NCBI GenBank assembly: GCA_963803805.1
Contig: CAWDOD010000004.1
Location: forward strand, 464,839 to 528,838
Source of the DNA: an uncultured cyanobacterium
GTDB taxonomy: Bacteria > Cyanobacteriota > Cyanobacteriia > Cyanobacteriales > CAWCAG01
Length of the DNA: 64,000 nt
Direction of reading: 5' to 3'
Below, piece after piece: positions 1 to 64,000 of this stretch (positions are counted from its first letter, which is position 1; every line of letters begins with the position of its first letter). Made by a program: the position numbers and the translations under genes. Below the pieces are notes generated by a model that saw only the letters and a program-made list of their open reading frames with translations, ran no database searches and was not told where the DNA came from.

Positions 1-1488
1 GAGTAGTGCGTTGGGCGACACGCTCTTCTAATTCGCTAGTATAGCTCTGGATTTGCTGATACAAACGGGCTTGGTTAAGAGATATCGCTACTAGGTTACT
101 TACTTCACTAGCAATGTCTATTTGCTCAGAAGTGATTTTTTCTGGCTGTTCTAACCATAGTTTGAGAATACCCAAGGTTTCGTCTCCCACTTGTAAAGGA
201 AAGCCGATAAATTTATTAACTCCTTGAGTTTCTAAGCTAGACATTTCCGGGGAAGAGAAGAGAGAAACCTCTCCAGAGGCATAACTTGCTCCTTTTTGAA
301 ACTGCTCAATCATGGCTCCAAAAACATCAAGATTTTCCTGAAAACCCACCCCAGCTATACTTTCACCACGTCCTTTAGTCATGAGGATTGTTGCAGTTTG
401 CTCCTCAAAGTCAAAAGTAGCGATGGTAACTCGCTGACAGGAGATTAATTGCTCTATACGTTCAATGGCAATAGCAGCAATCTCCGCCGGTTTTTGCGCT
501 GCTAGAATCGCTTTATCAAGTTGGTGTAAGCTTTCTAACCTTGTAATGGTTTGGCGGAGAGATTTTTCTAATTTCTTGCGCTTACTGACATCCTTAGCGA
601 TGGAAATTACCATGCGCCTACCATCAGATAATGTACCTAAAGGGGCTGAACTAAAATCCCAGACACGAGTTTTCCCTCTGGCAGTATTAATGGTAAATTC
701 CCCTTCATTCACCCTGCGTTTTAAGTCGTAGAGTTGATTGATTGTTGTTTGTACAGTTTCTTGTTTTTTGCCGTAGGCTTTTTCTACCCATTTGCCAATG
801 GTGGGGATGTCGGCCAAAGTATAACCTGTCAAATCTATCCAAGCTTGGTTAATTTGCAAAACTGTACCATCTTCAGCATGGATAACAATGGGGTAGGGGG
901 CATTCATAATCGCCCGACTTAAACGGGCTTCGCTTTCTTGTAGTGCTTTCCTAATGGCGATGCGATCGCTAATATCTTCGATTACGGAAATAAAATACTT
1001 AGGTTTCCCAGTTAAATCTCGGAAAAGGGAGACTGTTAGATCAATCCAAATAATTGAGCCATCTTTGCTAATGTAGCGTTTCTCCATAGAGTAATTGCTA
1101 ATTTCCCCTGCTAACATTTGTTTCACATAACCTAAATCTGCGGCTAAATCTTGGGGATAAGTAACCTCTTGAAAAGTTTTCTCTAGTAATTCTTCGCGGC
1201 TGTAACCAATGATGCGACACATTTTCTCATTAACCCGCAACCAGCGCCCATCTAAGCCCACGTGGGCAATACCAACAGCCGCTTGTTCAAAGGTACTCCG
1301 GAACCTTTCTTCACTTTCAGTGAGGGCAAGATCACTTTTTTGGGAATCCACCTTTTCTCGATGAATATTTGATTCCTGAAGTTGAGTTAGGGTGATGTTC
1401 TGCCATCGCAGTTTAAGAGCAAGATAGATGACTAAAATGATTAATAGGACAATAACAACGCTAGCAAAGATCACAAAAAAAGTGCCAT
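1..1488 (-). CDS. Membrane-anchored PAS/PAS/GAF sensor protein (probable histidine kinase or diguanylate cyclase); 3' end lies beyond the window
   Basis: Absent from the ORF track because it runs off the edge. Manual translation from GTG at 1474 gives a TM segment VIFASVVIVLLIILVIYLAL, PAS ESEERFRSTFEQAAVGIAHVGLDGRWLRVNEKMCRIIGYS...EDISDR, a second PAS and a GAF-like region. ATG at 1488 would be in frame with one more T in the T7 run. Confidence 0.85.
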
Positions 1489-1491
1489 TAG

Positions 1492-1680
1492 TTATGGAGG
1501 AAACTCATACTCTTCAGGATACCGAAATACAGAGGCTAATGACTTCAACATCCAACTACCCTGTCGCCCGTGACTTTCAAAATGATGTTGTACAACCCTC
1601 ACAGGATATTGTTGAGCAATTTCTATAGTGCGATCGCCGCTAAAAGAATCTACAACAATAACATCATCTCTATCAACCAA
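1492..1680 (-). pseudogene. Fragment of a family-2 glycosyltransferase
   Basis: DDVIVVDSFSGDRTIEIAQQYPVRVVQHHFESHGRQ is a GT2 N-terminal segment; both ends of the protein are missing. Confidence 0.75.
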
Positions 1681-1836
1681 AATTCCTAAATCTTAAATCC
1701 GAAGCTTCCTTTTAGTTTAAAAAACCTTTGTTGGCACTTGGGTATGAATTAGGGTTTACATTTGTTTTCAGGGATAATCAAGAAATCACAGAAAATTTGT
1801 AAGCAATATAACTTATTAGTTATTAGTTGAGAATAA

Positions 1837-2842
1837 ATGCAGTTCATAGATCGAGCAGAAATAGAAGTAGAAGCTGGTAAAGGCGGCAATGGTATAGTCG
1901 CCTTTCGCCGGGAAAAATACGTCCCCGCAGGAGGTCCTGCAGGGGGTAATGGGGGGCGAGGTGGTTCAATTTTCTTCAAAGCAGTAGAAAATTTGCAAAC
2001 TCTGTTGGACTTTAAATATGCTCGTCATTTTAAAGCAGATGATGGTAAGCGAGGAGGGCCAAATAATCGTACCGGGGCATCAGGGGATGACTTAATTGTG
2101 GAAGTTCCTTGCGGTACAGTAATTTATGAGCTTGAGAGTGGAGAATTATTAGCAGATTTAGTTACCCCTCAACAAACCTTTTGCGCTGTCAAAGGAGGCA
2201 AAGGAGGCTTAGGAAATCAACATTTCTTAAGTAACAGCAATAGAGCGCCGGAATATGCCTTACCTGGTTTGCCAGGGGAGATTAAAAGTCTGCGCTTAGA
2301 ATTAAAACTACTAGCAGAAGTGGGCATAATTGGCTTACCTAATGCGGGTAAGTCTACCTTGATTGCGGCCCTTTTCAGCAGCCCGTCCCAAAATAGCCGA
2401 TTATCCCTTCACCACTTTAATACCTAACTTAGGTGTAGTTCGTAAACCGACTGGGGATGGTACTGTATTTGCAGATATTCCTGGTTTAATTGAGGGCGCT
2501 CATACAGGAGTAGGATTGGGTCATGACTTTCTACGCCATATCGAACGTACTCGTCTTTTATTGCACCTAATTGATCTTACTGCAAGCGACCCCATTGCTG
2601 ATTATCAAACTATTCAAGCAGAACTAAAAGCTTACGGCCACAGTTTAGCTGCTCGACAGCAAATTATTGGTTTAAATAAGTTGGATGCAGTAGACAAAGA
2701 AACCTACACCCTAATTGCCGAAGAAGTTTCGCAATTAACGGCTGCACCCATTTTTGGTGTTTCTGCGGTGGCAGGAATTGGGCTTGATGCTTTGTTGCAA
2801 AAGATTTGGCAAACTTTAGATGATTTGCCGGATACTCAATAG
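1837..2842 (+). CDS. obgE: GTPase ObgE/CgtA, split by a one-base frameshift near 2372-2375 (probable sequencing error)
   Basis: [37 protein letters not shown] and G1 GLPNAGKST in ORF 1837-2427; [15 protein letters not shown] and NKLD in ORF 2363-2842. Removing one T from CTTTTCA restores ...AALSAARPK. Confidence 0.95.
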
Positions 2843-3037
2843 TTTTTCCGGGACAACTACTTGATTTGCTTGGAAAAGGGCAAGTGTTATTTCTTTAGAC
2901 AGTTAAGAGTCAGACAAAAATTATTTCTTCTGGCATAGAAAGCAAACTTAAGCCCAAGACATTTTTCGCTATATATAAAGATTGCTTTCGGTCAGTTTAC
3001 AGGGAAAATTAGTTTGTGAAGTTTGCAAAAATGTCGA

Positions 3038-3559
3038 ATGAATAAAATGAATAAAATAATTTCAGCTTACAAACGTCTAGGATTGGCTCGGATTTTGAGC
3101 GTTTTCCTCGCAGGAGTCTTTTTATTGATCACTACAGCTTGCGGGGATTCATCTTCTCTTAATGCTTCACCAGGAAATACAGATAAGGTAATTCCTAACC
3201 AAACTGAACTTTATGACACTATTCAACCTCGTGAAGGGGGAATGAATCAATATAGCGATACCGATCCTCGCCAAAACACCTCTGGGGTAAAAGCTAAGTC
3301 AAAAGCAGCTATGGACAAAGCAAAAAGCAATCTCAACAGATCAGAAAACCCTCAAGAATTTGCCGAAAGTTTTAAAAAAGGTGAACCAATAGGAGAAAGA
3401 GTTGAAAACTTCGGTGAGGATGTAGGTAGTTCGGTTAAAGATTTCTCAAGCAATGTTTCCGAAGGTGCGAAAAAGAATTTTGAAAATCTGCAAGAAAATA
3501 TTAAATCAGCCCCAGAATCTTTGAGTGAGAAAGCTAAGGTACTTAAAGAGAATATGTAA
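3038..3559 (+). CDS. Cyanobacterial lipoprotein-like hypothetical protein (DUF6658-like)
   Basis: Hydrophobic signal ending LITTAC, GGMNQYSDTDPR motif and an LEA-like helical C-terminus. Confidence 0.6.
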   Translation: MNKMNKIISAYKRLGLARILSVFLAGVFLLITTACGDSSSLNASPGNTDKVIPNQTELYDTIQPREGGMNQYSDTDPRQNTSGVKAKSKAAMDKAKSNLNRSENPQEFAESFKKGEPIGERVENFGEDVGSSVKDFSSNVSEGAKKNFENLQENIKSAPESLSEKAKVLKENM

Positions 3560-3644
3560 GTCTAATCGATAGGTAAAGGGTAAAGGAACATTTTTAACTA
3601 CAAAAACTATCCTTTAACTTGCCTAGACATACTAGCTAATTTTC

Positions 3645-3809
3645 TGGCGTTGCTGAATTAAAGTTATGAATTGCTTTTGTTGACTATAATTAATGCCCCC
3701 TAAATCCCCCAATTTAGGGGACTTTGAGTTTTGGGGGACTTGAAATTCTTTTCTCCCCCCAGATTCCGAGGGCAGGGGGACAGAGTTATCTCGACGATCA
3801 GCAGTGCCA
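3645..3809. repeat. MITE-like cyanobacterial dispersed repeat
   Basis: Imperfect terminal inverted repeats TGGCGTTGCTGA / TCAGCAGTGCCA enclosing CCCCCTAAATCCCCCAATTTAGGGGACTT stem-loops. Confidence 0.6.
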
Positions 3810-3817
3810 TTTTTTTT

Positions 3818-3854
3818 TAATGTAGAGATATTTCTTAGAAATATCTCTACATTA
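3818..3854. terminator. Perfect 18-bp-arm palindrome between convergent genes; probable bidirectional terminator or REP-like element
   Basis: TAATGTAGAGATATTTCT-T-AGAAATATCTCTACATTA. Confidence 0.6.
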
Positions 3855-3895
3855 TTTTGTTTACTAATGGATAATTATCTATTGATAAAGCCCCT

Positions 3896-5908
3896 CTACA
3901 AATCGCACCAATTCACTTCTTGCCCATTTTCAGTAATGCAGCCATCCTTAATCTTTAACTCCCTACCTAAAAATGTCGTTAAGCTGAAGCTAGGACGAAC
4001 ATTTACTGGATAAATTTCGTAGGCTAAAGATTGTTCTAGCAAAATGCCAATAGCTACTTTTTCCCCCATCACCAGGCTGTCGATATAGTCGGTGTAGTAA
4101 TGTACCCCAGCCATATTTCGCCCCATGGAGATGTTGGCAGCAAGCTTGTTTAACTCATTCCCTACTGTTAAGGGTGTTTGTCCTAAATTCGTCGCTTCTC
4201 CCAGTTGCTTTCCCTCAGATACATAGGCAAGGGGTAGATCACTATCCTTCTGATACTTATCACGAGGAATAATTGCTAAATTTCCCTCACGCTTCACCAA
4301 CAAAGCATCAGTATCAAAAAAGGCTTTAAGCATAGTCACACAAGCCCCTGCAACGGTAGCGTGTCCTGCACCATAGGATGGGTGCATTGGTGAACCTTCC
4401 GGGAAAGCCATGGGTAGTAAGGCGGTTTTATCTCCTATATTCTCATTAGGATGCTTGAGATATTTTCGCAGGTCATTCTTTTTCTCACTATTCTGCTCAC
4501 CATTGTGTTCTTTGATAAGTTCGAGAAGGTTAATGCCTCCTTGGAGGGTATTGAGAACATCATATGTCTGCTGTAATTCCTCAATCCCTGTAATTTTGTT
4601 CAAGTTAATTGCTTCCATCCAACCCCCAAGGGCCTCTGGACGCTGGCGACAGTGGACGTTAAACTTTTGATACCGTACTGCTTTCAGGGCGCGAGTTGCT
4701 ACTTCTGTAACTAAGTTAAGAATGTGGGGACCACCAAACAAAGCGAAGCCATCAACTCTACCCAAACCACTAGCACTCTTTTGTTTAGCTTGGTCTGAGA
4801 AAATATTACTAAGCTGTAAAATGCCTGGCTCGAAGGGTGCTTTGTGGCCTAGAAGAATTAAACAAGCATTGAGATAAGCTTCGTAGAGAGCATCAAAGTG
4901 AACGTAGGTTGCGAGATCCCGCAGGGTAGTTATAAAGCGTTTATCCTGCTCAAATTTATCAAACCCCTTCAAATTGGCCCCATCTTGAACATCAAGAAAA
5001 ACATCCCAGGTAGTCAGGTGATCCAGCCCTGAAAAGGCGAGAATGACCTTTTGCTCAACTTTTACTGCACCATAGTCAATTAATCCCTTTGTAATATTTT
5101 CCTGGCTATTTTCAGGCCCAGGAGTACCAATAAGAAGAAACTGGGATAAATAAGGGCCAATTAAATCCCCTGATGTAGCACCTCGGAAAATAGTTTGCTC
5201 ATCTAAGTACTTCTGAGAATTCAATTGGCGTTTACGTCGTTTTAAGCCCGGTGCAGTGGGCATCTCGTTTTGCATCCAGGGTAAGGAATTGAGGTGTTGG
5301 ATCGCCTTTTGAACCTTGTCGTTACCAGTTCCTTTTTGCAACTCACTAAAATAAACATCCCGTAAAAGAGCTAGCCAGTAAACCTCTGCCATTTCAAAAG
5401 TGAGTTGCTCTGAACCCAATTTTGGGGCTGGGGGCATGGTGACGCTGTGGCTGTCGGGGCCGTGCATTTCAAAGGTTAAGCCTGCTGAGGAAGTTTCCCA
5501 ACCTCGTTTTTTGACACGATCCTCAACACTTCGCCAACTAATTTCACCATTGGCTTCTGGGGTTTTACCAAGTTGTAATTGAGGATCATTAAAGAAATCA
5601 CCTTTGTGGGTTGCTACGCGGAAACGTTTAAATTGTTCGGGTTCGACTAAACCGTTTTCCTTATGGGGTAGCCCTTTGGTAAAAGAAGCTACAAACGATT
5701 GGTTTTGGAATTTTGCTTCATCACCGTTGGCTTGGTGTTTAGCCCCACAGTTGGTTAGCCTTATTGCTTGCCACCGTAGCATTTTAACCCTGAGTTCCCG
5801 TAAATGCCTTAGCCCAAAGAAACCACCCAGAAAAAATTTGCGTACTAGGTTTTCTTTTTCTAGCTTCTCTCTGTCCAGGAAATCACTTAACTGATTGCTA
5901 TTATTCAT
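3896..5908 (-). CDS. Vanadium-dependent haloperoxidase (bromoperoxidase type)
   Basis: Vanadate-binding motifs KFNVHCRQRPE, PMHPSYGAGHATVAGA and GRNMAGVHYYTD; FTKGLPH and LRDLATYVHFDALYEAYLNACLIL match the red-algal/cyanobacterial VBPO type. Confidence 0.92.
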   Translation of the reverse strand: MNNSNQLSDFLDREKLEKENLVRKFFLGGFFGLRHLRELRVKMLRWQAIRLTNCGAKHQANGDEAKFQNQSFVASFTKGLPHKENGLVEPEQFKRFRVATHKGDFFNDPQLQLGKTPEANGEISWRSVEDRVKKRGWETSSAGLTFEMHGPDSHSVTMPPAPKLGSEQLTFEMAEVYWLALLRDVYFSELQKGTGNDKVQKAIQHLNSLPWMQNEMPTAPGLKRRKRQLNSQKYLDEQTIFRGATSGDLIGPYLSQFLLIGTPGPENSQENITKGLIDYGAVKVEQKVILAFSGLDHLTTWDVFLDVQDGANLKGFDKFEQDKRFITTLRDLATYVHFDALYEAYLNACLILLGHKAPFEPGILQLSNIFSDQAKQKSASGLGRVDGFALFGGPHILNLVTEVATRALKAVRYQKFNVHCRQRPEALGGWMEAINLNKITGIEELQQTYDVLNTLQGGINLLELIKEHNGEQNSEKKNDLRKYLKHPNENIGDKTALLPMAFPEGSPMHPSYGAGHATVAGACVTMLKAFFDTDALLVKREGNLAIIPRDKYQKDSDLPLAYVSEGKQLGEATNLGQTPLTVGNELNKLAANISMGRNMAGVHYYTDYIDSLVMGEKVAIGILLEQSLAYEIYPVNVRPSFSLTTFLGRELKIKDGCITENGQEVNWCDL

Positions 5909-5959
5909 GATTCGCTTTGTTTAAAAGAATCCAAATGACCCAATAGTAGTAATCACATC

Positions 5960-6029
5960 TTGATGAGCTATATGTGAGTTCACAAGACGCGATATTAATA
6001 TTGCTCATCAACAGGAGTTATGTGAGTTC
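5960..6029. promoter_or_regulatory. Candidate operator upstream of the haloperoxidase
   Basis: 13/14 inverted repeat TTGATGAGCTATAT (5960-5973) / ATATTGCTCATCAA (5998-6011), plus direct repeat TATGTGAGTTC at 5971 and 6019. Confidence 0.35.
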
Positions 6030-6082
6030 CGGGGTGGATATTAGAAGCAACATAAATCTTTACTTTTTTGCAAAGATGTGTA

Positions 6083-6739
6083 TTACTCCAAAAAGTTACT
6101 ACTAATCAAATCTACTTGAAATACCTCAGCAAATGCTTCAGCTATATCTTGCTGCACTACCTCAAACTTAATTCCTTGTCTAAACTGAGCTAAACTAGCA
6201 ACTGGTTTGTTGGCAATACCACAGGGAACAATGCGTTCAAAACCCGTAAGATCAGGACAGACGTTAAGGGCAAAACCGTGCATAGTAATCCAGCGACTAA
6301 CTTTAATACCAATAGCCGCCACTTTATTTCCTTCTACCCAAACTCCTGTTAAACCAGGTTCCCGCACTCCAGGAAGCCCGTAATTTTTTAAGACTGTGAT
6401 AATTACTTCTTCTAATTGGCGTAAATACCAATGCAAATCCTGCTGATAGTAACGCAGATTAAGAATAGGATAACCGACTAGTTGCCCTGGACAGTGGTAG
6501 GTAACTTCTCCTCCTCGCTCGATACGATGAACTTCCCAATTGCTATAGTGAGGGGAAAATTTGAGAAAATCTAATTTAGCTCCTTTGCCCAAGGTATAAA
6601 CGGGGGGATGCTCTAACAATATAAGTACATCATTAAGGTTAGGGTTTTCTTTTCTTTGGGCAACTAAGGCAAGTTGTTCTTGCCAAGCAGTTTTATAGGC
6701 TGTTAAGCCTCGATTATATAGCACACATTGCCTGTTCAA
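6083..6739 (-). CDS. lipB: Lipoyl(octanoyl) transferase LipB (start uncertain; frame open to 6895)
   Basis: [42 protein letters not shown]. Confidence 0.95.
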
Positions 6740-7232
6740 TTCAACAGCATTTATAGCTTTTACCTGGGAATTTAGTTTAAAAAATGTCAAGGGATGCAAA
6801 GGATAATAAAGAGTATTTCCGGAAAATATGCTTTCATCTATACAAAGTGTTAAGCTAAGGTTATAGAGCAAGTTGTCAAGGAGGAAACTTCTCAAATCTC
6901 ACTCCAAAGCTTAGCCAGAGTATAGCTGAAGAAGAACTATCTTTTTAGTTTAAACGCACATATTGCACATATACATTCAAAGTCCTTTTTCAGACAAAAT
7001 CATCTCACAGCCTAGTAAGAGTAGTAAAGTTGAGCTTTGTTGTCAAGATTTAGAGACAATTTTTATCTTCAATAAATGTTTCAATTAACCAATTTTCTTA
7101 GTTGGGGAAAGATATAGGCTTTATACCATATCAATGGCAAAGATTTAATTGAGTATCTCCAGCTTAAAAAGGAGACAGTTTTCTTCTTTGCTGCCAACAG
7201 AAAACTTAGCAGAACGAAATGGAGTATCCAAT

Positions 7233-7898
7233 ATGAAGCTTTTAATCCAGGGCAATAATATTGTAGTCACCGATGCAATTCGTGAGTATGTTAATACCAA
7301 GTTAGAAAAATCTGTTCGACACTTTCAAAATATCACCAGTACTATTGATGTACACTTATCGGTAGGACGCAATCCCCGGATCACAGGCAGACAAAAAGCA
7401 GAGGTTACAGTTCATGCTAATGGTACTGTCATACGCGCTCAGGAGAGTAGCGAAGATTTGTACGCTAGCATTGATTTGGTTTCTGATAAAATAGCCCGTC
7501 AGCTACGCAAGTATAAAGAAAAACATTTGCATAATAAGACTCATGCCCAACCTAAAACTGGGGTTATGATTGAAGATGAGCCAGTGGTAGGAGATTTAGT
7601 GGGCGATCGCACCCCTGAATTACCTAGTGAGGTGGTACGGACAAAATACTTCACTATGCCACCAATGAGTATAGAGGAGGCTTTAGGCAATTTACAGTTA
7701 GTTGACCACGATTTCTATATGTTCTGCAACGAAGAAACAGGACAAATCAATGTTATTTACCAACGCAATCATGGTGGTTATGGTGTGATTATACCCCGCC
7801 CTAGTAATAGTGAAAGCAATGGTAAGAATGGTAGTAATGGCCATGTTAAAGAAGCAGACTATGAATCATTAGAGGCATATCCTGCTGCCCAGGTTTAG
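7233..7898 (+). CDS. hpf: Ribosome hibernation promoting factor, long form (LrtA)
   Basis: [43 protein letters not shown] and C-terminal [22 protein letters not shown] upstream of ATG 7233. Confidence 0.95.
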
Positions 7899-7935
7899 GA
7901 TTTAGGGTAGTAGCGGCAGTGGGGGAAAGAAGTTG

Positions 7936-8955
7936 TTAGTTTTCTCGAATAATTAGAGTATACTTTCCCTTACTGCCGGACTCATAACTATTAACAATAA
8001 TGCGATAGGTATCTTCTTTTGGTAAAGTAATCGTTAGCCGAGAATTTTTATTTTCGTTGCTAATATCGTCATTTTCGCCGATTACCTGATTATCAGAATT
8101 AACTATAGCTAAATAAGCATCAAAGTCTTCGCTTTTTAAGGAAATAGTTATTGATTGGGCTGTAGTTCCTAGAAAAGGATAACTATCATATAAACTGCTA
8201 TCTGAACTAAGAGCGTTATCTCCTTCTTCTAAAGCTCCTTCTTTTACCATTAAAGGTAGGGAATCTTCATAGCTTTGGGCATAAGCGATCGCACAGAGAT
8301 TGCCAAAAACAGAATGAACATCACAAGCAACTCCTGTGGCACTGTAGTTTGGTTCAAGGATATTTTGTCGATGGATGCGGTTAGGAATACCATCATCAAT
8401 AACCATCAACATAACAATATCCTGAGCGGAACTACCGCCGTAACTAATATTTTCTCCTCGCTTTCCTGTGACAATACCGTAGAGGGTAATCTTTTCCTCA
8501 AGTTTAATAGAATCCCTAGGTATCCCCTGATTCGTACTAATCCCTTCTTTTACCAAATCCTTTGCTGCCATAGACATACCGTCAAACGTTGTTAAAGGCG
8601 GCAGAGGTTGCCTTTGGCGTAGTACGGTAATTGCTTCATCTAAAGCACTAACCCCTTCTTTTGTTAAGACGATAGTACGACCAGGTATTCTTAATAAAGT
8701 ATCGCTGTAATATTGTCTCATCTCCTCTAGCTGATCAGCATAAGCAGCCGGGTTTGTTCGTACCTGGTTAATTTGGGCAATAATTTCTTGCTCCAAAACT
8801 GATTGTATGATGGGGCTGACTCGTGTAGGATTCGGTATTTCGCTTTGTGCTATCACCTCCCTATCTTTTTCATTGGCGAAGGATGATGTAGCGTCGACTC
8901 CACCCCATAACAGGGAACTCACTAACAAGGTTGAAGATATTATTTTTAGCTGCAT
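7936..8955 (-). CDS. Secreted CAP (SCP) domain protein with a C-terminal PPC-like domain
   Basis: Signal peptide; INQVRTNP, GENISYG, DDGIPNRIHRQNIL; C-terminal SEDFDAYL..ENDD..YRIIVNSY..GKYTL. Confidence 0.8.
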   Translation of the reverse strand: MQLKIISSTLLVSSLLWGGVDATSSFANEKDREVIAQSEIPNPTRVSPIIQSVLEQEIIAQINQVRTNPAAYADQLEEMRQYYSDTLLRIPGRTIVLTKEGVSALDEAITVLRQRQPLPPLTTFDGMSMAAKDLVKEGISTNQGIPRDSIKLEEKITLYGIVTGKRGENISYGGSSAQDIVMLMVIDDGIPNRIHRQNILEPNYSATGVACDVHSVFGNLCAIAYAQSYEDSLPLMVKEGALEEGDNALSSDSSLYDSYPFLGTTAQSITISLKSEDFDAYLAIVNSDNQVIGENDDISNENKNSRLTITLPKEDTYRIIVNSYESGSKGKYTLIIREN

Positions 8956-9054
8956 AGTTAATTTTAGTGATCCTCAAGGTTAAGCCATTATAAAAGAAAA
9001 TTCCCGAATCTTCCTAGTGAAAAGCAAATTATTTAGAAATGTATCAATGGCTTA

Positions 9055-9109
9055 TTGCTATTAAATATCAATATGCTATCCTAAGCTTATTGTGAATAAT
9101 TACTATCAA
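9055..9109 (+). promoter_or_regulatory. Two Fur-box-like 7-1-7 sites upstream of the small peptide gene
   Basis: TGCTATT-A-AATATCA (9056-9070) and GAATAAT-T-ACTATCA (9094-9108) each match 11/14 positions of TGATAAT-N-ATTATCA. The AT-rich background weakens significance. Confidence 0.45.
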
Positions 9110-9119
9110 GAGGTGCATC

Positions 9120-9257
9120 ATGACAGTCAAATCCCAGCCAGTAAAACAGAGTAAGATTGAGATTGAAGTCAAAAATCTTGCCCCGGAAACTAATACAGAT
9201 ACCACCGTTAAAGGTTATCAAAGTGGAGCCTTTGATGGGGATGATGGCTCTGATTAG
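9120..9257 (+). CDS. 45-aa small peptide, candidate RiPP precursor: MTVKSQPVKQSKIEIEVKNLAPETNTDTTVKGYQSGAFDGDDGSD
   Basis: Below the ORF-track length cutoff; AAGAGGTG RBS just before the ATG; leader-like KIEIEVKNL and an Asp/Gly-rich C-terminus; directly upstream of the JmjC oxygenase. Confidence 0.75.
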   Translation: MTVKSQPVKQSKIEIEVKNLAPETNTDTTVKGYQSGAFDGDDGSD

Positions 9258-9287
9258 TTAAGATACTTTTTAAAATTGGTTTAGATT

Positions 9288-9398
9288 CATATAGCAATTA
9301 TTAGTACCATGAGGTAAGCCTTAGACTCTATTTTTGCTAATAGCTAGTGGCGAATGGCTAATAGAAATGTACCTCCGCAGCTTGGGAATTGCTATATG
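9288..9398. repeat. MITE-like element, family A, copy 1
   Basis: 12-bp terminal IR CATATAGCAATT/AATTGCTATATG, internal ATGAGGTA...TACCTC and GCTA(A/G)TG heptamers; related copies at 24356 and 46427. Confidence 0.7.
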
Positions 9399-9512
9399 TC
9401 TTTTTTGGGGAAGTAAAATTGTTACAATTTTGCTTCCTTCCTTAGTTTAAGTAAAAGAGATAACTTAATCTATTGCTGAAAAAGTATTTATAGCAATCAT
9501 CCAAGAAATAAC

Positions 9513-10693
9513 ATGGAAAATCTCTCTATTAACTCTGTGATCGCAGAAATTTTATCTCCCTACGAATTAGTCGAATTTTTTGAGAAGTATTGGACGCAAA
9601 AGAGCATTTTTATTCCTAATAATGGTCGTCGCTTCAACCAGATTTTCTCCTGGCAAAAACTCAACCATTTACTTAACTTTCATGAGTTCGATTACCCCTC
9701 TCTACGTTTAGCTAAAAATGGAGAAGTTTTACCTCCGAAAGAAAACGCTCATTTCCTGAAACATTGTCAAGAGGGAGCAACTTTAATCATTGATCGTTTA
9801 CACAAACTGGTTCCTGAAGTAGGGCGTTTTGCCGCAGCAATCAAAGATGATTTAGGTCATCCTTTACAAGTAAATATGTATTGTTCTTGCCCCAAGTACA
9901 GGGATTCAAGTGTCATTATGATACCCACGAAGTATTTATTTTACAAGTAGATGGCTGTAAACAATGGCATATTTTTGCTGATACAGTTAAGTACCCTTTA
10001 AAAGAAGAGAAATCATCTGCTCATTGCCCCCCCGAAAGTGAACCTTATTTAAGCTGTATCCTCGAACCTGGGGATGTTCTCTATATTCCGAGAGGACATT
10101 GGCATTATGCTAAGACAGTAGATCAACCATCTTTACACCTTACTTTAGGGGTACATTGTTTAACGGGAATAGACTTTTTGCAGTGGTTAACAAAACAGCT
10201 AAAGGAAGAACAAGAATGGCGAACTAATTTACCGGTGATTAATAATAACTGTTCTGTTTCTCTCAACAAATACTTAGATAGTTTAACAGGGAGTTTAGCT
10301 AATTATTTACACACTAACAACTCTAGTGCTGAATATGCACAATATATAGCCAATTCAGAAAATCTCATTCCTAAGTATGCCTTTCCCTATCAAGCGGGCT
10401 ACCAAATTTTTGCCCAAGGTATCAACACAAAGTTTATGCGTCCAAAGTACCAGCGATCGCAGATTATAGAATTACCAGGACAGCAAGGTTATAAAATTAT
10501 AGTTTGGCACAAAGAAATCATCTTAAAAGGTGTCCCCAAATCTTTTGTTAATAAGTTATTTCATCAAGAAACTTTTACTGGTATAGATGTAGCCAGTTGG
10601 TTGTCAGAGGATTTTGATTGGGAAGTAGATATTGCCCCGACTCTACGGCGTTTAGTTACAGAAGGAATTATTTTTGTTGTCAATGATGCCTAG
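9513..10693 (+). CDS. JmjC/Cupin_4 (YcfD/ROX-like) Fe(II)/2-oxoglutarate oxygenase, split by a one-base frameshift near 9890
   Basis: N-terminal half FFEKYWTQK..GATLII..QVNMY; C-terminal half GFKCHYDTHEVFILQVDGCKQW (HxD plus K), LEPGDVLYIPRGHWHYA, SLHLTLG and a winged-helix-like C-terminus LRRLVTEGII. One extra base in TGCCCCAAG fuses the two ORFs. Confidence 0.88.
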
Positions 10694-10830
10694 TAAGCTG
10701 GCAGGTATTTATATTGTCGATGGGGGGAGGTAATGGGTAATAGGTAATGGGTAAGAATTACAGCTTATCATCTTAGTTAATTCAACAATATAAGGCTTTG
10801 TGATCGCACAATTTTTTTGCCTACAAGTAA
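10694..10830. repeat. MITE-like element, family B (degenerate copy)
   Basis: Starts TAAGCTG; contains GGTAATG/GGTAATA heptamers and TTAGTTAATTCAACAATAT, shared with 37772-37884. Confidence 0.5.
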
Positions 10831-11025
10831 CATAAAATACGGCAAGCCGAACATTGCTCAGTTATCAATAAATATACTTAAAAAATAAAATCCATAATCT
10901 CTCTGAAGTTAATTGCTAAATTCTTGCATTAAGATGAAAGTCAAGATTTACTCAAATTCCTTATTAAACCTAGGAGGAGTGAGAAATCATCTTTTAGTAA
11001 CAAAAAATTAAATCCCATCTAATTT

Positions 11026-12033
11026 ATGACTCCTTTCTTCTGTGCCAACCTGTCTCGTCAGCTAGGGGAAGACATCATTGGTAGCGCTCCCTCTTACCAA
11101 ACCTACATCATGGTAGAATGCCCTTATCCTTGGGCAGAAAATGCCTTTAAATCTCAAGGCGTTCCCCAAAACTTAAGGGAGTTGGTAGCAGAAGTTAAGG
11201 AAGCCAACTTATCTATTCGCTTTCTTTTAACCTTACCCCCGCAACCAGATCCAGAAAATCAGACGCGGGTATTAATTTTCCAGAAACAGTCAGGGCTAGC
11301 TGTCGGTTATAAGAAACAAGCAATTAAGGTAAGCAATATCACAGATGTTGCACCACTATTAAATAAATACTTAACATCAGAAGGTTTGCAAATTGAAGGT
11401 AAAGCCAGTAGAATCAGAGATTTCTTTGTTTGCACCCATGGAAGCCATGATAAATGTTGTTCTCGCTACGGTTATCCCTTCTTTCGCCAAGGTGTAGCTA
11501 TGGTTGAGAAGCTAGGTTTAGAGGATGTAGGTTTTTGGCAAGTAAGTCATATTGGGGGACATAGGTTTGCCCCAACCTTAATTAGCCTACCTGATGGCAG
11601 GTATTATGGGGCTTTAGACCAGGAATCTTTACAAGCAATCCTCTTACATCAAGGGGATATCACTTGCTTAAACAGAGTTTATCGCGGTTGGGGGCTTTTA
11701 CCCAGAAAAGTCCAAGTTTTAGAAAGAGAATTAATCTTACGCCACGGTTGGGAATGGTTATCTAATTCTGTTAGTTGTCGTATTCTTCAAGATTTTCCTG
11801 AAAAGAATTTAACCCAAGTAGAGTTATTTTGCCAAACCAGCAACGGAGAGACTTGTGCTTACCAAGGAGATATTATCATAGATGAAAGTAAAACTCTGAC
11901 TATGCCAGGTTCTTGTCATGCAGACAAGGCATCAACCTTTGTTAAGTATACTGCTACAAATATTCGTCAAGTAACTAAAGTACAATCTCTAGATCATAAG
12001 CGTTCTGTATCTAGAGTCGAAAAATCAGCTTAG
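11026..12033 (+). CDS. Sucrase/ferredoxin-like (thioredoxin-like 2Fe-2S) protein
   Basis: VECPYPW, FVCTHGSHDKCCSRYG, WQVSHIGGHRFAPT, PDGRYYG, YRGWG. Confidence 0.9.
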   Translation: MTPFFCANLSRQLGEDIIGSAPSYQTYIMVECPYPWAENAFKSQGVPQNLRELVAEVKEANLSIRFLLTLPPQPDPENQTRVLIFQKQSGLAVGYKKQAIKVSNITDVAPLLNKYLTSEGLQIEGKASRIRDFFVCTHGSHDKCCSRYGYPFFRQGVAMVEKLGLEDVGFWQVSHIGGHRFAPTLISLPDGRYYGALDQESLQAILLHQGDITCLNRVYRGWGLLPRKVQVLERELILRHGWEWLSNSVSCRILQDFPEKNLTQVELFCQTSNGETCAYQGDIIIDESKTLTMPGSCHADKASTFVKYTATNIRQVTKVQSLDHKRSVSRVEKSA

Positions 12034-12061
12034 AGGCAATAAATACTATGATAAATGAGAT

Positions 12062-13969
12062 ATGGTGGTATTGAAAAAATGGCAATGGCTCTTACTAATT
12101 AGTCCTATTGCTGGATTAGTTACCTTCTTGCTAATCTCCGCAGGGTGGCAAATTCATCAATGGGGTATTAATTGGATATGGGGGCTATTTATCCTCATCT
12201 TAGCTGGGTGGCGTTGGTTATTGGTAAAATGGACTCGCCCTGGTATTGGGGAAATCGAGACTGCTGTAGCCGAAGCAGAAGCAGAATTAGCCACTGTCCA
12301 AGCAGAAACAGCCAACCTTTTAGCCTCAAATGATCTGATTACCAAAACGGTAGAAACGGCCTTACAAAGCACCTTAGAAACCGCTAGAAATGACCTTCCT
12401 ATTTGGGAAGATTGGACTGCATTTTGGCAACGTTGTCAAGAATTAATTGTTGCTGTTGCCCATGCCTACCATCCGGAAGTTAAATATCCTCTACTCAACA
12501 TCTATATTCCCCAAGCTTACGGCTTAATGCGAGGAACTGTAGATGATATGGATCGTTGGATGGAACAACTATCTCCAGCCTTAAATAAAGTTACTGTCGG
12601 ACAAGGCTTTGAAGCCTATGAAGTTTATCGTAAACTAGAACCATCAGCACGCAAACTCCTGCGCGTCTGGAATTTTGCTCAATGGTTCCTAAATCCCGCC
12701 GCCGCTTTAGCGAAACAAGCTAGTCAGGGTTATAATAACCGTGCAACGGAACAACTTTTAGGGAATTTGGGGCAGATGCTGCGAGAAGTCGCCCTACGGA
12801 ATCTCTGTAAACAAGCTGTAGCCCTTTATGGTAGTGACTCCTTACCAGAATCAACCTTTAACCTTTCTACCCCTAGTTTACCCAAAGCCCAAAGCCAAAC
12901 TCTCCAAGAAATTTTAGCAACCGCAGAACCGACTGAAGTTGTAGAGCAAAAACCTGTTAATATTCTGTTGGTAGGTAGAACTGGTTCAGGTAAAAGCAGT
13001 CTGATCAATACCCTCTTTCAAGCTGAAAAAGCCGAAGTAGATGTTCTTCCCAGCACCGATAGATTGCAAAGTTACCATTGGCAGGTTCCTAATGGAGAAA
13101 GCCTCACCCTTTGGGATACTCCAGGATACGAACAGGCAAATCGTACTGAGTTAAGGGAGTTAGTACTAGATTATGCCATTAATGCCGACCTTCTGCTACT
13201 CGTTACTCCCGCCCTTGATCCTGCCTTACAAATGGATGCAGACTTCCTAGAAGAAGTTGCAACAGTAGTAACAGAACTTCCTACCATTACCGTAGTGACT
13301 CAAGTAGATAGGTTGCGCCCCATTCGTGAATGGCAACCTCCTTATAACTGGCGAGATGGTAACAGTGCCAAGGAGACATCGATCCGAGAGGCAACAAAGT
13401 ATCGCGCCGAACTTTTAGGGCAGTTTTGCAACCTCATTCTTCCTACCGTTACCAGAGATGCCAAAACAAACCGCAATCCTTGGAATATCGAAGAATTATC
13501 TCTAGCTTTAGTAGAAGCGATCGCCCCGGCTAAACAACTACGTTTAGCCCGTTTCCTGCGCGATCGCGAAGCCCGCAGTCTTGCTGCAGCGAAAATAATC
13601 GATCGTTACACATTACAAATGGCTACAACCCAAGGGCTAACTGCCTTGCTGAAAAGCCCTGTCTTGCAATTCATCTCTACCATGTCTACGGGATCACCCA
13701 CCTTAGCCTATGCACTCTCCCAAAAAATTCCTGTAGAACAGTTACCCGTAGTTATTGGTAAACTGCAAATGGGGTACGAACTTCATTCGCTTTTAGAGCC
13801 AGATAAATCCTTCGACTTACTTTCTCTTTGGAATTTGTTATTAGAGAACTCTCAAACCCCGGATCGCAATGCTTGGGCTTTCGGTCATAGCTTGGTAGAA
13901 TACTGGACACAAAATCTGACAAAAGAGCAATTGTCAGAAAGATTTGCTTATTATTTACAACGAACTTAA
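12062..13969 (+). CDS. Membrane-anchored GTPase family protein
   Basis: Two N-terminal TM helices; G1 GRTGSGKS, G3 DTPG, G4-like TQVD. Confidence 0.8.
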   Translation: MVVLKKWQWLLLISPIAGLVTFLLISAGWQIHQWGINWIWGLFILILAGWRWLLVKWTRPGIGEIETAVAEAEAELATVQAETANLLASNDLITKTVETALQSTLETARNDLPIWEDWTAFWQRCQELIVAVAHAYHPEVKYPLLNIYIPQAYGLMRGTVDDMDRWMEQLSPALNKVTVGQGFEAYEVYRKLEPSARKLLRVWNFAQWFLNPAAALAKQASQGYNNRATEQLLGNLGQMLREVALRNLCKQAVALYGSDSLPESTFNLSTPSLPKAQSQTLQEILATAEPTEVVEQKPVNILLVGRTGSGKSSLINTLFQAEKAEVDVLPSTDRLQSYHWQVPNGESLTLWDTPGYEQANRTELRELVLDYAINADLLLLVTPALDPALQMDADFLEEVATVVTELPTITVVTQVDRLRPIREWQPPYNWRDGNSAKETSIREATKYRAELLGQFCNLILPTVTRDAKTNRNPWNIEELSLALVEAIAPAKQLRLARFLRDREARSLAAAKIIDRYTLQMATTQGLTALLKSPVLQFISTMSTGSPTLAYALSQKIPVEQLPVVIGKLQMGYELHSLLEPDKSFDLLSLWNLLLENSQTPDRNAWAFGHSLVEYWTQNLTKEQLSERFAYYLQRT

Positions 13970-13989
13970 TACCATTCACCATTGAACAT

Positions 13990-14086
13990 TAGACATCTCC
14001 GGAAAAGACGGAACAGGGAACAAAAGGAACAATTGATGATTCTGAATAGGAAAATTGATGTTATTTTTGATTTTAGGAGATATCTA
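13990..14086. repeat. Short element bounded by inverted repeats
   Basis: TAGACATCTCC ... GGAGATATCTA termini enclosing GGAACA heptamer-like repeats. Confidence 0.45.
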
Positions 14087-14134
14087 TTACAAGTCTAATA
14101 TATCTTTGAGACAACTAAAGAAAAATGGTATAAC

Positions 14135-14401
14135 CTACTCAACCACAATACACCATTCATGAAGCTTATATTCCACACAACCATTCTTAACTAAAGGGTC
14201 TGCGGCTACAATTTCTTTTGCCTGTGCTAACGAAGTAGCTTCAAAAAGTAGCATTCCTCCCCCTAATTCTCCCCAATAACCACTCCGGGCCTGATGCCCT
14301 TTAGTAATCAAATCCTTAACATAAGCTTTATGGGCAGGAACGTATTGATCAAAGGTAGATTTATTAACAATTCCTTTCTCTATTTTGACAAACCAAGACA
14401 T
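14135..14401 (-). CDS. YciI family protein
   Basis: VPAHKAYV..SGYW..GGGMLLFEATSLAQAKEIVAADPL. Confidence 0.85.
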   Translation of the reverse strand: MSWFVKIEKGIVNKSTFDQYVPAHKAYVKDLITKGHQARSGYWGELGGGMLLFEATSLAQAKEIVAADPLVKNGCVEYKLHEWCIVVE

Positions 14402-14445
14402 TTTTTATTAAGGCTATTTTTAACTAAATAATTGATAATTAAATT

Positions 14446-14646
14446 ATGTCTAAATCTCAACATCGCTTTTTTATTGCCTTGCTACCCTCTGTGGCAGTAC
14501 AGCAATATGCTAACCAAGTCAAACATAACTTCGTGGAAGTTTACAACTCCTGTGCGGCCCAAAAATCTCCTCCTCTAGAACTAGCAACGTTTCTGCCTAC
14601 CCTACTTTATCGCTTCTATAATACTATTTGGTCAGCTTTTGGCTAA
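14446..14646 (+). pseudogene. Truncated 2'-5' RNA ligase (2H phosphoesterase) family gene
   Basis: RFFIALLP..YNSCAAQKSPP; similarity ends just before the expected first HxT motif. Confidence 0.65.
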
Positions 14647-14665
14647 TTTAATCCAATCACCAATT

Positions 14666-15859
14666 ATGTACAGTCGTCGTTATTTCTTGTTAGGTATAGG
14701 TTCAGTAGCTCTGGGGCAAATGGCTTCGGGGTGTAGCATTGGTGCTAAGCTTGACCTAAGAGTACGATTGCTGAAAGACTCGATTCCACCTCAACTGTTA
14801 CGCAGCTTTCGTCAAGAATCACAAGAGCGCATTGCTTTAAATTTTAGAGCAGAAACTCAATTAGCTGGTTTGTTTAAGGATCTAGAGATTTGGCAAGAAG
14901 AATCTCAGCAAAAAAACACTCCAAACAAGCTAGTTCTCCCTTTACGTAGGTTAGTACGCTTAAGTCCTCCGGCAACACCAGATTTACTAAGTTTAGGGGA
15001 TTTTTGGTTAACTGGGGCAATCAAGGAAAAATTGATTCAACCTATTGATGTTAAACAACTTCCTTTATGGAAAGAATTACCTCCCCGTTGGCAAGAATTA
15101 GTTAGACGCGACGAAAAAGGACAACTAAGCAAGTCTGGAAAAATTTGGGGCGCACCCTATCGTTGGGGTTGTAGCGCGATCGCCTATAACCAAGAAAAGT
15201 TTAACTCCCAGGGTTGGGATTTACCAACGGATTGGCAGGATTTGTGGCGGCCAGAATTACGTAATCGTCTTTCTTTATTAGATTCACCAAGAGAAGTTAT
15301 TGGCTTAACTTTAAAGAAGTTGGGTTTAAGTTACAACAGCCCTAATTTAACAGAGGTAGCTAACTTAAAAAAAGAACTCATTGCTCTTCATAAACAGGTC
15401 AAATTATATAGTTCAGACTCTTACTTACAGCCCTTAGTTCTTGAGGATACAGATATTGCTGTTGGTTGGTCTACAGATTTTCTTTCCCTCAAAGCTAGCT
15501 ATCCTAACATTAAAGTGGTGATACCCAACTCAGGAACTGCTCTCTGGGCAGATTTGTGGGTAAACCCCATCTCTTCTCAAAATAGTACTTCAAAAACCAA
15601 AGATGCCCCTTCTCTTTCTCAAAAATGGCTAAATTTCTGTTGGGAATCTCAATCAGCACAGCAAATTTCTTTATTCACCTCTGGTTCATCTCCTATGTTA
15701 AGAACTATCGATAAAGATAAATTACCTGCTGATCTTCGCAAAAATCCTCTTGCCTTACCCAAAGAAAGCATTTGGCAGCAAAGTGAATTTCTATTACCCC
15801 TTTCCGCAAAAACCACACAACAATATGAATCCTTGTGGCAAGAAATTAGGAACAATTAA
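14666..15859 (+). CDS. Polyamine-type ABC transporter substrate-binding lipoprotein (PotD-like)
   Basis: Tat/lipoprotein signal SRRYFLL...ASGC; GAPYRWG, DWQDLW, LLDSPREVIG, PNSGTALWAD. Confidence 0.8.
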   Translation: MYSRRYFLLGIGSVALGQMASGCSIGAKLDLRVRLLKDSIPPQLLRSFRQESQERIALNFRAETQLAGLFKDLEIWQEESQQKNTPNKLVLPLRRLVRLSPPATPDLLSLGDFWLTGAIKEKLIQPIDVKQLPLWKELPPRWQELVRRDEKGQLSKSGKIWGAPYRWGCSAIAYNQEKFNSQGWDLPTDWQDLWRPELRNRLSLLDSPREVIGLTLKKLGLSYNSPNLTEVANLKKELIALHKQVKLYSSDSYLQPLVLEDTDIAVGWSTDFLSLKASYPNIKVVIPNSGTALWADLWVNPISSQNSTSKTKDAPSLSQKWLNFCWESQSAQQISLFTSGSSPMLRTIDKDKLPADLRKNPLALPKESIWQQSEFLLPLSAKTTQQYESLWQEIRNN

Positions 15860-15889
15860 ACAATTAATAATTGATCATTGATCATTGCT

Positions 15890-16096
15890 TTAAGCTAGCT
15901 TCAAAGAATTAACAGGAACCTCATCCCAAGATTCTACAGTCCTCAAACGAGCAATCCAACCCGCAGATTTTTGTTGTTGGGTAAGATTATCCCTAAAAGA
16001 TTGATGACAAGCTTGGGCTAATTCTTGATTACAACTAGCAATACAGCAATAAAGCAAACCGGAAGGATCTATTTGTTCATTGACCCAAATGATCAT
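15890..16096 (-). CDS. Conserved cyanobacterial small hypothetical protein
   Basis: IWVNEQIDPSGLLY..CHQSF..GWIARLRTVESWDEVPVNSLKL looks like a conserved small protein. Confidence 0.7.
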   Translation of the reverse strand: MIIWVNEQIDPSGLLYCCIASCNQELAQACHQSFRDNLTQQQKSAGWIARLRTVESWDEVPVNSLKLA

Positions 16097-16260
16097 AGTA
16101 TCGCTCAATCTCCTATCTTATTAGTACTTGCCGTTAATTGAGGGAGTCCTTCCCCAGTAACCCGGCAAATTCTCCACTCTTCCATAATCGCAGATCCTAA
16201 GCTTTATGGGTTATATAAAATAGATCAATTCGAGGTTAACAAGGAGAGCGAGAATGATCA

Positions 16261-17466
16261 ATGATAGTTTTAGTTCTTAATGCTGGTTCTAGTAGTCAAA
16301 AGAGTTGTCTTTATGGTTTGGGTAACTCTTTGCCAGACACCCCTGCTGAACCCCTATGGTCAGCTCATATAGACTGGACAGTTAATGAAAATGAGGGCAT
16401 TCTTACTGTTAAAAGCAACGATACTCAAAAACAAATAGAAGTAAAAGAAAGTGATAGTGCATTGGGAGTTTTGCTAGATACTTTAGTTACAGGAAAAACT
16501 AAAGTTTTAGATAGTTTAAATGATATTGATATTGTTGCTCATCGAGTAGTTCATGGTGGCGCTAAATATCATCAAGCTACTGTCATTACTCCTGAAGTCA
16601 AGGCAGCGATCGCCGATTTAATTCCCCTTGCTCCTAATCATAATCCGGCCCATTTAAAAGGAATTAATACCATAGCAGAAATTTTACCCCAAGTAACTCA
16701 AGTAGCTGTTTTTGATACAGCTTTCCATACAACCCTTCCCCAAGCAGTGAAAGTTTATCCTTTACCCTACAAATGGTATCAAAAAGGTATTCGCCGCTAT
16801 GGATTTCATGGTATTAGTCATGAATATTGTGCTAAACGTAGCGCCCAGATTTTACAAAAACCCCTTGAAACTCTAAAGATTGTTACTTGTCATTTGGGCA
16901 ATGGTTGTTCTTTAGCTGCTGTTAAAAATGGTATTTGCCTTAACACAACTATGGGATTTTCTCCCTTAGAAGGACTAATGATGGGAACTCGTTGTGGTTC
17001 AATTGATCCGCAAATTCCTATTTATATGATGCAAGAATATGGCTTAGAAGCAGATGAATTAAATCAAATATTTAATCAAGAATCAGGCTTAAAAGGAGTC
17101 TCTGGTATCTCTGCTGATCTCAGAACTATTTTAGAGGCGATTACGGAGGGAAACAAACAAGCAAAGCTAGCTTTTGATATTTATATTCAGCGCTTAAAAA
17201 CCGCTATTGGTGCAATGGTTGCTAGTCTTAACGGTTTAGATGTTTTAGTGTTTACCGCTGGAGTAGGAGAAAATTCTAGTGTTGTTCGTGAAACAACCTG
17301 CAATGGTTTAACTTACCTGGATTTGCAGTTAGATTCAGCCAAAAACAATGCTCATCCTCTAGATAAAAATATTGCTACAGAAGATTCCCAAGTGCAAGTG
17401 TTAGTAATTCATACCCAAGAAGATTGGGCGATCGCAACTCAGGCTGTCAAGAAAATTTGTAGATAG
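16261..17466 (+). CDS. ackA: Acetate kinase
   Basis: LVLNAGSSS, HRVVHGG, FDTAFH, RRYGFHGISH, HLGNG, TAGVGEN. Confidence 0.97.
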   Translation: MIVLVLNAGSSSQKSCLYGLGNSLPDTPAEPLWSAHIDWTVNENEGILTVKSNDTQKQIEVKESDSALGVLLDTLVTGKTKVLDSLNDIDIVAHRVVHGGAKYHQATVITPEVKAAIADLIPLAPNHNPAHLKGINTIAEILPQVTQVAVFDTAFHTTLPQAVKVYPLPYKWYQKGIRRYGFHGISHEYCAKRSAQILQKPLETLKIVTCHLGNGCSLAAVKNGICLNTTMGFSPLEGLMMGTRCGSIDPQIPIYMMQEYGLEADELNQIFNQESGLKGVSGISADLRTILEAITEGNKQAKLAFDIYIQRLKTAIGAMVASLNGLDVLVFTAGVGENSSVVRETTCNGLTYLDLQLDSAKNNAHPLDKNIATEDSQVQVLVIHTQEDWAIATQAVKKICR

Positions 17467-17511
17467 TCTATTCTTCAACCTCAACAGGTGATCTAAATGC
17501 TTAACAGCTTA

Positions 17512-18522
17512 CTACCCTCCATTTCGGGGATTCCAACGAGAACGTAATTCTTCAATGTGCATATTCTCTTTATCCTTCTTAAGATGTCGAGGACTGCTCT
17601 CAAAAGATAAAGAGGATGGCAGTACATCTTGTCCATACTCTGCAAGGATAAACGCTTCTACCTCTTTGTAGGAAGGAGAAAAGCTATCCTTAAAAGGCTG
17701 AGATCCTTGGGATTGAGAACGCCTCAATGCAGCAGAAAACAGACCAGTTCCATCATCGAAAAATCGTTCAGTGGTTTCCCCGTATTCCTGATAAGGATAA
17801 AAAGCTAAGTCTTTAGGGGCTTGGGCAGCAACCCAGGAAACATAAGACCAGTATTCGCTAAAAGTACCAAATTCATTGGCAGAGCGCATCATTAGTAATA
17901 GCCAGTGGTCTTGAGATTCATAGTATCTGTTCACTTGTTGTTTAAATGATTTGAGATACTCCTGCTTGAACCACATATGATGGGGGACAAAGCTGCCTTC
18001 CGGGTTGGTAAGGGGTTTAACCCCAAGTACCGAGGAAATCCACTTGTCCCACTTGGAGACGATGCTAGCATTACCCCAGCCATTGTTTTGAATCAGTGCA
18101 AAGGTATGTTGAACCTTTGAGTCATTTTCGCGAATAAGTGGCCAAGCATCTACAGGAAGTAAGTCACTATCCCAAACAACATACCACTCACTCAAATTAT
18201 CAATACCTTCAAATGCCCCAAGCTTTAATAACTGTTGATAGAACCAACCTGGAGTGTAAAGGGATAACTCTAAATCAAGTTCTGCACAAATTTTGTCTTT
18301 AGTAAGATCGCTCTTTGCAAAGAACTGTTCTTCCTCATAACTATAGAGGGGGGCAACTTGCCATTCCTTAGCTGCTTTTTTGAGCGATCGCGCTTCAACC
18401 GCAGGGGCAATGACATGGATGCTGCGAGGTTGGTAATGGGTAGTAATCCCCTCTAATACCGCTTGGGTATTCCAACGCAAGCGATAAAGAGGGATAACAA
18501 AATCAAATGTTTCTTGTGCCAT
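17512..18522 (-). CDS. DUF6492-like protein, putative GT-A-fold (DxD) transferase
   Basis: FDFVIP, GWFYQQLLKL, YVVWDSD (DxD), SFVPHHMWF, FSEY; begins 24 bp after the cyclase stop on the same strand. Confidence 0.6.
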   Translation of the reverse strand: MAQETFDFVIPLYRLRWNTQAVLEGITTHYQPRSIHVIAPAVEARSLKKAAKEWQVAPLYSYEEEQFFAKSDLTKDKICAELDLELSLYTPGWFYQQLLKLGAFEGIDNLSEWYVVWDSDLLPVDAWPLIRENDSKVQHTFALIQNNGWGNASIVSKWDKWISSVLGVKPLTNPEGSFVPHHMWFKQEYLKSFKQQVNRYYESQDHWLLLMMRSANEFGTFSEYWSYVSWVAAQAPKDLAFYPYQEYGETTERFFDDGTGLFSAALRRSQSQGSQPFKDSFSPSYKEVEAFILAEYGQDVLPSSLSFESSPRHLKKDKENMHIEELRSRWNPRNGG

Positions 18523-18546
18523 GAACTTAGAAAGAAGTTACTTAAT

Positions 18547-20379
18547 CTATACTGCTGATAATTGGGTTTTTTCTAGCTCATCTGGGGTGCTAGCTACCGT
18601 TGAAGGGTCTTCTAATCCGACATCACTACACAACGGTTCAATGCCTAAGCCTTGTCTGGGGTAATCGGCACAAATTTGTTCATATGCGGCGATCGCCTCG
18701 TAAAGTTCATCGCGGCTGAGGGAGTTAAGGTAAGCACATTGACCAATTTTTCCCTTGGGTAAAGGTATTGCTAAATTCCCCCCTCGCTTTTGGAGGATTT
18801 TTTCTTGGGAAGACCAGAGGGTTTCTTTTTTGAGTAGAATATCGTGCCACAAGCTCAATCCAAAGGAACTAATGAGACGAAGAATCCTCTGAAAATCCTC
18901 TAAGGTGATCCAGTTTAGGCGATAGCTTAAATAAGCTCCAAAGCCCATACCAATAGAAACCGCATGACCATGCAACAACCCAGCTTCAATTTCAAAGCCT
19001 GGTGACCAAGTATGACCATAGGCATGGGGACGACACTGGTGGGTTTCATAAAGATTATCGTATTCAGCCGCCACATAGCTACGTAATGCAGCCCCAAGAA
19101 TTTTCTGGGAGAGAAGGTTGATTTCCTCATCGGGCTGACAATTCATAGTCCCAAAACGAGTAGTAATAAGCTGTGCTTTAGCTTGCTCTAAATAGCCAAA
19201 CAGTTCTGCATCTTTAACCACAGCCATTTTGATAATCTCGATAATACCGTGCCTTAACCATCCTTCCCGCAGGGTTTTGAAGAAAAAGCGGTCGGTAATC
19301 GAAAGAATTGGTGGATGGTAAGCCCCGAAAAGATTCTTATAGCCAAAGCCATCGCAGCAAGTTCGTGGAGAAGGGCCAGCATCAATGCCTGCCACAATTG
19401 ATGTAGACAACATGACATAAGGAGTGTTGCGGTGATACAAGGCGCAGGCAAGCCCTGCCGTATCCGCAAGGACACCACCACCGACAATTAATACAGGTTC
19501 ATTGCGGGACACTCCAAGGGACTTGAAGTCACCGAGCATTTTCTCAACAGTGTAGATACCTTTGTCTACTTCCATCGCCCGATAGACTAGCTTCTCTAAA
19601 TGAATATTGTGGTAATGGAAGTAATGTTCAATTTGTTCACCGTAGTATTGTTCTACATTCTTGTCTACCAAACAAACACAGCGTCTGAGGGAGATGTACA
19701 TATCTCTGAGAATATGCTGTTGCGGGTCTAGGGAGTTGTCAATGAGTTTGATTGAGGTAAAGGTACTTGACCTCATCACCGCTTCAATGGTTTGGTCATC
19801 AGGGGTATTTACGACATAACCACGACTTTCTCGATAGCTGGAGGTTGGATACACTGCATGGGGATTTACCTCAACGAGATCATCGGCCAATTTCTGATAA
19901 AATTCCCTATCCTTACTACGTAGGAGGTAATCTAATAACTTATTCGTACCTAAATTAGATAGGTGCATTCTGTTAGCAAATTCTAACCACTCTAAGCCAA
20001 CAGCTTCGTCAAAAGCACAGGTCAATTCAGCAAGCAAAGCAAAAAAGCTACTAAGAGAGAGATTAAGAGAACTTCGTAGCCTGCGACAAGCTGATAAAGC
20101 TTTTACTGCACCAGCTACAGCGAATTCTTCTCCAAGTTCCTCAGAAAATGCTGGACTATCAATAAGCGAAAGCAATAAGCTTCTGAAATACTCGCTGCTA
20201 CAAATAGCTTCAATGGCATTCTCCAAGTTTTGATCTGCCAGAGGCTCACTGTCATAGTTGGCAATAAAAGCCTTAACTGCCGAGGTAGTCTTTATCATAA
20301 TTCTGGGAGAAACAATATTTGCAATATCAGTCAGGGTTTTATAACTACCTGTTTGAATTAAGTTAACATAACTATTCAA
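18547..20379 (-). CDS. mysA: Sedoheptulose-7-phosphate cyclase, demethyl-4-deoxygadusol synthase (DDGS/MysA)-like, with N-terminal extension (alternative ATG at 20298)
   Basis: DHQS fold: VGGGVLAD, AGIDAG, KNLFGAYHPP, EIIKMA, EYDNLYETHQCRPHAYGHTWSP, LLHGHAV. Confidence 0.85.
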   Translation of the reverse strand: MNSYVNLIQTGSYKTLTDIANIVSPRIMIKTTSAVKAFIANYDSEPLADQNLENAIEAICSSEYFRSLLLSLIDSPAFSEELGEEFAVAGAVKALSACRRLRSSLNLSLSSFFALLAELTCAFDEAVGLEWLEFANRMHLSNLGTNKLLDYLLRSKDREFYQKLADDLVEVNPHAVYPTSSYRESRGYVVNTPDDQTIEAVMRSSTFTSIKLIDNSLDPQQHILRDMYISLRRCVCLVDKNVEQYYGEQIEHYFHYHNIHLEKLVYRAMEVDKGIYTVEKMLGDFKSLGVSRNEPVLIVGGGVLADTAGLACALYHRNTPYVMLSTSIVAGIDAGPSPRTCCDGFGYKNLFGAYHPPILSITDRFFFKTLREGWLRHGIIEIIKMAVVKDAELFGYLEQAKAQLITTRFGTMNCQPDEEINLLSQKILGAALRSYVAAEYDNLYETHQCRPHAYGHTWSPGFEIEAGLLHGHAVSIGMGFGAYLSYRLNWITLEDFQRILRLISSFGLSLWHDILLKKETLWSSQEKILQKRGGNLAIPLPKGKIGQCAYLNSLSRDELYEAIAAYEQICADYPRQGLGIEPLCSDVGLEDPSTVASTPDELEKTQLSAV

Positions 20380-20437
20380 AAGTTAACAAAATATGATTAT
20401 TTAGGCTTTAGCGGCTCGTTGTCTTGGAAATGGAGAG

Positions 20438-21064
20438 CTAGGGAGAAGATTTTTCGATTTCTCCCTCTATATTTTTCCTTGCCTGAGTTTCAAATTTATG
20501 ATAGCAATACTCAGTAAAATAGATTCTTTCTCTATCTAAGAAAACTTGTAAGATTTCCTGTCTCTTTTGCTTATATTCTTCTTGGGGAACCCAAGCATAT
20601 TCTTGGCGTATTTTGTGAGCATAACTTTGATAAATACTTGATGTTGCTCCCAAAATAGCTAAATCAGCATCGAGAAAAATATATTGATCTATATTGCCTA
20701 TTTGAGGTAAATGTTTTTTAGTAATTAATATTAGTTCAGTGACTGCTTTTATCAAAGATATTGGCAGGTTCAATTTTCTTAAATAAATTTCTGTTTCAAT
20801 AGCACTTTTTTCTTCATTATCTTGGGCTTTAGAGTCATAAACAAAATCATGAAACCAAGCTGCTAAAAGCAATGCTGTTGTATTTGAACTCAAAAAACTC
20901 ATCTGGTCTATGATTATCAAAACCTGCTCAATATGCTCTAAATTGTGGTAAAAACGACCAGGGGCAGAATAGGCCCTGGTCAAATCAAGAAAAACTTGGT
21001 TAGTAACTTCAGATTTCCTTGCTAATAGTGCTAGAGTCTTTTCCCAATAATATTTAAGATTCAT
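20438..21064 (-). CDS. Predicted metal-dependent HD-superfamily phosphohydrolase
   Basis: RFYHNLEHI, AAWFHDFVYD, DNEEKSA, FLDADLAILG, IRQEY. Confidence 0.85.
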   Translation of the reverse strand: MNLKYYWEKTLALLARKSEVTNQVFLDLTRAYSAPGRFYHNLEHIEQVLIIIDQMSFLSSNTTALLLAAWFHDFVYDSKAQDNEEKSAIETEIYLRKLNLPISLIKAVTELILITKKHLPQIGNIDQYIFLDADLAILGATSSIYQSYAHKIRQEYAWVPQEEYKQKRQEILQVFLDRERIYFTEYCYHKFETQARKNIEGEIEKSSP

Positions 21065-21279
21065 GAGGGAACAGGACAGGGTTCACACTTATGGTTGCCG
21101 TAAGGCTACAGTTGTATTCTCAACTTATGCTTATTACCTATTAGAGAACTCCAATAAATAAAATATCCTCACAAAGTAGAAGATTTTAGCAACTAGCTTA
21201 TCCCTTTTGGACAAGTCTTTTCTTGACTCTCTGTTACTTCCCCCTGTCTCCCTCTCGTTTCCTTGGTGAAACCCAAAAA

Positions 21280-23181
21280 TTATAAGTGAGCCTCCAATGC
21301 TTCAGCAACAATCTGACTCATAGGTTTGCCTTGGGCTACCGAAGAAGCTTTTAACTTGTCGTAAATATATTCTGGGACACCAATACGATGGCGTTTTTTA
21401 CTTGCTTTGGGAGGTTGATAACTACCCAGATCATAGGTTGCCGAAAACTCTCGCAAAGCGTCAAAACCAACTCGGTTGCAGAATTCACCAAAACTTTCTT
21501 CTAGTTTGCGAAATTGCTTAAAATAGACAAAAAGCGGCTCTAAAAAAGATTCTAGCTTTTCCACAGGTAACTTATCAACAAATGGTCTAGCTAACTTAGT
21601 TTGATTGGGTGTTCCTCCTAACCAAATTTGATAGGTTTCTGGGGCGCTACCTACAAAGCCTAATTCTGCCATATAAGGGCGGGCGCAACCATTGGGACAT
21701 CCTGTCATACGGATGACAAAATGCTCTTTTTCCATACCTAGTTTGTTAAGTAGGCTTCGGATGCGTTGGATAATACTTGGTATGGCTCGTTCTGATTCTG
21801 TGATAGCTAAACCGCAGGTGGGTAAAGCTGGGCAAGCCATGGCGTAGCGCACTAAGGGATCGATTTTGTCTGGGGAAACTACACCATGTTGTTGCAGGAT
21901 CTGTTGAATATTTTCCTGCCAAGCTGGTTCAATTTCGTACAAAATGATATTATGATTTGCTGTTAAACGTATGGGTAACTCATACTGCTCAATGATTTTT
22001 TTCAGGGCAGTTTTAAGTTGAAAGTCGCCTTCATTTTTTACCCGGCCATTTTCTACAGAAATACCTAAAAATAGTTTGCCATCTCCTTGTTCTTGCCAAC
22101 CAAGAAAATCTTCATACTTGAAGTCTGGCAAGGGTTTGAAAGGAGACAATTCTTTGCCAAAAAATCCTTCAACTGTGGTACGAAATCTTTCTATTCCCCA
22201 GTCGTGGAGGAGATACTTCATCCTGGCATGACGACGTTGTACGCGATCGCCATAATCTCTTTGGGTGGCAACGATGGCTTTGAGGAGATCAAAAACATCT
22301 TCTTTGGCTACATAACCAAGGGGATCGGCTAAGCGGGCAAAGGTTTCTTCTTTGTTATGGGTACGCCCTAAACCACCTCCCGCCAGGACATTAAAACCCT
22401 CTAATTCCCCTTGTTCGTTGGTAATTACCACTAAGCCAACATCGTGGGTATAAATATCAATGGAGTTATCCCCTGGTACGGTAACGCAGCACTTAAATTT
22501 CCGAGGCATATAGTGGTTGCCGTAAATGGGTTCCTCGGCATCGGGAAAATTCGTACCATTAATATCCTTTTGCATTGCTGCTTTAACTTCTGGGGCAACT
22601 TCAGAAGTTACGGCTTTTTCACCATCTAACCAAATTTCGTAATAGGCTTCAGTTTGGGGAGTGAGTAAATCAGCGATTTTATCAGCATATTCCCAAGCGT
22701 ATTGATACTCTACCTTATTTCTAAACGGTGCAGGGGGAGCCATAACATTGCGGCTAACATCTCCGCAAGCCCCCAGAGTCGAACCCATGTTTTGGACAAT
22801 TGAGGAGATCACCGTTTTGAGATTTTTCTTAAGAACCCCATGAATTTGAAATCCTTGGCGGGTAGTAACTCTCAAGGTTTGGTTGCCCAACTCTTCAGAA
22901 AGCTTTTCTAGGGTAAGATATAGCTGTGGTGGAATATATCCTCCGGGGTTACGGGTACGCAACATCATTTGGTAGTCTTTTTCTTGGCCCTTTGTCCTAT
23001 TATCCCGGTCATCTTGCTGATAAGAGCCATGGAATTTAAGGATTTGTACTGCATCTCCAGAAAAGTGAGTTGTGTCTTCACCAATTTCTGTGGCTAGGGG
23101 TTCACGCAGGTAGTTGCTACGCTCTTTTATACCTTCTAATTTAGAAAGTTTTTTGGCAGGAGAAATAGGTGTTTTGACCAT
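21280..23181 (-). CDS. sir: Ferredoxin-dependent sulfite reductase
   Basis: [22 protein letters not shown]; siroheme/4Fe-4S ligands CPALPTCG and GCPNGC. Confidence 0.97.
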
Positions 23182-23491
23182 GATGTTAAAAAAATGCGAT
23201 CGGCAGGTAAATGGTTATTTCTGGTAAATCAGTCAGAATTGCGGTGATTTACCATTATAATCTGAATGCTTGCCTCTAATCTCAGCAAGGCTTAAAAAGT
23301 CCATCATCCGGAGAAAATTGCTTCCGAATCAGGTCAGTATATTTAACACTCAACTGCTACTCAATATGTATCAATATCCCGAAAAATAAACCTTGACGTA
23401 GTACTCGTACAAATTCTAGAACTTACTCACAATATAGAAATAGTAAAATAACAACTATTGCTACTTACCTCAAATCTAGAGGACTTTCGCC

Positions 23492-24292
23492 ATGTTACAG
23501 TACGATTTGTCCCATCTTCCTACAGCAGAAGAATTACCTTCAGTTGACTTTGAACCTGTGGATAATGAAATACAAAGGGCTGTCCCCTTTCTACTACAAC
23601 AAATCCTCTTGTTTATCTGGCCAGAGCGAGAAGACTTTTTCTTTGGTATGGACATAGCCTATTACTATGACTCAGCCCAACCAGCCATCTCTCCAGATGG
23701 GTTTTTGAGTATTGGTGTTAGAAAAAGGAAAAGCAAAACCAATAATCCTAACCAAGATGGACGTATTAGTTATCTGTTGTGGCAAGAAAACTATGTCGTT
23801 CCCACCTTGGTAATAGAATGTGTCTCTCAGAAATACCGAGGTGAGTACGATACTAAAAAAGATCAATATGCCCAATTAGGAATACTTTACTATGTTATCT
23901 ACGATGGTGGTCGCTACTACAGTGAAAAAGGGGCAAAGAGTAAAGGAGATCCTTTTGAAGTCCATCGCTTGGAAAATGGTGTCTATGTAAGGCAAGCAGG
24001 GGAACCGGTTTGGTTGCCGGAAGTTGGATTAGGAATAGGTAGAGAGCGTAGGGAGTTTAATACTTGGACAAGGGAATGGTTGTATTGGTATAACGAGGAA
24101 GGGAAGCGTTATCCTTCTCCAGATGAAGCGTTTCAGATTGAAAGAGTTCGGGCTACCGAGGAAAGACTCAAAGCAGAGGAAGAAAGACTTAAAGCAGAGG
24201 AAGAAAGAATGAGGGCTGAACAACAAGAAGCTAGAGCAGAACTATTAGCAGCTAAATTACGGGAGTTAGGTATAGATCCAGAGCAACTTTAA
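23492..24292 (+). CDS. Uma2 family (PD-(D/E)xK) endonuclease-like protein
   Basis: SPDGF, VIECVS, EYDTKKDQYAQLGILYY; AEEERLK coiled-coil tail ending LRELGIDP. Confidence 0.9.
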   Translation: MLQYDLSHLPTAEELPSVDFEPVDNEIQRAVPFLLQQILLFIWPEREDFFFGMDIAYYYDSAQPAISPDGFLSIGVRKRKSKTNNPNQDGRISYLLWQENYVVPTLVIECVSQKYRGEYDTKKDQYAQLGILYYVIYDGGRYYSEKGAKSKGDPFEVHRLENGVYVRQAGEPVWLPEVGLGIGRERREFNTWTREWLYWYNEEGKRYPSPDEAFQIERVRATEERLKAEEERLKAEEERMRAEQQEARAELLAAKLRELGIDPEQL

Positions 24293-24355
24293 TTGAAGGA
24301 TGCTTTTGTTGAGGGATAAATAATAATTATTCCTTCAAGCCTACTTAAGGAAAAA

Positions 24356-24465
24356 TATAGCAATTCTTGATAGCATGAGGTACAGTCTAGACTTTGGTTT
24401 GTTGCTAATGGCTAATGGCTAATGGCTAATTGAAATGTACTTCACCAAGTGTGGGAATCGCTATA
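24356..24465. repeat. MITE-like element, family A, copy 2
   Basis: TATAGCAATTC...GAATCGCTATA ends, ATGAGGTAC..GTACTTCA and a (GCTAATG)n run. Confidence 0.7.
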
Positions 24466-24712
24466 ACCCTCTTATGTCAGACTCCGATTTCTCCTGTTAT
24501 TTGAACTTTCTGGACAAAGGCTATACTAAGGAGTACAGAGTTCGATGGGCGAATTTTAGCAATTTTGCTGCTGGCAAGAATTTTTAGTCAGAAAAAACAA
24601 GCGCGATTGCGCTCCGCGCACCAGCAGAGCTGATCGCATAATATACAAAAGCTCCAGGACTCAGAAATGACTTTTGTTTCCAGAGAGTGACTAAAGAGGG
24701 ATAAATGGCATT

Positions 24713-25123
24713 ATGCAACTACCAGAAGAACCAGAGCAACCTTTCTCTATTAACATCTTGCCTGCTATTGATGTTATTTTTGTGATTCTTACTTTTGTGA
24801 TTCTTTCTACTCTTTATTTAACTCGTTCCCAGGTACTACCAGTTAATTTACCAGAAGCGGGAACTGCTCAAACTCAGCAGACTAAAACGATTAATGTTAC
24901 TGTCACCAAAGAAAGAACTATCGCTATTAATCGTCAGCCAGTTAACCTAGAACAAGTTCAGACACAATTAAGTAAATTGGTGCAGCCAGGAGTTGAATCT
25001 TTGGTGTTAGTTAATGCTGATGAGAAAGCTTATCATGGTGATGTTGTAGCAGTGATGGATCGCATTAGTCAAGTTGAAGGGGTTAAGTTAGCGATCGCAG
25101 TGAATAAAGTTGATAGAAATTAA
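24713..25123 (+). CDS. exbD: Biopolymer transport protein ExbD/TolR
   Basis: INILPAIDVIFVIL TM with the conserved Asp; VNLP; NADEKAYHGDVVAVMD. Confidence 0.9.
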   Translation: MQLPEEPEQPFSINILPAIDVIFVILTFVILSTLYLTRSQVLPVNLPEAGTAQTQQTKTINVTVTKERTIAINRQPVNLEQVQTQLSKLVQPGVESLVLVNADEKAYHGDVVAVMDRISQVEGVKLAIAVNKVDRN

Positions 25124-25294
25124 GTAAATAATTTGTGATTAAGACGAAACGCAATCTCAAACTCTTCACAAACGTGGGTTATTTTTTTGATTTGCCTTAA
25201 TAATTTTTTCTTCCCTAGTTATTCCCGATTGCTTTTTACTGTAGTAATCAATTGAGTCATCACAAATCAATCGATTAACTAAGGAGACAAAACC

Positions 25295-25471
25295 ATGAAA
25301 CTTACCTATCGTGGTATCAACTACACCAGCAATTCTAGCCAAGTTGAAGTTGTACTAGGTAACAGTAATTGTAAATATCGGGGTGTTTCTTATCGTACTC
25401 CACTGGTAAAAAGAGTTCCTACCCAAGACAAAAAAGAAATGAAATATCGAGGTATTTCTTACTCAACTTAA
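25295..25471 (+). CDS. DUF4278-family small protein (58 aa)
   Basis: Not in the ORF track: MKLTYRGINY..KYRGVSY..MKYRGISYST (three YRG repeats); AAGGAG RBS. Confidence 0.85.
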   Translation: MKLTYRGINYTSNSSQVEVVLGNSNCKYRGVSYRTPLVKRVPTQDKKEMKYRGISYST

Positions 25472-25515
25472 GAGAAATAAAGTAATTACAAACTTAAAAT
25501 TGGGGTGAAATTATT

Positions 25516-25662
25516 ATGCAACTAACTGAACTTCCTGTAGTTAAGGTTTCCGGCAAGCAAACTAATAGCAAACCGCAACATAAAGAAGGGCGTTTGCTTG
25601 CACGGTGGATGAGAGATAAAAATTATCATCTCTATTGTCGTTGGGTAAAAATGGACTTCTAA
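25516..25662 (+). CDS. 48-aa small hypothetical protein
   Basis: MQLTELPVVKVSGKQTNSKPQHKEGRLLARWMRDKNYHLYCRWVKMDF; co-oriented after DUF4278; its stop overlaps the convergent gene's stop. Confidence 0.55.
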   Translation: MQLTELPVVKVSGKQTNSKPQHKEGRLLARWMRDKNYHLYCRWVKMDF

Positions 25663-27866
25663 CTAACCAATTCTTTTGCCCGCTTTACAAAAGCCTCGGC
25701 AGTTAAACCATTAAGTTCCATCACTTGGGTTGCACTAGAAGCAGTTTCTCCTCGCTTCCAAGCAAAGGTATCTCGCTTGCTGTTGCTGCGTAGCATAACA
25801 GGTTCCAACATGGCACTGCTACCCCCTGTGATACCTAGCAAAGCATCCCCAGCAAACAATTCCTCGAACTTAGCATCATCAAGAAAGTTATTATCTGCTT
25901 CACTGCAAGTCTCCGAAGCTGTATCAGTGGGACGATATAAGCGGCGGGGGCTAATCACAGAAACAATTTTTGTACCAATACCTGCGGCTTTAAGATGTTC
26001 CGCTGCTTCATAAACGGGAAGTAACGTCATATCGCCAATAACCGCAAAAACCACTTGCTTGCTGCCTTCGGTTTCCTGCAAAACTACTGCACCTTCTCGT
26101 AAGGCTTGGCGGGTTTGTTCAAAGTTGGTACGAATTGGTAAGGGTGACTTGCTTGCAGTGATAGTAACTCCTTTGTTTTTAGTCCCTAATGCCCATTCAT
26201 AACAAGCTTGAATACTATTGGCATCGCAGGGAAATAAGGGGAAAATATTACCATTACGCATCATCCCGGCAAAGTAGTTTTCAATCTCTGGCCTTTGGTG
26301 AGTCCAGCCGTTGCGCCCCTGTTCCAAGGCCCCGGCGGTGAAGAGGGTAACGGTAGAAGGAGTGGGACGGCGTAACTCTGCCATTGCTTGGGTGACGGTT
26401 TGCCATATGGGTAAACCGTTGATAGCAAATGATTCATAGGAACACCAGAGACTACGAGAACCGAACAAGGCTAATCCTGCTGCTAAGCCTGCACAAGCAT
26501 CTTCACTTAAGGGTTCATATACTTGACCTTGGGGCTGTTGATAGTAAGTTTCATCGGTGGTGGGATGGATAATTTTTAGGGCAATGTTGATGTTGTTAAT
26601 TCCCGATGCAGCATTACCATCTGCATTAGCAACGATAAAATTAGAGTCTTGTTTACCAACATGGGCAGCGATCGCACCCATAGCCGTAGTAGCAATTTGC
26701 TTTTCTCCACCAACGGGGAATTGTTGCAAGGGCAATTCTCCTAACTCCGGGAGGGGTAAAACCTTCTCTGTAACTGCAACTTGAGATGCCGATCCCCCTC
26801 CTGCTTGTTGCCAATTGTTGCGTACTAGTTGCCAAGCTTCTGGGGTTAAAGCCCTTTCTTTCAAAGCACTGACAATGTAATCTTTATCAGTGGTGTCTCC
26901 AGGATAGAGATTGTGAGATTGTGCGCCCCGTTTGTGAACTCCTGCCCCTTTAAGCTGTTTGATGATCAGCACAGTTAATGTGCCGTTGAGGGCAGATTGG
27001 GCTGCTTTGTCGGTGGCTTCTAACACTGCTTGGGTAAACTTGAGGCGATTTTCCCAAGAGAACATGGTGCTATCGACATAATCACCCTTTTGGTTCGCAT
27101 CATCGTATTCTTTGGCATCTACCAATAAGATATTCTTAAAACCATTCCCAGACCAATACTCAATCATTTCCTGATTGGTTTTAGTAGAAACCATGCTGTG
27201 GTGTTCTTGGGAATAACCATTCCAAACTAAGATGGGTAAGAAGTTGGTAACTTGGGGATAAGCAGTATTAAAATGCCCAAAACTACTCATCACATAGGGT
27301 TCCCCAATGCCTCCATCCCCAATGGTAACAGGGAAAAGTATATCAGGATGAAGTTTCGCACCGGCCATCGCAAAGTGCTGTCCCTGTCCCAAAGGCCCAG
27401 CAGGGCTAAGAAGTCCCGGAATTTGCCCGGAGAGATGACCTAAAAGTCCATGGGTTTCTCGGTAGCGATCGCGCATTTGTTGCACTGTTTCAATGCCCAT
27501 TGCTTCTAAGGAACGATCTAAAAACACATTGCTATAAAATCCTGGGGCATGATGTCCCACTTCTGTGAGAATATTTTTGTAGCCCAACATTACTAAAGCA
27601 GCAATACAGTCGGCAATACTAGCAAAACCTCCAGGGTGTCCGGAGGACTTAGAAGCAGTTGTTTGTAGGGTTAAGTAACGTAGTGCATCTGCCCCTAATA
27701 GGGTTTGGTAAACAGCGTTAGGATCACTAGGGGAAGAGATAGCCGTCTTTCCTGTGGGGATAGCGGGTTTTTGTCCATATTTACTAAACTCCGGTAGTTC
27801 TTTACTAAAATGTTGAATGCCTTGACAAAAGCTAGGAATCCCTGTGGCAACGGTCATATTGTCCAA
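25659..27866 (-). CDS. ThDP-dependent phosphoketolase/transketolase-like protein
   Basis: SGHPGG, GHH, AGPLGQG, ThDP motif GDGG...WNG, EPLSEDAC, NGWTHQRP. Confidence 0.85.
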   Translation of the reverse strand: MDNMTVATGIPSFCQGIQHFSKELPEFSKYGQKPAIPTGKTAISSPSDPNAVYQTLLGADALRYLTLQTTASKSSGHPGGFASIADCIAALVMLGYKNILTEVGHHAPGFYSNVFLDRSLEAMGIETVQQMRDRYRETHGLLGHLSGQIPGLLSPAGPLGQGQHFAMAGAKLHPDILFPVTIGDGGIGEPYVMSSFGHFNTAYPQVTNFLPILVWNGYSQEHHSMVSTKTNQEMIEYWSGNGFKNILLVDAKEYDDANQKGDYVDSTMFSWENRLKFTQAVLEATDKAAQSALNGTLTVLIIKQLKGAGVHKRGAQSHNLYPGDTTDKDYIVSALKERALTPEAWQLVRNNWQQAGGGSASQVAVTEKVLPLPELGELPLQQFPVGGEKQIATTAMGAIAAHVGKQDSNFIVANADGNAASGINNINIALKIIHPTTDETYYQQPQGQVYEPLSEDACAGLAAGLALFGSRSLWCSYESFAINGLPIWQTVTQAMAELRRPTPSTVTLFTAGALEQGRNGWTHQRPEIENYFAGMMRNGNIFPLFPCDANSIQACYEWALGTKNKGVTITASKSPLPIRTNFEQTRQALREGAVVLQETEGSKQVVFAVIGDMTLLPVYEAAEHLKAAGIGTKIVSVISPRRLYRPTDTASETCSEADNNFLDDAKFEELFAGDALLGITGGSSAMLEPVMLRSNSKRDTFAWKRGETASSATQVMELNGLTAEAFVKRAKELVS

Positions 27867-28064
27867 TCCTTGATTATAATTCGCAACTATTAAATAAATC
27901 TTATAACGCTTTGTGTTAGGTAATCAGTAATAGACTATAGGCTATAGGCTAGTTGCAAGTTGCTAAAATCTTAGACTTGGTGAGGATATTTTATTCATTG
28001 GAGTACTCTTAGACAAAAATCAACTCCAAACTGAGATTTATTTGAGTACCATTAATACTTCTTG

Positions 28065-30686
28065 TTAAGGCGATAATTCTTCTCTTAGTTGCTGCTTTGC
28101 CGTTTCTAAAGCCTCCGGTAACTTACTAGCATCCCTTCCTCCTGCCTGGGCTAAATTAGCCTTGCCACCGCCACCGCCACCACAGATTTTGGCAACGCTG
28201 CCGATGAATTTCCCGGCTTGAAGTCCTTTTTTGTTAATCCCTTTACTAAAAGCAGCAACCAAACTTACCTTATCCTCCCCAGAAATAGAACCCAAAATTA
28301 CTGCACTTTCTCCTAGCTTTTGCTGTAACCTTTCTGCTGCGGTTTTTAAGCTGTTGGGGTCAGCATTTTCTACCGCAGCAACTAAGATTTTAAATTCCCC
28401 AAGAGATTCAACTTGGCTGATAATTTGGTCAGATTTAGCGGCGGTGAGTTCTTGTTTTAAGGCTTCTACTTCCTTTTGAGATGCCTTTAATTCCGTTTGC
28501 AAAGCAGTGATGCGATCGCTGATTTCTTCGGGTTTAATTTTGAAGCGATCGCTTAAGTCTTTAACTACTTTGTCCCGTAGGTTCAAATACTCTAATACTG
28601 CTGTTCCCACCACCGCTTCAATTCTCCTGACTCCAGATGAGACACTACCTTCGGAAGTAATTTTAAATAGACCAATTTCTGCTGTATTGTTAACATGAGT
28701 ACCGCCGCAAAGTTCCAGCGATACACCAGGAACATCCATTACCCTAACTTCATCGCCATATTTTTCCCCAAACATAGCGATCGCCCCTTTTGCTTTTGCT
28801 TCGGTAATGGGCATTACCTCCGTTTGCGTATCCCTCGCCTCAGCAATCCAAGTATTAATTTGTTCTTCGACTTGCTGCACTTCTTCTGGGGTTAAGGAAC
28901 GAGAAAAGTTAAAATCGAAGCGTAAATGGTCGAAAGAAACTAAGGAACCAGCTTGAGAAATGCGGTCATCAACTAGCTGTTTTAAAGCTGCTTGTAAAAG
29001 GTGGGTGGCGGTATGATGTGCTTGTATTTGGCGACGACAACCACGGTCGATTGTAGCATTAACAGGTATTCCTAAAGTTAAGGTTCCCCGTTCCACGCTT
29101 CCAAAGTGAATAAAGGTTTGCCCTTGCTTTTGTACATCTGCAATCCGAACGACTAAATTATCACCGCTTAAAAAGCCGCGATCGCCGATTTGCCCTCCGG
29201 ATTCAGCATAAAAAGGAGTTTGATCGAGTACAAGTTGAACTTTTTCTCCTGCTGTTGCTGATTCAACCCTTTCCCCATCAACCAAAATGGTGGTAACTTG
29301 GCTAGTTGCCGCGAATTCTGTATAACCCACAAACTCTGTCGCTGCCCCAGCTTCTAAAGAACCATTACCCATTAAATCAATGGTTTCATGGGCCAAACGG
29401 GAACTGTCTTTTTGTTCCGCCATCGCTTCCTCAAAGCCCTCTAAATCGATGCTAAAACCCTGTTCAGCAGCAATTTCTTGGGTTAATTCCAAGGGAAAAC
29501 CGTGGGTATCATAAAGGGTAAAAGCATCTCGCCCAGAAATTTGCTTCTGGGAATTGTTGGCTGTTTTAGCAATAATTTCTGCTAGTAACTTTTCCCCTGT
29601 GGCTAAGGTTTTGATAAATTTGCCTTCTTCTGTTTGTAACTCAGCTTTAATTATTTCCTCCCTTTCTTTTACCTGGGGATAAACTTCTTGGGAGAGGGCG
29701 ATCGCCCTCTCAGCAACTTGGTTAATAAACTCTCCTTCAATGCCAATTAATCTACCGTGGCGGACAACACGACGAATCAAACGCCGCAAAATGTAACCTC
29801 GCCCAACATTGGCAGCAGTGATCCCATCAGTAATCATATGTACCACTGCCCGAACATGATCACCAATTACTTTCAAAGATACTTTCGTTTTCTCATCAGC
29901 TTGGTAGTAATCAAGCCCAGCAATTTCCGCAGCAGATTTAATTAAAGGGAAAATCAGATCCGTTTCGTAATTATTAGGAACTTTTTGCAGAATTTGGGCC
30001 ATTCTTTCCAAACCCAAACCTGTATCAATATTCCGTTTAGCTAAGGGGGTTAATGTCCCATCAGCATCCCGATTGTATTGCATAAACACCAGGTTATAAA
30101 ATTCAATAAACCGGCTGTCATCTTCCAAGTCAATTTCTTTGTCCCCTAATTCTGGATGAAAGTCATAATAAATCTCTGAACAAGGACCACAAGGCCCTGT
30201 AGGGCCAGACTTCCAGAAATTATCTTCTGCCCCCATCCTTTGAATACGATGTTCCGGGATGCCAATTTTGTCTCGCCAAATCGCAAAAGCTTCTTCATCT
30301 TCCCTAAAGACGCTAGGAACTAATCTTTCTGGGGGTAAAGCAAATACTTCAGTAGAAAGTTCCCAAGCCCATCTAATGGCTTGTTCCTTAAAATAATCCC
30401 CAAAACTAAAGTTACCCAACATCTCAAAAAAGGTATGATGACGGGCAGTACGTCCTACATTTTCAATATCGTTGGTGCGGATACATTTTTGGGAAGTGGT
30501 GGCACGAAGATATTCTGGGGTTTGCTGTCCCAAAAAGATGGGCTTGAAAGGTAGCATCCCCGCGATAGTTAACAAGACGGTAGGATCTTCCGGCACTAAA
30601 GAAGCACTCTTTAGAATTTGATGTTGCCTTTGCTCATAAAAATCTAAAAATTTCTCTCTAATCTCGTCACCACTAAGATAATTCAT
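28065..30686 (-). CDS. alaS: Alanine--tRNA ligase
   Basis: [52 protein letters not shown]. Confidence 0.98.
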
Positions 30687-31016
30687 ATCATTTAACCTTT
30701 ATCACATTTAACATTTATCCGTAGGGTGGGCATCGCCTACCTTACAACATATATAGTGGAGAAATTCTCACTCGGCATCAGTTTTGCTTTCTCTACTGCT
30801 ATACCGATAAAGAGTTAAAAGATCCGCCCTTTTTATTCTAACTTTCAATCGTCAGAAGTTTCTCTCCTCAGATTTAACAGAGGTAAGGTGCTAAATCTAC
30901 CTTTACCCGAACAGGTGTACAGCTTCCTTTAATGATAATGATTGGTTCTCCGTGCAGAATTTCGTTATCCCGCACAATGTATAAATATTCTGTTGTTTGA
31001 ACTATGACTTATATAT

Positions 31017-31766
31017 ATGGTGCTTGATTTTTGGGCTAAGACTAGCGGAACTTGGATTAATGCTTTGACAGTTTTGCTGGGTACTGTACTCGGCTTGCTA
31101 CTCAAAAATCGTCTCTCTAGTAATATGCAGCAAATCATCACCCAAGGTATTGGCTTATTAACTCTGTGGATAGGCTTAAATATGGCTAATAGCTTACAAA
31201 AAGTGCAAGCTGGAGAAATAGATGGCGCAATTTTAGGGCTGCTTGCTATTGTGATGGGGGGAATTTTAGGAGAATGGTGGCAAATTGAAGGAAAATTGAC
31301 GGCAGTAGGAGAGTGGTTGAAATTAAAGTTTCGGGGACAGGGGCGCTTTACAGAAGGATTTGTGGCAGCTAGTGTCTTGTTTTGCGTAGGGCCAATGGCT
31401 TTAATTGGTAGCTTGAATAACGGCTTAACCGGGGATGATACTTTATTAACGGTGAAAGCAACCATGGATGGTATTGTTTCTATTGCTTTTAGTAGTAGTT
31501 ACGGTGTTGGTGTCGGTTTTTCTGTTTTGGTCATTCTTTTCTATCAAGGAGGACTTTCCCTCACAGCAGGAACATTAGCCCGGTTTTCAAGCGATCCAAG
31601 TAGTGATCCTTCTCTGCTTTTGGTTACCGGAGTAGGAGGATTAATGATTATGGCAATCGGCTTAAGTTTATTGGATATCTTACAAATACGAGTAGCTTCT
31701 TTTCTTCCGGCTATTATTATTGCACCCATTCTTTATTGGGCAAGTACATTTGTTAATTCGTTGTGA
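31017..31766 (+). CDS. DUF554 family membrane protein
   Basis: GTWIN, EGFVAASVLFCVGPM, KATMDG, YQG; multiple TM helices. Confidence 0.88.
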   Translation: MVLDFWAKTSGTWINALTVLLGTVLGLLLKNRLSSNMQQIITQGIGLLTLWIGLNMANSLQKVQAGEIDGAILGLLAIVMGGILGEWWQIEGKLTAVGEWLKLKFRGQGRFTEGFVAASVLFCVGPMALIGSLNNGLTGDDTLLTVKATMDGIVSIAFSSSYGVGVGFSVLVILFYQGGLSLTAGTLARFSSDPSSDPSLLLVTGVGGLMIMAIGLSLLDILQIRVASFLPAIIIAPILYWASTFVNSL

Positions 31767-31927
31767 TGAAAAAGTTTATTTCTTTATTGATTAGTAGTAT
31801 TGCCTGTTTATCTTTGGGTAGTTTAGCTGCTTGCGGCGATCGCACTCAAATGGAAGCCTACACTTTAAAAAGAAGTATTTTGCAATCATTCTGGCACTTC
31901 TCAAGATTTTGTCCCCTTAAACTTTAG
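31766..31927 (+). pseudogene. Probable 5' remnant of a lipoprotein gene (53 codons)
   Basis: TGATG coupling to the DUF554 stop; MKKFISLLISSIACLSLGSLAAC-G lipobox followed by a short non-descript tail. Confidence 0.45.
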
Positions 31928-31952
31928 CTACGACGATTAATTCAATGACGAT

Positions 31953-31986
31953 AAAGTATGGGTTAAATCAAAGTATGGGTTAAATC
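31953..31986. repeat. 17-bp perfect tandem duplication
   Basis: AAAGTATGGGTTAAATC x2. Confidence 0.85.
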
Positions 31987-31993
31987 TCAATTT

Positions 31994-32542
31994 TTAATTT
32001 TTAATCGCCCCTGCCCGACAATCCCTTAACCACAAACTCACCGCTTGTCCAACCACACTATCACTAGTTTCTCTTGGTGGAGTTGGGGGACGTTCTTTTA
32101 AATTAGAACCAAAGCGAGAAAAGACCATTGACATTCTCCAACCTCCCTCAGTTTGAGATAAAAACAACCAATGATAATTCTCTCTTTTCTCTACTTTATT
32201 GTTAATGTATTGCCTTTCTAAGGTTGTGAAAAATATTTGTTCCGGTGGTTCAACTTCTTCAATAGGAGGAACAGAAGTATATTGATTTGGAGTAAGATCA
32301 AGAGGTTCAAACTCTGCTTTTCCGGCAATAAGCACATAACTATATAAATCAACTTCCCTATCCAATCTTCGCGCCCTTTGAATAACGCGATTAGCATAAT
32401 GAGGTAAGTCAATTAACATTTTCTCTGTCAAAATTTCCACATCTTCTGGACAAGAATTGGAAGTGTTTTGAGCATTAGCAGGTAAGGAATTTAATAAGCT
32501 CAAGGTTTGAATAATACTAACAATTAATAAGCTATTTCTCAT
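31994..32542 (-). CDS. Conserved cyanobacterial secreted hypothetical protein
   Basis: Signal peptide; CP..DLPHYANRV..QIFFTTLERQY..HWLFL..WLRDC. Confidence 0.75.
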   Translation of the reverse strand: MRNSLLIVSIIQTLSLLNSLPANAQNTSNSCPEDVEILTEKMLIDLPHYANRVIQRARRLDREVDLYSYVLIAGKAEFEPLDLTPNQYTSVPPIEEVEPPEQIFFTTLERQYINNKVEKRENYHWLFLSQTEGGWRMSMVFSRFGSNLKERPPTPPRETSDSVVGQAVSLWLRDCRAGAIKN

Positions 32543-32568
32543 ATAGTTTTAATCTTTTCCATTGCCTC

Positions 32569-33282
32569 TTATGCCGATGCGGGGTCGCACCCCAATTCTG
32601 TACAAATCCTCTCCAAGGCAATTAGGGGTTCCTCAGCCGCAGTAATTGGTCTACCAATGACCAAAAAGTCAGCACCCGCTTTAATTGCTTGGGTTGGGGT
32701 CATAAACCGCTTCTGATCGCCTTTTTCTGACCAACTTGGCCGCACTCCAGGACAAACCAACAAAAAATTATGACCGCAAGTTTGCCGTAGTTGACTTGCT
32801 TCTTGGGGTGAACAAACTGCCCCATCTATACCTGCTTCTTTAGCTAATAAAGCCATTTGTAAAGCATATTCTGGCAATTCTAGGGGAATTTTCAAATCAA
32901 AAGCGAGATCACGAGAACTTAAGCTAGTTAATAAAGTAATTGCCAGTAACTTAGGGGAAGAGTCACCTTTTCCTATCGCTTCAACTGCTGCTTTTAGGGC
33001 ATGATGACCAGCAGTAGCATGGATCGTAATTAAGTCTACACCATAATTTTTGGCAGCACGACAAGCCCCCGCAACAGTGTTAGAAATATCATGGAATTTT
33101 AAGTCTAAAAAGATGCGTTTATCTCGTTTCTTTAGAAGACTCAAAATTTCTGGTCCACTACTAACAAATAACTCTAAACCAACTTTCCAAAAGCCCACTT
33201 CTGGCAACTTTTCGACAAGGGCGATCGCTTCTTCAATACTAGAGACATCTAAAGGGACAATGATACGTTCAATTGGTTTCAT
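32569..33282 (-). CDS. pyrF: Orotidine-5'-phosphate decarboxylase
   Basis: [31 protein letters not shown]. Confidence 0.97.
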
Positions 33283-33366
33283 AACAGGAAGTAGGGAATA
33301 GTCAATAGGTAAAAGTTACAACTTCATTGGTCACTGACAAACAAATTTCTGATCATTGATCATTGT

Positions 33367-34590
33367 TCACTGAACAAGCCTTACCGAGTTGTTTTTGCCT
33401 ACTTGAAGAACCTTATTTACTAACTCTTCGGGAGTATCAAAAGTGAGATTAACATCTGTGACCTTTTCTCCTTCTAAACGCACCCCCCCTCCTTGGACTT
33501 TTTTGCGCCCTTCGCTGCTACTTTTACACAAACCACTTGCCCCTAAAAGGTAAAATAACTTAGCAGGAAACGTAACTCCAGATAAAGAATATTCTGGTAT
33601 TGCTTTTGCGGCGGCAGTATTTCCTTGGGCTATTTTTTCAGCATCTTTTTGAGCAAGTTTCGCTGCTTCTTCCCCATGAAAGTGTTTAGTTACTTCTAAT
33701 GCCAAAAGCTTTTGACCTTCTCGTGGATTTTTCGGTAGTTGATTTGAAGACAAATTGGTAAGAAGCTCAAAGTATTGACTTAATAAAGCGTCTGGTACTT
33801 TTTGTAATCCAGAGTACATTCTGAAAGCACTGTCTTGCAAACCAACATAATTGTCAAGGGATTTAGACATTTTCTGTACCCCATCACTACCAATCAAAAT
33901 TGGTAATAACAAACCAAATTGAGGTTGCTGATTAAAATGTCTTTGTAAGTCTCTACCTACGGCAATATTGAACTTTTGGTCAGTTGCTCCTAATTCTACA
34001 TCCGCCTCCACTGCTACAGAATCGTAGCCCTGCATCAGAGGATAAAGAAACTCATGGAGGTAAATAGGATTTTCTCTTTCGTAGCGTTCAGCAAATCCTT
34101 CTTTAGCTAACATTTGCCCTACGGTCATCCTAGACAATAGCTCTAGAATTTTGACCATATCTAACTTACTTAACCATTCAGAATTGTAACGAATCTCTAA
34201 ACGTTCCTGATGATCAAAATCAAGTACAGAATGTAGTTGATCTAAATAGGTTTGAGCATTTTGCTTAACTTGGTCAGGAGTTAGCTGTTCGCGAACCTTT
34301 GATTTTCCTGTGGGATCACCAATCTGGGCAGTAAAATCACCAATAATAACCACGGCTGTATGGCCAGCATCTTGGAAAGCGCGTAACTTCCGAAAAGGAA
34401 TACTATGACCTAAATGTAAATCTGTACCAGTAGGATCAATTCCTAGCTTAACTCGCAAAGGGCGATCGCTTTTAATGAGACGTTGAACTAAATTTTCACT
34501 CTGATCTTGACTATCTGGTTGATGAGGAAAAATTTCACTAGTTCCTCGGTAAAGCCAAGCAAAATCTTGATTCTGAGACAAAGAAGACAT
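33367..34590 (-). CDS. tyrS: Tyrosine--tRNA ligase
   Basis: [24 protein letters not shown]-terminal S4 domain. Confidence 0.97.
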
Positions 34591-34921
34591 TTAGGTTAGA
34601 AAAAATTAAACTAAAATAACTGAGTGGCCAAGCAAGGCTTTTAGCCAAACAAATTTTAAGAAGTGGAACTTCATGTAGTTTACTACTAGTTTAATTCCCT
34701 TTATCTTACTGAATATGGAATGTATACTTAATACTCAAATATACCATGCACTACGAAATGCTAAGGTTCAAGCAACATTGGCATCAAAAAATTAAATTGG
34801 GGAATCTACGCGCTCAAGATTAGGAAATTGACTCAGGAGTAATTTTTTACCTTGGTAATGTCAATCCCTTGTTTACTGTAGCGCTGTTAGTCTTTGTTCT
34901 GAGTGAGGAAGTGAAATCGCC

Positions 34922-36847
34922 GTGTCGTCCAGTACTATTCGACAAAAGCAAAAACCAGAAAAGAGAAAGGAGAAAAAGCCTTCTGTTTCCCCGATTACAA
35001 GTTTCACCAAGGGGATAGTTAAGGCAACTGGGGGGACTCTACTCGGCATTACTATGTTGGGGAGTTCAGTTATCGCCGGAGGATTAGTTGGCTTAGCTGT
35101 CAGCTTCCGAAACCTGCCTGATGTGAGGGTATTACGTAACTATGCCCCCACAGAAACTACATATATTTATGATATTAAGGGTAAATCTTTAGCCAGCATC
35201 CACGGTGAAGCAAACCGGGAAGTCGTTAAGCTAGAGAAAATCTCCCCTAATTTGAAAAGAGCGGTATTAGCAATTGAAGATAGCCACTTTTACCTGCACC
35301 AAGGAATTAACCCCAATAGTGTCGGACGTGCCTTAGTTGCCAACTATCGTAAAGGGGGTATTGTTGAAGGTGGTTCAACAATCACCATGCAGTTGGTCAA
35401 AAACCTCTTTTTATCTCGCGAAAGAAGCTTTAACCGTAAACTAGCAGAAGCTGTACTGGCAATTCGCCTAGAACAAATTTTCACTAAAGACCAAATTCTC
35501 GAAATGTACCTCAATGGTATTTATTGGGGACATAATAGTTATGGTGTAGAAACTGCTGCTCAAAGTTACTTCGGTAAATCGGCTTCCGAGTTGGATTTAG
35601 CAGAGTCAGCAGTTATGGCAGGGTTGATTCAAGCCCCAGAAGAATACAGTCCTTTTATAAAATACGAAAATACTAAGATTAGACAAACAGCCGTCCTTGA
35701 TCGAATGCAAACCTTGGGCTGGATTAGCGCCCAAGAAGCTGAAGCAGCCAAAAAAGAACCTTTATTAATTGGTAAACCTACTGCTTGGCAAGGTATTGAA
35801 CTACCTTACATTACAGAAGCAGTTATTGCTGAATTAACAGAGCGTTTTGGTAAGGATGCCGTGCTGAAAGGAGGAATGCGGGTTCAAACCACCATTGATT
35901 ATAACTTCCAAACAAGAGCTGAGGAAGTTGTTCAAAGCTCCCACCGTAGCGTTAGCGGCTTTGCTGATCAAATTGCCCTAGCAGCAGTTGATCCCCGTAC
36001 TCATTTTGTTAAGGCTTTAGTTGGTGGTTCTAGTTACGAAAAAAGCCAGTATAACAGAGCAATTCAAGCCCGTCGCCAACCCGGTTCTTCCTTTAAACCT
36101 TTCGTTTACTATACAGCCTTTGCTTCAGGCAAATATACTCCCTACTCAACAGTTATGGATACCCCCGTAAGGTATAGGGATGGAGGGGCTTACTACTCTC
36201 CGCAAAACTACGGCGGTGGTTATTCAGGAGCCATGAGTATCCGTAATGCTTTGATTCAATCAGCCAATGTTCCGGCGGTAAAAATGGGTAAAGCTGTGGG
36301 GTTAGATAAGGTCATTGAAGTTTGTCGCGCCTTGGGTATAAAAAGCCCCTTAGAACCCGTAGTTTCCTTGCCTTTAGGTGCTATTGGTGTTACTCCTTTA
36401 GAAATGGCAGGGGCCTATGCTACTTTTGCTAGTAATGGTTGGCACTCTGACCCCACGATTATTTTTCGAGTCACTGATAGTAGTGGCACGGTTTTATTGG
36501 ATAATACCCCAGAGCCAAAATTAATTCTTGACCCTTGGGCAACAGCTTCCCTTACCAGTGTCTTAACTGGGGTAATCAGCGGAGGAACAGGGACTAATGC
36601 CCAAATAGGTAGGCCAGCAGCCGGGAAAACAGGAACAACATCCTCGGAGAGGGATGTTTGGTTTGTTGGGTATGTTCCTCAACTTGCTGTAGCAGTTTGG
36701 ATTGGTAATGACAATTACCGACCGATGGGAGGAGGAGTGACAGGAGGTGGGCAAGCAGCACCAATTTGGGGACGCTTTATGCGTGAAGCTCTCAAAAATG
36801 AGCCGGTGATGAACTTCCCCTCTCCTTCTAAATTTCCCAGACCTTAG
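34922..36847 (+). CDS. Class A penicillin-binding protein (PBP1A family, transglycosylase/transpeptidase)
   Basis: EDSHF, GGSTITMQL, RKLAE; SSFK, SAN, KTG. Confidence 0.95.
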   Translation: MSSSTIRQKQKPEKRKEKKPSVSPITSFTKGIVKATGGTLLGITMLGSSVIAGGLVGLAVSFRNLPDVRVLRNYAPTETTYIYDIKGKSLASIHGEANREVVKLEKISPNLKRAVLAIEDSHFYLHQGINPNSVGRALVANYRKGGIVEGGSTITMQLVKNLFLSRERSFNRKLAEAVLAIRLEQIFTKDQILEMYLNGIYWGHNSYGVETAAQSYFGKSASELDLAESAVMAGLIQAPEEYSPFIKYENTKIRQTAVLDRMQTLGWISAQEAEAAKKEPLLIGKPTAWQGIELPYITEAVIAELTERFGKDAVLKGGMRVQTTIDYNFQTRAEEVVQSSHRSVSGFADQIALAAVDPRTHFVKALVGGSSYEKSQYNRAIQARRQPGSSFKPFVYYTAFASGKYTPYSTVMDTPVRYRDGGAYYSPQNYGGGYSGAMSIRNALIQSANVPAVKMGKAVGLDKVIEVCRALGIKSPLEPVVSLPLGAIGVTPLEMAGAYATFASNGWHSDPTIIFRVTDSSGTVLLDNTPEPKLILDPWATASLTSVLTGVISGGTGTNAQIGRPAAGKTGTTSSERDVWFVGYVPQLAVAVWIGNDNYRPMGGGVTGGGQAAPIWGRFMREALKNEPVMNFPSPSKFPRP

Positions 36848-36855
36848 CCCGTAAG

Positions 36856-37179
36856 CTACTTCTGATTTTCTAGCTCAGACTTCATCCGCTCAAGGGTCAC
36901 GTTCATTTGCTCAAACATCTGCTGGGGCGTGATCCCAAACTGATTAAGCTGGGTATTAAGCTGTTGCATCGTCATTTGAGCCATAAAATCATCAGAAAGT
37001 TCAAAGCGCTTCATAAAAATACGATAGCGCTCCATCATATTTTCCATCTTTTCGATATACAGCTTTTTCCCTTCACGGTCGAATTTACCGTAATCTCCAC
37101 CAAGAGTCATTAGAGACTGGTAATCCTGGAATAGCTGTTTGGCTTCTTGCTGAACGACTTCTGAGTCAAAAAATCCCAT
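36856..37179 (-). CDS. DUF1825 family protein
   Basis: FFDSEVVQQEAK..FDREGKK..RFELSDD. Confidence 0.85.
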   Translation of the reverse strand: MGFFDSEVVQQEAKQLFQDYQSLMTLGGDYGKFDREGKKLYIEKMENMMERYRIFMKRFELSDDFMAQMTMQQLNTQLNQFGITPQQMFEQMNVTLERMKSELENQK

Positions 37180-37364
37180 TGTTTTTGAGTTTTTATTTTA
37201 TAAATAGATATGTGACCAACTATAGTGTTGGAGCGCTTATCTCTCATTTTAAAGTAGTAGAAATTAACCGTAAAATAGAGATTCCCGTATAAGGAGATTT
37301 TCCTTTCGTCAATAATGTCAAGAAATCAATATTATAGAGGGGAAGCAAAGTTATTTGAGATGGC

Positions 37365-37760
37365 ATGATGGAGAACAAGCTGGGCAAACCAAAAAGTCGT
37401 AAGGTAGCTGTGTTCTTGGCTTTGCTAGGAACGATAACTCCCTTAGCCGGGTTACATAAGTTCTATTTAGGACAACCTTTATGGGGAATTTGTTATCTCC
37501 TACTTTTGTCAACCCCTATCCCCCGCATTGCCTGTGCTATTGAAATAGTTTGGTATTTTGTCCAGGATCAAGAAGACTTTGAACGTCGTTTCAACCAAAA
37601 ACAACCAGCACAATATAGCCAATCACCAACAATAGAAACTAATCAAGTTGGGGCGATCGCTGATTCTCTAAGACAATTAGATCAGTTGCGTCAAGAAGGT
37701 TTAATGTCAGAGTATGAATTTGAACAAAAACGTCGTCAATTGCTTAATCGGATTGCGTGA
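37365..37760 (+). CDS. TM2/NINE-domain protein with C-terminal SHOCT domain
   Basis: KSRKVAVFLA..GLHKFYLGQ; LRQLDQLRQEGLMSEYEFEQKRRQLL. Confidence 0.85.
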   Translation: MMENKLGKPKSRKVAVFLALLGTITPLAGLHKFYLGQPLWGICYLLLLSTPIPRIACAIEIVWYFVQDQEDFERRFNQKQPAQYSQSPTIETNQVGAIADSLRQLDQLRQEGLMSEYEFEQKRRQLLNRIA

Positions 37761-37771
37761 TACCAAATTAG

Positions 37772-37884
37772 TAAGCTGTCAAGCAATTAGATTATCTATG
37801 GGGACAAGGTAATGTTTGATAGGTAACAACTTTAGCTTATTTTAGTTAACTCAACAATATGTCTTTTAAATGCGTAACAGCTTA
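37772..37884. repeat. MITE-like element, family B
   Basis: Terminal IR TAAGCTGTCAAGCA / TGCGTAACAGCTTA (12/14); isolated right ends also near 17490-17511 and 39190-39214. Confidence 0.6.
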
Positions 37885-37964
37885 GTCTATCAATTTTCAA
37901 TTGACGGGTAAAGGGCAGAAGGAGAAAGGGGAAAGAGCAATAAATGTTTAATGATAAATGATCA

Positions 37965-38510
37965 ATGACAATACTCAAGTGGTTATCTACGTCTAAACTC
38001 AACCCTTATCAATTAAGGATTAGAGCTAAAATTTTGCAAGACCCTTATTACCGAATGCAATCGGTAGCAGAAATTGAGGTGGCAGCAACTTTGGGTCTTA
38101 AAATTGATGTTAATCAAGCTAGTGTAGATGATTGGTTAAGATTACCTGGTATATCTATTCATCAAGCGCGATCACTGGTTGAATTAACTAGTTTGGGGGT
38201 GCAACTTTTATGTCTAGAAGATATCGCCTCAGCTATCAGTATTCCCCTACAGCACATCCAAACTTGGGAACCTATCCTCCATTTTTATTATTACGAACCA
38301 GAAAATGCTCTTAATCCTCAAAGAGTAAACCCAAATAGCGCCTCAGTGCAGCAATTGAGTCAGATTCCTTTGTTAGAAGCATCTTTAGCTCAAAAAATCG
38401 TTCAAAGCCGCCTTGATGAAGGTTATTACCGCAATCTAGCTGACTTACAACGTCGCCTTAATCTAGATAGTGAGTTGGTTTCTCGATTAATGTATTATTT
38501 ACAATTTTGA
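37965..38510 (+). CDS. ComEA-family helix-hairpin-helix DNA-binding protein
   Basis: IDVNQASVDDWLRLPGISIHQA and VNPNSASVQQLSQIP HhH repeats. Confidence 0.85.
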   Translation: MTILKWLSTSKLNPYQLRIRAKILQDPYYRMQSVAEIEVAATLGLKIDVNQASVDDWLRLPGISIHQARSLVELTSLGVQLLCLEDIASAISIPLQHIQTWEPILHFYYYEPENALNPQRVNPNSASVQQLSQIPLLEASLAQKIVQSRLDEGYYRNLADLQRRLNLDSELVSRLMYYLQF

Positions 38511-38540
38511 TCAGATTGACCTCTACACAAAAGACTCTTC

Positions 38541-39149
38541 ATGGTTCAACTATTACCAAAACTACTAACCTTTGATGAATTTATTGAATGGTTGCCAGAG
38601 AATAGACGCTATGAACTACGTAATGGGAAAATTGTAGAAATGCAACCGACAGGAAAGCACGAAGATGTTACAGGATTTCTCAGCCAAGAACTAACCCTGG
38701 AATATACTCGAATGCAACTGCCCTATCGTATTCCTCCCAAAGTCTTGGTCAAACCTAGGGATAAAGAAACAGGTTACAACCCTGACTTATTAATAATTGA
38801 TCGTTCCCAGCTAGAATTAGAGCCTTTATGGGAAAAAAAATCTACACTGATTTGTGGAGAATCTATTCCCCTAATTATCGAGGTAGTTAGCACCAACTGG
38901 CGTGACGATTATGGTTACAAACTTATTGACTACGAAGCAATAGGCATTCGTGAATACTGGATTGTAGATTATCTTGGTTTGGGGGGAGTACGCTTTATTG
39001 GTCATCCCAAACAACCGACTCTCTCTATCTATCAGCTTATTGATGAAGAATACCAAGTACAGCAATTTAGAGACAGTCAAACTATATCTTCACCAACATT
39101 TCCAGAACTTAAATTGACTGCTGAGCAGATTTTTCAAGCTCAAAGATAG
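38541..39149 (+). CDS. Uma2 family endonuclease-like protein
   Basis: RYELRNG, PDL, IIEVVSTNWRDDY, YEAIGIREYWIVD. Confidence 0.9.
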   Translation: MVQLLPKLLTFDEFIEWLPENRRYELRNGKIVEMQPTGKHEDVTGFLSQELTLEYTRMQLPYRIPPKVLVKPRDKETGYNPDLLIIDRSQLELEPLWEKKSTLICGESIPLIIEVVSTNWRDDYGYKLIDYEAIGIREYWIVDYLGLGGVRFIGHPKQPTLSIYQLIDEEYQVQQFRDSQTISSPTFPELKLTAEQIFQAQR

Positions 39150-39214
39150 TTAGCACACAAGCAGGGGGAGTGAGAACTTTTAACAACTAGGTGATCTAAA
39201 TACCTGACAACTTA

Positions 39215-40564
39215 TCAACCTACTGCTGAACAAATATGTTGTAATGTGCTAACAAAGTTAGGATAGGAAATTGCAGCAGCTTCTGCACCATTAATGGTGG
39301 TTTTTCCTTGAGCATTAAGGGCGGCGATCGCTAAACTCATGGTAATGCGATGATCCTTGTGAGCGCTTACTTCTGTCCCTTTTAAAGGAGTACCGCCAGT
39401 AATTTCTAAACCATCTTTCAATTCTGTAATATTCGCCCCCAAGCGATTCAACTGCGTCGCCATAACAGCTAAGCGATCGCTTTCTTTTACCCTTAATTCT
39501 GCGGCATCTTTAATAATCGTTTTCCCTTGAGCAAAAACTGCGGCGACCGCTAGTATGGGAATCTCATCAATAAGGCGGGGTATAATATCCCCGGCGATGG
39601 TACAGCCTTTTAAGCTGCTATGACATACCACAATATCAGCGACGGGTTCCCCTGTCACCTCCCGTTGATTTTGAAGTTCAATATTAGCTTCCATTTTCTG
39701 CAACACTTCCAAAACCCCGGTACGAGTAGGATTAACTCCAACATTTTTCAGTAATAATTCTGAACCTGGAACAATTGCCCCCGCTACTAACCAAAAGGCT
39801 GCTGAACTAATATCTCCAGGTACAATAACTTTTTGTCCTCGCAGTTGACTAGGGCCGATAATTGCAGCACTATTTGTTGCTAGATCAACTTCTACATTGG
39901 CCCCAAAAGCCCGTAACATCCTCTCGCTATGGTCACGGGATAAGGCGGGTTCAGTGACAATTGTTTCGCCTTCTGTAAGTAAACCCGCTAGTAAGATACA
40001 GGATTTCACTTGGGCTGAAGCAATGGGAGAATAGTAATGAATGGGTTTAAGTTGCTTTCCCTTGATTGCTAAAGGAGCTAAGGAATTACCCTTACGTCCC
40101 CAAATTTCTGCCCCCATTTGTTGCAAAGGTTTGACTACACGAGACATAGGGCGTGAACACAAAGAACTATCCCCTGTTACCGTAAAAAACTTTTGTGGAA
40201 CCGAAGCGAGGATACCTAACATTAAACGCAAAGTTGTCCCAGAGTTACCAGCATTTAAAACATCTTCTGGTTCTTTCAAGTTACCATTACCTAATCCTTT
40301 CACCTTAACTTCGGTACTATTTAAAGGAGAAATTTCTGCCCCCATAGCCCGGAAACAGTTGGCTGTACTACGAGGATCTTCCCCTAACAGTAACCCTTGA
40401 ATGCAAGTTTCTCCTTCTGCTAAAGCACCCAAGATTAAGGCGCGATGGGAGATAGATTTATCTCCAGGAATGTCAATTTCCCCTTGCAAGGTAACTCCAG
40501 AAGACGGTTTAGTAATAGTTAAATCTTGATGTTGATGATTAGAAGTTAAGGTAACGATGGACAT
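39215..40564 (-). CDS. aroA: 3-phosphoshikimate 1-carboxyvinyltransferase (EPSP synthase)
   Basis: [36 protein letters not shown]. Confidence 0.97.
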
Positions 40565-41017
40565 AAATATTGCAGGGTAAGGGGTAAGGGAGAAAGGGCA
40601 GTCCTTGACTGTCAAAACTATCCATCAACTTAATAAATAGCTGTGGTGCTGTCTTGTCAAACTCGTTGAGATTTTATGTATATTAGCGTACATAAATCAA
40701 GAAAGTTGTGCCGAAAAGACTAAAGAAATTTTCTTAAATAGCCTCAAAGAAGAAATCTTTTTCAAGCATCCGAATCTTCGGTAAGTAACATTTATTTATC
40801 GCCATAAGCTTATTTTTCAGCTTCTGATATTGATATTGGCTGCTAAAGGTTCTTATAGCTAGCTAGCAACCTATAGCTCAATTTTAATGCTCTTCAGTGA
40901 GTATTAACTAAACCAATTTTGAAGTAAGATTAAGCAGCTAAAAGTTAAATGAATCAGTATTTAATTAAGGGTTTTTATCAAGGAGATATAGCATTAACCT
41001 AAGAAATAAAATTTATA

Positions 41018-41419
41018 GTGGCGGAATTATCTATGGATAAACTTCAAGAGCAACTCGTTGATATGGACCGGAAAGTTGAGAAGCTTTACCAAACAGTTGA
41101 GCGCTTAGGAACCCATATCACGGCTGTGTTGTTGGAACAGCAACAGGATAATGAATCAGTCAAACAACAACTAGCAGATATTTCTCAGACACGGGAATAC
41201 GTCAAGACAGTTTCTAGTAATCTTGATTCTGTTATGGAGCATAAAGATGTGTTGATTGATGGTAGAGACTGGGGCAGTAATAGCGATAATAGCGGTGAAA
41301 AGCAGCTATCTTGCGATATTCAACTACAGCGTGTAACCGCTCAATTAACAGCAGCTTATAATCGCATAGCGGCTTTGGAAGAACAACTCCTAGCAAGTAG
41401 AATCCGTTCTTCAAGATGA
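41018..41419 (+). CDS. Conserved cyanobacterial coiled-coil hypothetical protein
   Basis: HKDVL and IQLQRVTAQLTAAYNRIAALEEQLL motifs. Confidence 0.75.
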   Translation: MAELSMDKLQEQLVDMDRKVEKLYQTVERLGTHITAVLLEQQQDNESVKQQLADISQTREYVKTVSSNLDSVMEHKDVLIDGRDWGSNSDNSGEKQLSCDIQLQRVTAQLTAAYNRIAALEEQLLASRIRSSR

Positions 41420-42523
41420 GTAATTCTCTACCAAAGCTTCTATCGCTTCAAGGAGCTGAGTTATTGTCCGGCGAGCAGATAACCAAGCCGCGATCGCACA
41501 GCCCCCAGCTCCTACCCCTTCTTTGACATAACCGTTTTCATAGGATTGTAGTTGAGGAAATCGAGCATGAGTAAAATTAAGTTGAGTTGCTAGTAAAGTT
41601 ACTGTTCCTACTTCCTTGGCTAATCCCACTGTATCTCCGGTTAAGTCTTCTGCTACCCAACGAGTCGTGCCGACAACAATCTGCCCTAAATCTACTGCCA
41701 ATTTGTGGTAAGTGACGATTTCCTGAATTAGTCCATAAACAGCTAGCATTTGCGTACCGCCGGCTAATAAAACCCCTCTACTACGACTAGCGGCAATGGC
41801 CATTCCCGCTGTAACTATTTGCATAGGATCACCTACAGCCGCAACTAAATCTAAAGGATCTCTAGGGCCAAGGGTAGGAAAAAAACCTGCTTTTTCTAAA
41901 CCCTGAACCACAACTTCCCACTTTTGTTGATGATTACAGCAGGGATGGGAACTATTCACTTTTCCTGTTGCAGCGATACCTAACCCTGTAAGTAAAGCTA
42001 AGGCTGTGGTGGTTCCTCCAACCACACATTCGCTAATAATTAAATAACTTTCCGGGATTTGCTGAGCTAGCTTTTCTCCCCAATTTAAACCTGCAGCAAA
42101 TAATTGTTGTACTTTTGCTTTCGGTAATGCCTGACCAGAAGAAAGACAAGCCGCAGGTACACCTCCTAAATTAATGTTAGGAATAGTTGGGGGATGGGGC
42201 AAACCAGCATTAAAAACATAGACAGGAATCTGACAAGCTTCTATAACGGCGCGGGTAATAAATACCGGAGATACCCCCACAGTTAGAGGTGGTAGAGGGT
42301 AGCGAGGGAAAGGCTGTACCCCATTAATCAAAAATTCTGCATCGGCGATCGCTGTATATTTTCGATCTTCAGGAGTTGCTCCCGCCGCCGAGATCCCTGG
42401 TATCAATCCTGTGGCAGTAAAGCCCAAAATGCAAGCAAATAGAGGTTTCTTGTCCTGATAACGCCCCAACCACTCCTGGGCTTTGGAGTATTGAGTATAA
42501 ATTTTAAGTTGCTCATTAATCAT
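41411..42523 (-). CDS. cobT: Nicotinate-nucleotide--dimethylbenzimidazole phosphoribosyltransferase, cyanobacterial/archaeal CobT type
   Basis: IPGISAAG, ECVVGGTTTA, GDPMQ, AGGTQM, YVKEGVGAGG. Confidence 0.88.
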   Translation of the reverse strand: MINEQLKIYTQYSKAQEWLGRYQDKKPLFACILGFTATGLIPGISAAGATPEDRKYTAIADAEFLINGVQPFPRYPLPPLTVGVSPVFITRAVIEACQIPVYVFNAGLPHPPTIPNINLGGVPAACLSSGQALPKAKVQQLFAAGLNWGEKLAQQIPESYLIISECVVGGTTTALALLTGLGIAATGKVNSSHPCCNHQQKWEVVVQGLEKAGFFPTLGPRDPLDLVAAVGDPMQIVTAGMAIAASRSRGVLLAGGTQMLAVYGLIQEIVTYHKLAVDLGQIVVGTTRWVAEDLTGDTVGLAKEVGTVTLLATQLNFTHARFPQLQSYENGYVKEGVGAGGCAIAAWLSARRTITQLLEAIEALVENYSS

Positions 42524-43290
42524 TGCTCATAATCCAAAATTACCTGCACCCAACTAGGAGGACGAGGGATAGGATTGCCTAGTTTATCTAAAACTAATAA
42601 AGCGACCAAATGAACAACGAATAAATAAACAAGATTACTAAAAGTAATTGCTACTAAAGCAATTACTTGAATTAATAACATACTCGGCTGTGCCAGTAGC
42701 CCAAGTTGCAGGAATAACCAATCAGCTATTTCTGTGATTTGGGTCGTTACATATACCCAAAGGTCTTCTCCCAGGAAAATAGAAACTAGCCAGAAGCGGA
42801 AAAAGAAGCCAAAACTACCAAGTAGGGTTCCCAATAAAATGGAGGAAATCCAGCTTGCACCCCTACGCCACATATAGCCTAATTGCACTCCCATTAAGCC
42901 ATAGGGCATGATGAACAGAATGCTACGAGAAGGCCCCATTAGAACTGATAATAGTAGCCCAGAAACTAAAGCCGCCATCCAGGCAGCGCGGTTTCCACGA
43001 CGTAAGCAAACTAAGGCCACGGGAATAGGAAAGAAAATGCGTAAAACTGGCCCTAGAGGAAAATAATAGTTAATTAACCAAATTAGACTAGCGGTACTAG
43101 CTAAAAAAGCTGTCTCTACCATGGTAATGGGAGGACCCAAGCCAAGTACAGAAGAAGAAGATACTGATTGTGATGGGTTGGCTTTTTTGGTAGCTAGGGG
43201 AAATTCCTCAGCATCAACCCAATTTGTTTCATCGTCCCAAATTTCTTCTTGTTTCTGCCCAGAGCCATATTCCTTGTCCTCAGAATTCAT
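42520..43290 (-). CDS. DUF2232 family membrane protein
   Basis: MVETAFLAS..FFPIPVAL..LMGPSRS; multiple TM helices. Confidence 0.85.
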   Translation of the reverse strand: MNSEDKEYGSGQKQEEIWDDETNWVDAEEFPLATKKANPSQSVSSSSVLGLGPPITMVETAFLASTASLIWLINYYFPLGPVLRIFFPIPVALVCLRRGNRAAWMAALVSGLLLSVLMGPSRSILFIMPYGLMGVQLGYMWRRGASWISSILLGTLLGSFGFFFRFWLVSIFLGEDLWVYVTTQITEIADWLFLQLGLLAQPSMLLIQVIALVAITFSNLVYLFVVHLVALLVLDKLGNPIPRPPSWVQVILDYEQ

Positions 43291-43361
43291 ACCTTAAGTC
43301 CGTTTAACAGTGTCGCCCCTCGGAAAATATAGCAAATCAAGCTCCTCCCATTGCTATAATT

Positions 43362-44069
43362 CTAAGCAATTATCCTCTCTAAAGCTTGCATATCAGGAAT
43401 ACGAAGAACATTACTCTCACGGGCAATTAAATTCCTTTTCTCTAGTTTAGTTAATACACGAGTAACAGTCTCTCTAGCTAAGCCACTGAGACTACTAAGT
43501 TCTCGGTGAGGTAGATTAGGGATTTCTGTACCAAGTTCTCCTTTTCTGCCTTGTCCCTCGGCTAAAAATAAAATCGTATCGGCTACGCGGGATAAACTAT
43601 CTGCCTCTCGTAGCCTTAAGCGGCGATTTACTTGGCGTAGTCGCTTGGCCATAAGTTGGGCTAAGCGTAAGCCAGCTAGAGGTTCACTGCGGATTAGTTC
43701 AGTAAAATCTTGGGCAGGTACACTACTAATCTTGGTAGGGGTCAAGGTAATTACATCAGTAGAACGAGGTACTTCATCCATGGCTGCCATTTCCCCAAAA
43801 ACTTCTCCTTTACCAAGGATATTTAAGGTAACTTCTTTACCATCTAAATTGTAAGTACGAATTTTGACCCAACCTTCGAGAATAAAATAAACAAATCCTC
43901 CCCAATCGTTTTCTAATAAAATGACCTGGTTAGAAGGGTGGCTGCGAGTGACCACATGACAGGTCGCTTTTTCAACACTCGCTTCAGGTAAGCCAGAAAA
44001 GACAGGCGCTGAGCCTACTAGCTTACTAATATCTGAATCTGAGTCGCGGGAGCTGTATCGGTCTTCCAT
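43362..44069 (-). CDS. crp: Crp/Fnr family regulator (cAMP receptor protein, SyCRP1-like)
   Basis: GEVFGEM..PRS cNMP pocket; HTH SGLARETVTRVL. Confidence 0.88.
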   Translation of the reverse strand: MEDRYSSRDSDSDISKLVGSAPVFSGLPEASVEKATCHVVTRSHPSNQVILLENDWGGFVYFILEGWVKIRTYNLDGKEVTLNILGKGEVFGEMAAMDEVPRSTDVITLTPTKISSVPAQDFTELIRSEPLAGLRLAQLMAKRLRQVNRRLRLREADSLSRVADTILFLAEGQGRKGELGTEIPNLPHRELSSLSGLARETVTRVLTKLEKRNLIARESNVLRIPDMQALERIIA

Positions 44070-44508
44070 TAGCCCAAAGCAAATTTTAACAATCCTACGG
44101 CAGATTTACCGCAGAAATTTTTTCTGACAGAGATGATTTCTTTGCTTTGTACAAAGCATAGATAGTTTAACCCACGGTAGTCTTTGGTAGATAACTATTT
44201 TCTTCTCTATGATGGTTTTTCTGTGCAAACTAGGTATATAGCAACAAGATAAATTTGTATATAGCGACACTTATCCTGACTGAGGTTTAAGTTCCTTGTC
44301 AAGAGTAGTAGCACTTGTTTAAATTAGGAAGCATTTTAGCTAGTCTGGAATAAGTCTATCATTGGTTTAACAGCTTAATATAGATTACTCCGGTCTAATT
44401 GCAATAAAACGGTTCAATCGTTTTATCTATTGCAAGAAGGTAAAATTGCCTATCGCCTTACTGCCAAACAGTACATTTGTAACTTTCAATCGCCAAGGGT
44501 TCCTAACT

Positions 44509-46431
44509 GTGACTTCTCACAAAGATATTCAATCTCTGATTGCCGATTTAGATAACCTTCTTCTTAATTCTGATACCAATCAACAGGAAGTTTTAGAAGA
44601 GGTACGCAGCTATTTAGTAACCTTACCCCAAGAAAATGAGGGGAATCTCACTGCTGCAGAACAAAGAACTGCTGAGGCGATTACAAAAGCTGTTTTGGCA
44701 GAGATGGCAGATTTTCGTGCTGATATGACTGGTTCTGTACAGATGGAGTTGGATGTACTACGCCAGCAAAGAGAGGCGATGCAAAAAGATATTAAGAGGT
44801 TGGAGGTACAACAGCAACAGATGATGGCTGAGTTTTTACAGAAGTTGGCGAGTAGCTGTGTAGAAACTTTGACGCGAGAAATAACTAATACTTTAGAGAA
44901 GTTAGAAATTCAATTTTTGAGTGATAATTCTCCAGATAGTCCTGCGGCTTTTCAACAAAGGTTACGCTTGGAACAGTTACAGCAGTTTCAGAGGCGTTCA
45001 GATCGGTTGTTGGTGAATTTGGATACTACCCTGCAAACAGTTTTTCAGACCCTAGAAAGGGATTTATATTCCTACCAAGAATCTTTATCCCAAAGTGTAG
45101 AAAATATTCATAGTCTGGGGCAGCAAGGGGAGACTATGTTCGCCTTTTTGATTAATCGTCTGCTTCAGCAGTTAGGGGAACCAGATGCTGTTGATAAGAT
45201 GCCCAAAGAATCTACCGATGTGGATGCTTTACCACCCACACAAGAAGATGTAGAAGAACCGAGCTATGTAGAAAACACTACCCCTAGTTTGCCTGACAGT
45301 ACAAAATTATTCCCTTTTGCTGGAACTGAAATCTCATCACTAGAGGAGGTTTGGACAGAAGAAGAAACCCAAAAGCGGCCAAATCAATCTTCAGAAATAG
45401 ATAATTTACTCTACCTAGATTTGAGTAGAGAAAAAGTAGCTTTGCCTAATGTCTATGGTGATGCTGAAAATGCCTCAGAACCCTTGGAGGAAGTGGATAA
45501 AGGGGATGAAGAGGAAAATAGTTATATTGAGGCGATGGAGGATGTTTTATTTGATTCTTCAGAAGATTTGGAGGCTAATCAGTTTGCTGAGATTGATTCT
45601 ACTGTTGAGTCCAATTCTCCTAAGGAGGTTTTGTTTGGAGCCAAAGTTACTGAAGAAGAGGATGGAATAAAACAAGTTGAAACTATTACTGCTTTAACAG
45701 ATGTGTTAGAACGCGCTTCTATTGATATAGAGGAAGGTAAGGGTGTAGGAGAAGGAGATGTTGCAGGGCAATTAAATTCGGGTGTTGAGGGTTTTATTCC
45801 TGCTTCTTCTGGCGAAAATCTGTTACCGACAGAGGATAAGGCTGAAGAACCTGATTTACCTAGTATTATAGACACCAGCACCCTCGAAAAGTTAAACGAA
45901 GATTTAGAACTTTTTGAAGAAGGGAGGAAACAGGAGGATGAAGGGCCTGATACCGAAATACAATTAGCTGATGGCAAAACTATTACAGCAGAGGAAGAAT
46001 CTGAACCGGATACGGAAATACAGTTGGTTGAGGTTCAAGAAGCAACTTCAAATTTGGCTTTAATAGAAACTGAGGAACCGGATACGGAAATTCAATTGGT
46101 AGCTCCTCCAACTGATGCAGAGTTATTAGAGCCTGAAACCGAAGAACTAGAAAATCTTGAGGAATATTCAACTTCTGTAGATGAAGTTGTTAGCAGTGGT
46201 TCCAAGTCAGATGAAGAGGTTTTGACACCGCCAGAAGAATTATTGGGAGAGAATTTAGAAAACTTGTTAATTGAGAGTTTCGCCAATGAACAAGAATTAT
46301 CATCCCAATTGCAGATGGACAAAATTACTGGATTTTCCCAAGAATTTTTCTGGGACGAATCAGAGGAAGAAGAAGAAAATAAGAGCGCAAGTCTTGCTCC
46401 CGAAGATAGTGAAGGTCAAGAAAATATATAG
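44509..46431 (+). CDS. Hypothetical protein with N-terminal coiled coil and long acidic tail (frame open from 44446)
   Basis: Coiled coil DIQSLIADLD..LERDLYSYQESLSQ; Glu-rich tail with PDTEIQL repeated three times. Confidence 0.75.
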   Translation: MTSHKDIQSLIADLDNLLLNSDTNQQEVLEEVRSYLVTLPQENEGNLTAAEQRTAEAITKAVLAEMADFRADMTGSVQMELDVLRQQREAMQKDIKRLEVQQQQMMAEFLQKLASSCVETLTREITNTLEKLEIQFLSDNSPDSPAAFQQRLRLEQLQQFQRRSDRLLVNLDTTLQTVFQTLERDLYSYQESLSQSVENIHSLGQQGETMFAFLINRLLQQLGEPDAVDKMPKESTDVDALPPTQEDVEEPSYVENTTPSLPDSTKLFPFAGTEISSLEEVWTEEETQKRPNQSSEIDNLLYLDLSREKVALPNVYGDAENASEPLEEVDKGDEEENSYIEAMEDVLFDSSEDLEANQFAEIDSTVESNSPKEVLFGAKVTEEEDGIKQVETITALTDVLERASIDIEEGKGVGEGDVAGQLNSGVEGFIPASSGENLLPTEDKAEEPDLPSIIDTSTLEKLNEDLELFEEGRKQEDEGPDTEIQLADGKTITAEEESEPDTEIQLVEVQEATSNLALIETEEPDTEIQLVAPPTDAELLEPETEELENLEEYSTSVDEVVSSGSKSDEEVLTPPEELLGENLENLLIESFANEQELSSQLQMDKITGFSQEFFWDESEEEEENKSASLAPEDSEGQENI

Positions 46432-46514
46432 TAGTTTTTAGTAGCATGAGGTACATTAGCTAATGGCTAGTGGCTAGTGGCTAGTGGCTAATTGCTAATA
46501 GTAGCAGTGGGTAC
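46427..46514. repeat. MITE-like element, family A, copy 3 (degenerate)
   Basis: TATAGTAGTT..GCATGAGGTAC followed by (GCTAGTG)n. Confidence 0.55.
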
Positions 46515-46566
46515 AAGTGAACATTACCTATTCCTATTACCTCTTACTTTCCTCCTCCCTGCTCCA

Positions 46567-48312
46567 ATGAAACAACCGACACCCAACAAAAAGCTTTGGT
46601 ATCTGGGCATAGATTTTGGTACTACTGGCATTACTGCAATGTTGTTAAACTCTATATCTGGTAAGCAGTACCCAATTTATTGGTCTTTTTTGAATAAGCA
46701 AGGATCTTGGGAATCTAGTTTTCGCTTACCCGTAGTGGCTTATTATGGGCCGGAGGTGAAGGAGAAAGACAAGCATAAGGAAGAAGATGGTGCTTTTTCC
46801 CCTTTTGTTGTAGGTACTGCAGCTTATAACTTTCAGCACCAAGCAGGTGTTTTTTTAGAGAATTTCAAAGCTTTTTTAAATCTAGCAGTTCCTTATTATC
46901 AACCTGAAGGTAGTCAATGGGAACCGAAGTTGCGAGGATTTGGTTCGAGGTTAGTTTCTTTGCATTTGGTGCAAATAGCCCTACAGACTTTATTACAAAC
47001 CTTAGTTGCTAGTTCCGAAAAAGAGGAAGAACTAGCACAATCTTCTTTTGTTTTAGGGGCAGTGGGTTGCACAGAAGATACTCTCAAAGAGGCTTTAAGA
47101 GACTTAGAAGGTGTGATTGTTAGTTGTCCGGGGGGATGGGGAGATACCTACAGTTTTAACCTGCGAGAAGCTATTTTAAAGGCAAATTTGGTTAAAAGAC
47201 CGGAGCAAATTTTCTTTTTGGAAGAGGCGATCGCTGTTTTACTTGCCAATCTTCATCTAGAAGAAGAGGAAGAAGCCCCTCAAGGTGCGACATTAGTGAT
47301 TCAAGCTGGGGCAACTACTACAGAATTACTTTTAGGTAATATACCGGAAGAGTTAACGGATTTAACACGACAAAGTTTAGCTATTCATAGTTTGAGTTTT
47401 GGGGGCGATAGCTTAGATCAAGATATTTTTTGTCAGTTACTTTATCCCTATTGGTCACAGCAGCAACCTACATTTAAACTAGAAACAGAATCTTTTCCCA
47501 TTGTTGCCCAAGTAGAGGCAGAAAAGCGCGATCGCTTAGGTTTAACCCTAAAGAGTTCTACAGTTGGTCAATCTCTTTTAGAAGCAGCTAAGCTAGCTAA
47601 GTTTATACTTCAATATCGTCCTGAATTAACCTCCCCCATTGGTGATTTACGCTGGCATCTGAAAAAGGAAGATTTAGAAGCGAAGGTGATTCAACCCTAT
47701 GTTCAGCAGATTAATAAATATTTGAATCAATTACTTAGTACTACAGGTATTTCTGATCAATTAGTAGAAAAAGTAATTTGTAGCGGTGGCACAACGGTGA
47801 CGATTTGGCCTGTTTTAGAACAGTGGTTAAAGCAAAAGTTACCTAATGCCAAAATAGTTAAAGATACAGGAGAAAATAGCTTGACCAGGGTCGCTTCTGG
47901 TTTAACTTATTTAGTGGATTTTCCTCAGTTAGTAAAACGGTTACAACATCAGTATAGTGATTACTTTCTACTGCAAGAATTACTAAGGGTCTTTCCACAA
48001 AAACCTATATCTTTAGCCTCGCTTTTAAATTCTCTAGAACGTCGCGGTATCAACACAGATGCTTGTGAGCAACGTTTACTTAGTTTAATGAAGGGGCAAT
48101 TACCTATTGGTTTGTTACCTTTAACTTCTGAATATAGCTGGCTTTCCTTACCTCCTAATTCAGAATTCAATCTAGAACCTCTTTTTGTAGTTCAAGAAGA
48201 TAATCTTTATGTTCCTAATCAAGAACAATGCTTAAAGTTAAAGGAACATTTGCAAGCAATTTTATTAGGAGCTGAGCAAAAATTAGAAGATCCTTTAAGC
48301 TTTAATTTATAG
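46567..48312 (+). CDS. Hsp70/actin-like ATPase-domain protein
   Basis: LGIDFGTT phosphate-1 motif, EEAIA, QAGATTT, GGDSLD, CSGGT. Confidence 0.75.
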   Translation: MKQPTPNKKLWYLGIDFGTTGITAMLLNSISGKQYPIYWSFLNKQGSWESSFRLPVVAYYGPEVKEKDKHKEEDGAFSPFVVGTAAYNFQHQAGVFLENFKAFLNLAVPYYQPEGSQWEPKLRGFGSRLVSLHLVQIALQTLLQTLVASSEKEEELAQSSFVLGAVGCTEDTLKEALRDLEGVIVSCPGGWGDTYSFNLREAILKANLVKRPEQIFFLEEAIAVLLANLHLEEEEEAPQGATLVIQAGATTTELLLGNIPEELTDLTRQSLAIHSLSFGGDSLDQDIFCQLLYPYWSQQQPTFKLETESFPIVAQVEAEKRDRLGLTLKSSTVGQSLLEAAKLAKFILQYRPELTSPIGDLRWHLKKEDLEAKVIQPYVQQINKYLNQLLSTTGISDQLVEKVICSGGTTVTIWPVLEQWLKQKLPNAKIVKDTGENSLTRVASGLTYLVDFPQLVKRLQHQYSDYFLLQELLRVFPQKPISLASLLNSLERRGINTDACEQRLLSLMKGQLPIGLLPLTSEYSWLSLPPNSEFNLEPLFVVQEDNLYVPNQEQCLKLKEHLQAILLGAEQKLEDPLSFNL

Positions 48313-48379
48313 CAGTTTGCTTATAGCCAATTGTTACAGGTTAATATTTGACTGATAAATTTTTAATAATAAATGATAA

Positions 48380-48919
48380 ATGAATTTACCTACTTGGATC
48401 ACCTTTTCTCGTTTACTTGGCTTACCTTTTATATTATATCTTCTCCATAACCCGACAAATCAAAGTAGATGGATTTGTTTGGCTATTTTCTTAATCGCGG
48501 CGGGTACAGATTGGGTAGATGGCTACTTAGCAAGAAAACTAAATCAAGTTACTGATTTAGGCAAGTTTCTTGACCCCTTAGTAGATAAATTATTAGTGCT
48601 AGGTTCTTTTTTGGCACTTATTGAACTGGGTTTAATTCCTGCTTGGGGAGTTTGTTTGATCTTAGGAAGGGAACTTGCTATTGCTGGGTGGCGAGTTAAT
48701 CCGAGTTTAACTAGTTCTATTCAAGGAGCTAACATTTGGGGTAAGTTAAAAACTGTAAGCCAAATAGCGGCGATCGCTCTTTTAATTGCCCCTTTACCAC
48801 TTACTTGGAAAACAGCTTCCTTAGTGGTTTTTTGGTTATCTGTAGCTTTGACTTTAATTTCTGGAGTGATTTATGTTTATCCTCAACTTGTAGATAATCA
48901 GATTTCTTCAGTGGAGTGA
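48380..48919 (+). CDS. pgsA: CDP-diacylglycerol--glycerol-3-phosphate 3-phosphatidyltransferase
   Basis: TDWVDGYLARKLNQVTDLGKFLDPLVDK. Confidence 0.96.
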   Translation: MNLPTWITFSRLLGLPFILYLLHNPTNQSRWICLAIFLIAAGTDWVDGYLARKLNQVTDLGKFLDPLVDKLLVLGSFLALIELGLIPAWGVCLILGRELAIAGWRVNPSLTSSIQGANIWGKLKTVSQIAAIALLIAPLPLTWKTASLVVFWLSVALTLISGVIYVYPQLVDNQISSVE

Positions 48920-49232
48920 TAAAAATAGAAATAGTTTCGGCTAAGGCAGATGCAGAGAAATTAACCAGATTGATCCCCAACGCCTTCTGTATTCTTCGCT
49001 GCTAATCTCCATCTCTTCTAGGGTTTGAGGCTTTTGCTATCGTAGCAACAGATGTTAGCTAGATTTTTAGCTTTAAGATGATGGCTATAATTACACCGGA
49101 CAAACGACCTATGGGTTAATTTAATTTGAGAAGGTTCAAATCAGTCTTATTTCTTGCCTTAGAACAAAATTGCTATATAATTAGAGACTGGATAAATGTG
49201 AGGGTAGCTTAATAACTCCGTTGGAGGTTTAC

Positions 49233-49535
49233 TTGGAGTCAAGGTTTATTTTAAAAGTTCTTTGGTTAGACAAGAACGTAGCAATTGCTGTAGACCAAGT
49301 AGTAGGCAAAGGCAGCAGCCCTTTGACCGCTTACTACTTTTGGCCTAGGGATGATGCCTGGGAACAGTTAAAAGAACAGATGGAATCCAAACATTGGATT
49401 TCCGAAGAAGAACGCATTGATATACTTAATAACGCCACTGAGGTCATTAATTATTGGCAAGAAGAAGGTAAAAAAGTTTCAATGACAATGGCCCAAACTA
49501 AATTTCCAGAAGTGGTATTTAGCGGCAGCAATTAG
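49233..49535 (+). CDS. ycf65: 30S ribosomal protein PSRP-3 / Ycf65
   Basis: [44 protein letters not shown] before TTG 49233. Confidence 0.92.
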
Positions 49536-49558
49536 ATTTTGCATCCATTTAAAAAAGG

Positions 49559-49596
49559 AATTGGGGCAGATTAATTTTTTTTAGTCTGTCCCAATT
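49559..49596. terminator. Bidirectional hairpin terminator between ycf65 and atpC
   Basis: AATTGGGGCAGATTA...TAGTCTGTCCCAATT flanked by A and T runs. Confidence 0.6.
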
Positions 49597-49623
49597 TTTA
49601 TAATATACAAATTTATTTTTGAG

Positions 49624-50034
49624 TTAAATCATACCACCTGCGGCCTGGAATCTTGCCCTAGCCCGTTTCAAAGCCTGTGTTGCCTTGATTTGTTCTTGGC
49701 GATCTTCCCCTTGACTTAGCTGTTCAACCCTCTGTTGGGCCGCTTCAAAAGCACTGCGGGCTTCTTCTTTATCAATACTTTCTCCTGCTTCAGCGCCATT
49801 AACTAAAATAGTAACTTTATTCTCTTCCACCTCAGCAAAGCCCCCCATCAGAGCGATCGCACTCCAATCTTTATCGGGACGAACTCGCATTACCCCAATA
49901 TCTAAGGCCGTTAAAAGAGGAGCATGATTGCTTAATATACCTAGTTGACCTGTGGTACTAGGTAAAACCACTTCTTCTGCTTCAGCATCCCAGACAGTTT
50001 TGTCTGGAGAAACTACGCGCACTGTTAATGTCAT
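49624..50034 (-). CDS. atpC: ATP synthase F1 epsilon subunit
   Basis: [24 protein letters not shown]. Confidence 0.97.
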
Positions 50035-50122
50035 TTTTGGTTCATTGATGATTGATTTTTGATTATGGGCAACCCCGTCATGACTTGATGAGTTGCCCCT
50101 ACTAACCTAGTAAGTCTCTAGC

Positions 50123-51589
<1,467 letters not shown>

Positions 51590-51886
51590 TTAGTTAGCTT
51601 GTGAGTAAGCTAGAGGAACTCTTAATTAATTGTGAAATTTGCCACCTTACAGATTAACATTAATAGGAATCTGAGGGAATGTTACGACGACTTGATAGTT
51701 CAAAATCCGTTTGAAAAGCTACAGGTTGGTTTTTGGTGAAGGGCAAGGGTTGATTTATCCGGATTTGATCTTAAATGAACTCTGGTCAAAAATAAACCTC
51801 AATCTAATTAAAGATCGAGGTTTTATTGGTAGAAGTTAACAACCTGCTCATAAACGATTGAGGAACGAGCTATTCCAGGGTGTATA

Positions 51887-54241
51887 CTAGCTTACAGTTT
51901 GTAACTCTAACTTCTGCTTTTGGGCTGATAAAACCTGTACTTCCCCTGCTTCATCCAGGTCTACTTTCGCCACATCTCCATCTTCTACTTCCCCAGAAAG
52001 AATCGCTTCAGCTAAGCTATCTTCCAATAATCGCATAATGGCACGGCGTAAAGGTCTGGCTCCGTAATTAGGGTCATAGCCTTCATCAACCACTTTTGCT
52101 TTAAAGCTTTCAGTAACTTCTAAGGCAATGTCTCGCTGTTGTTCTAAACGTTGAGAAACGTCAGCCAACATAATATCGGCAATTTCTGTTACCTCTTGTC
52201 GCTGCAACTGACGGAAGACGATTATGTCATCAAGGCGGTTAAGAAATTCAGGACGGAAAAACTGCTTAAGTTCTTCATTAACCAAACTACGAATACGTTT
52301 GTATGCTGCTTCACCTTCGTTATCAGAAAATTCAAAACCTAGCCCTGTACCACCTTTTTCTATGACCTTAGAACCGATATTTGAGGTCATGATAATTAGG
52401 GTGTTTTTAAAGTCTACTTTACGACCCTTCGCATCGGTAAGATGACCATCATCCAAAAGTTGTAACATGGTGTTAAACACATCGGGATGAGCTTTTTCTA
52501 TTTCATCAAAAAGTAAAACAGAATAGGGTTTGCGACGAATGGCTTCGGTAAGTTGTCCCCCTTCGTCATAACCAACATATCCCGGAGGAGAACCAATTAG
52601 TTTAGAAACTGTATGTGCCTCCATATACTCAGACATATCCACCCGGATCATATTGTCCTGGGAACCAAACATACAAGCTGCTAAGGCTTTAGCTAACTCG
52701 GTTTTACCTACTCCTGTGGGGCCAGAGAAAATGAAGCTGGCAATGGGTCGGTTGGGGTCTTTCATCCCTACCCTAGCGCGCCGGATTGCGCGGGAAACAG
52801 CGATAACAGCTTCTTCTTGACCGATTAAGCGTTCATGGAGTGATGCTTCTAAGTGAAGTAGTAACTCCGTTTCTGGCTTGTTTAACTTGGTGACGGGAAC
52901 CCCTGTCCAAGCGGCAACGATTTGGGCAACTTCTTCTTCCCCAACTACGGGAATAGTTGCTTCTGGGGTTTCTCCTGGGGCAACTTTGAGTTGAATGGAA
53001 TGACGTAAGTGAAGGTGAGAACCTGCTTCATCAATTAGATCGATGGCTTTGTCAGGGAGGAAGCGATCACTAATGTAACGATCGCTAAGAGTAGCTGCTG
53101 CTTCTATGGCTGCATCAGAAATTTTAACCTTGTGATGCTCTTCGTAACTCTCTTTTAAACCTTGTAAAATCTCAATGGTTTCAGCAACAGAAGGTTCACC
53201 TACTATTACTTTTTGGAAGCGCCTTTCTAAAGCAGCATCTTTTTCGATATGCTTGCGAAACTCATCTAAGGTAGTTGTTCCTAAGCATTGCAATTCTCCC
53301 CTAGCTAAAGCAGGCTTAAGAAGATTGGCTGCATCCATGCCCCCTTCAAAGCCACCTGCCCCAATTAAGGTATGAATTTCATCAATCACCAGGATAATGT
53401 TACCGGAGGCACGAACTTCTTCGACAACAGCTTTGAGGCGTTCTTCAAATTCTCCTCGAAATTTCGTTCCTGCTACCAATAAGCCCATATCAAGGCTAAT
53501 TACCTCTTTTTCTTTGATTAGTTCCGGTACTTCCCCAGCGATGATACGCTGGGCTAATCCTTCGGCGATCGCCGTTTTGCCAACTCCCGGTTCTCCGACT
53601 AAAATAGGATTATTTTTGGTGCGGCGACCTAAAATTTGGATAGTTCTTTCTACTTCTTGACTACGCCCTACCACAGGATCAAGTTTACCTTCTTTGGCTT
53701 GCTCAGAAAGATTGATACTAAATTCAGCTAAGGTTGGTTTACCCCCTTGTCTACTACCAAAAGGAGAATTATTCTGCCCTTCCGTACCAACAGTAGCCGC
53801 AGCAGGGGTTTCTCCTACTTTGCGAATCACTTCTGTTCTTACTTTGCCTAATTCTACTCCCAACTGGTCTAAAACTTTCGCAGCGACGCTATCTTTTTGG
53901 GTGGTTAAGGCCAAAAGTAAATGTTCTGGCCCAATGAAATTGTTACCCAACTGACGGGCTTCTTGTAAAGACTGTTCAAAAAACTTTTGGGCCTTTGGGG
54001 TGAAGGGAATATTAACAGGAGTATAACCAGGTCCCCGCCCAATTAAATTTACCACGACTTCTCTGGCTTGGGCAAGTTCAATGCCTAAAGCCTTAAGTAC
54101 CTGGGCGGCAACCCCTGTACCTTCAGCAATTAAACCCAGGAGTATTTGTTCACTACCCACAAGATTATGCCCTGAACGACGGGCTTCTTCCTGGGCTAGC
54201 ATAACAGCTTTGATAGCTTTATCCGTAAAATGTTCAAACAT
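51887..54241 (-). CDS. clpC: ATP-dependent Clp protease ATPase subunit; ClpC-like paralog lacking the middle coiled coil
   Basis: Clp-N repeats, two Walker A motifs ([16 protein letters not shown]), GYVGY and the LGF loop. Confidence 0.88.
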
Positions 54242-54430
54242 AATAGTGAGTAGTTCTTTAGTTAACTTTTCTTTACTTACTACTCACTTTATCCTGGTTA
54301 TCATGATTCGACAGTGGTAGAAGCCGTAATTACTAGGGGAAGTTTTCACTTAGACTAAACAGGGAGTAGAGAATAGGGTCAATCTAGGAAAGGGCAATCC
54401 ACCTCCTACAAATCAGCACAAGCTTATTAC

Positions 54431-55342
54431 TTAATTTCCACCGATCGCACCTTGCCCTTCAGGAGAACCAATATAACCTAGAAAAGCTTTTACCGCATCG
54501 CTAGCCGGTTCTTTATAAACGTAATATAACTCCCTTTGGAAAGGATAATTATCACTGCTAGCATTAAGGCCATTTACTTGTAGAACCCGAACTGTTCCTT
54601 GATTAGCAACTTGGGCATAGGTTGCATAACTAATACCATTGCCCCCTAGTTTTTGCAAAATAGGAGTTGTGGCATCCCTTTGCATGATTTCAAAATTAGC
54701 ACCGTTACCAAAATCTCCTCCTTGCAACACTACTTCTTGAAAAAATTGCCGAGTTCCACTCACAGGAGGACGATTAATTACTTTAATATTTCCCTGTCCT
54801 CCTCCTAATTCTGACCAATTAGCAATATTGCCTTGAAAAATATCCCTAACTTGTTGTTCTGTTAAACTTTTGGAGAAAATATTTTCCTTACTAACGACAA
54901 TAGCTATGGAATCTTGGGCAACTGCAACTGGCACTAAACCTTGATTGATTTCTTCTGAGGTTAAGGGGCGAGAAACTGCGGCTAAATCAATATTTCCACC
55001 TGCTAATAATTCAATGCCTTTATCTGTTCCTCCTGGCTGGGTTTCAACTCTGGTGTTAGGAAATCGCTGTTCAAAACTATTTTTTAATGCTTGATTGATT
55101 TGTACCATACTGGTAGAACCAGCAATTTTTACTGTTGTACCACTAGGAACATTATCAGGATTAGAAAAGGGGTTTTGACTGCTACTATTACTGCTAGAAT
55201 TACCAACTTGAGGGTCTTGATCAGCGAGATTATCATCTCCTCCACCTAATTTACTGCGAAAGAAAAACCAGCCCCCACCCAATAAAGCAGCAGTAACTAG
55301 TAAAGCTAAAACTAAAGTTAAAGTTTCGTTTTTCTGAGACAT
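54431..55342 (-). CDS. PstS-like (PBP superfamily) phosphate-binding protein
   Basis: N-terminal TM; IAGSTS, GTDKGI, AAVSR, SGTR. Confidence 0.8.
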   Translation of the reverse strand: MSQKNETLTLVLALLVTAALLGGGWFFFRSKLGGGDDNLADQDPQVGNSSSNSSSQNPFSNPDNVPSGTTVKIAGSTSMVQINQALKNSFEQRFPNTRVETQPGGTDKGIELLAGGNIDLAAVSRPLTSEEINQGLVPVAVAQDSIAIVVSKENIFSKSLTEQQVRDIFQGNIANWSELGGGQGNIKVINRPPVSGTRQFFQEVVLQGGDFGNGANFEIMQRDATTPILQKLGGNGISYATYAQVANQGTVRVLQVNGLNASSDNYPFQRELYYVYKEPASDAVKAFLGYIGSPEGQGAIGGN

Positions 55343-55374
55343 AATACTAATTAAATATTGAGATTATTAAGCAA

Positions 55375-56424
55375 TTAGCGGATGTTGACAAAACCCGCTT
55401 CGCGAACTAATTTTTGCCCTTGGTCACTAAGTATAAGATCAGCGTAGGCTATTCCTGCTTGTTCGTCATCTTGGTCATTTTTTTTCACTACAACAAATAG
55501 GCGGCGAGTAATAGGATAAGTTCCTGTTTGGAAAGCTTTGCTGTTGAGTTCATTTCGTTGATTGGGGCATTGACTGAGGGGAACAAAGGGTTCTTGATAA
55601 GGAGAAACAAATTTTTCTGTGGAACTCGAAGCTAAAGGTAAAGATTTAATGGTACATTGAGGAACGACTTCTGGGGCAGAGGCATAGTAAATACCTCCTT
55701 GATCTTCTGCTACTGCCCTAATTGCTTCAGTGGTAGTAGGAATGAATTTTACATTATTACCAAACTCTTCTTCTGCTAAGATATTATCAACAAAAAATTC
55801 TACAGTTCCCCCATCTTCTATACGGCGACTATAGGGAGTGATTGGTAAATTTGGGCCTCCTACTTCGTTCCAATTAGCTATTTTGCCCGTATAGATATCT
55901 TTGAGTTGAGTGATAGTTAAACCAGGAACATTTAAGTTAGGGTTAACAGCGATGGCAATACCATCAATAGCCACCGGGATTTCCTCGATGGTAAAGCCTC
56001 TTTGGGCTGCTTGTTCGTATTCTTCATCTTTGAGGGAACGAGAGGATTGAGAGAAAGCTAGTTGCCCTTTTAACAACATTTCAATTCCTGTACTAGAACC
56101 CGGTGCTTTGGTAGGATGATCTGTATAACGTAGGTTAAATTGTGGCCAAACTGTTTGAATAGCAGAGTCTACTTCTTTGCGAATGGGGGCCCAGGTTGTG
56201 CTACCACCATAGTTGAATAAACCGGAAGGCACTCCCTCAACTTGAGCAAAATTGGCAACTTGAGAAGACTGAGTAGCAGTATTGTTACTGGTAGTAGTAG
56301 GATTAAGATTATTTGGTGAAGAGTTACCAAACTGGCGTAACAACCACCAACCACCACCACCTAATAAAGCAGTGGTTACAACGAAGGCCAAAATTAGAGG
56401 TACGGTTTCGTTCTTTTGGGACAT
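55375..56424 (-). CDS. PstS-like phosphate-binding protein
   Basis: N-terminal TM; YGGSTT, GSSTGI, SQSSR, VAIDGIAIAVN, YPITRRL. Confidence 0.8.
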   Translation of the reverse strand: MSQKNETVPLILAFVVTTALLGGGGWWLLRQFGNSSPNNLNPTTTSNNTATQSSQVANFAQVEGVPSGLFNYGGSTTWAPIRKEVDSAIQTVWPQFNLRYTDHPTKAPGSSTGIEMLLKGQLAFSQSSRSLKDEEYEQAAQRGFTIEEIPVAIDGIAIAVNPNLNVPGLTITQLKDIYTGKIANWNEVGGPNLPITPYSRRIEDGGTVEFFVDNILAEEEFGNNVKFIPTTTEAIRAVAEDQGGIYYASAPEVVPQCTIKSLPLASSSTEKFVSPYQEPFVPLSQCPNQRNELNSKAFQTGTYPITRRLFVVVKKNDQDDEQAGIAYADLILSDQGQKLVREAGFVNIR

Positions 56425-56580
56425 GGATTAACGACGACAATTACCTAAAGCTGAGTCTTTAGCTTACTTCAACTTAGCTGGTTTAAGAGGAGTTAAATAA
56501 TTGGTTAAGAAGAGTATATAGTGAGATATCAATTAAATTAGATGTTAAGATACTTTCGATTACAGCTAAGTTAGAGTGAA

Positions 56581-56616
56581 GTAGAATCCCCACGCCTTGG
56601 TTGGGGAGTATGTCAA
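56581..56616 (+). mobile_element. Isolated IS200/IS605-family right-end remnant
   Basis: GAATCCCCACGCCTTGGTTGGGGAGTATGTCAA: subterminal hairpin plus TCAA end typical of tnpB-element right ends; no tnpA or tnpB nearby. Confidence 0.6.
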
Positions 56617-57072
56617 AAGTATGTTTGCGTTATCCAAGCCGCAATTTCACGATCAGTGAGGATTTTTTCAATTTTCATTGCCTCAGCCTTAGTTGCTATC
56701 AAAATATGCTTCATCATCACCGCCTCTTGAGCTTCAGCCGCGAGAAAAGCTGCATTAAGGGCAATGTTGCGGATGCTGCCCCCAGTTACCGATAGTTGCC
56801 CTAAGCTTTCATAGTTCAATTCCACAGCCACTACGTTTAGCCAAACCCCACTTTTGGTAAAGCTTTGCCCTTTGGCGTACCTGGCTGGCTAATTCCTGCA
56901 ACAGACTCTTGGTTTTTTCCGGCAGGATTAAATCTTCCCAGGTAGCTTGGCTTTCTACCCGTTGTGCTAAATCATCTAATTGGGGACGGGCTTGGGTGCG
57001 ACAGTCGAGAAGCAGAAAGGTAGTAGAGGGGATAATTATTTTCCTGACAGGCTGCGATCGCAATTTCTTCAC
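56613..57072 (-). pseudogene. Internally deleted AAA+ ATPase of the CIS (Afp15-like) type
   Basis: LDDLAQRVESQATWEDLILPE..VRQRAKLYQKWG is joined out of frame to LSVTGGSIRNIALNAAFLAA; the Walker A/B core is absent. Confidence 0.75.
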
Positions 57073-57138
57073 AGGTAGTCAGTGAATGACCGCCACTGAT
57101 GATGTTTGGCCTGATATTTATATGACAAAAGAGGGAAG

Positions 57139-57366
57139 ATGGTTCTCAAGACCGAGTTTGATGAAGTTAAAAATTTTTCTGAAGGACTAGCTGCTGTAGC
57201 TGTTGGTGAAAAATGGGGCTACATTAATCGAGCAGGACGGCTCGTTATTAAGCCTCAATTTGATTTCGCCAGCAAATTTTCCCAAGGATTGGCGCAGGTA
57301 ACAATTGATGGCAAGCTGGGCTACATCGATAGAGCAGGGAAAAAAATTTGGTTTTCTGCTAACTAA
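57139..57366 (+). CDS. WG-repeat (KWG) protein, probably a C-terminal fragment
   Basis: FSEGLAAV..KWGYIN..G and FSQGLAQV..GYID repeats; no signal peptide. Confidence 0.7.
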   Translation: MVLKTEFDEVKNFSEGLAAVAVGEKWGYINRAGRLVIKPQFDFASKFSQGLAQVTIDGKLGYIDRAGKKIWFSAN

Positions 57367-57643
57367 TTTAATCACTGGAGTTTAGACTAATTTAATAACA
57401 GTAGTTTGTCAGACGACGAAGCTACCACAGTTATGTCATCTCTGCTTGAGGGTTGGCTGCGTTGGCAAAATCTTTTCACTCCTGTAGATACTGATTTAGA
57501 TGGTCTTAATGATGATGTAGTTCGTAATGATTACGTTAATGAGTGCGATTCGCGGATCTTGTAGGGTGCGTTTCTTAACTTAAAACCTTTATCCCCAACA
57601 ATTTATTAATAACATTGAGGAGAGAAAACCTGGTGAACTAAGA

Positions 57644-58369
57644 ATGCTCTCCATGCTTAATTGTCCTCAATGTAACTCCCAGCAAGTTGTCAAAAATGGT
57701 CATATCCACAATGGCAAACAACGCTTTAAATGCCATGAGTGTGGACGACAGTTTGTAGAAAATCCTACTAATAAAATAATTACAGATGAGACAAAAGCCT
57801 TGATAGAGCGCCTTTTGTTAGAAAGAATCTCCCTCGCTGGGATTGCCAGGGTAGTTCAAGTGTCAGAAAAATGGCTACAGGACTATGTTAATAGCAAATA
57901 CGCTACTGTTCCTAAACAGGTCAATGTATCTGTTAAAAAAAAGGCAACTTGACAGTGGAAGCTGACGAGCTATGGTCATTTGTAGACAACAAAGGTAATA
58001 AACAATGGGTTTGGTTAGCCATAGATGAGCGAACCAGAGAAATTGTCGGAGTTTACATCGGTCAAAGGAATCGTGATGCGGCCCATCAACTATGGTCTTC
58101 TTTACCTGGGGTCTATCGCCAATGTGCAGTGGTCTATACGGATTTTTGGGAAGCTTATGAAAAAGTGATTCCGAGTAAACGACATCGAGCCGTAGGCAAA
58201 GAAACAGGTAAGACTAGCCATATTGAGCGACTCAACTGCACATTAAGGCAGCGAATTTCGCGATTGGTTAGAAAAGCTCTTTCTTTTTCCAAGAAACTGG
58301 AAAATCATATTTAAGCTATCTGGAATTTTGTCCATCACTATAATAAATCATTACCTGTTTAGGACTACC
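57644..58369 (+). mobile_element. IS1-family element (InsA/InsB, -1 frameshift), probably inactive
   Basis: InsA zinc finger CPQC..CHECGRQF; A8 slippery run near 57935-57942; InsB in the -1 frame (DELWSFV, YTDFW, HIERLN); premature TAA at 58312-58314; right end ...GGACTACC at 58369. Confidence 0.9.
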
Positions 58370-58469
58370 TTTTACTCTTCATTCTCTCCTAACTCTTCTT
58401 AATTGTAAAAAACCTACACCTGTCAGGCCATCTTTCCCCGTGTATCTCCAACACAACAGCAAAATGGCA

Positions 58470-58967
58470 TTACCCACCAATCAAAACCGTTGGACAGCAT
58501 CCCACAATTTTATTCGGTGGCCCTACAGCTTCTAAAATGGTATCTCCCAAACGGGCAGCAGGTAAGCCATTAATCAATACCGTTTTACTGCCATCAATAA
58601 CTACTCCGGGGCCGTGGGGAGGTATAGGTAAAGGAGTACTACATATATGCACATCTGACAAACCAGCGCTACTGCTAATCATACTACCCATGGTTGCAGC
58701 AGCCGTTGCTTTTGCTGTTTCTTCTGCTACTTTGGCGGCTGGTGCGCCAGGAGTTCCTGCGGCTGCAACGGTAGCAGATTCAGCCGTTTTAATCGCAGCA
58801 TCGGAGGTTTGTTTAGCTGATTGCAAGGCCCCAGCAACGGCAGCAGGTACACCCCGCCAAGCTGGTAATCCGCCAATAAAAACATTAATACTACCTGGCC
58901 CTCCTGTTAATACCGGGGGTAAGGGATGGGCAACAGCGTCGGTTATTCTTGCAGCAGGTTTACTCAT
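58470..58967 (-). CDS. PAAR-domain spike-tip protein with Ala-rich insertion
   Basis: PAAR, PAWR and PAAR motifs; HICSTP..PHG. Confidence 0.9.
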   Translation of the reverse strand: MSKPAARITDAVAHPLPPVLTGGPGSINVFIGGLPAWRGVPAAVAGALQSAKQTSDAAIKTAESATVAAAGTPGAPAAKVAEETAKATAAATMGSMISSSAGLSDVHICSTPLPIPPHGPGVVIDGSKTVLINGLPAARLGDTILEAVGPPNKIVGCCPTVLIGG

Positions 58968-59081
58968 TTATCGTTGCTCCTTTAACATTTATCAATGTAG
59001 GGGCGACCGGTTTTTCAGGTACTATTGAAACATAAACATCTAGGTTGGGTCGCCCTCCTAAATTATTGTTGGACTTACATT

Positions 59082-60881
59082 CTAATTTAACTTAATCACT
59101 CCCCCTTGAACACTTACCGCAGCAGTCCCTTTAATGGTAATAGTTTTAGCATCTAAAGTAATTGTATTGCCCTTGATTGTAATTGCCCCGGCTTGAGTTT
59201 GCATGGTGATACTTGTACTACCTTTTTTAATTTCAATAGTGTTGCTTTGGTCATCCATGCGAATCTCGTGGCCGGAATTGGTTTTAATATCGATAAATTT
59301 TTCGCTATCGTTGCATTGAATTTTGTGGCCATAAACCGTATCAAGAGTAATACCTTTTTTGTTGCTCCCTTTATCTTCTTCTGTAAATTGTACCTTATGC
59401 CCAGTACGGGTTTGGAAAGTTCTCAAGCGGACTTTGCCATCTGTAACTGAGTCTCCTACCCCTTCAGGAGTGGCATCTGTACCATTCCAAACACCACCCA
59501 ATACACAAGGACGATGGATGTCGCCATTTTCAAAAATAACTAAAACCTCATCGTTAATTTCTGGCAAGCAGTCTAAACCTCTCCCTCCCCCTGCCCCAGG
59601 GCTTAAAACCCTAGCCCAATAGCTAGAATGTTCTTCTGTGAGGGTGGGGAATTTGACCCGCACTCTGCCCCATTTGTTGGGGTCATTGTTATCTGTCACA
59701 ATGCCGATTAAGGGTGCTTGTCCTGGCTGTAAACGATTAGGAGGAGAGATAGTATCGAGAATATCTCGCCCTTTCAAGCCTCGTACACTGAACTCTGTAG
59801 TATAAATCCTATCTTGGAAAAGGTGGCGAGTTTCGGTAACGTAATACTCCCCATTATATTTGCCCATTTCCGATAGTTTAACCACCTTACCTGGTCTAAT
59901 CAAGGCGTTGCCTTCTCCTTTGGCATCAGCATGAACGAAGTTACCTCCTAGTTCATTACAGAGGGCTTGAGCAATTTTATCAGCTTCTTTGGCGGTAAAA
60001 ACTGATTGGTCTACTACAACCATTTTCGGGGTAGAGGGTTTGCCTTGAAAAGCGGTACTAGTGCTTTTCCCCTTACCGTATTCTGTTTTAGTAATAACTT
60101 GATCAGTATTTTTAGTGGAGACAATAGTTTGTTTACGAGAGTAATCCCAACCTCTTACTTCTACCTCTTTTACTTGTTCAGCACTATTAACTCTGACTCG
60201 AAAACTATTAAAGTCTTGCAACCATTGCAATTCTAAAGATTCATCAGATTTAGGTTCCCGGAAGTTAAGTTTACCATCTTGAACGAAACATTCAAAACCA
60301 TTCCGAGCAGCTCTTGCCCGTAAAAATCCCATGTTAGTTTGGTTATTTTGAAAAACATAACCATTAGAGCCATTAATATCCCCATAACCGTCAATAGCTC
60401 CCGTATCATCTATTTTGTTAGTAGGAATACCAACTTCCCCAGCAATTTTGTTGACAATATCTTTATCTGTCATATTCTGGAAAGAACGGTTATATTTTCC
60501 TCGATGCAGACGATGGGAAATATCATAACCTCTGATGATGATGGGAGCTTCTGCACCACTGGTAAAGTAAGCTTCAATGGCAGTGATTTCTCCTTCTAGT
60601 ACATAGTCCTGGTTTGCATCATCAAATTCTTCAGAGCCTGTGGTACTAGAACCAAAACCAATCTTAACAGTTTTACCAATTTCAAATAAGCTTTCATGCT
60701 CCCAAGGTTCGTCTTCGTTATTACCTGGTTCGTAAGCATTTCTAACAATAATGGTAAACATTCCTGGTAAGTGCAAACTCTCTTCTACAGAGATTTGTAA
60801 AATGTCTTCTTTTAATTTTTCAGAAGCTTTTTGACCATCTATTTCTAAAAGTGGTTCAGCTCGATGACTAACTCCGCCCAT
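59082..60881 (-). CDS. vgrG: VgrG-like baseplate hub/spike of a contractile injection system
   Basis: Phage late-D-like hub (RGYDISHRLHRG, EVEVRGWD), OB-fold GIVTDNNDP..GRVRVKFP..WARV..LPEINDEVLV and a beta-helix tail. Confidence 0.9.
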   Translation of the reverse strand: MGGVSHRAEPLLEIDGQKASEKLKEDILQISVEESLHLPGMFTIIVRNAYEPGNNEDEPWEHESLFEIGKTVKIGFGSSTTGSEEFDDANQDYVLEGEITAIEAYFTSGAEAPIIIRGYDISHRLHRGKYNRSFQNMTDKDIVNKIAGEVGIPTNKIDDTGAIDGYGDINGSNGYVFQNNQTNMGFLRARAARNGFECFVQDGKLNFREPKSDESLELQWLQDFNSFRVRVNSAEQVKEVEVRGWDYSRKQTIVSTKNTDQVITKTEYGKGKSTSTAFQGKPSTPKMVVVDQSVFTAKEADKIAQALCNELGGNFVHADAKGEGNALIRPGKVVKLSEMGKYNGEYYVTETRHLFQDRIYTTEFSVRGLKGRDILDTISPPNRLQPGQAPLIGIVTDNNDPNKWGRVRVKFPTLTEEHSSYWARVLSPGAGGGRGLDCLPEINDEVLVIFENGDIHRPCVLGGVWNGTDATPEGVGDSVTDGKVRLRTFQTRTGHKVQFTEEDKGSNKKGITLDTVYGHKIQCNDSEKFIDIKTNSGHEIRMDDQSNTIEIKKGSTSITMQTQAGAITIKGNTITLDAKTITIKGTAAVSVQGGVIKLN

Positions 60882-60957
60882 AATTACCTCGAAAAATTAA
60901 ACTTTTTAACTACTATTAAAAAAACTTGAATTGGTAATTAAAATCTACCAAAATAAC

Positions 60958-61470
60958 TTAACCTCTTCTTCTACTTTCTGCTTGACGCTGACTTTGGGAG
61001 GGGGCAGAAGTACTATTGGAAGCATTTTCTTCTTCTTCATCTGCTTCTTTTAAAGTAAGGCTGCTAATTACTGCCCTAACGGGAGTTCCATCTTCTAAGA
61101 ACATGGTTAATTTGTAACTCAGTTGTTCAATAAAGCAACGTCGCAAATAAACAACACTTCCCCACTGGAAGGTATATAAAGGTGGGCGTTCTTTTCCTGG
61201 AGCAAATGTTACGGCTTCTTTGAATTTATCAATATGCTTTTCGACAACATTAGTTCCCTCTTCATAGGTATCAAACATAATATTGCTAATTGTAACTGTG
61301 TAAGCTTCTATGTGCGAAAAACTAACTTTGGGAGTACCACTTTTACTATGGCGTGCTGAGGTACTTTCATTAGTAGCAACTTCCCCTTTAAACTCTAATT
61401 CCATAGGGTTAAACATGAATTCAATTTTAGAAGCTTCTTGGGAAATAAGTTGTGCTTTTTCTAAAGGCAT
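60958..61470 (-). CDS. Contractile injection system tube-initiator-like protein (Afp7-like, no LysM domain)
   Basis: LEKAQL..IEFMFNP..FDTYE..PPLYTFQWG..MFLEDGTPVRA. Confidence 0.85.
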   Translation of the reverse strand: MPLEKAQLISQEASKIEFMFNPMELEFKGEVATNESTSARHSKSGTPKVSFSHIEAYTVTISNIMFDTYEEGTNVVEKHIDKFKEAVTFAPGKERPPLYTFQWGSVVYLRRCFIEQLSYKLTMFLEDGTPVRAVISSLTLKEADEEEENASNSTSAPSQSQRQAESRRRG

Positions 61471-61512
61471 ATTTGCTCCTATGTCAAGTTATTGTAATTA
61501 AAGTTGATCTGC

Positions 61513-64000: not shown

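Follow-up and report, generated by a model that had tools for sequence, protein, structure and literature searches.

Does an unannotated 45-codon open reading frame (ORF) upstream of a JmjC oxygenase gene encode the substrate of that enzyme, and do both genes belong with the sucrase-ferredoxin gene that follows them? The question was raised by an earlier note on a stretch of 64,000 nucleotides from an uncultured cyanobacterium (hereafter the window), which proposed that the three genes form an iron-regulated system for a ribosomally made and modified acidic peptide. To answer it, the window was compared with 80 loci from other cyanobacterial species encoding a homologue of the JmjC protein. 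The peptide, JmjC and Suc_Fer genes are real and are linked across about 80 species. We read them as a three-gene RiPP-like cassette that would make an oxidised, probably metal-binding acidic peptide, a reading that we hold at evenly balanced confidence.

A conserved acidic peptide gene and its upstream region

The peptide gene occupies positions 9120-9257 of the forward strand (stop codon at 9255-9257), and its translation is precursor-like and as previously quoted. KIEIEVKNL lies inside it, within a leader motif conserved in the family (SKIEIEVKNL, residues 11-20, 9150-9179, forward strand), and GYQSGAFDGDDGSD lies at its end, within a likewise conserved acidic core (FDGDDGSD, residues 38-45, 9231-9254, forward strand), with Asp at four of the last seven residues. 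The good ribosome-binding site claimed for it is also there, as AAGAGG at 9108-9113 (forward strand), 6 nt 5' of the ATG. Among the 444 six-frame ORFs of at least 30 aa in the whole window, this is the only one with at least four Asp in its last seven residues, and it was the sole match in the window (E 3.1e-8) to an HMM from which the window and its subtype had been left out.

A homologous ORF of about 50 aa with a DGDDG-like end was found 5' of the JmjC gene, on the same strand, in 74 of the 80 loci, which is the conservation that had been proposed as a check. These homologues combine a leader-like SKIQIEVKEI motif (family consensus S-K-I-x-[IV]-E-[IV]-K-x-[IL]) with one to three C-terminal D-x-D-G-x-D modules. 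Of 73 peptides, 51 have a single core, 14 have two and 7 have three, and in 1 none was recognised. In an alignment of 33 peptides, residues I13, E16, D39, D42, G43 and D45 show no or almost no variation, the mean net charge is +2.7 in the N-terminal part and -4.5 in the C-terminal part, and Cys makes up 0.2% of family residues. In the larger subfamily, the tail reads N-x-D-x-D-G-x-D-x-x-x-E. Three Rhizonema loci lacked the peptide upstream of JmjC even though their DNA on that side extends over at least 3.4 kb. No name for the family was found in Pfam, NCBIfam and the literature searched; the window peptide and four relatives (L011, L020, L063 and L016, these four at E up to 1) gave no Pfam match. 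The window peptide was absent among the 120 listed of 162 protein-search matches, and the named relatives among the matches listed were all 'hypothetical protein'. Genes of 45-65 aa are still missed by annotation.

Codon-position entropies (positions 1/2/3) were 0.48/0.20/1.11 in the leader and 0.32/0.20/1.18 in the core, the median dN/dS was 0.29, with values below 0.5 in 228 of 243 pairs, and 57 of 74 family members have GGAG, GAGG or AGGA between -4 and -16 relative to the start chosen. By its substitution pattern, then, the small ORF evolves as a coding sequence under purifying selection. This bears on a different explanation, in which the ORF would be a cis-acting attenuator uORF controlling JmjC expression and the peptide itself would be functionless. 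Its upstream position, on the same strand and followed by a hairpin, would suit such a role. The window hairpin (9407-9439, forward strand) is terminator-like, with 15 pairs and a weak T tail, lies between the peptide and JmjC genes, and is recovered by both the MFE and the centroid fold. After dereplication, 33 of 35 loci have a strong hairpin behind the peptide stop, the mean best 44-nt MFE 3' of the stop being -16.1 versus -9.4 kcal/mol for shuffles. However, the amino-acid conservation at both ends with purifying selection, a gap to JmjC that ranges from 29 to 1516 nt (median 155 nt) and the duplication of the core in 21 of 73 peptides argue against an attenuator, which we consider very improbable.

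Upstream of the peptide gene, alignment points to a putative promoter (9055-9082, forward strand) with a -35-like TTGCTA (9055-9060), a 16-nt spacer and an extended -10, TGCTATCCT (9074-9082). When the window is aligned with its five closest loci (L001, L003, L016, L007 and L002), the pattern TTATTGC...TGCTA..T is seen to be conserved; the element was not listed by a simple sigma-70 scan. The two Fur-box-like sites that had been placed here were not confirmed: the best matches to the classical Fur 19-mer are 13/19 at 9057-9075 and 12/19 at 9095, which is chance level, and 31 positions in the 64-kb window reach at least 13/19. The first of these sites corresponds to the spacer between the -35-like hexamer and the extended -10. 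With the Anabaena FurA consensus (PMC4005646), the best match was 13/19 at 9022. In related loci the mean best FurA match was 12.5 versus 11.8 in shuffles, with scores of at least 14 in 9 of 53 loci versus 58 of 1060 shuffles, and of at least 15 in 0 of 53. The 8-mer TTCTCAAC occurs in 12 of 53 upstream regions, and the FurA consensus (PMC4005646) shares its heptamer TTCTCAA; the 8-mer was not found in the window's upstream region as inspected. Iron regulation of the cassette, as had been claimed, is left without a convincing Fur box, and no direct tie to iron was found.

The oxygenase and the ferredoxin-like protein

The second gene (9513-10693, forward strand), read in two frames (9513-9889, then 9890-10693), encodes a predicted JmjC_2/ROX-type Fe(II)/2OG oxygenase. 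ORF 9881-10693 matches JmjC_2 (PF08007) with 88.3 bits against a cut-off of 22 (96.5 bits for the closest homologue, P0002, which is 82% identical), and likewise matches Cupin_8 in Pfam. The HYD...H triad noticed earlier is present in this ORF, and H135, D137 and H198 (P0002 numbering) are invariant in 77 homologues, as is K150, which the window ORF also has. The four residues align with HYD, GRK and the final His of NO66 in the PDB profile match, and the Lys is presumably the 2OG binder. Profile matches in the PDB were NO66 (3.1e-30), YxbC (1.2e-20) and YcfD (1.5e-7). A structure model of P0002 (392 residues, pLDDT 90.5) matched NO66 in Foldseek at 9.8e-23 over 446 columns, and aligned over its full length, C-terminal domain included, with NO66, MINA53 and YcfD (396-453 columns), in agreement with the winged-helix-like C-terminus previously proposed. 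As modelled, the protein shows the three-domain ROX build of JmjC, helical domain and C-terminal winged helix, the last being the usual term for this domain in ROX structures. The order of secondary structure in model residues 307-383 is E-E-E-E-H-E-H-H. Set against the RRE as defined in PMC12710340, a source that also covers RRE-JmjC fusions, the C-terminal domain of the P0002 model places its strands before its helices, except for one further strand lying among the helices. The PDB names of the enzyme's solved relatives describe hydroxylases of His or Arg in ribosomal proteins, none of them an Asp hydroxylase.

Relatives of the JmjC protein are encoded in the genomes of at least 247 bacterial and archaeal species. 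All taxon-named records among the 80 fetched loci are cyanobacterial, and the carriers, which include Trichodesmium, Microcoleus, Moorena, Microcystis and Nostocales, count ecologically important filamentous cyanobacteria among them.

The homologues are 380-421 aa long, with the reading frame intact; the window gene is split by a one-base frameshift at 9889/9890 and is not an intact frame as given. Frame 0 (9513-9950) tracks the homologues to ...QVNMYCS, after which frame 2 (9881-10693) matches them from PQVQGFKCHYD onwards, the missing base belonging to a conserved Trp codon (window 9885-9893 reads TCTTGCCCC, homologues S-W-P). Taken as real, this break would mean that the cassette is decaying in this genome, with the peptide and Suc_Fer genes as leftovers, and one source predicts only the 268-aa distal ORF (P0001, 100% identical to the window ORF). 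Against decay, both JmjC halves are otherwise open and 78-81% identical to the closest homologue, the peptide and Suc_Fer genes are intact, and obg, which is an essential gene, is split by an extra T in a T-run of the same window (ORFs 1837-2427 and 2363-2842), pointing to indel errors in the assembly. Because obg is frameshifted as well, the JmjC frameshift may be an assembly error, and only in that case would the window cassette be functional; decay appears to us rather unlikely.

The third gene (11026-12033, forward strand, 335 aa) is intact and had been described as a 2Fe-2S sucrase-ferredoxin on the same strand, a description confirmed by its match to PF06999 (97.5 bits versus 34.9, E 1.4e-27), the thioredoxin-like [2Fe-2S] ferredoxin family. 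The C...CC...HxGGH residues are invariant in the alignment, with C136, H138, C144, C145, H175 and H179 present in 69 of 69 sequences, and C6 and C297 occur in 67 and 68 of them, respectively. The predicted cluster ligands are, we presume, two Cys and two His. In the structure model (pLDDT 84.2), the core matches the Aquifex thioredoxin-like [2Fe-2S] ferredoxin 1f37 (E 4e-3, TMt 0.59, 85 columns), and no PDB match was found for a C-terminal beta-rich extension of about 110 aa. With PF06999, a modelled ferredoxin core and conserved Cys/His residues as putative ligands, the predicted product is Suc_Fer-like.

The Suc_Fer gene lies directly 3' of JmjC in 61 of the 66 loci having at least 2.5 kb of downstream DNA (it is absent in 5) and was detected by tblastn in 69 of 80 loci, so that the claim that it belongs with JmjC is borne out by a conserved unit. 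A JmjC-Suc_Fer fusion was looked for and none was found, which weighs weakly against the cassette proposed here. A convergent GNAT gene, not mentioned in the earlier note, is part of most cassettes, following in 56 of 66 loci; it is absent in the window, and elsewhere is weakly RimI-like (TIGR01575, 43.1 bits versus a cut-off of 86.4). The flanks of the window cassette (HPF, CAP, GTPase) recur in 0 of 80 loci. A Pfam scan of the window agreed that no protease or exporter gene is adjacent, and neither a leader protease nor an exporter is in the conserved unit, genes of the TldD/PmbA family being present in only 14 and 11 of the 80 loci; the inspected loci with the pair are Microcoleus-type. RiPPs do not require a protease or exporter in the cluster. 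No TonB-dependent receptor was found in a Pfam scan of 28 window ORFs (covering 1837-36847). An ExbD gene is located at 24713-25123, 12 kb from the cassette.

The peptide as a candidate substrate

The arrangement that defines a RiPP locus, an encoded precursor with leader and core beside a modifying enzyme, is thus seen in precursor-like form in 74 of 80 loci. A co-fold of peptide and enzyme, carried out on the L016 pair with three controls, gave weak support for contact between them (0.58; best control 0.02), no interface being specified, with at least 54% of contacts agreeing between runs and a partner pLDDT of at least 54. Of the reference pairs, 116 of 157 solved complexes and 2 of 215 mismatched pairs attained the mark applied; with scores of 0.60 or less, however, only 18 of the 157 attained it, as did both passing mismatches. 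These counts hold only roughly here because custom alignments were used. In the enzyme tree, the seven peptides ending in G[SG]D, that of the window included, fall on one side of a branch with support 93/73 (100/99 with L018 added), a co-divergence that could be explained by shared ancestry alone. The reading as a precursor-like peptide with a dedicated JmjC enzyme therefore stands from linkage, two-part design, fold and the weak co-fold; of the system first proposed, peptide, JmjC enzyme and ferredoxin-like partner survive as a genomic inference, and iron regulation is not supported. It seems fairly probable that the peptide is the substrate of the enzyme.

A competing explanation is that the enzyme would be an oxygenase of ribosomal or other proteins like YcfD, NO66 and MINA53, sharing an operon with an independent acidic peptide, for instance a Ca2+-binding or regulatory micro-protein that stays unmodified. 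Among solved structures, the nearest are hydroxylases of ribosomal proteins, one source automatically names a JmjC relative 'ribosomal protein L16 Arg81 hydroxylase', and the neighbouring GNAT has its weak likeness to RimI. Moreover, the N-x-D-x-D-G-x-D-x-x-x-E tails appear to have an EF-hand-loop-like spacing, fitting the canonical pattern at positions 1, 3, 5, 6 and 12 only. For the window core, an EF-hand or DxDxDG calcium loop was rejected, since D-G-D-D-G-S-D does not have the canonical spacing. Against this explanation, YcfD is a distant match compared with NO66, the co-fold passed its controls, if weakly, and the peptides have a two-part design with repeated cores. Their adjacency to JmjC in 74 of 80 species from several cyanobacterial families, with differing outer flanks, would be difficult to account for if the two were functionally unrelated, and we regard an independent peptide as improbable.

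In the cassette that we favour, the small gene would supply a precursor-like peptide that is basic at its N-terminus, carries a strand-like recognition motif and has the acidic D-x-D-G-x-D core at its C-terminal end. The ROX-type oxygenase would hold the leader, probably via its C-terminal winged-helix domain, and oxidise core side chains, beta-hydroxylation of Asp being the most likely reaction; hydroxylation may extend to the Asn that precedes the core in the larger subfamily. Hydroxylation of the core Asp residues is quite possible, falling somewhat short of probable. The Suc_Fer-like protein, predicted to be of the Cys2His2 [2Fe-2S] type, would act as redox partner, either keeping the oxygenase iron ferrous or acting on the metal-loaded product. 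The product would most likely be an acidic peptide that binds a metal, either Fe(III) or Ca2+; metal binding itself is a more doubtful proposition. As the conserved unit has no protease or exporter, the product might be used inside the cell or be released by unlinked functions.

The same lack of exporter, protease or receptor gene in the conserved unit would fit a modified peptide acting as an intracellular signal or regulator, whose hydroxylation reports O2, 2-oxoglutarate (a cyanobacterial C/N signal) or Fe(II), with redox input from the [2Fe-2S] protein. Fe(II)/2OG oxygenases depend on O2, 2-oxoglutarate and Fe(II), and the peptide has no signal-like hydrophobic stretch. However, the locus encodes no partner to read a signal, repeated identical core modules suit a stoichiometric binder better than a switch, and the case is one of inference only, so that we give a signalling role little probability.

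As proposed, the cassette offers a testable substrate for the JmjC/ROX clade that carries the automatic L16 hydroxylase name, and a first functional partner for the Suc_Fer-like/Apd1-Aim32 family, whose role is described as open even in yeast and in siderophore cassettes. If the Asp core is hydroxylated, a chelating residue so far found mainly in NRPS siderophores would also be made ribosomally.

Comparison with known systems

The earlier note did not recognise a described RiPP class in this system; hydroxylation of RiPP precursors by JmjC enzymes, however, is already known from BipG of biphenomycin (PMC12707348) and CzlI of curacozole (PMC11575548), which are described as Fe(II)/2OG JmjC enzymes encoded beside the ribosomal precursor on which they act. 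The nearest structure to CzlI is Bacillus YxbC, also a good match for the window-family JmjC protein (1.2e-20), and CzlI activity needs sequences flanking the core (PMC11575548). CzlI targets Phe and BipG Orn, both within large multi-enzyme clusters with proteases and transporters as described there, whereas the present cassette, compared by description only, is a minimal peptide-JmjC-Suc_Fer unit with an Asp/Gly/Ser core in which Phe, Arg and Orn are not conserved. NO66, MINA53 and YcfD (ROX) are its best sequence and fold matches, with the HxD...H triad and Lys conserved, but Foldseek identity to the model is only 16-22%, and they hydroxylate His or Arg of ribosomal proteins, according to their PDB names, without a dedicated small substrate gene.

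The chemistry proposed here, beta-hydroxy-Asp in a ribosomal peptide, has precedents in the Fe/2OG enzymes CinX of cinnamycin (PMC11575548) and SmaO of the aminomalonate pathway (PMC12186529), which are not termed JmjC where these sources describe them. SmaO is described with an HD-domain partner, SmaX, and Pfam scans found no HD-domain gene here. The Suc_Fer-like protein shares PF06999 and a thioredoxin-like core with Apd1/Aim32-type ferredoxins and with CctD of cyanochelin uptake, but has the additional C-terminal domain of about 110 aa. CctD recurs in cyanobacterial siderophore transport cassettes, and its family is presented as having an open role and lacking evidence for iron reduction (bioRxiv 10.64898/2026.07.30.741596).

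NRPS siderophores with beta-hydroxy-Asp, such as the cyanochelins, differ from this cassette in that here there is no NRPS, no TonB-dependent receptor in the scanned ORFs and no convincing Fur box; what they would share with it is the proposed Fe(III) ligand. The three Asp of each D-x-D-G-x-D module could serve as three bidentate alpha-hydroxy-carboxylates. The furthest-reaching version of our reading, a widespread but unnamed class of cyanobacterial ribosomal peptides in which the ROX-type JmjC enzyme, guided by the strand-like leader, hydroxylates three Asp per module, so that each peptide becomes a beta-hydroxyaspartate chelator offering between one and three hexadentate sites for Fe(III), the metal being reduced and released by a dedicated Cys2His2-type [2Fe-2S] protein, is in our view a long shot. 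If true, NRPS siderophores with beta-hydroxy-Asp would have a genetically encoded counterpart, and a bacterial Suc_Fer-like protein would for the first time be assigned a function.

Position and reading frames of the cassette in the window

The small peptide ORF lies at 9120-9257 (+), comprises 45 codons ending in GYQSGAFDGDDGSD and is preceded by AAGAGG at 9108-9113 (+), in agreement with an earlier note that had pointed to an Asp-rich ORF of 45 aa with a ribosome-binding site. It is the only one among the 444 six-frame ORFs of at least 30 aa in the window to carry at least four Asp within its last seven residues. A terminator-like hairpin (9407-9439, +) is found downstream of it, and past this hairpin the same strand encodes the two further genes that the earlier note had named, a JmjC_2/Cupin_8 gene in two frames (ORFs 9513-9950 and 9881-10693, +) and a Suc_Fer-like gene (11026-12033, +; PF06999, 97.5 bits). 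The surroundings are ordinary housekeeping genes, with a lipoyl transferase, a hibernation factor and a secreted CAP/PPC protein upstream and a dynamin-like GTPase, a solute-binding protein and an acetate kinase downstream. A search of the whole window against Rfam at gathering thresholds gave 0 matches. Two other ORFs of the window, at 3896-5908 (-; 670 aa) and 20438-21064 (-; 208 aa), matched no Pfam family at E <=1e-5.

The first of the two JmjC ORFs tracks its homologues as far as ...QVNMYCS, and the second picks up at PQVQGFKCHYD. We place one missing base at 9889/9890, because the window has TCTTGCCCC where the homologues encode S-W-P. The obg gene of the window (1837-2842; GTP1_OBG and MMR_HSR1 domains) is also split into overlapping ORFs, 1837-2427 and 2363-2842, owing to an extra T within the T-run around 2355-2358. 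Since obg is an essential gene, its indel points to assembly errors, and the assembly seems to carry homopolymer indels. The break in the JmjC gene may therefore be an artefact, and we consider it unlikely that the frameshift is genuine.

Conservation and anatomy of the peptide family

A search with the distal JmjC ORF gave 475 relatives at E <=0.001; among the 120 listed, nearly all measure 380-421 aa, those with an organism name are cyanobacterial, and the closest (P0002) is 82% identical. With an alignment of 15 of these relatives, a scan of one genome for each GTDB species matched 252 stretches, 247 of them encoding a JmjC relative, and the best 80 of these 247 loci were taken with 5 kb on either side. 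When the small ORFs upstream of each JmjC gene were listed, one family was apparent immediately. As a tblastn query, the window peptide alone found just 6 of the 80 loci at E <1e-3; the leader motif pattern found a peptide in 72 and a peptide HMM in 74, invariably upstream of the JmjC gene and on the same strand, so that the family becomes clear only with motif and HMM searches. The comparison of upstream ORFs proposed in the earlier note thus had a positive outcome. Moreover, an HMM built from the larger of two subfamilies, leaving out the window and its five nearest relatives, recovered the window ORF with E 3.1e-8 as its sole match in the six frames of the window. Three of the six loci without a peptide have merely 138, 539 and 775 bp of upstream DNA, and three Rhizonema loci (L062, L066 and L079) lack the gene despite at least 3.4 kb. 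Database proteins of the peptide family do exist for Rhizonema, encoded on other small contigs (P0220, P0226).

For the peptide, 162 relatives were found in the protein database at E <=0.01; wherever a source names one of the 120 listed, it does so as 'hypothetical protein', and those with an organism name come from cyanobacteria. Against 1.84 billion representatives the peptide profile gave 47 matches at E <=0.001, 46 of which are 41-75 aa long. The lone long match (1570 aa) covers profile positions 5-24 only and was set aside as a chance repeat. Pfam and NCBIfam returned no family model for the window peptide and four relatives, and an ESM Atlas search with one relative (P0148) no usable match.

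Mean entropies at codon positions 1, 2 and 3 were 0.48, 0.20 and 1.11 over the ten codons of the leader, the N-terminal motif part, and 0.32, 0.20 and 1.18 over six codons of the acidic core. For the 28 peptide genes of exactly 50 codons, the 243 pairs with dS between 0.1 and 2 had a median dN/dS of 0.29, with 228 of them below 0.5; the comparison of pairs was ungapped, which can only inflate dN. GGAG, GAGG or AGGA was present 4-16 nt ahead of the chosen start in 57 of 74 peptide genes, and 33 of 35 dereplicated loci had a strong hairpin past the stop codon (mean best MFE -16.1 kcal/mol versus -9.4 for shuffles). By these sequence measures the small ORF is a gene, and the hairpin after it may serve in attenuation or in stabilising the mRNA. 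In most loci the hairpin stands 20-90 nt past the stop, often in a similar form of the ATCAGGAGTAAAGGGTA...TACCCTTTACTCCTGAT type.

In an alignment of 33 peptides (window numbering), M1, I13 and D39 are invariant and S11, E16, D42, G43 and D45 nearly so. The consensus runs from MS....KQ.R.SKIQIEVKEI through about 11 variable residues to LN.DADG.D, with a mean net charge of +2.7 in the basic N-terminal part and -4.5 in the acidic C-terminal part, and Cys makes up 0.2% of residues. One copy of the core module was counted in 51 of 73 peptides, two in 14, three in 7 and none recognised in 1. Two subtypes can be distinguished: the larger ends in ...DADG[SG]D..NE or in module repeats, and the smaller, with seven members including that of the window, terminates directly at G[SG]D. 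The maximum-likelihood tree of the enzymes places the smaller subtype on one side of a branch with support 93/73, or 100/99 with locus L018 added.

The earlier note had also described two Fur-box-like sites ahead of the peptide gene. The best upstream match to the classical Fur 19-mer motif is 13/19, at 9057-9075, and at least 13 identities occur at 31 positions of the 64-kb window. With the Anabaena FurA consensus, in the form given in the cited part of PMC4005646, the best match is 13/19 at 9022. The best FurA match averaged 12.5 across 53 dereplicated upstream regions, versus 11.8 in shuffles; matches of at least 14 were found in 9/53 regions versus 58/1060 shuffles, and of at least 15 in 0/53. 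The two sites are thus at chance level in the window, and that at 9057-9075 forms the spacer within a promoter-like element, TTGCTA-16 nt-(TGc)TATCCT, kept in the five nearest loci. Upstream of the larger subfamily we found TTATTGAC, counted as its reverse complement GTCAATAA in 20/53 regions, and the 8-mer TTCTCAAC in 12/53, the shuffle maximum for any 8-mer being 10/53. An inverted repeat, TTGACT-N8/9-AGTCAA, lies about 100 nt before the ATG in a subset of loci (L010, L035, L043, L051, L054 and others). Upstream in these five and others, a TTCTCAACTAnTTGCA-like element, whose count is that given for the 8-mer TTCTCAAC, was read by eye. Neither TTATTGAC nor the inverted repeat was matched to a named regulator, so that a link of the cassette to Fur is rated as unproven.

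The oxygenase, the Suc_Fer-like protein and their neighbours

A profile of 77 JmjC homologues matched NO66 (3.1e-30), MINA53 (2.8e-27) and Bacillus YxbC (1.2e-20), and, more weakly, a YcfD-like protein of Rhodothermus (5.8e-11) and the YcfD of E. coli (1.5e-7). Confidence is high for the AlphaFold model of the homologue with 82% identity (pLDDT 90.5, pTM 0.81), and its alignments with NO66, MINA53 and YcfD extend over 396-453 columns, helical and C-terminal domains included; H135, D137, H198 and K150 are invariant. For the Suc_Fer-like protein, the model (pLDDT 84.2) has a core matching the Aquifex thioredoxin-like [2Fe-2S] ferredoxin, a sequence search of the PDB gave nothing below E 0.1, and C136, H138, C144, C145, H175 and H179 are present in 69/69 aligned sequences. 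Its C-terminal beta-rich part of about 110 aa (residues about 225-335, window 11700-12033), in which W242, W244, G295-S-C297, F305 and K307 are nearly invariant, had no match in the PDB and could be a peptide- or partner-binding domain.

When the enzyme and the peptide of one locus, L016, were co-folded, each with a custom alignment, the score was 0.58, against 0.02 for the best of three controls, with a contact agreement between runs of at least 54% and a partner pLDDT of at least 54. The mark for this procedure is attained by 116/157 solved complexes and 2/215 mismatched pairs, and at scores of 0.60 or below by only 18/157 solved complexes and by both of the passing mismatches, counts that hold only roughly here because of the custom alignments. 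The co-fold model thus lends weak support to a contact between the L016 peptide and its enzyme.

A Suc_Fer gene follows the JmjC gene in 69/80 loci (61/66 of those with at least 2.5 kb of downstream DNA), and a convergent GNAT gene (PF00583) is found downstream in 61/80 (56 of the same 66); the GNAT gene is absent from the window. It stands tail-to-tail with the Suc_Fer gene, as in L042:2653-3108 (-), is missing from most of the window's subtype, and still adjoins the JmjC gene where Suc_Fer is missing (L018, L065, L070). Within the smaller-subtype clade, 1/6 loci has a GNAT neighbour, and an MS start, taking the Met nearest the leader, occurs in 1/7 peptides versus 57/67 of the larger subtype. 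As a speculation, this bias would fit N-terminal acetylation by the GNAT protein. The window's own outer neighbours recur in 0/80 loci.

Beyond the GNAT gene, a pair of TldD/PmbA-family metallopeptidases occurs in 14 and 11 of the 80 loci, for instance at L049:8009-11069 (-). Enzymes of this family cleave RiPP leaders in other systems; the pairing with the cassette may be plain synteny. In five loci of the Trichodesmium/Okeania/Dapis group (L064, L068, L073, L075, L078) the peptide-to-JmjC gap measures 0.7-1.5 kb, and in L068, L073, L075, L078 and also L080 the JmjC match is longer in DNA than the gene requires; loci of this group may carry an insertion near the JmjC gene. No fused JmjC-Suc_Fer protein was found among the longer Suc_Fer relatives, which is weak evidence against a fusion.

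Proposed working and relation to known systems

The cassette combines a basic leader with a strand-like motif, a repeatable acidic core, a hairpin behind the peptide gene, an oxygenase of its own whose C-terminal domain is built of strands and helices, and close linkage of the genes. These five design features are most likely those of a precursor and a tailoring enzyme of a RiPP pathway, and the architecture claimed in the earlier note, a precursor-like peptide with a JmjC enzyme and a ferredoxin-like partner, stands as a genomic inference.

Conservation in the core is confined to Asp and Gly, plus the preceding Asn in the larger subfamily, and JmjC enzymes hydroxylate side chains of Asn, Asp, His, Arg and Lys. 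Given this conservation and this chemistry, beta-hydroxylation of Asp or Asn is the most economical guess for what the oxygenase would do to the core. Three beta-hydroxy-Asp per module would then offer a hexadentate Fe(III) site; the D-x-D-G-x-D loop, modified or not, could equally bind Ca2+. For the [2Fe-2S] protein, possible roles are re-reduction of the oxygenase iron or action on a metal-peptide complex. Co-expression could link a widespread clade of orphan JmjC enzymes to a substrate and the orphan Suc_Fer family to a partner.

Literature searches found nothing on the peptide family or on the pairing of JmjC and Suc_Fer, and no paper on a ribosomal oxygenase in cyanobacteria. The relevant passages of Iyer et al. 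describe neighbourhoods with ATP-grasp ligases and phage dioxygenase arrays, and do not mention the cassette. As far as the cited portions of the following papers go, Suc_Fer relatives occur in cyanobacterial siderophore transport cassettes, where their role is still unknown (bioRxiv 10.64898/2026.07.30.741596); RRE-like domains occur in fusion with JmjC domains of PF08007, and bacterial homologues are found in RiPP-like contexts (PMC12710340); and the curacozole paper likewise gives the side chains of Asn, Asp, His, Arg and Lys as JmjC targets (PMC11575548). Also described are Asp beta-hydroxylation in RiPPs by CinX (PMC11575548) and SmaO (PMC12186529), and two JmjC hydroxylases of RiPP pathways, BipG, which targets Orn (PMC12707348), and CzlI, which targets Phe (PMC11575548). 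As JmjC tailoring of RiPPs is already known, the cassette would represent a RiPP-like pathway of that sort rather than a categorically new one.
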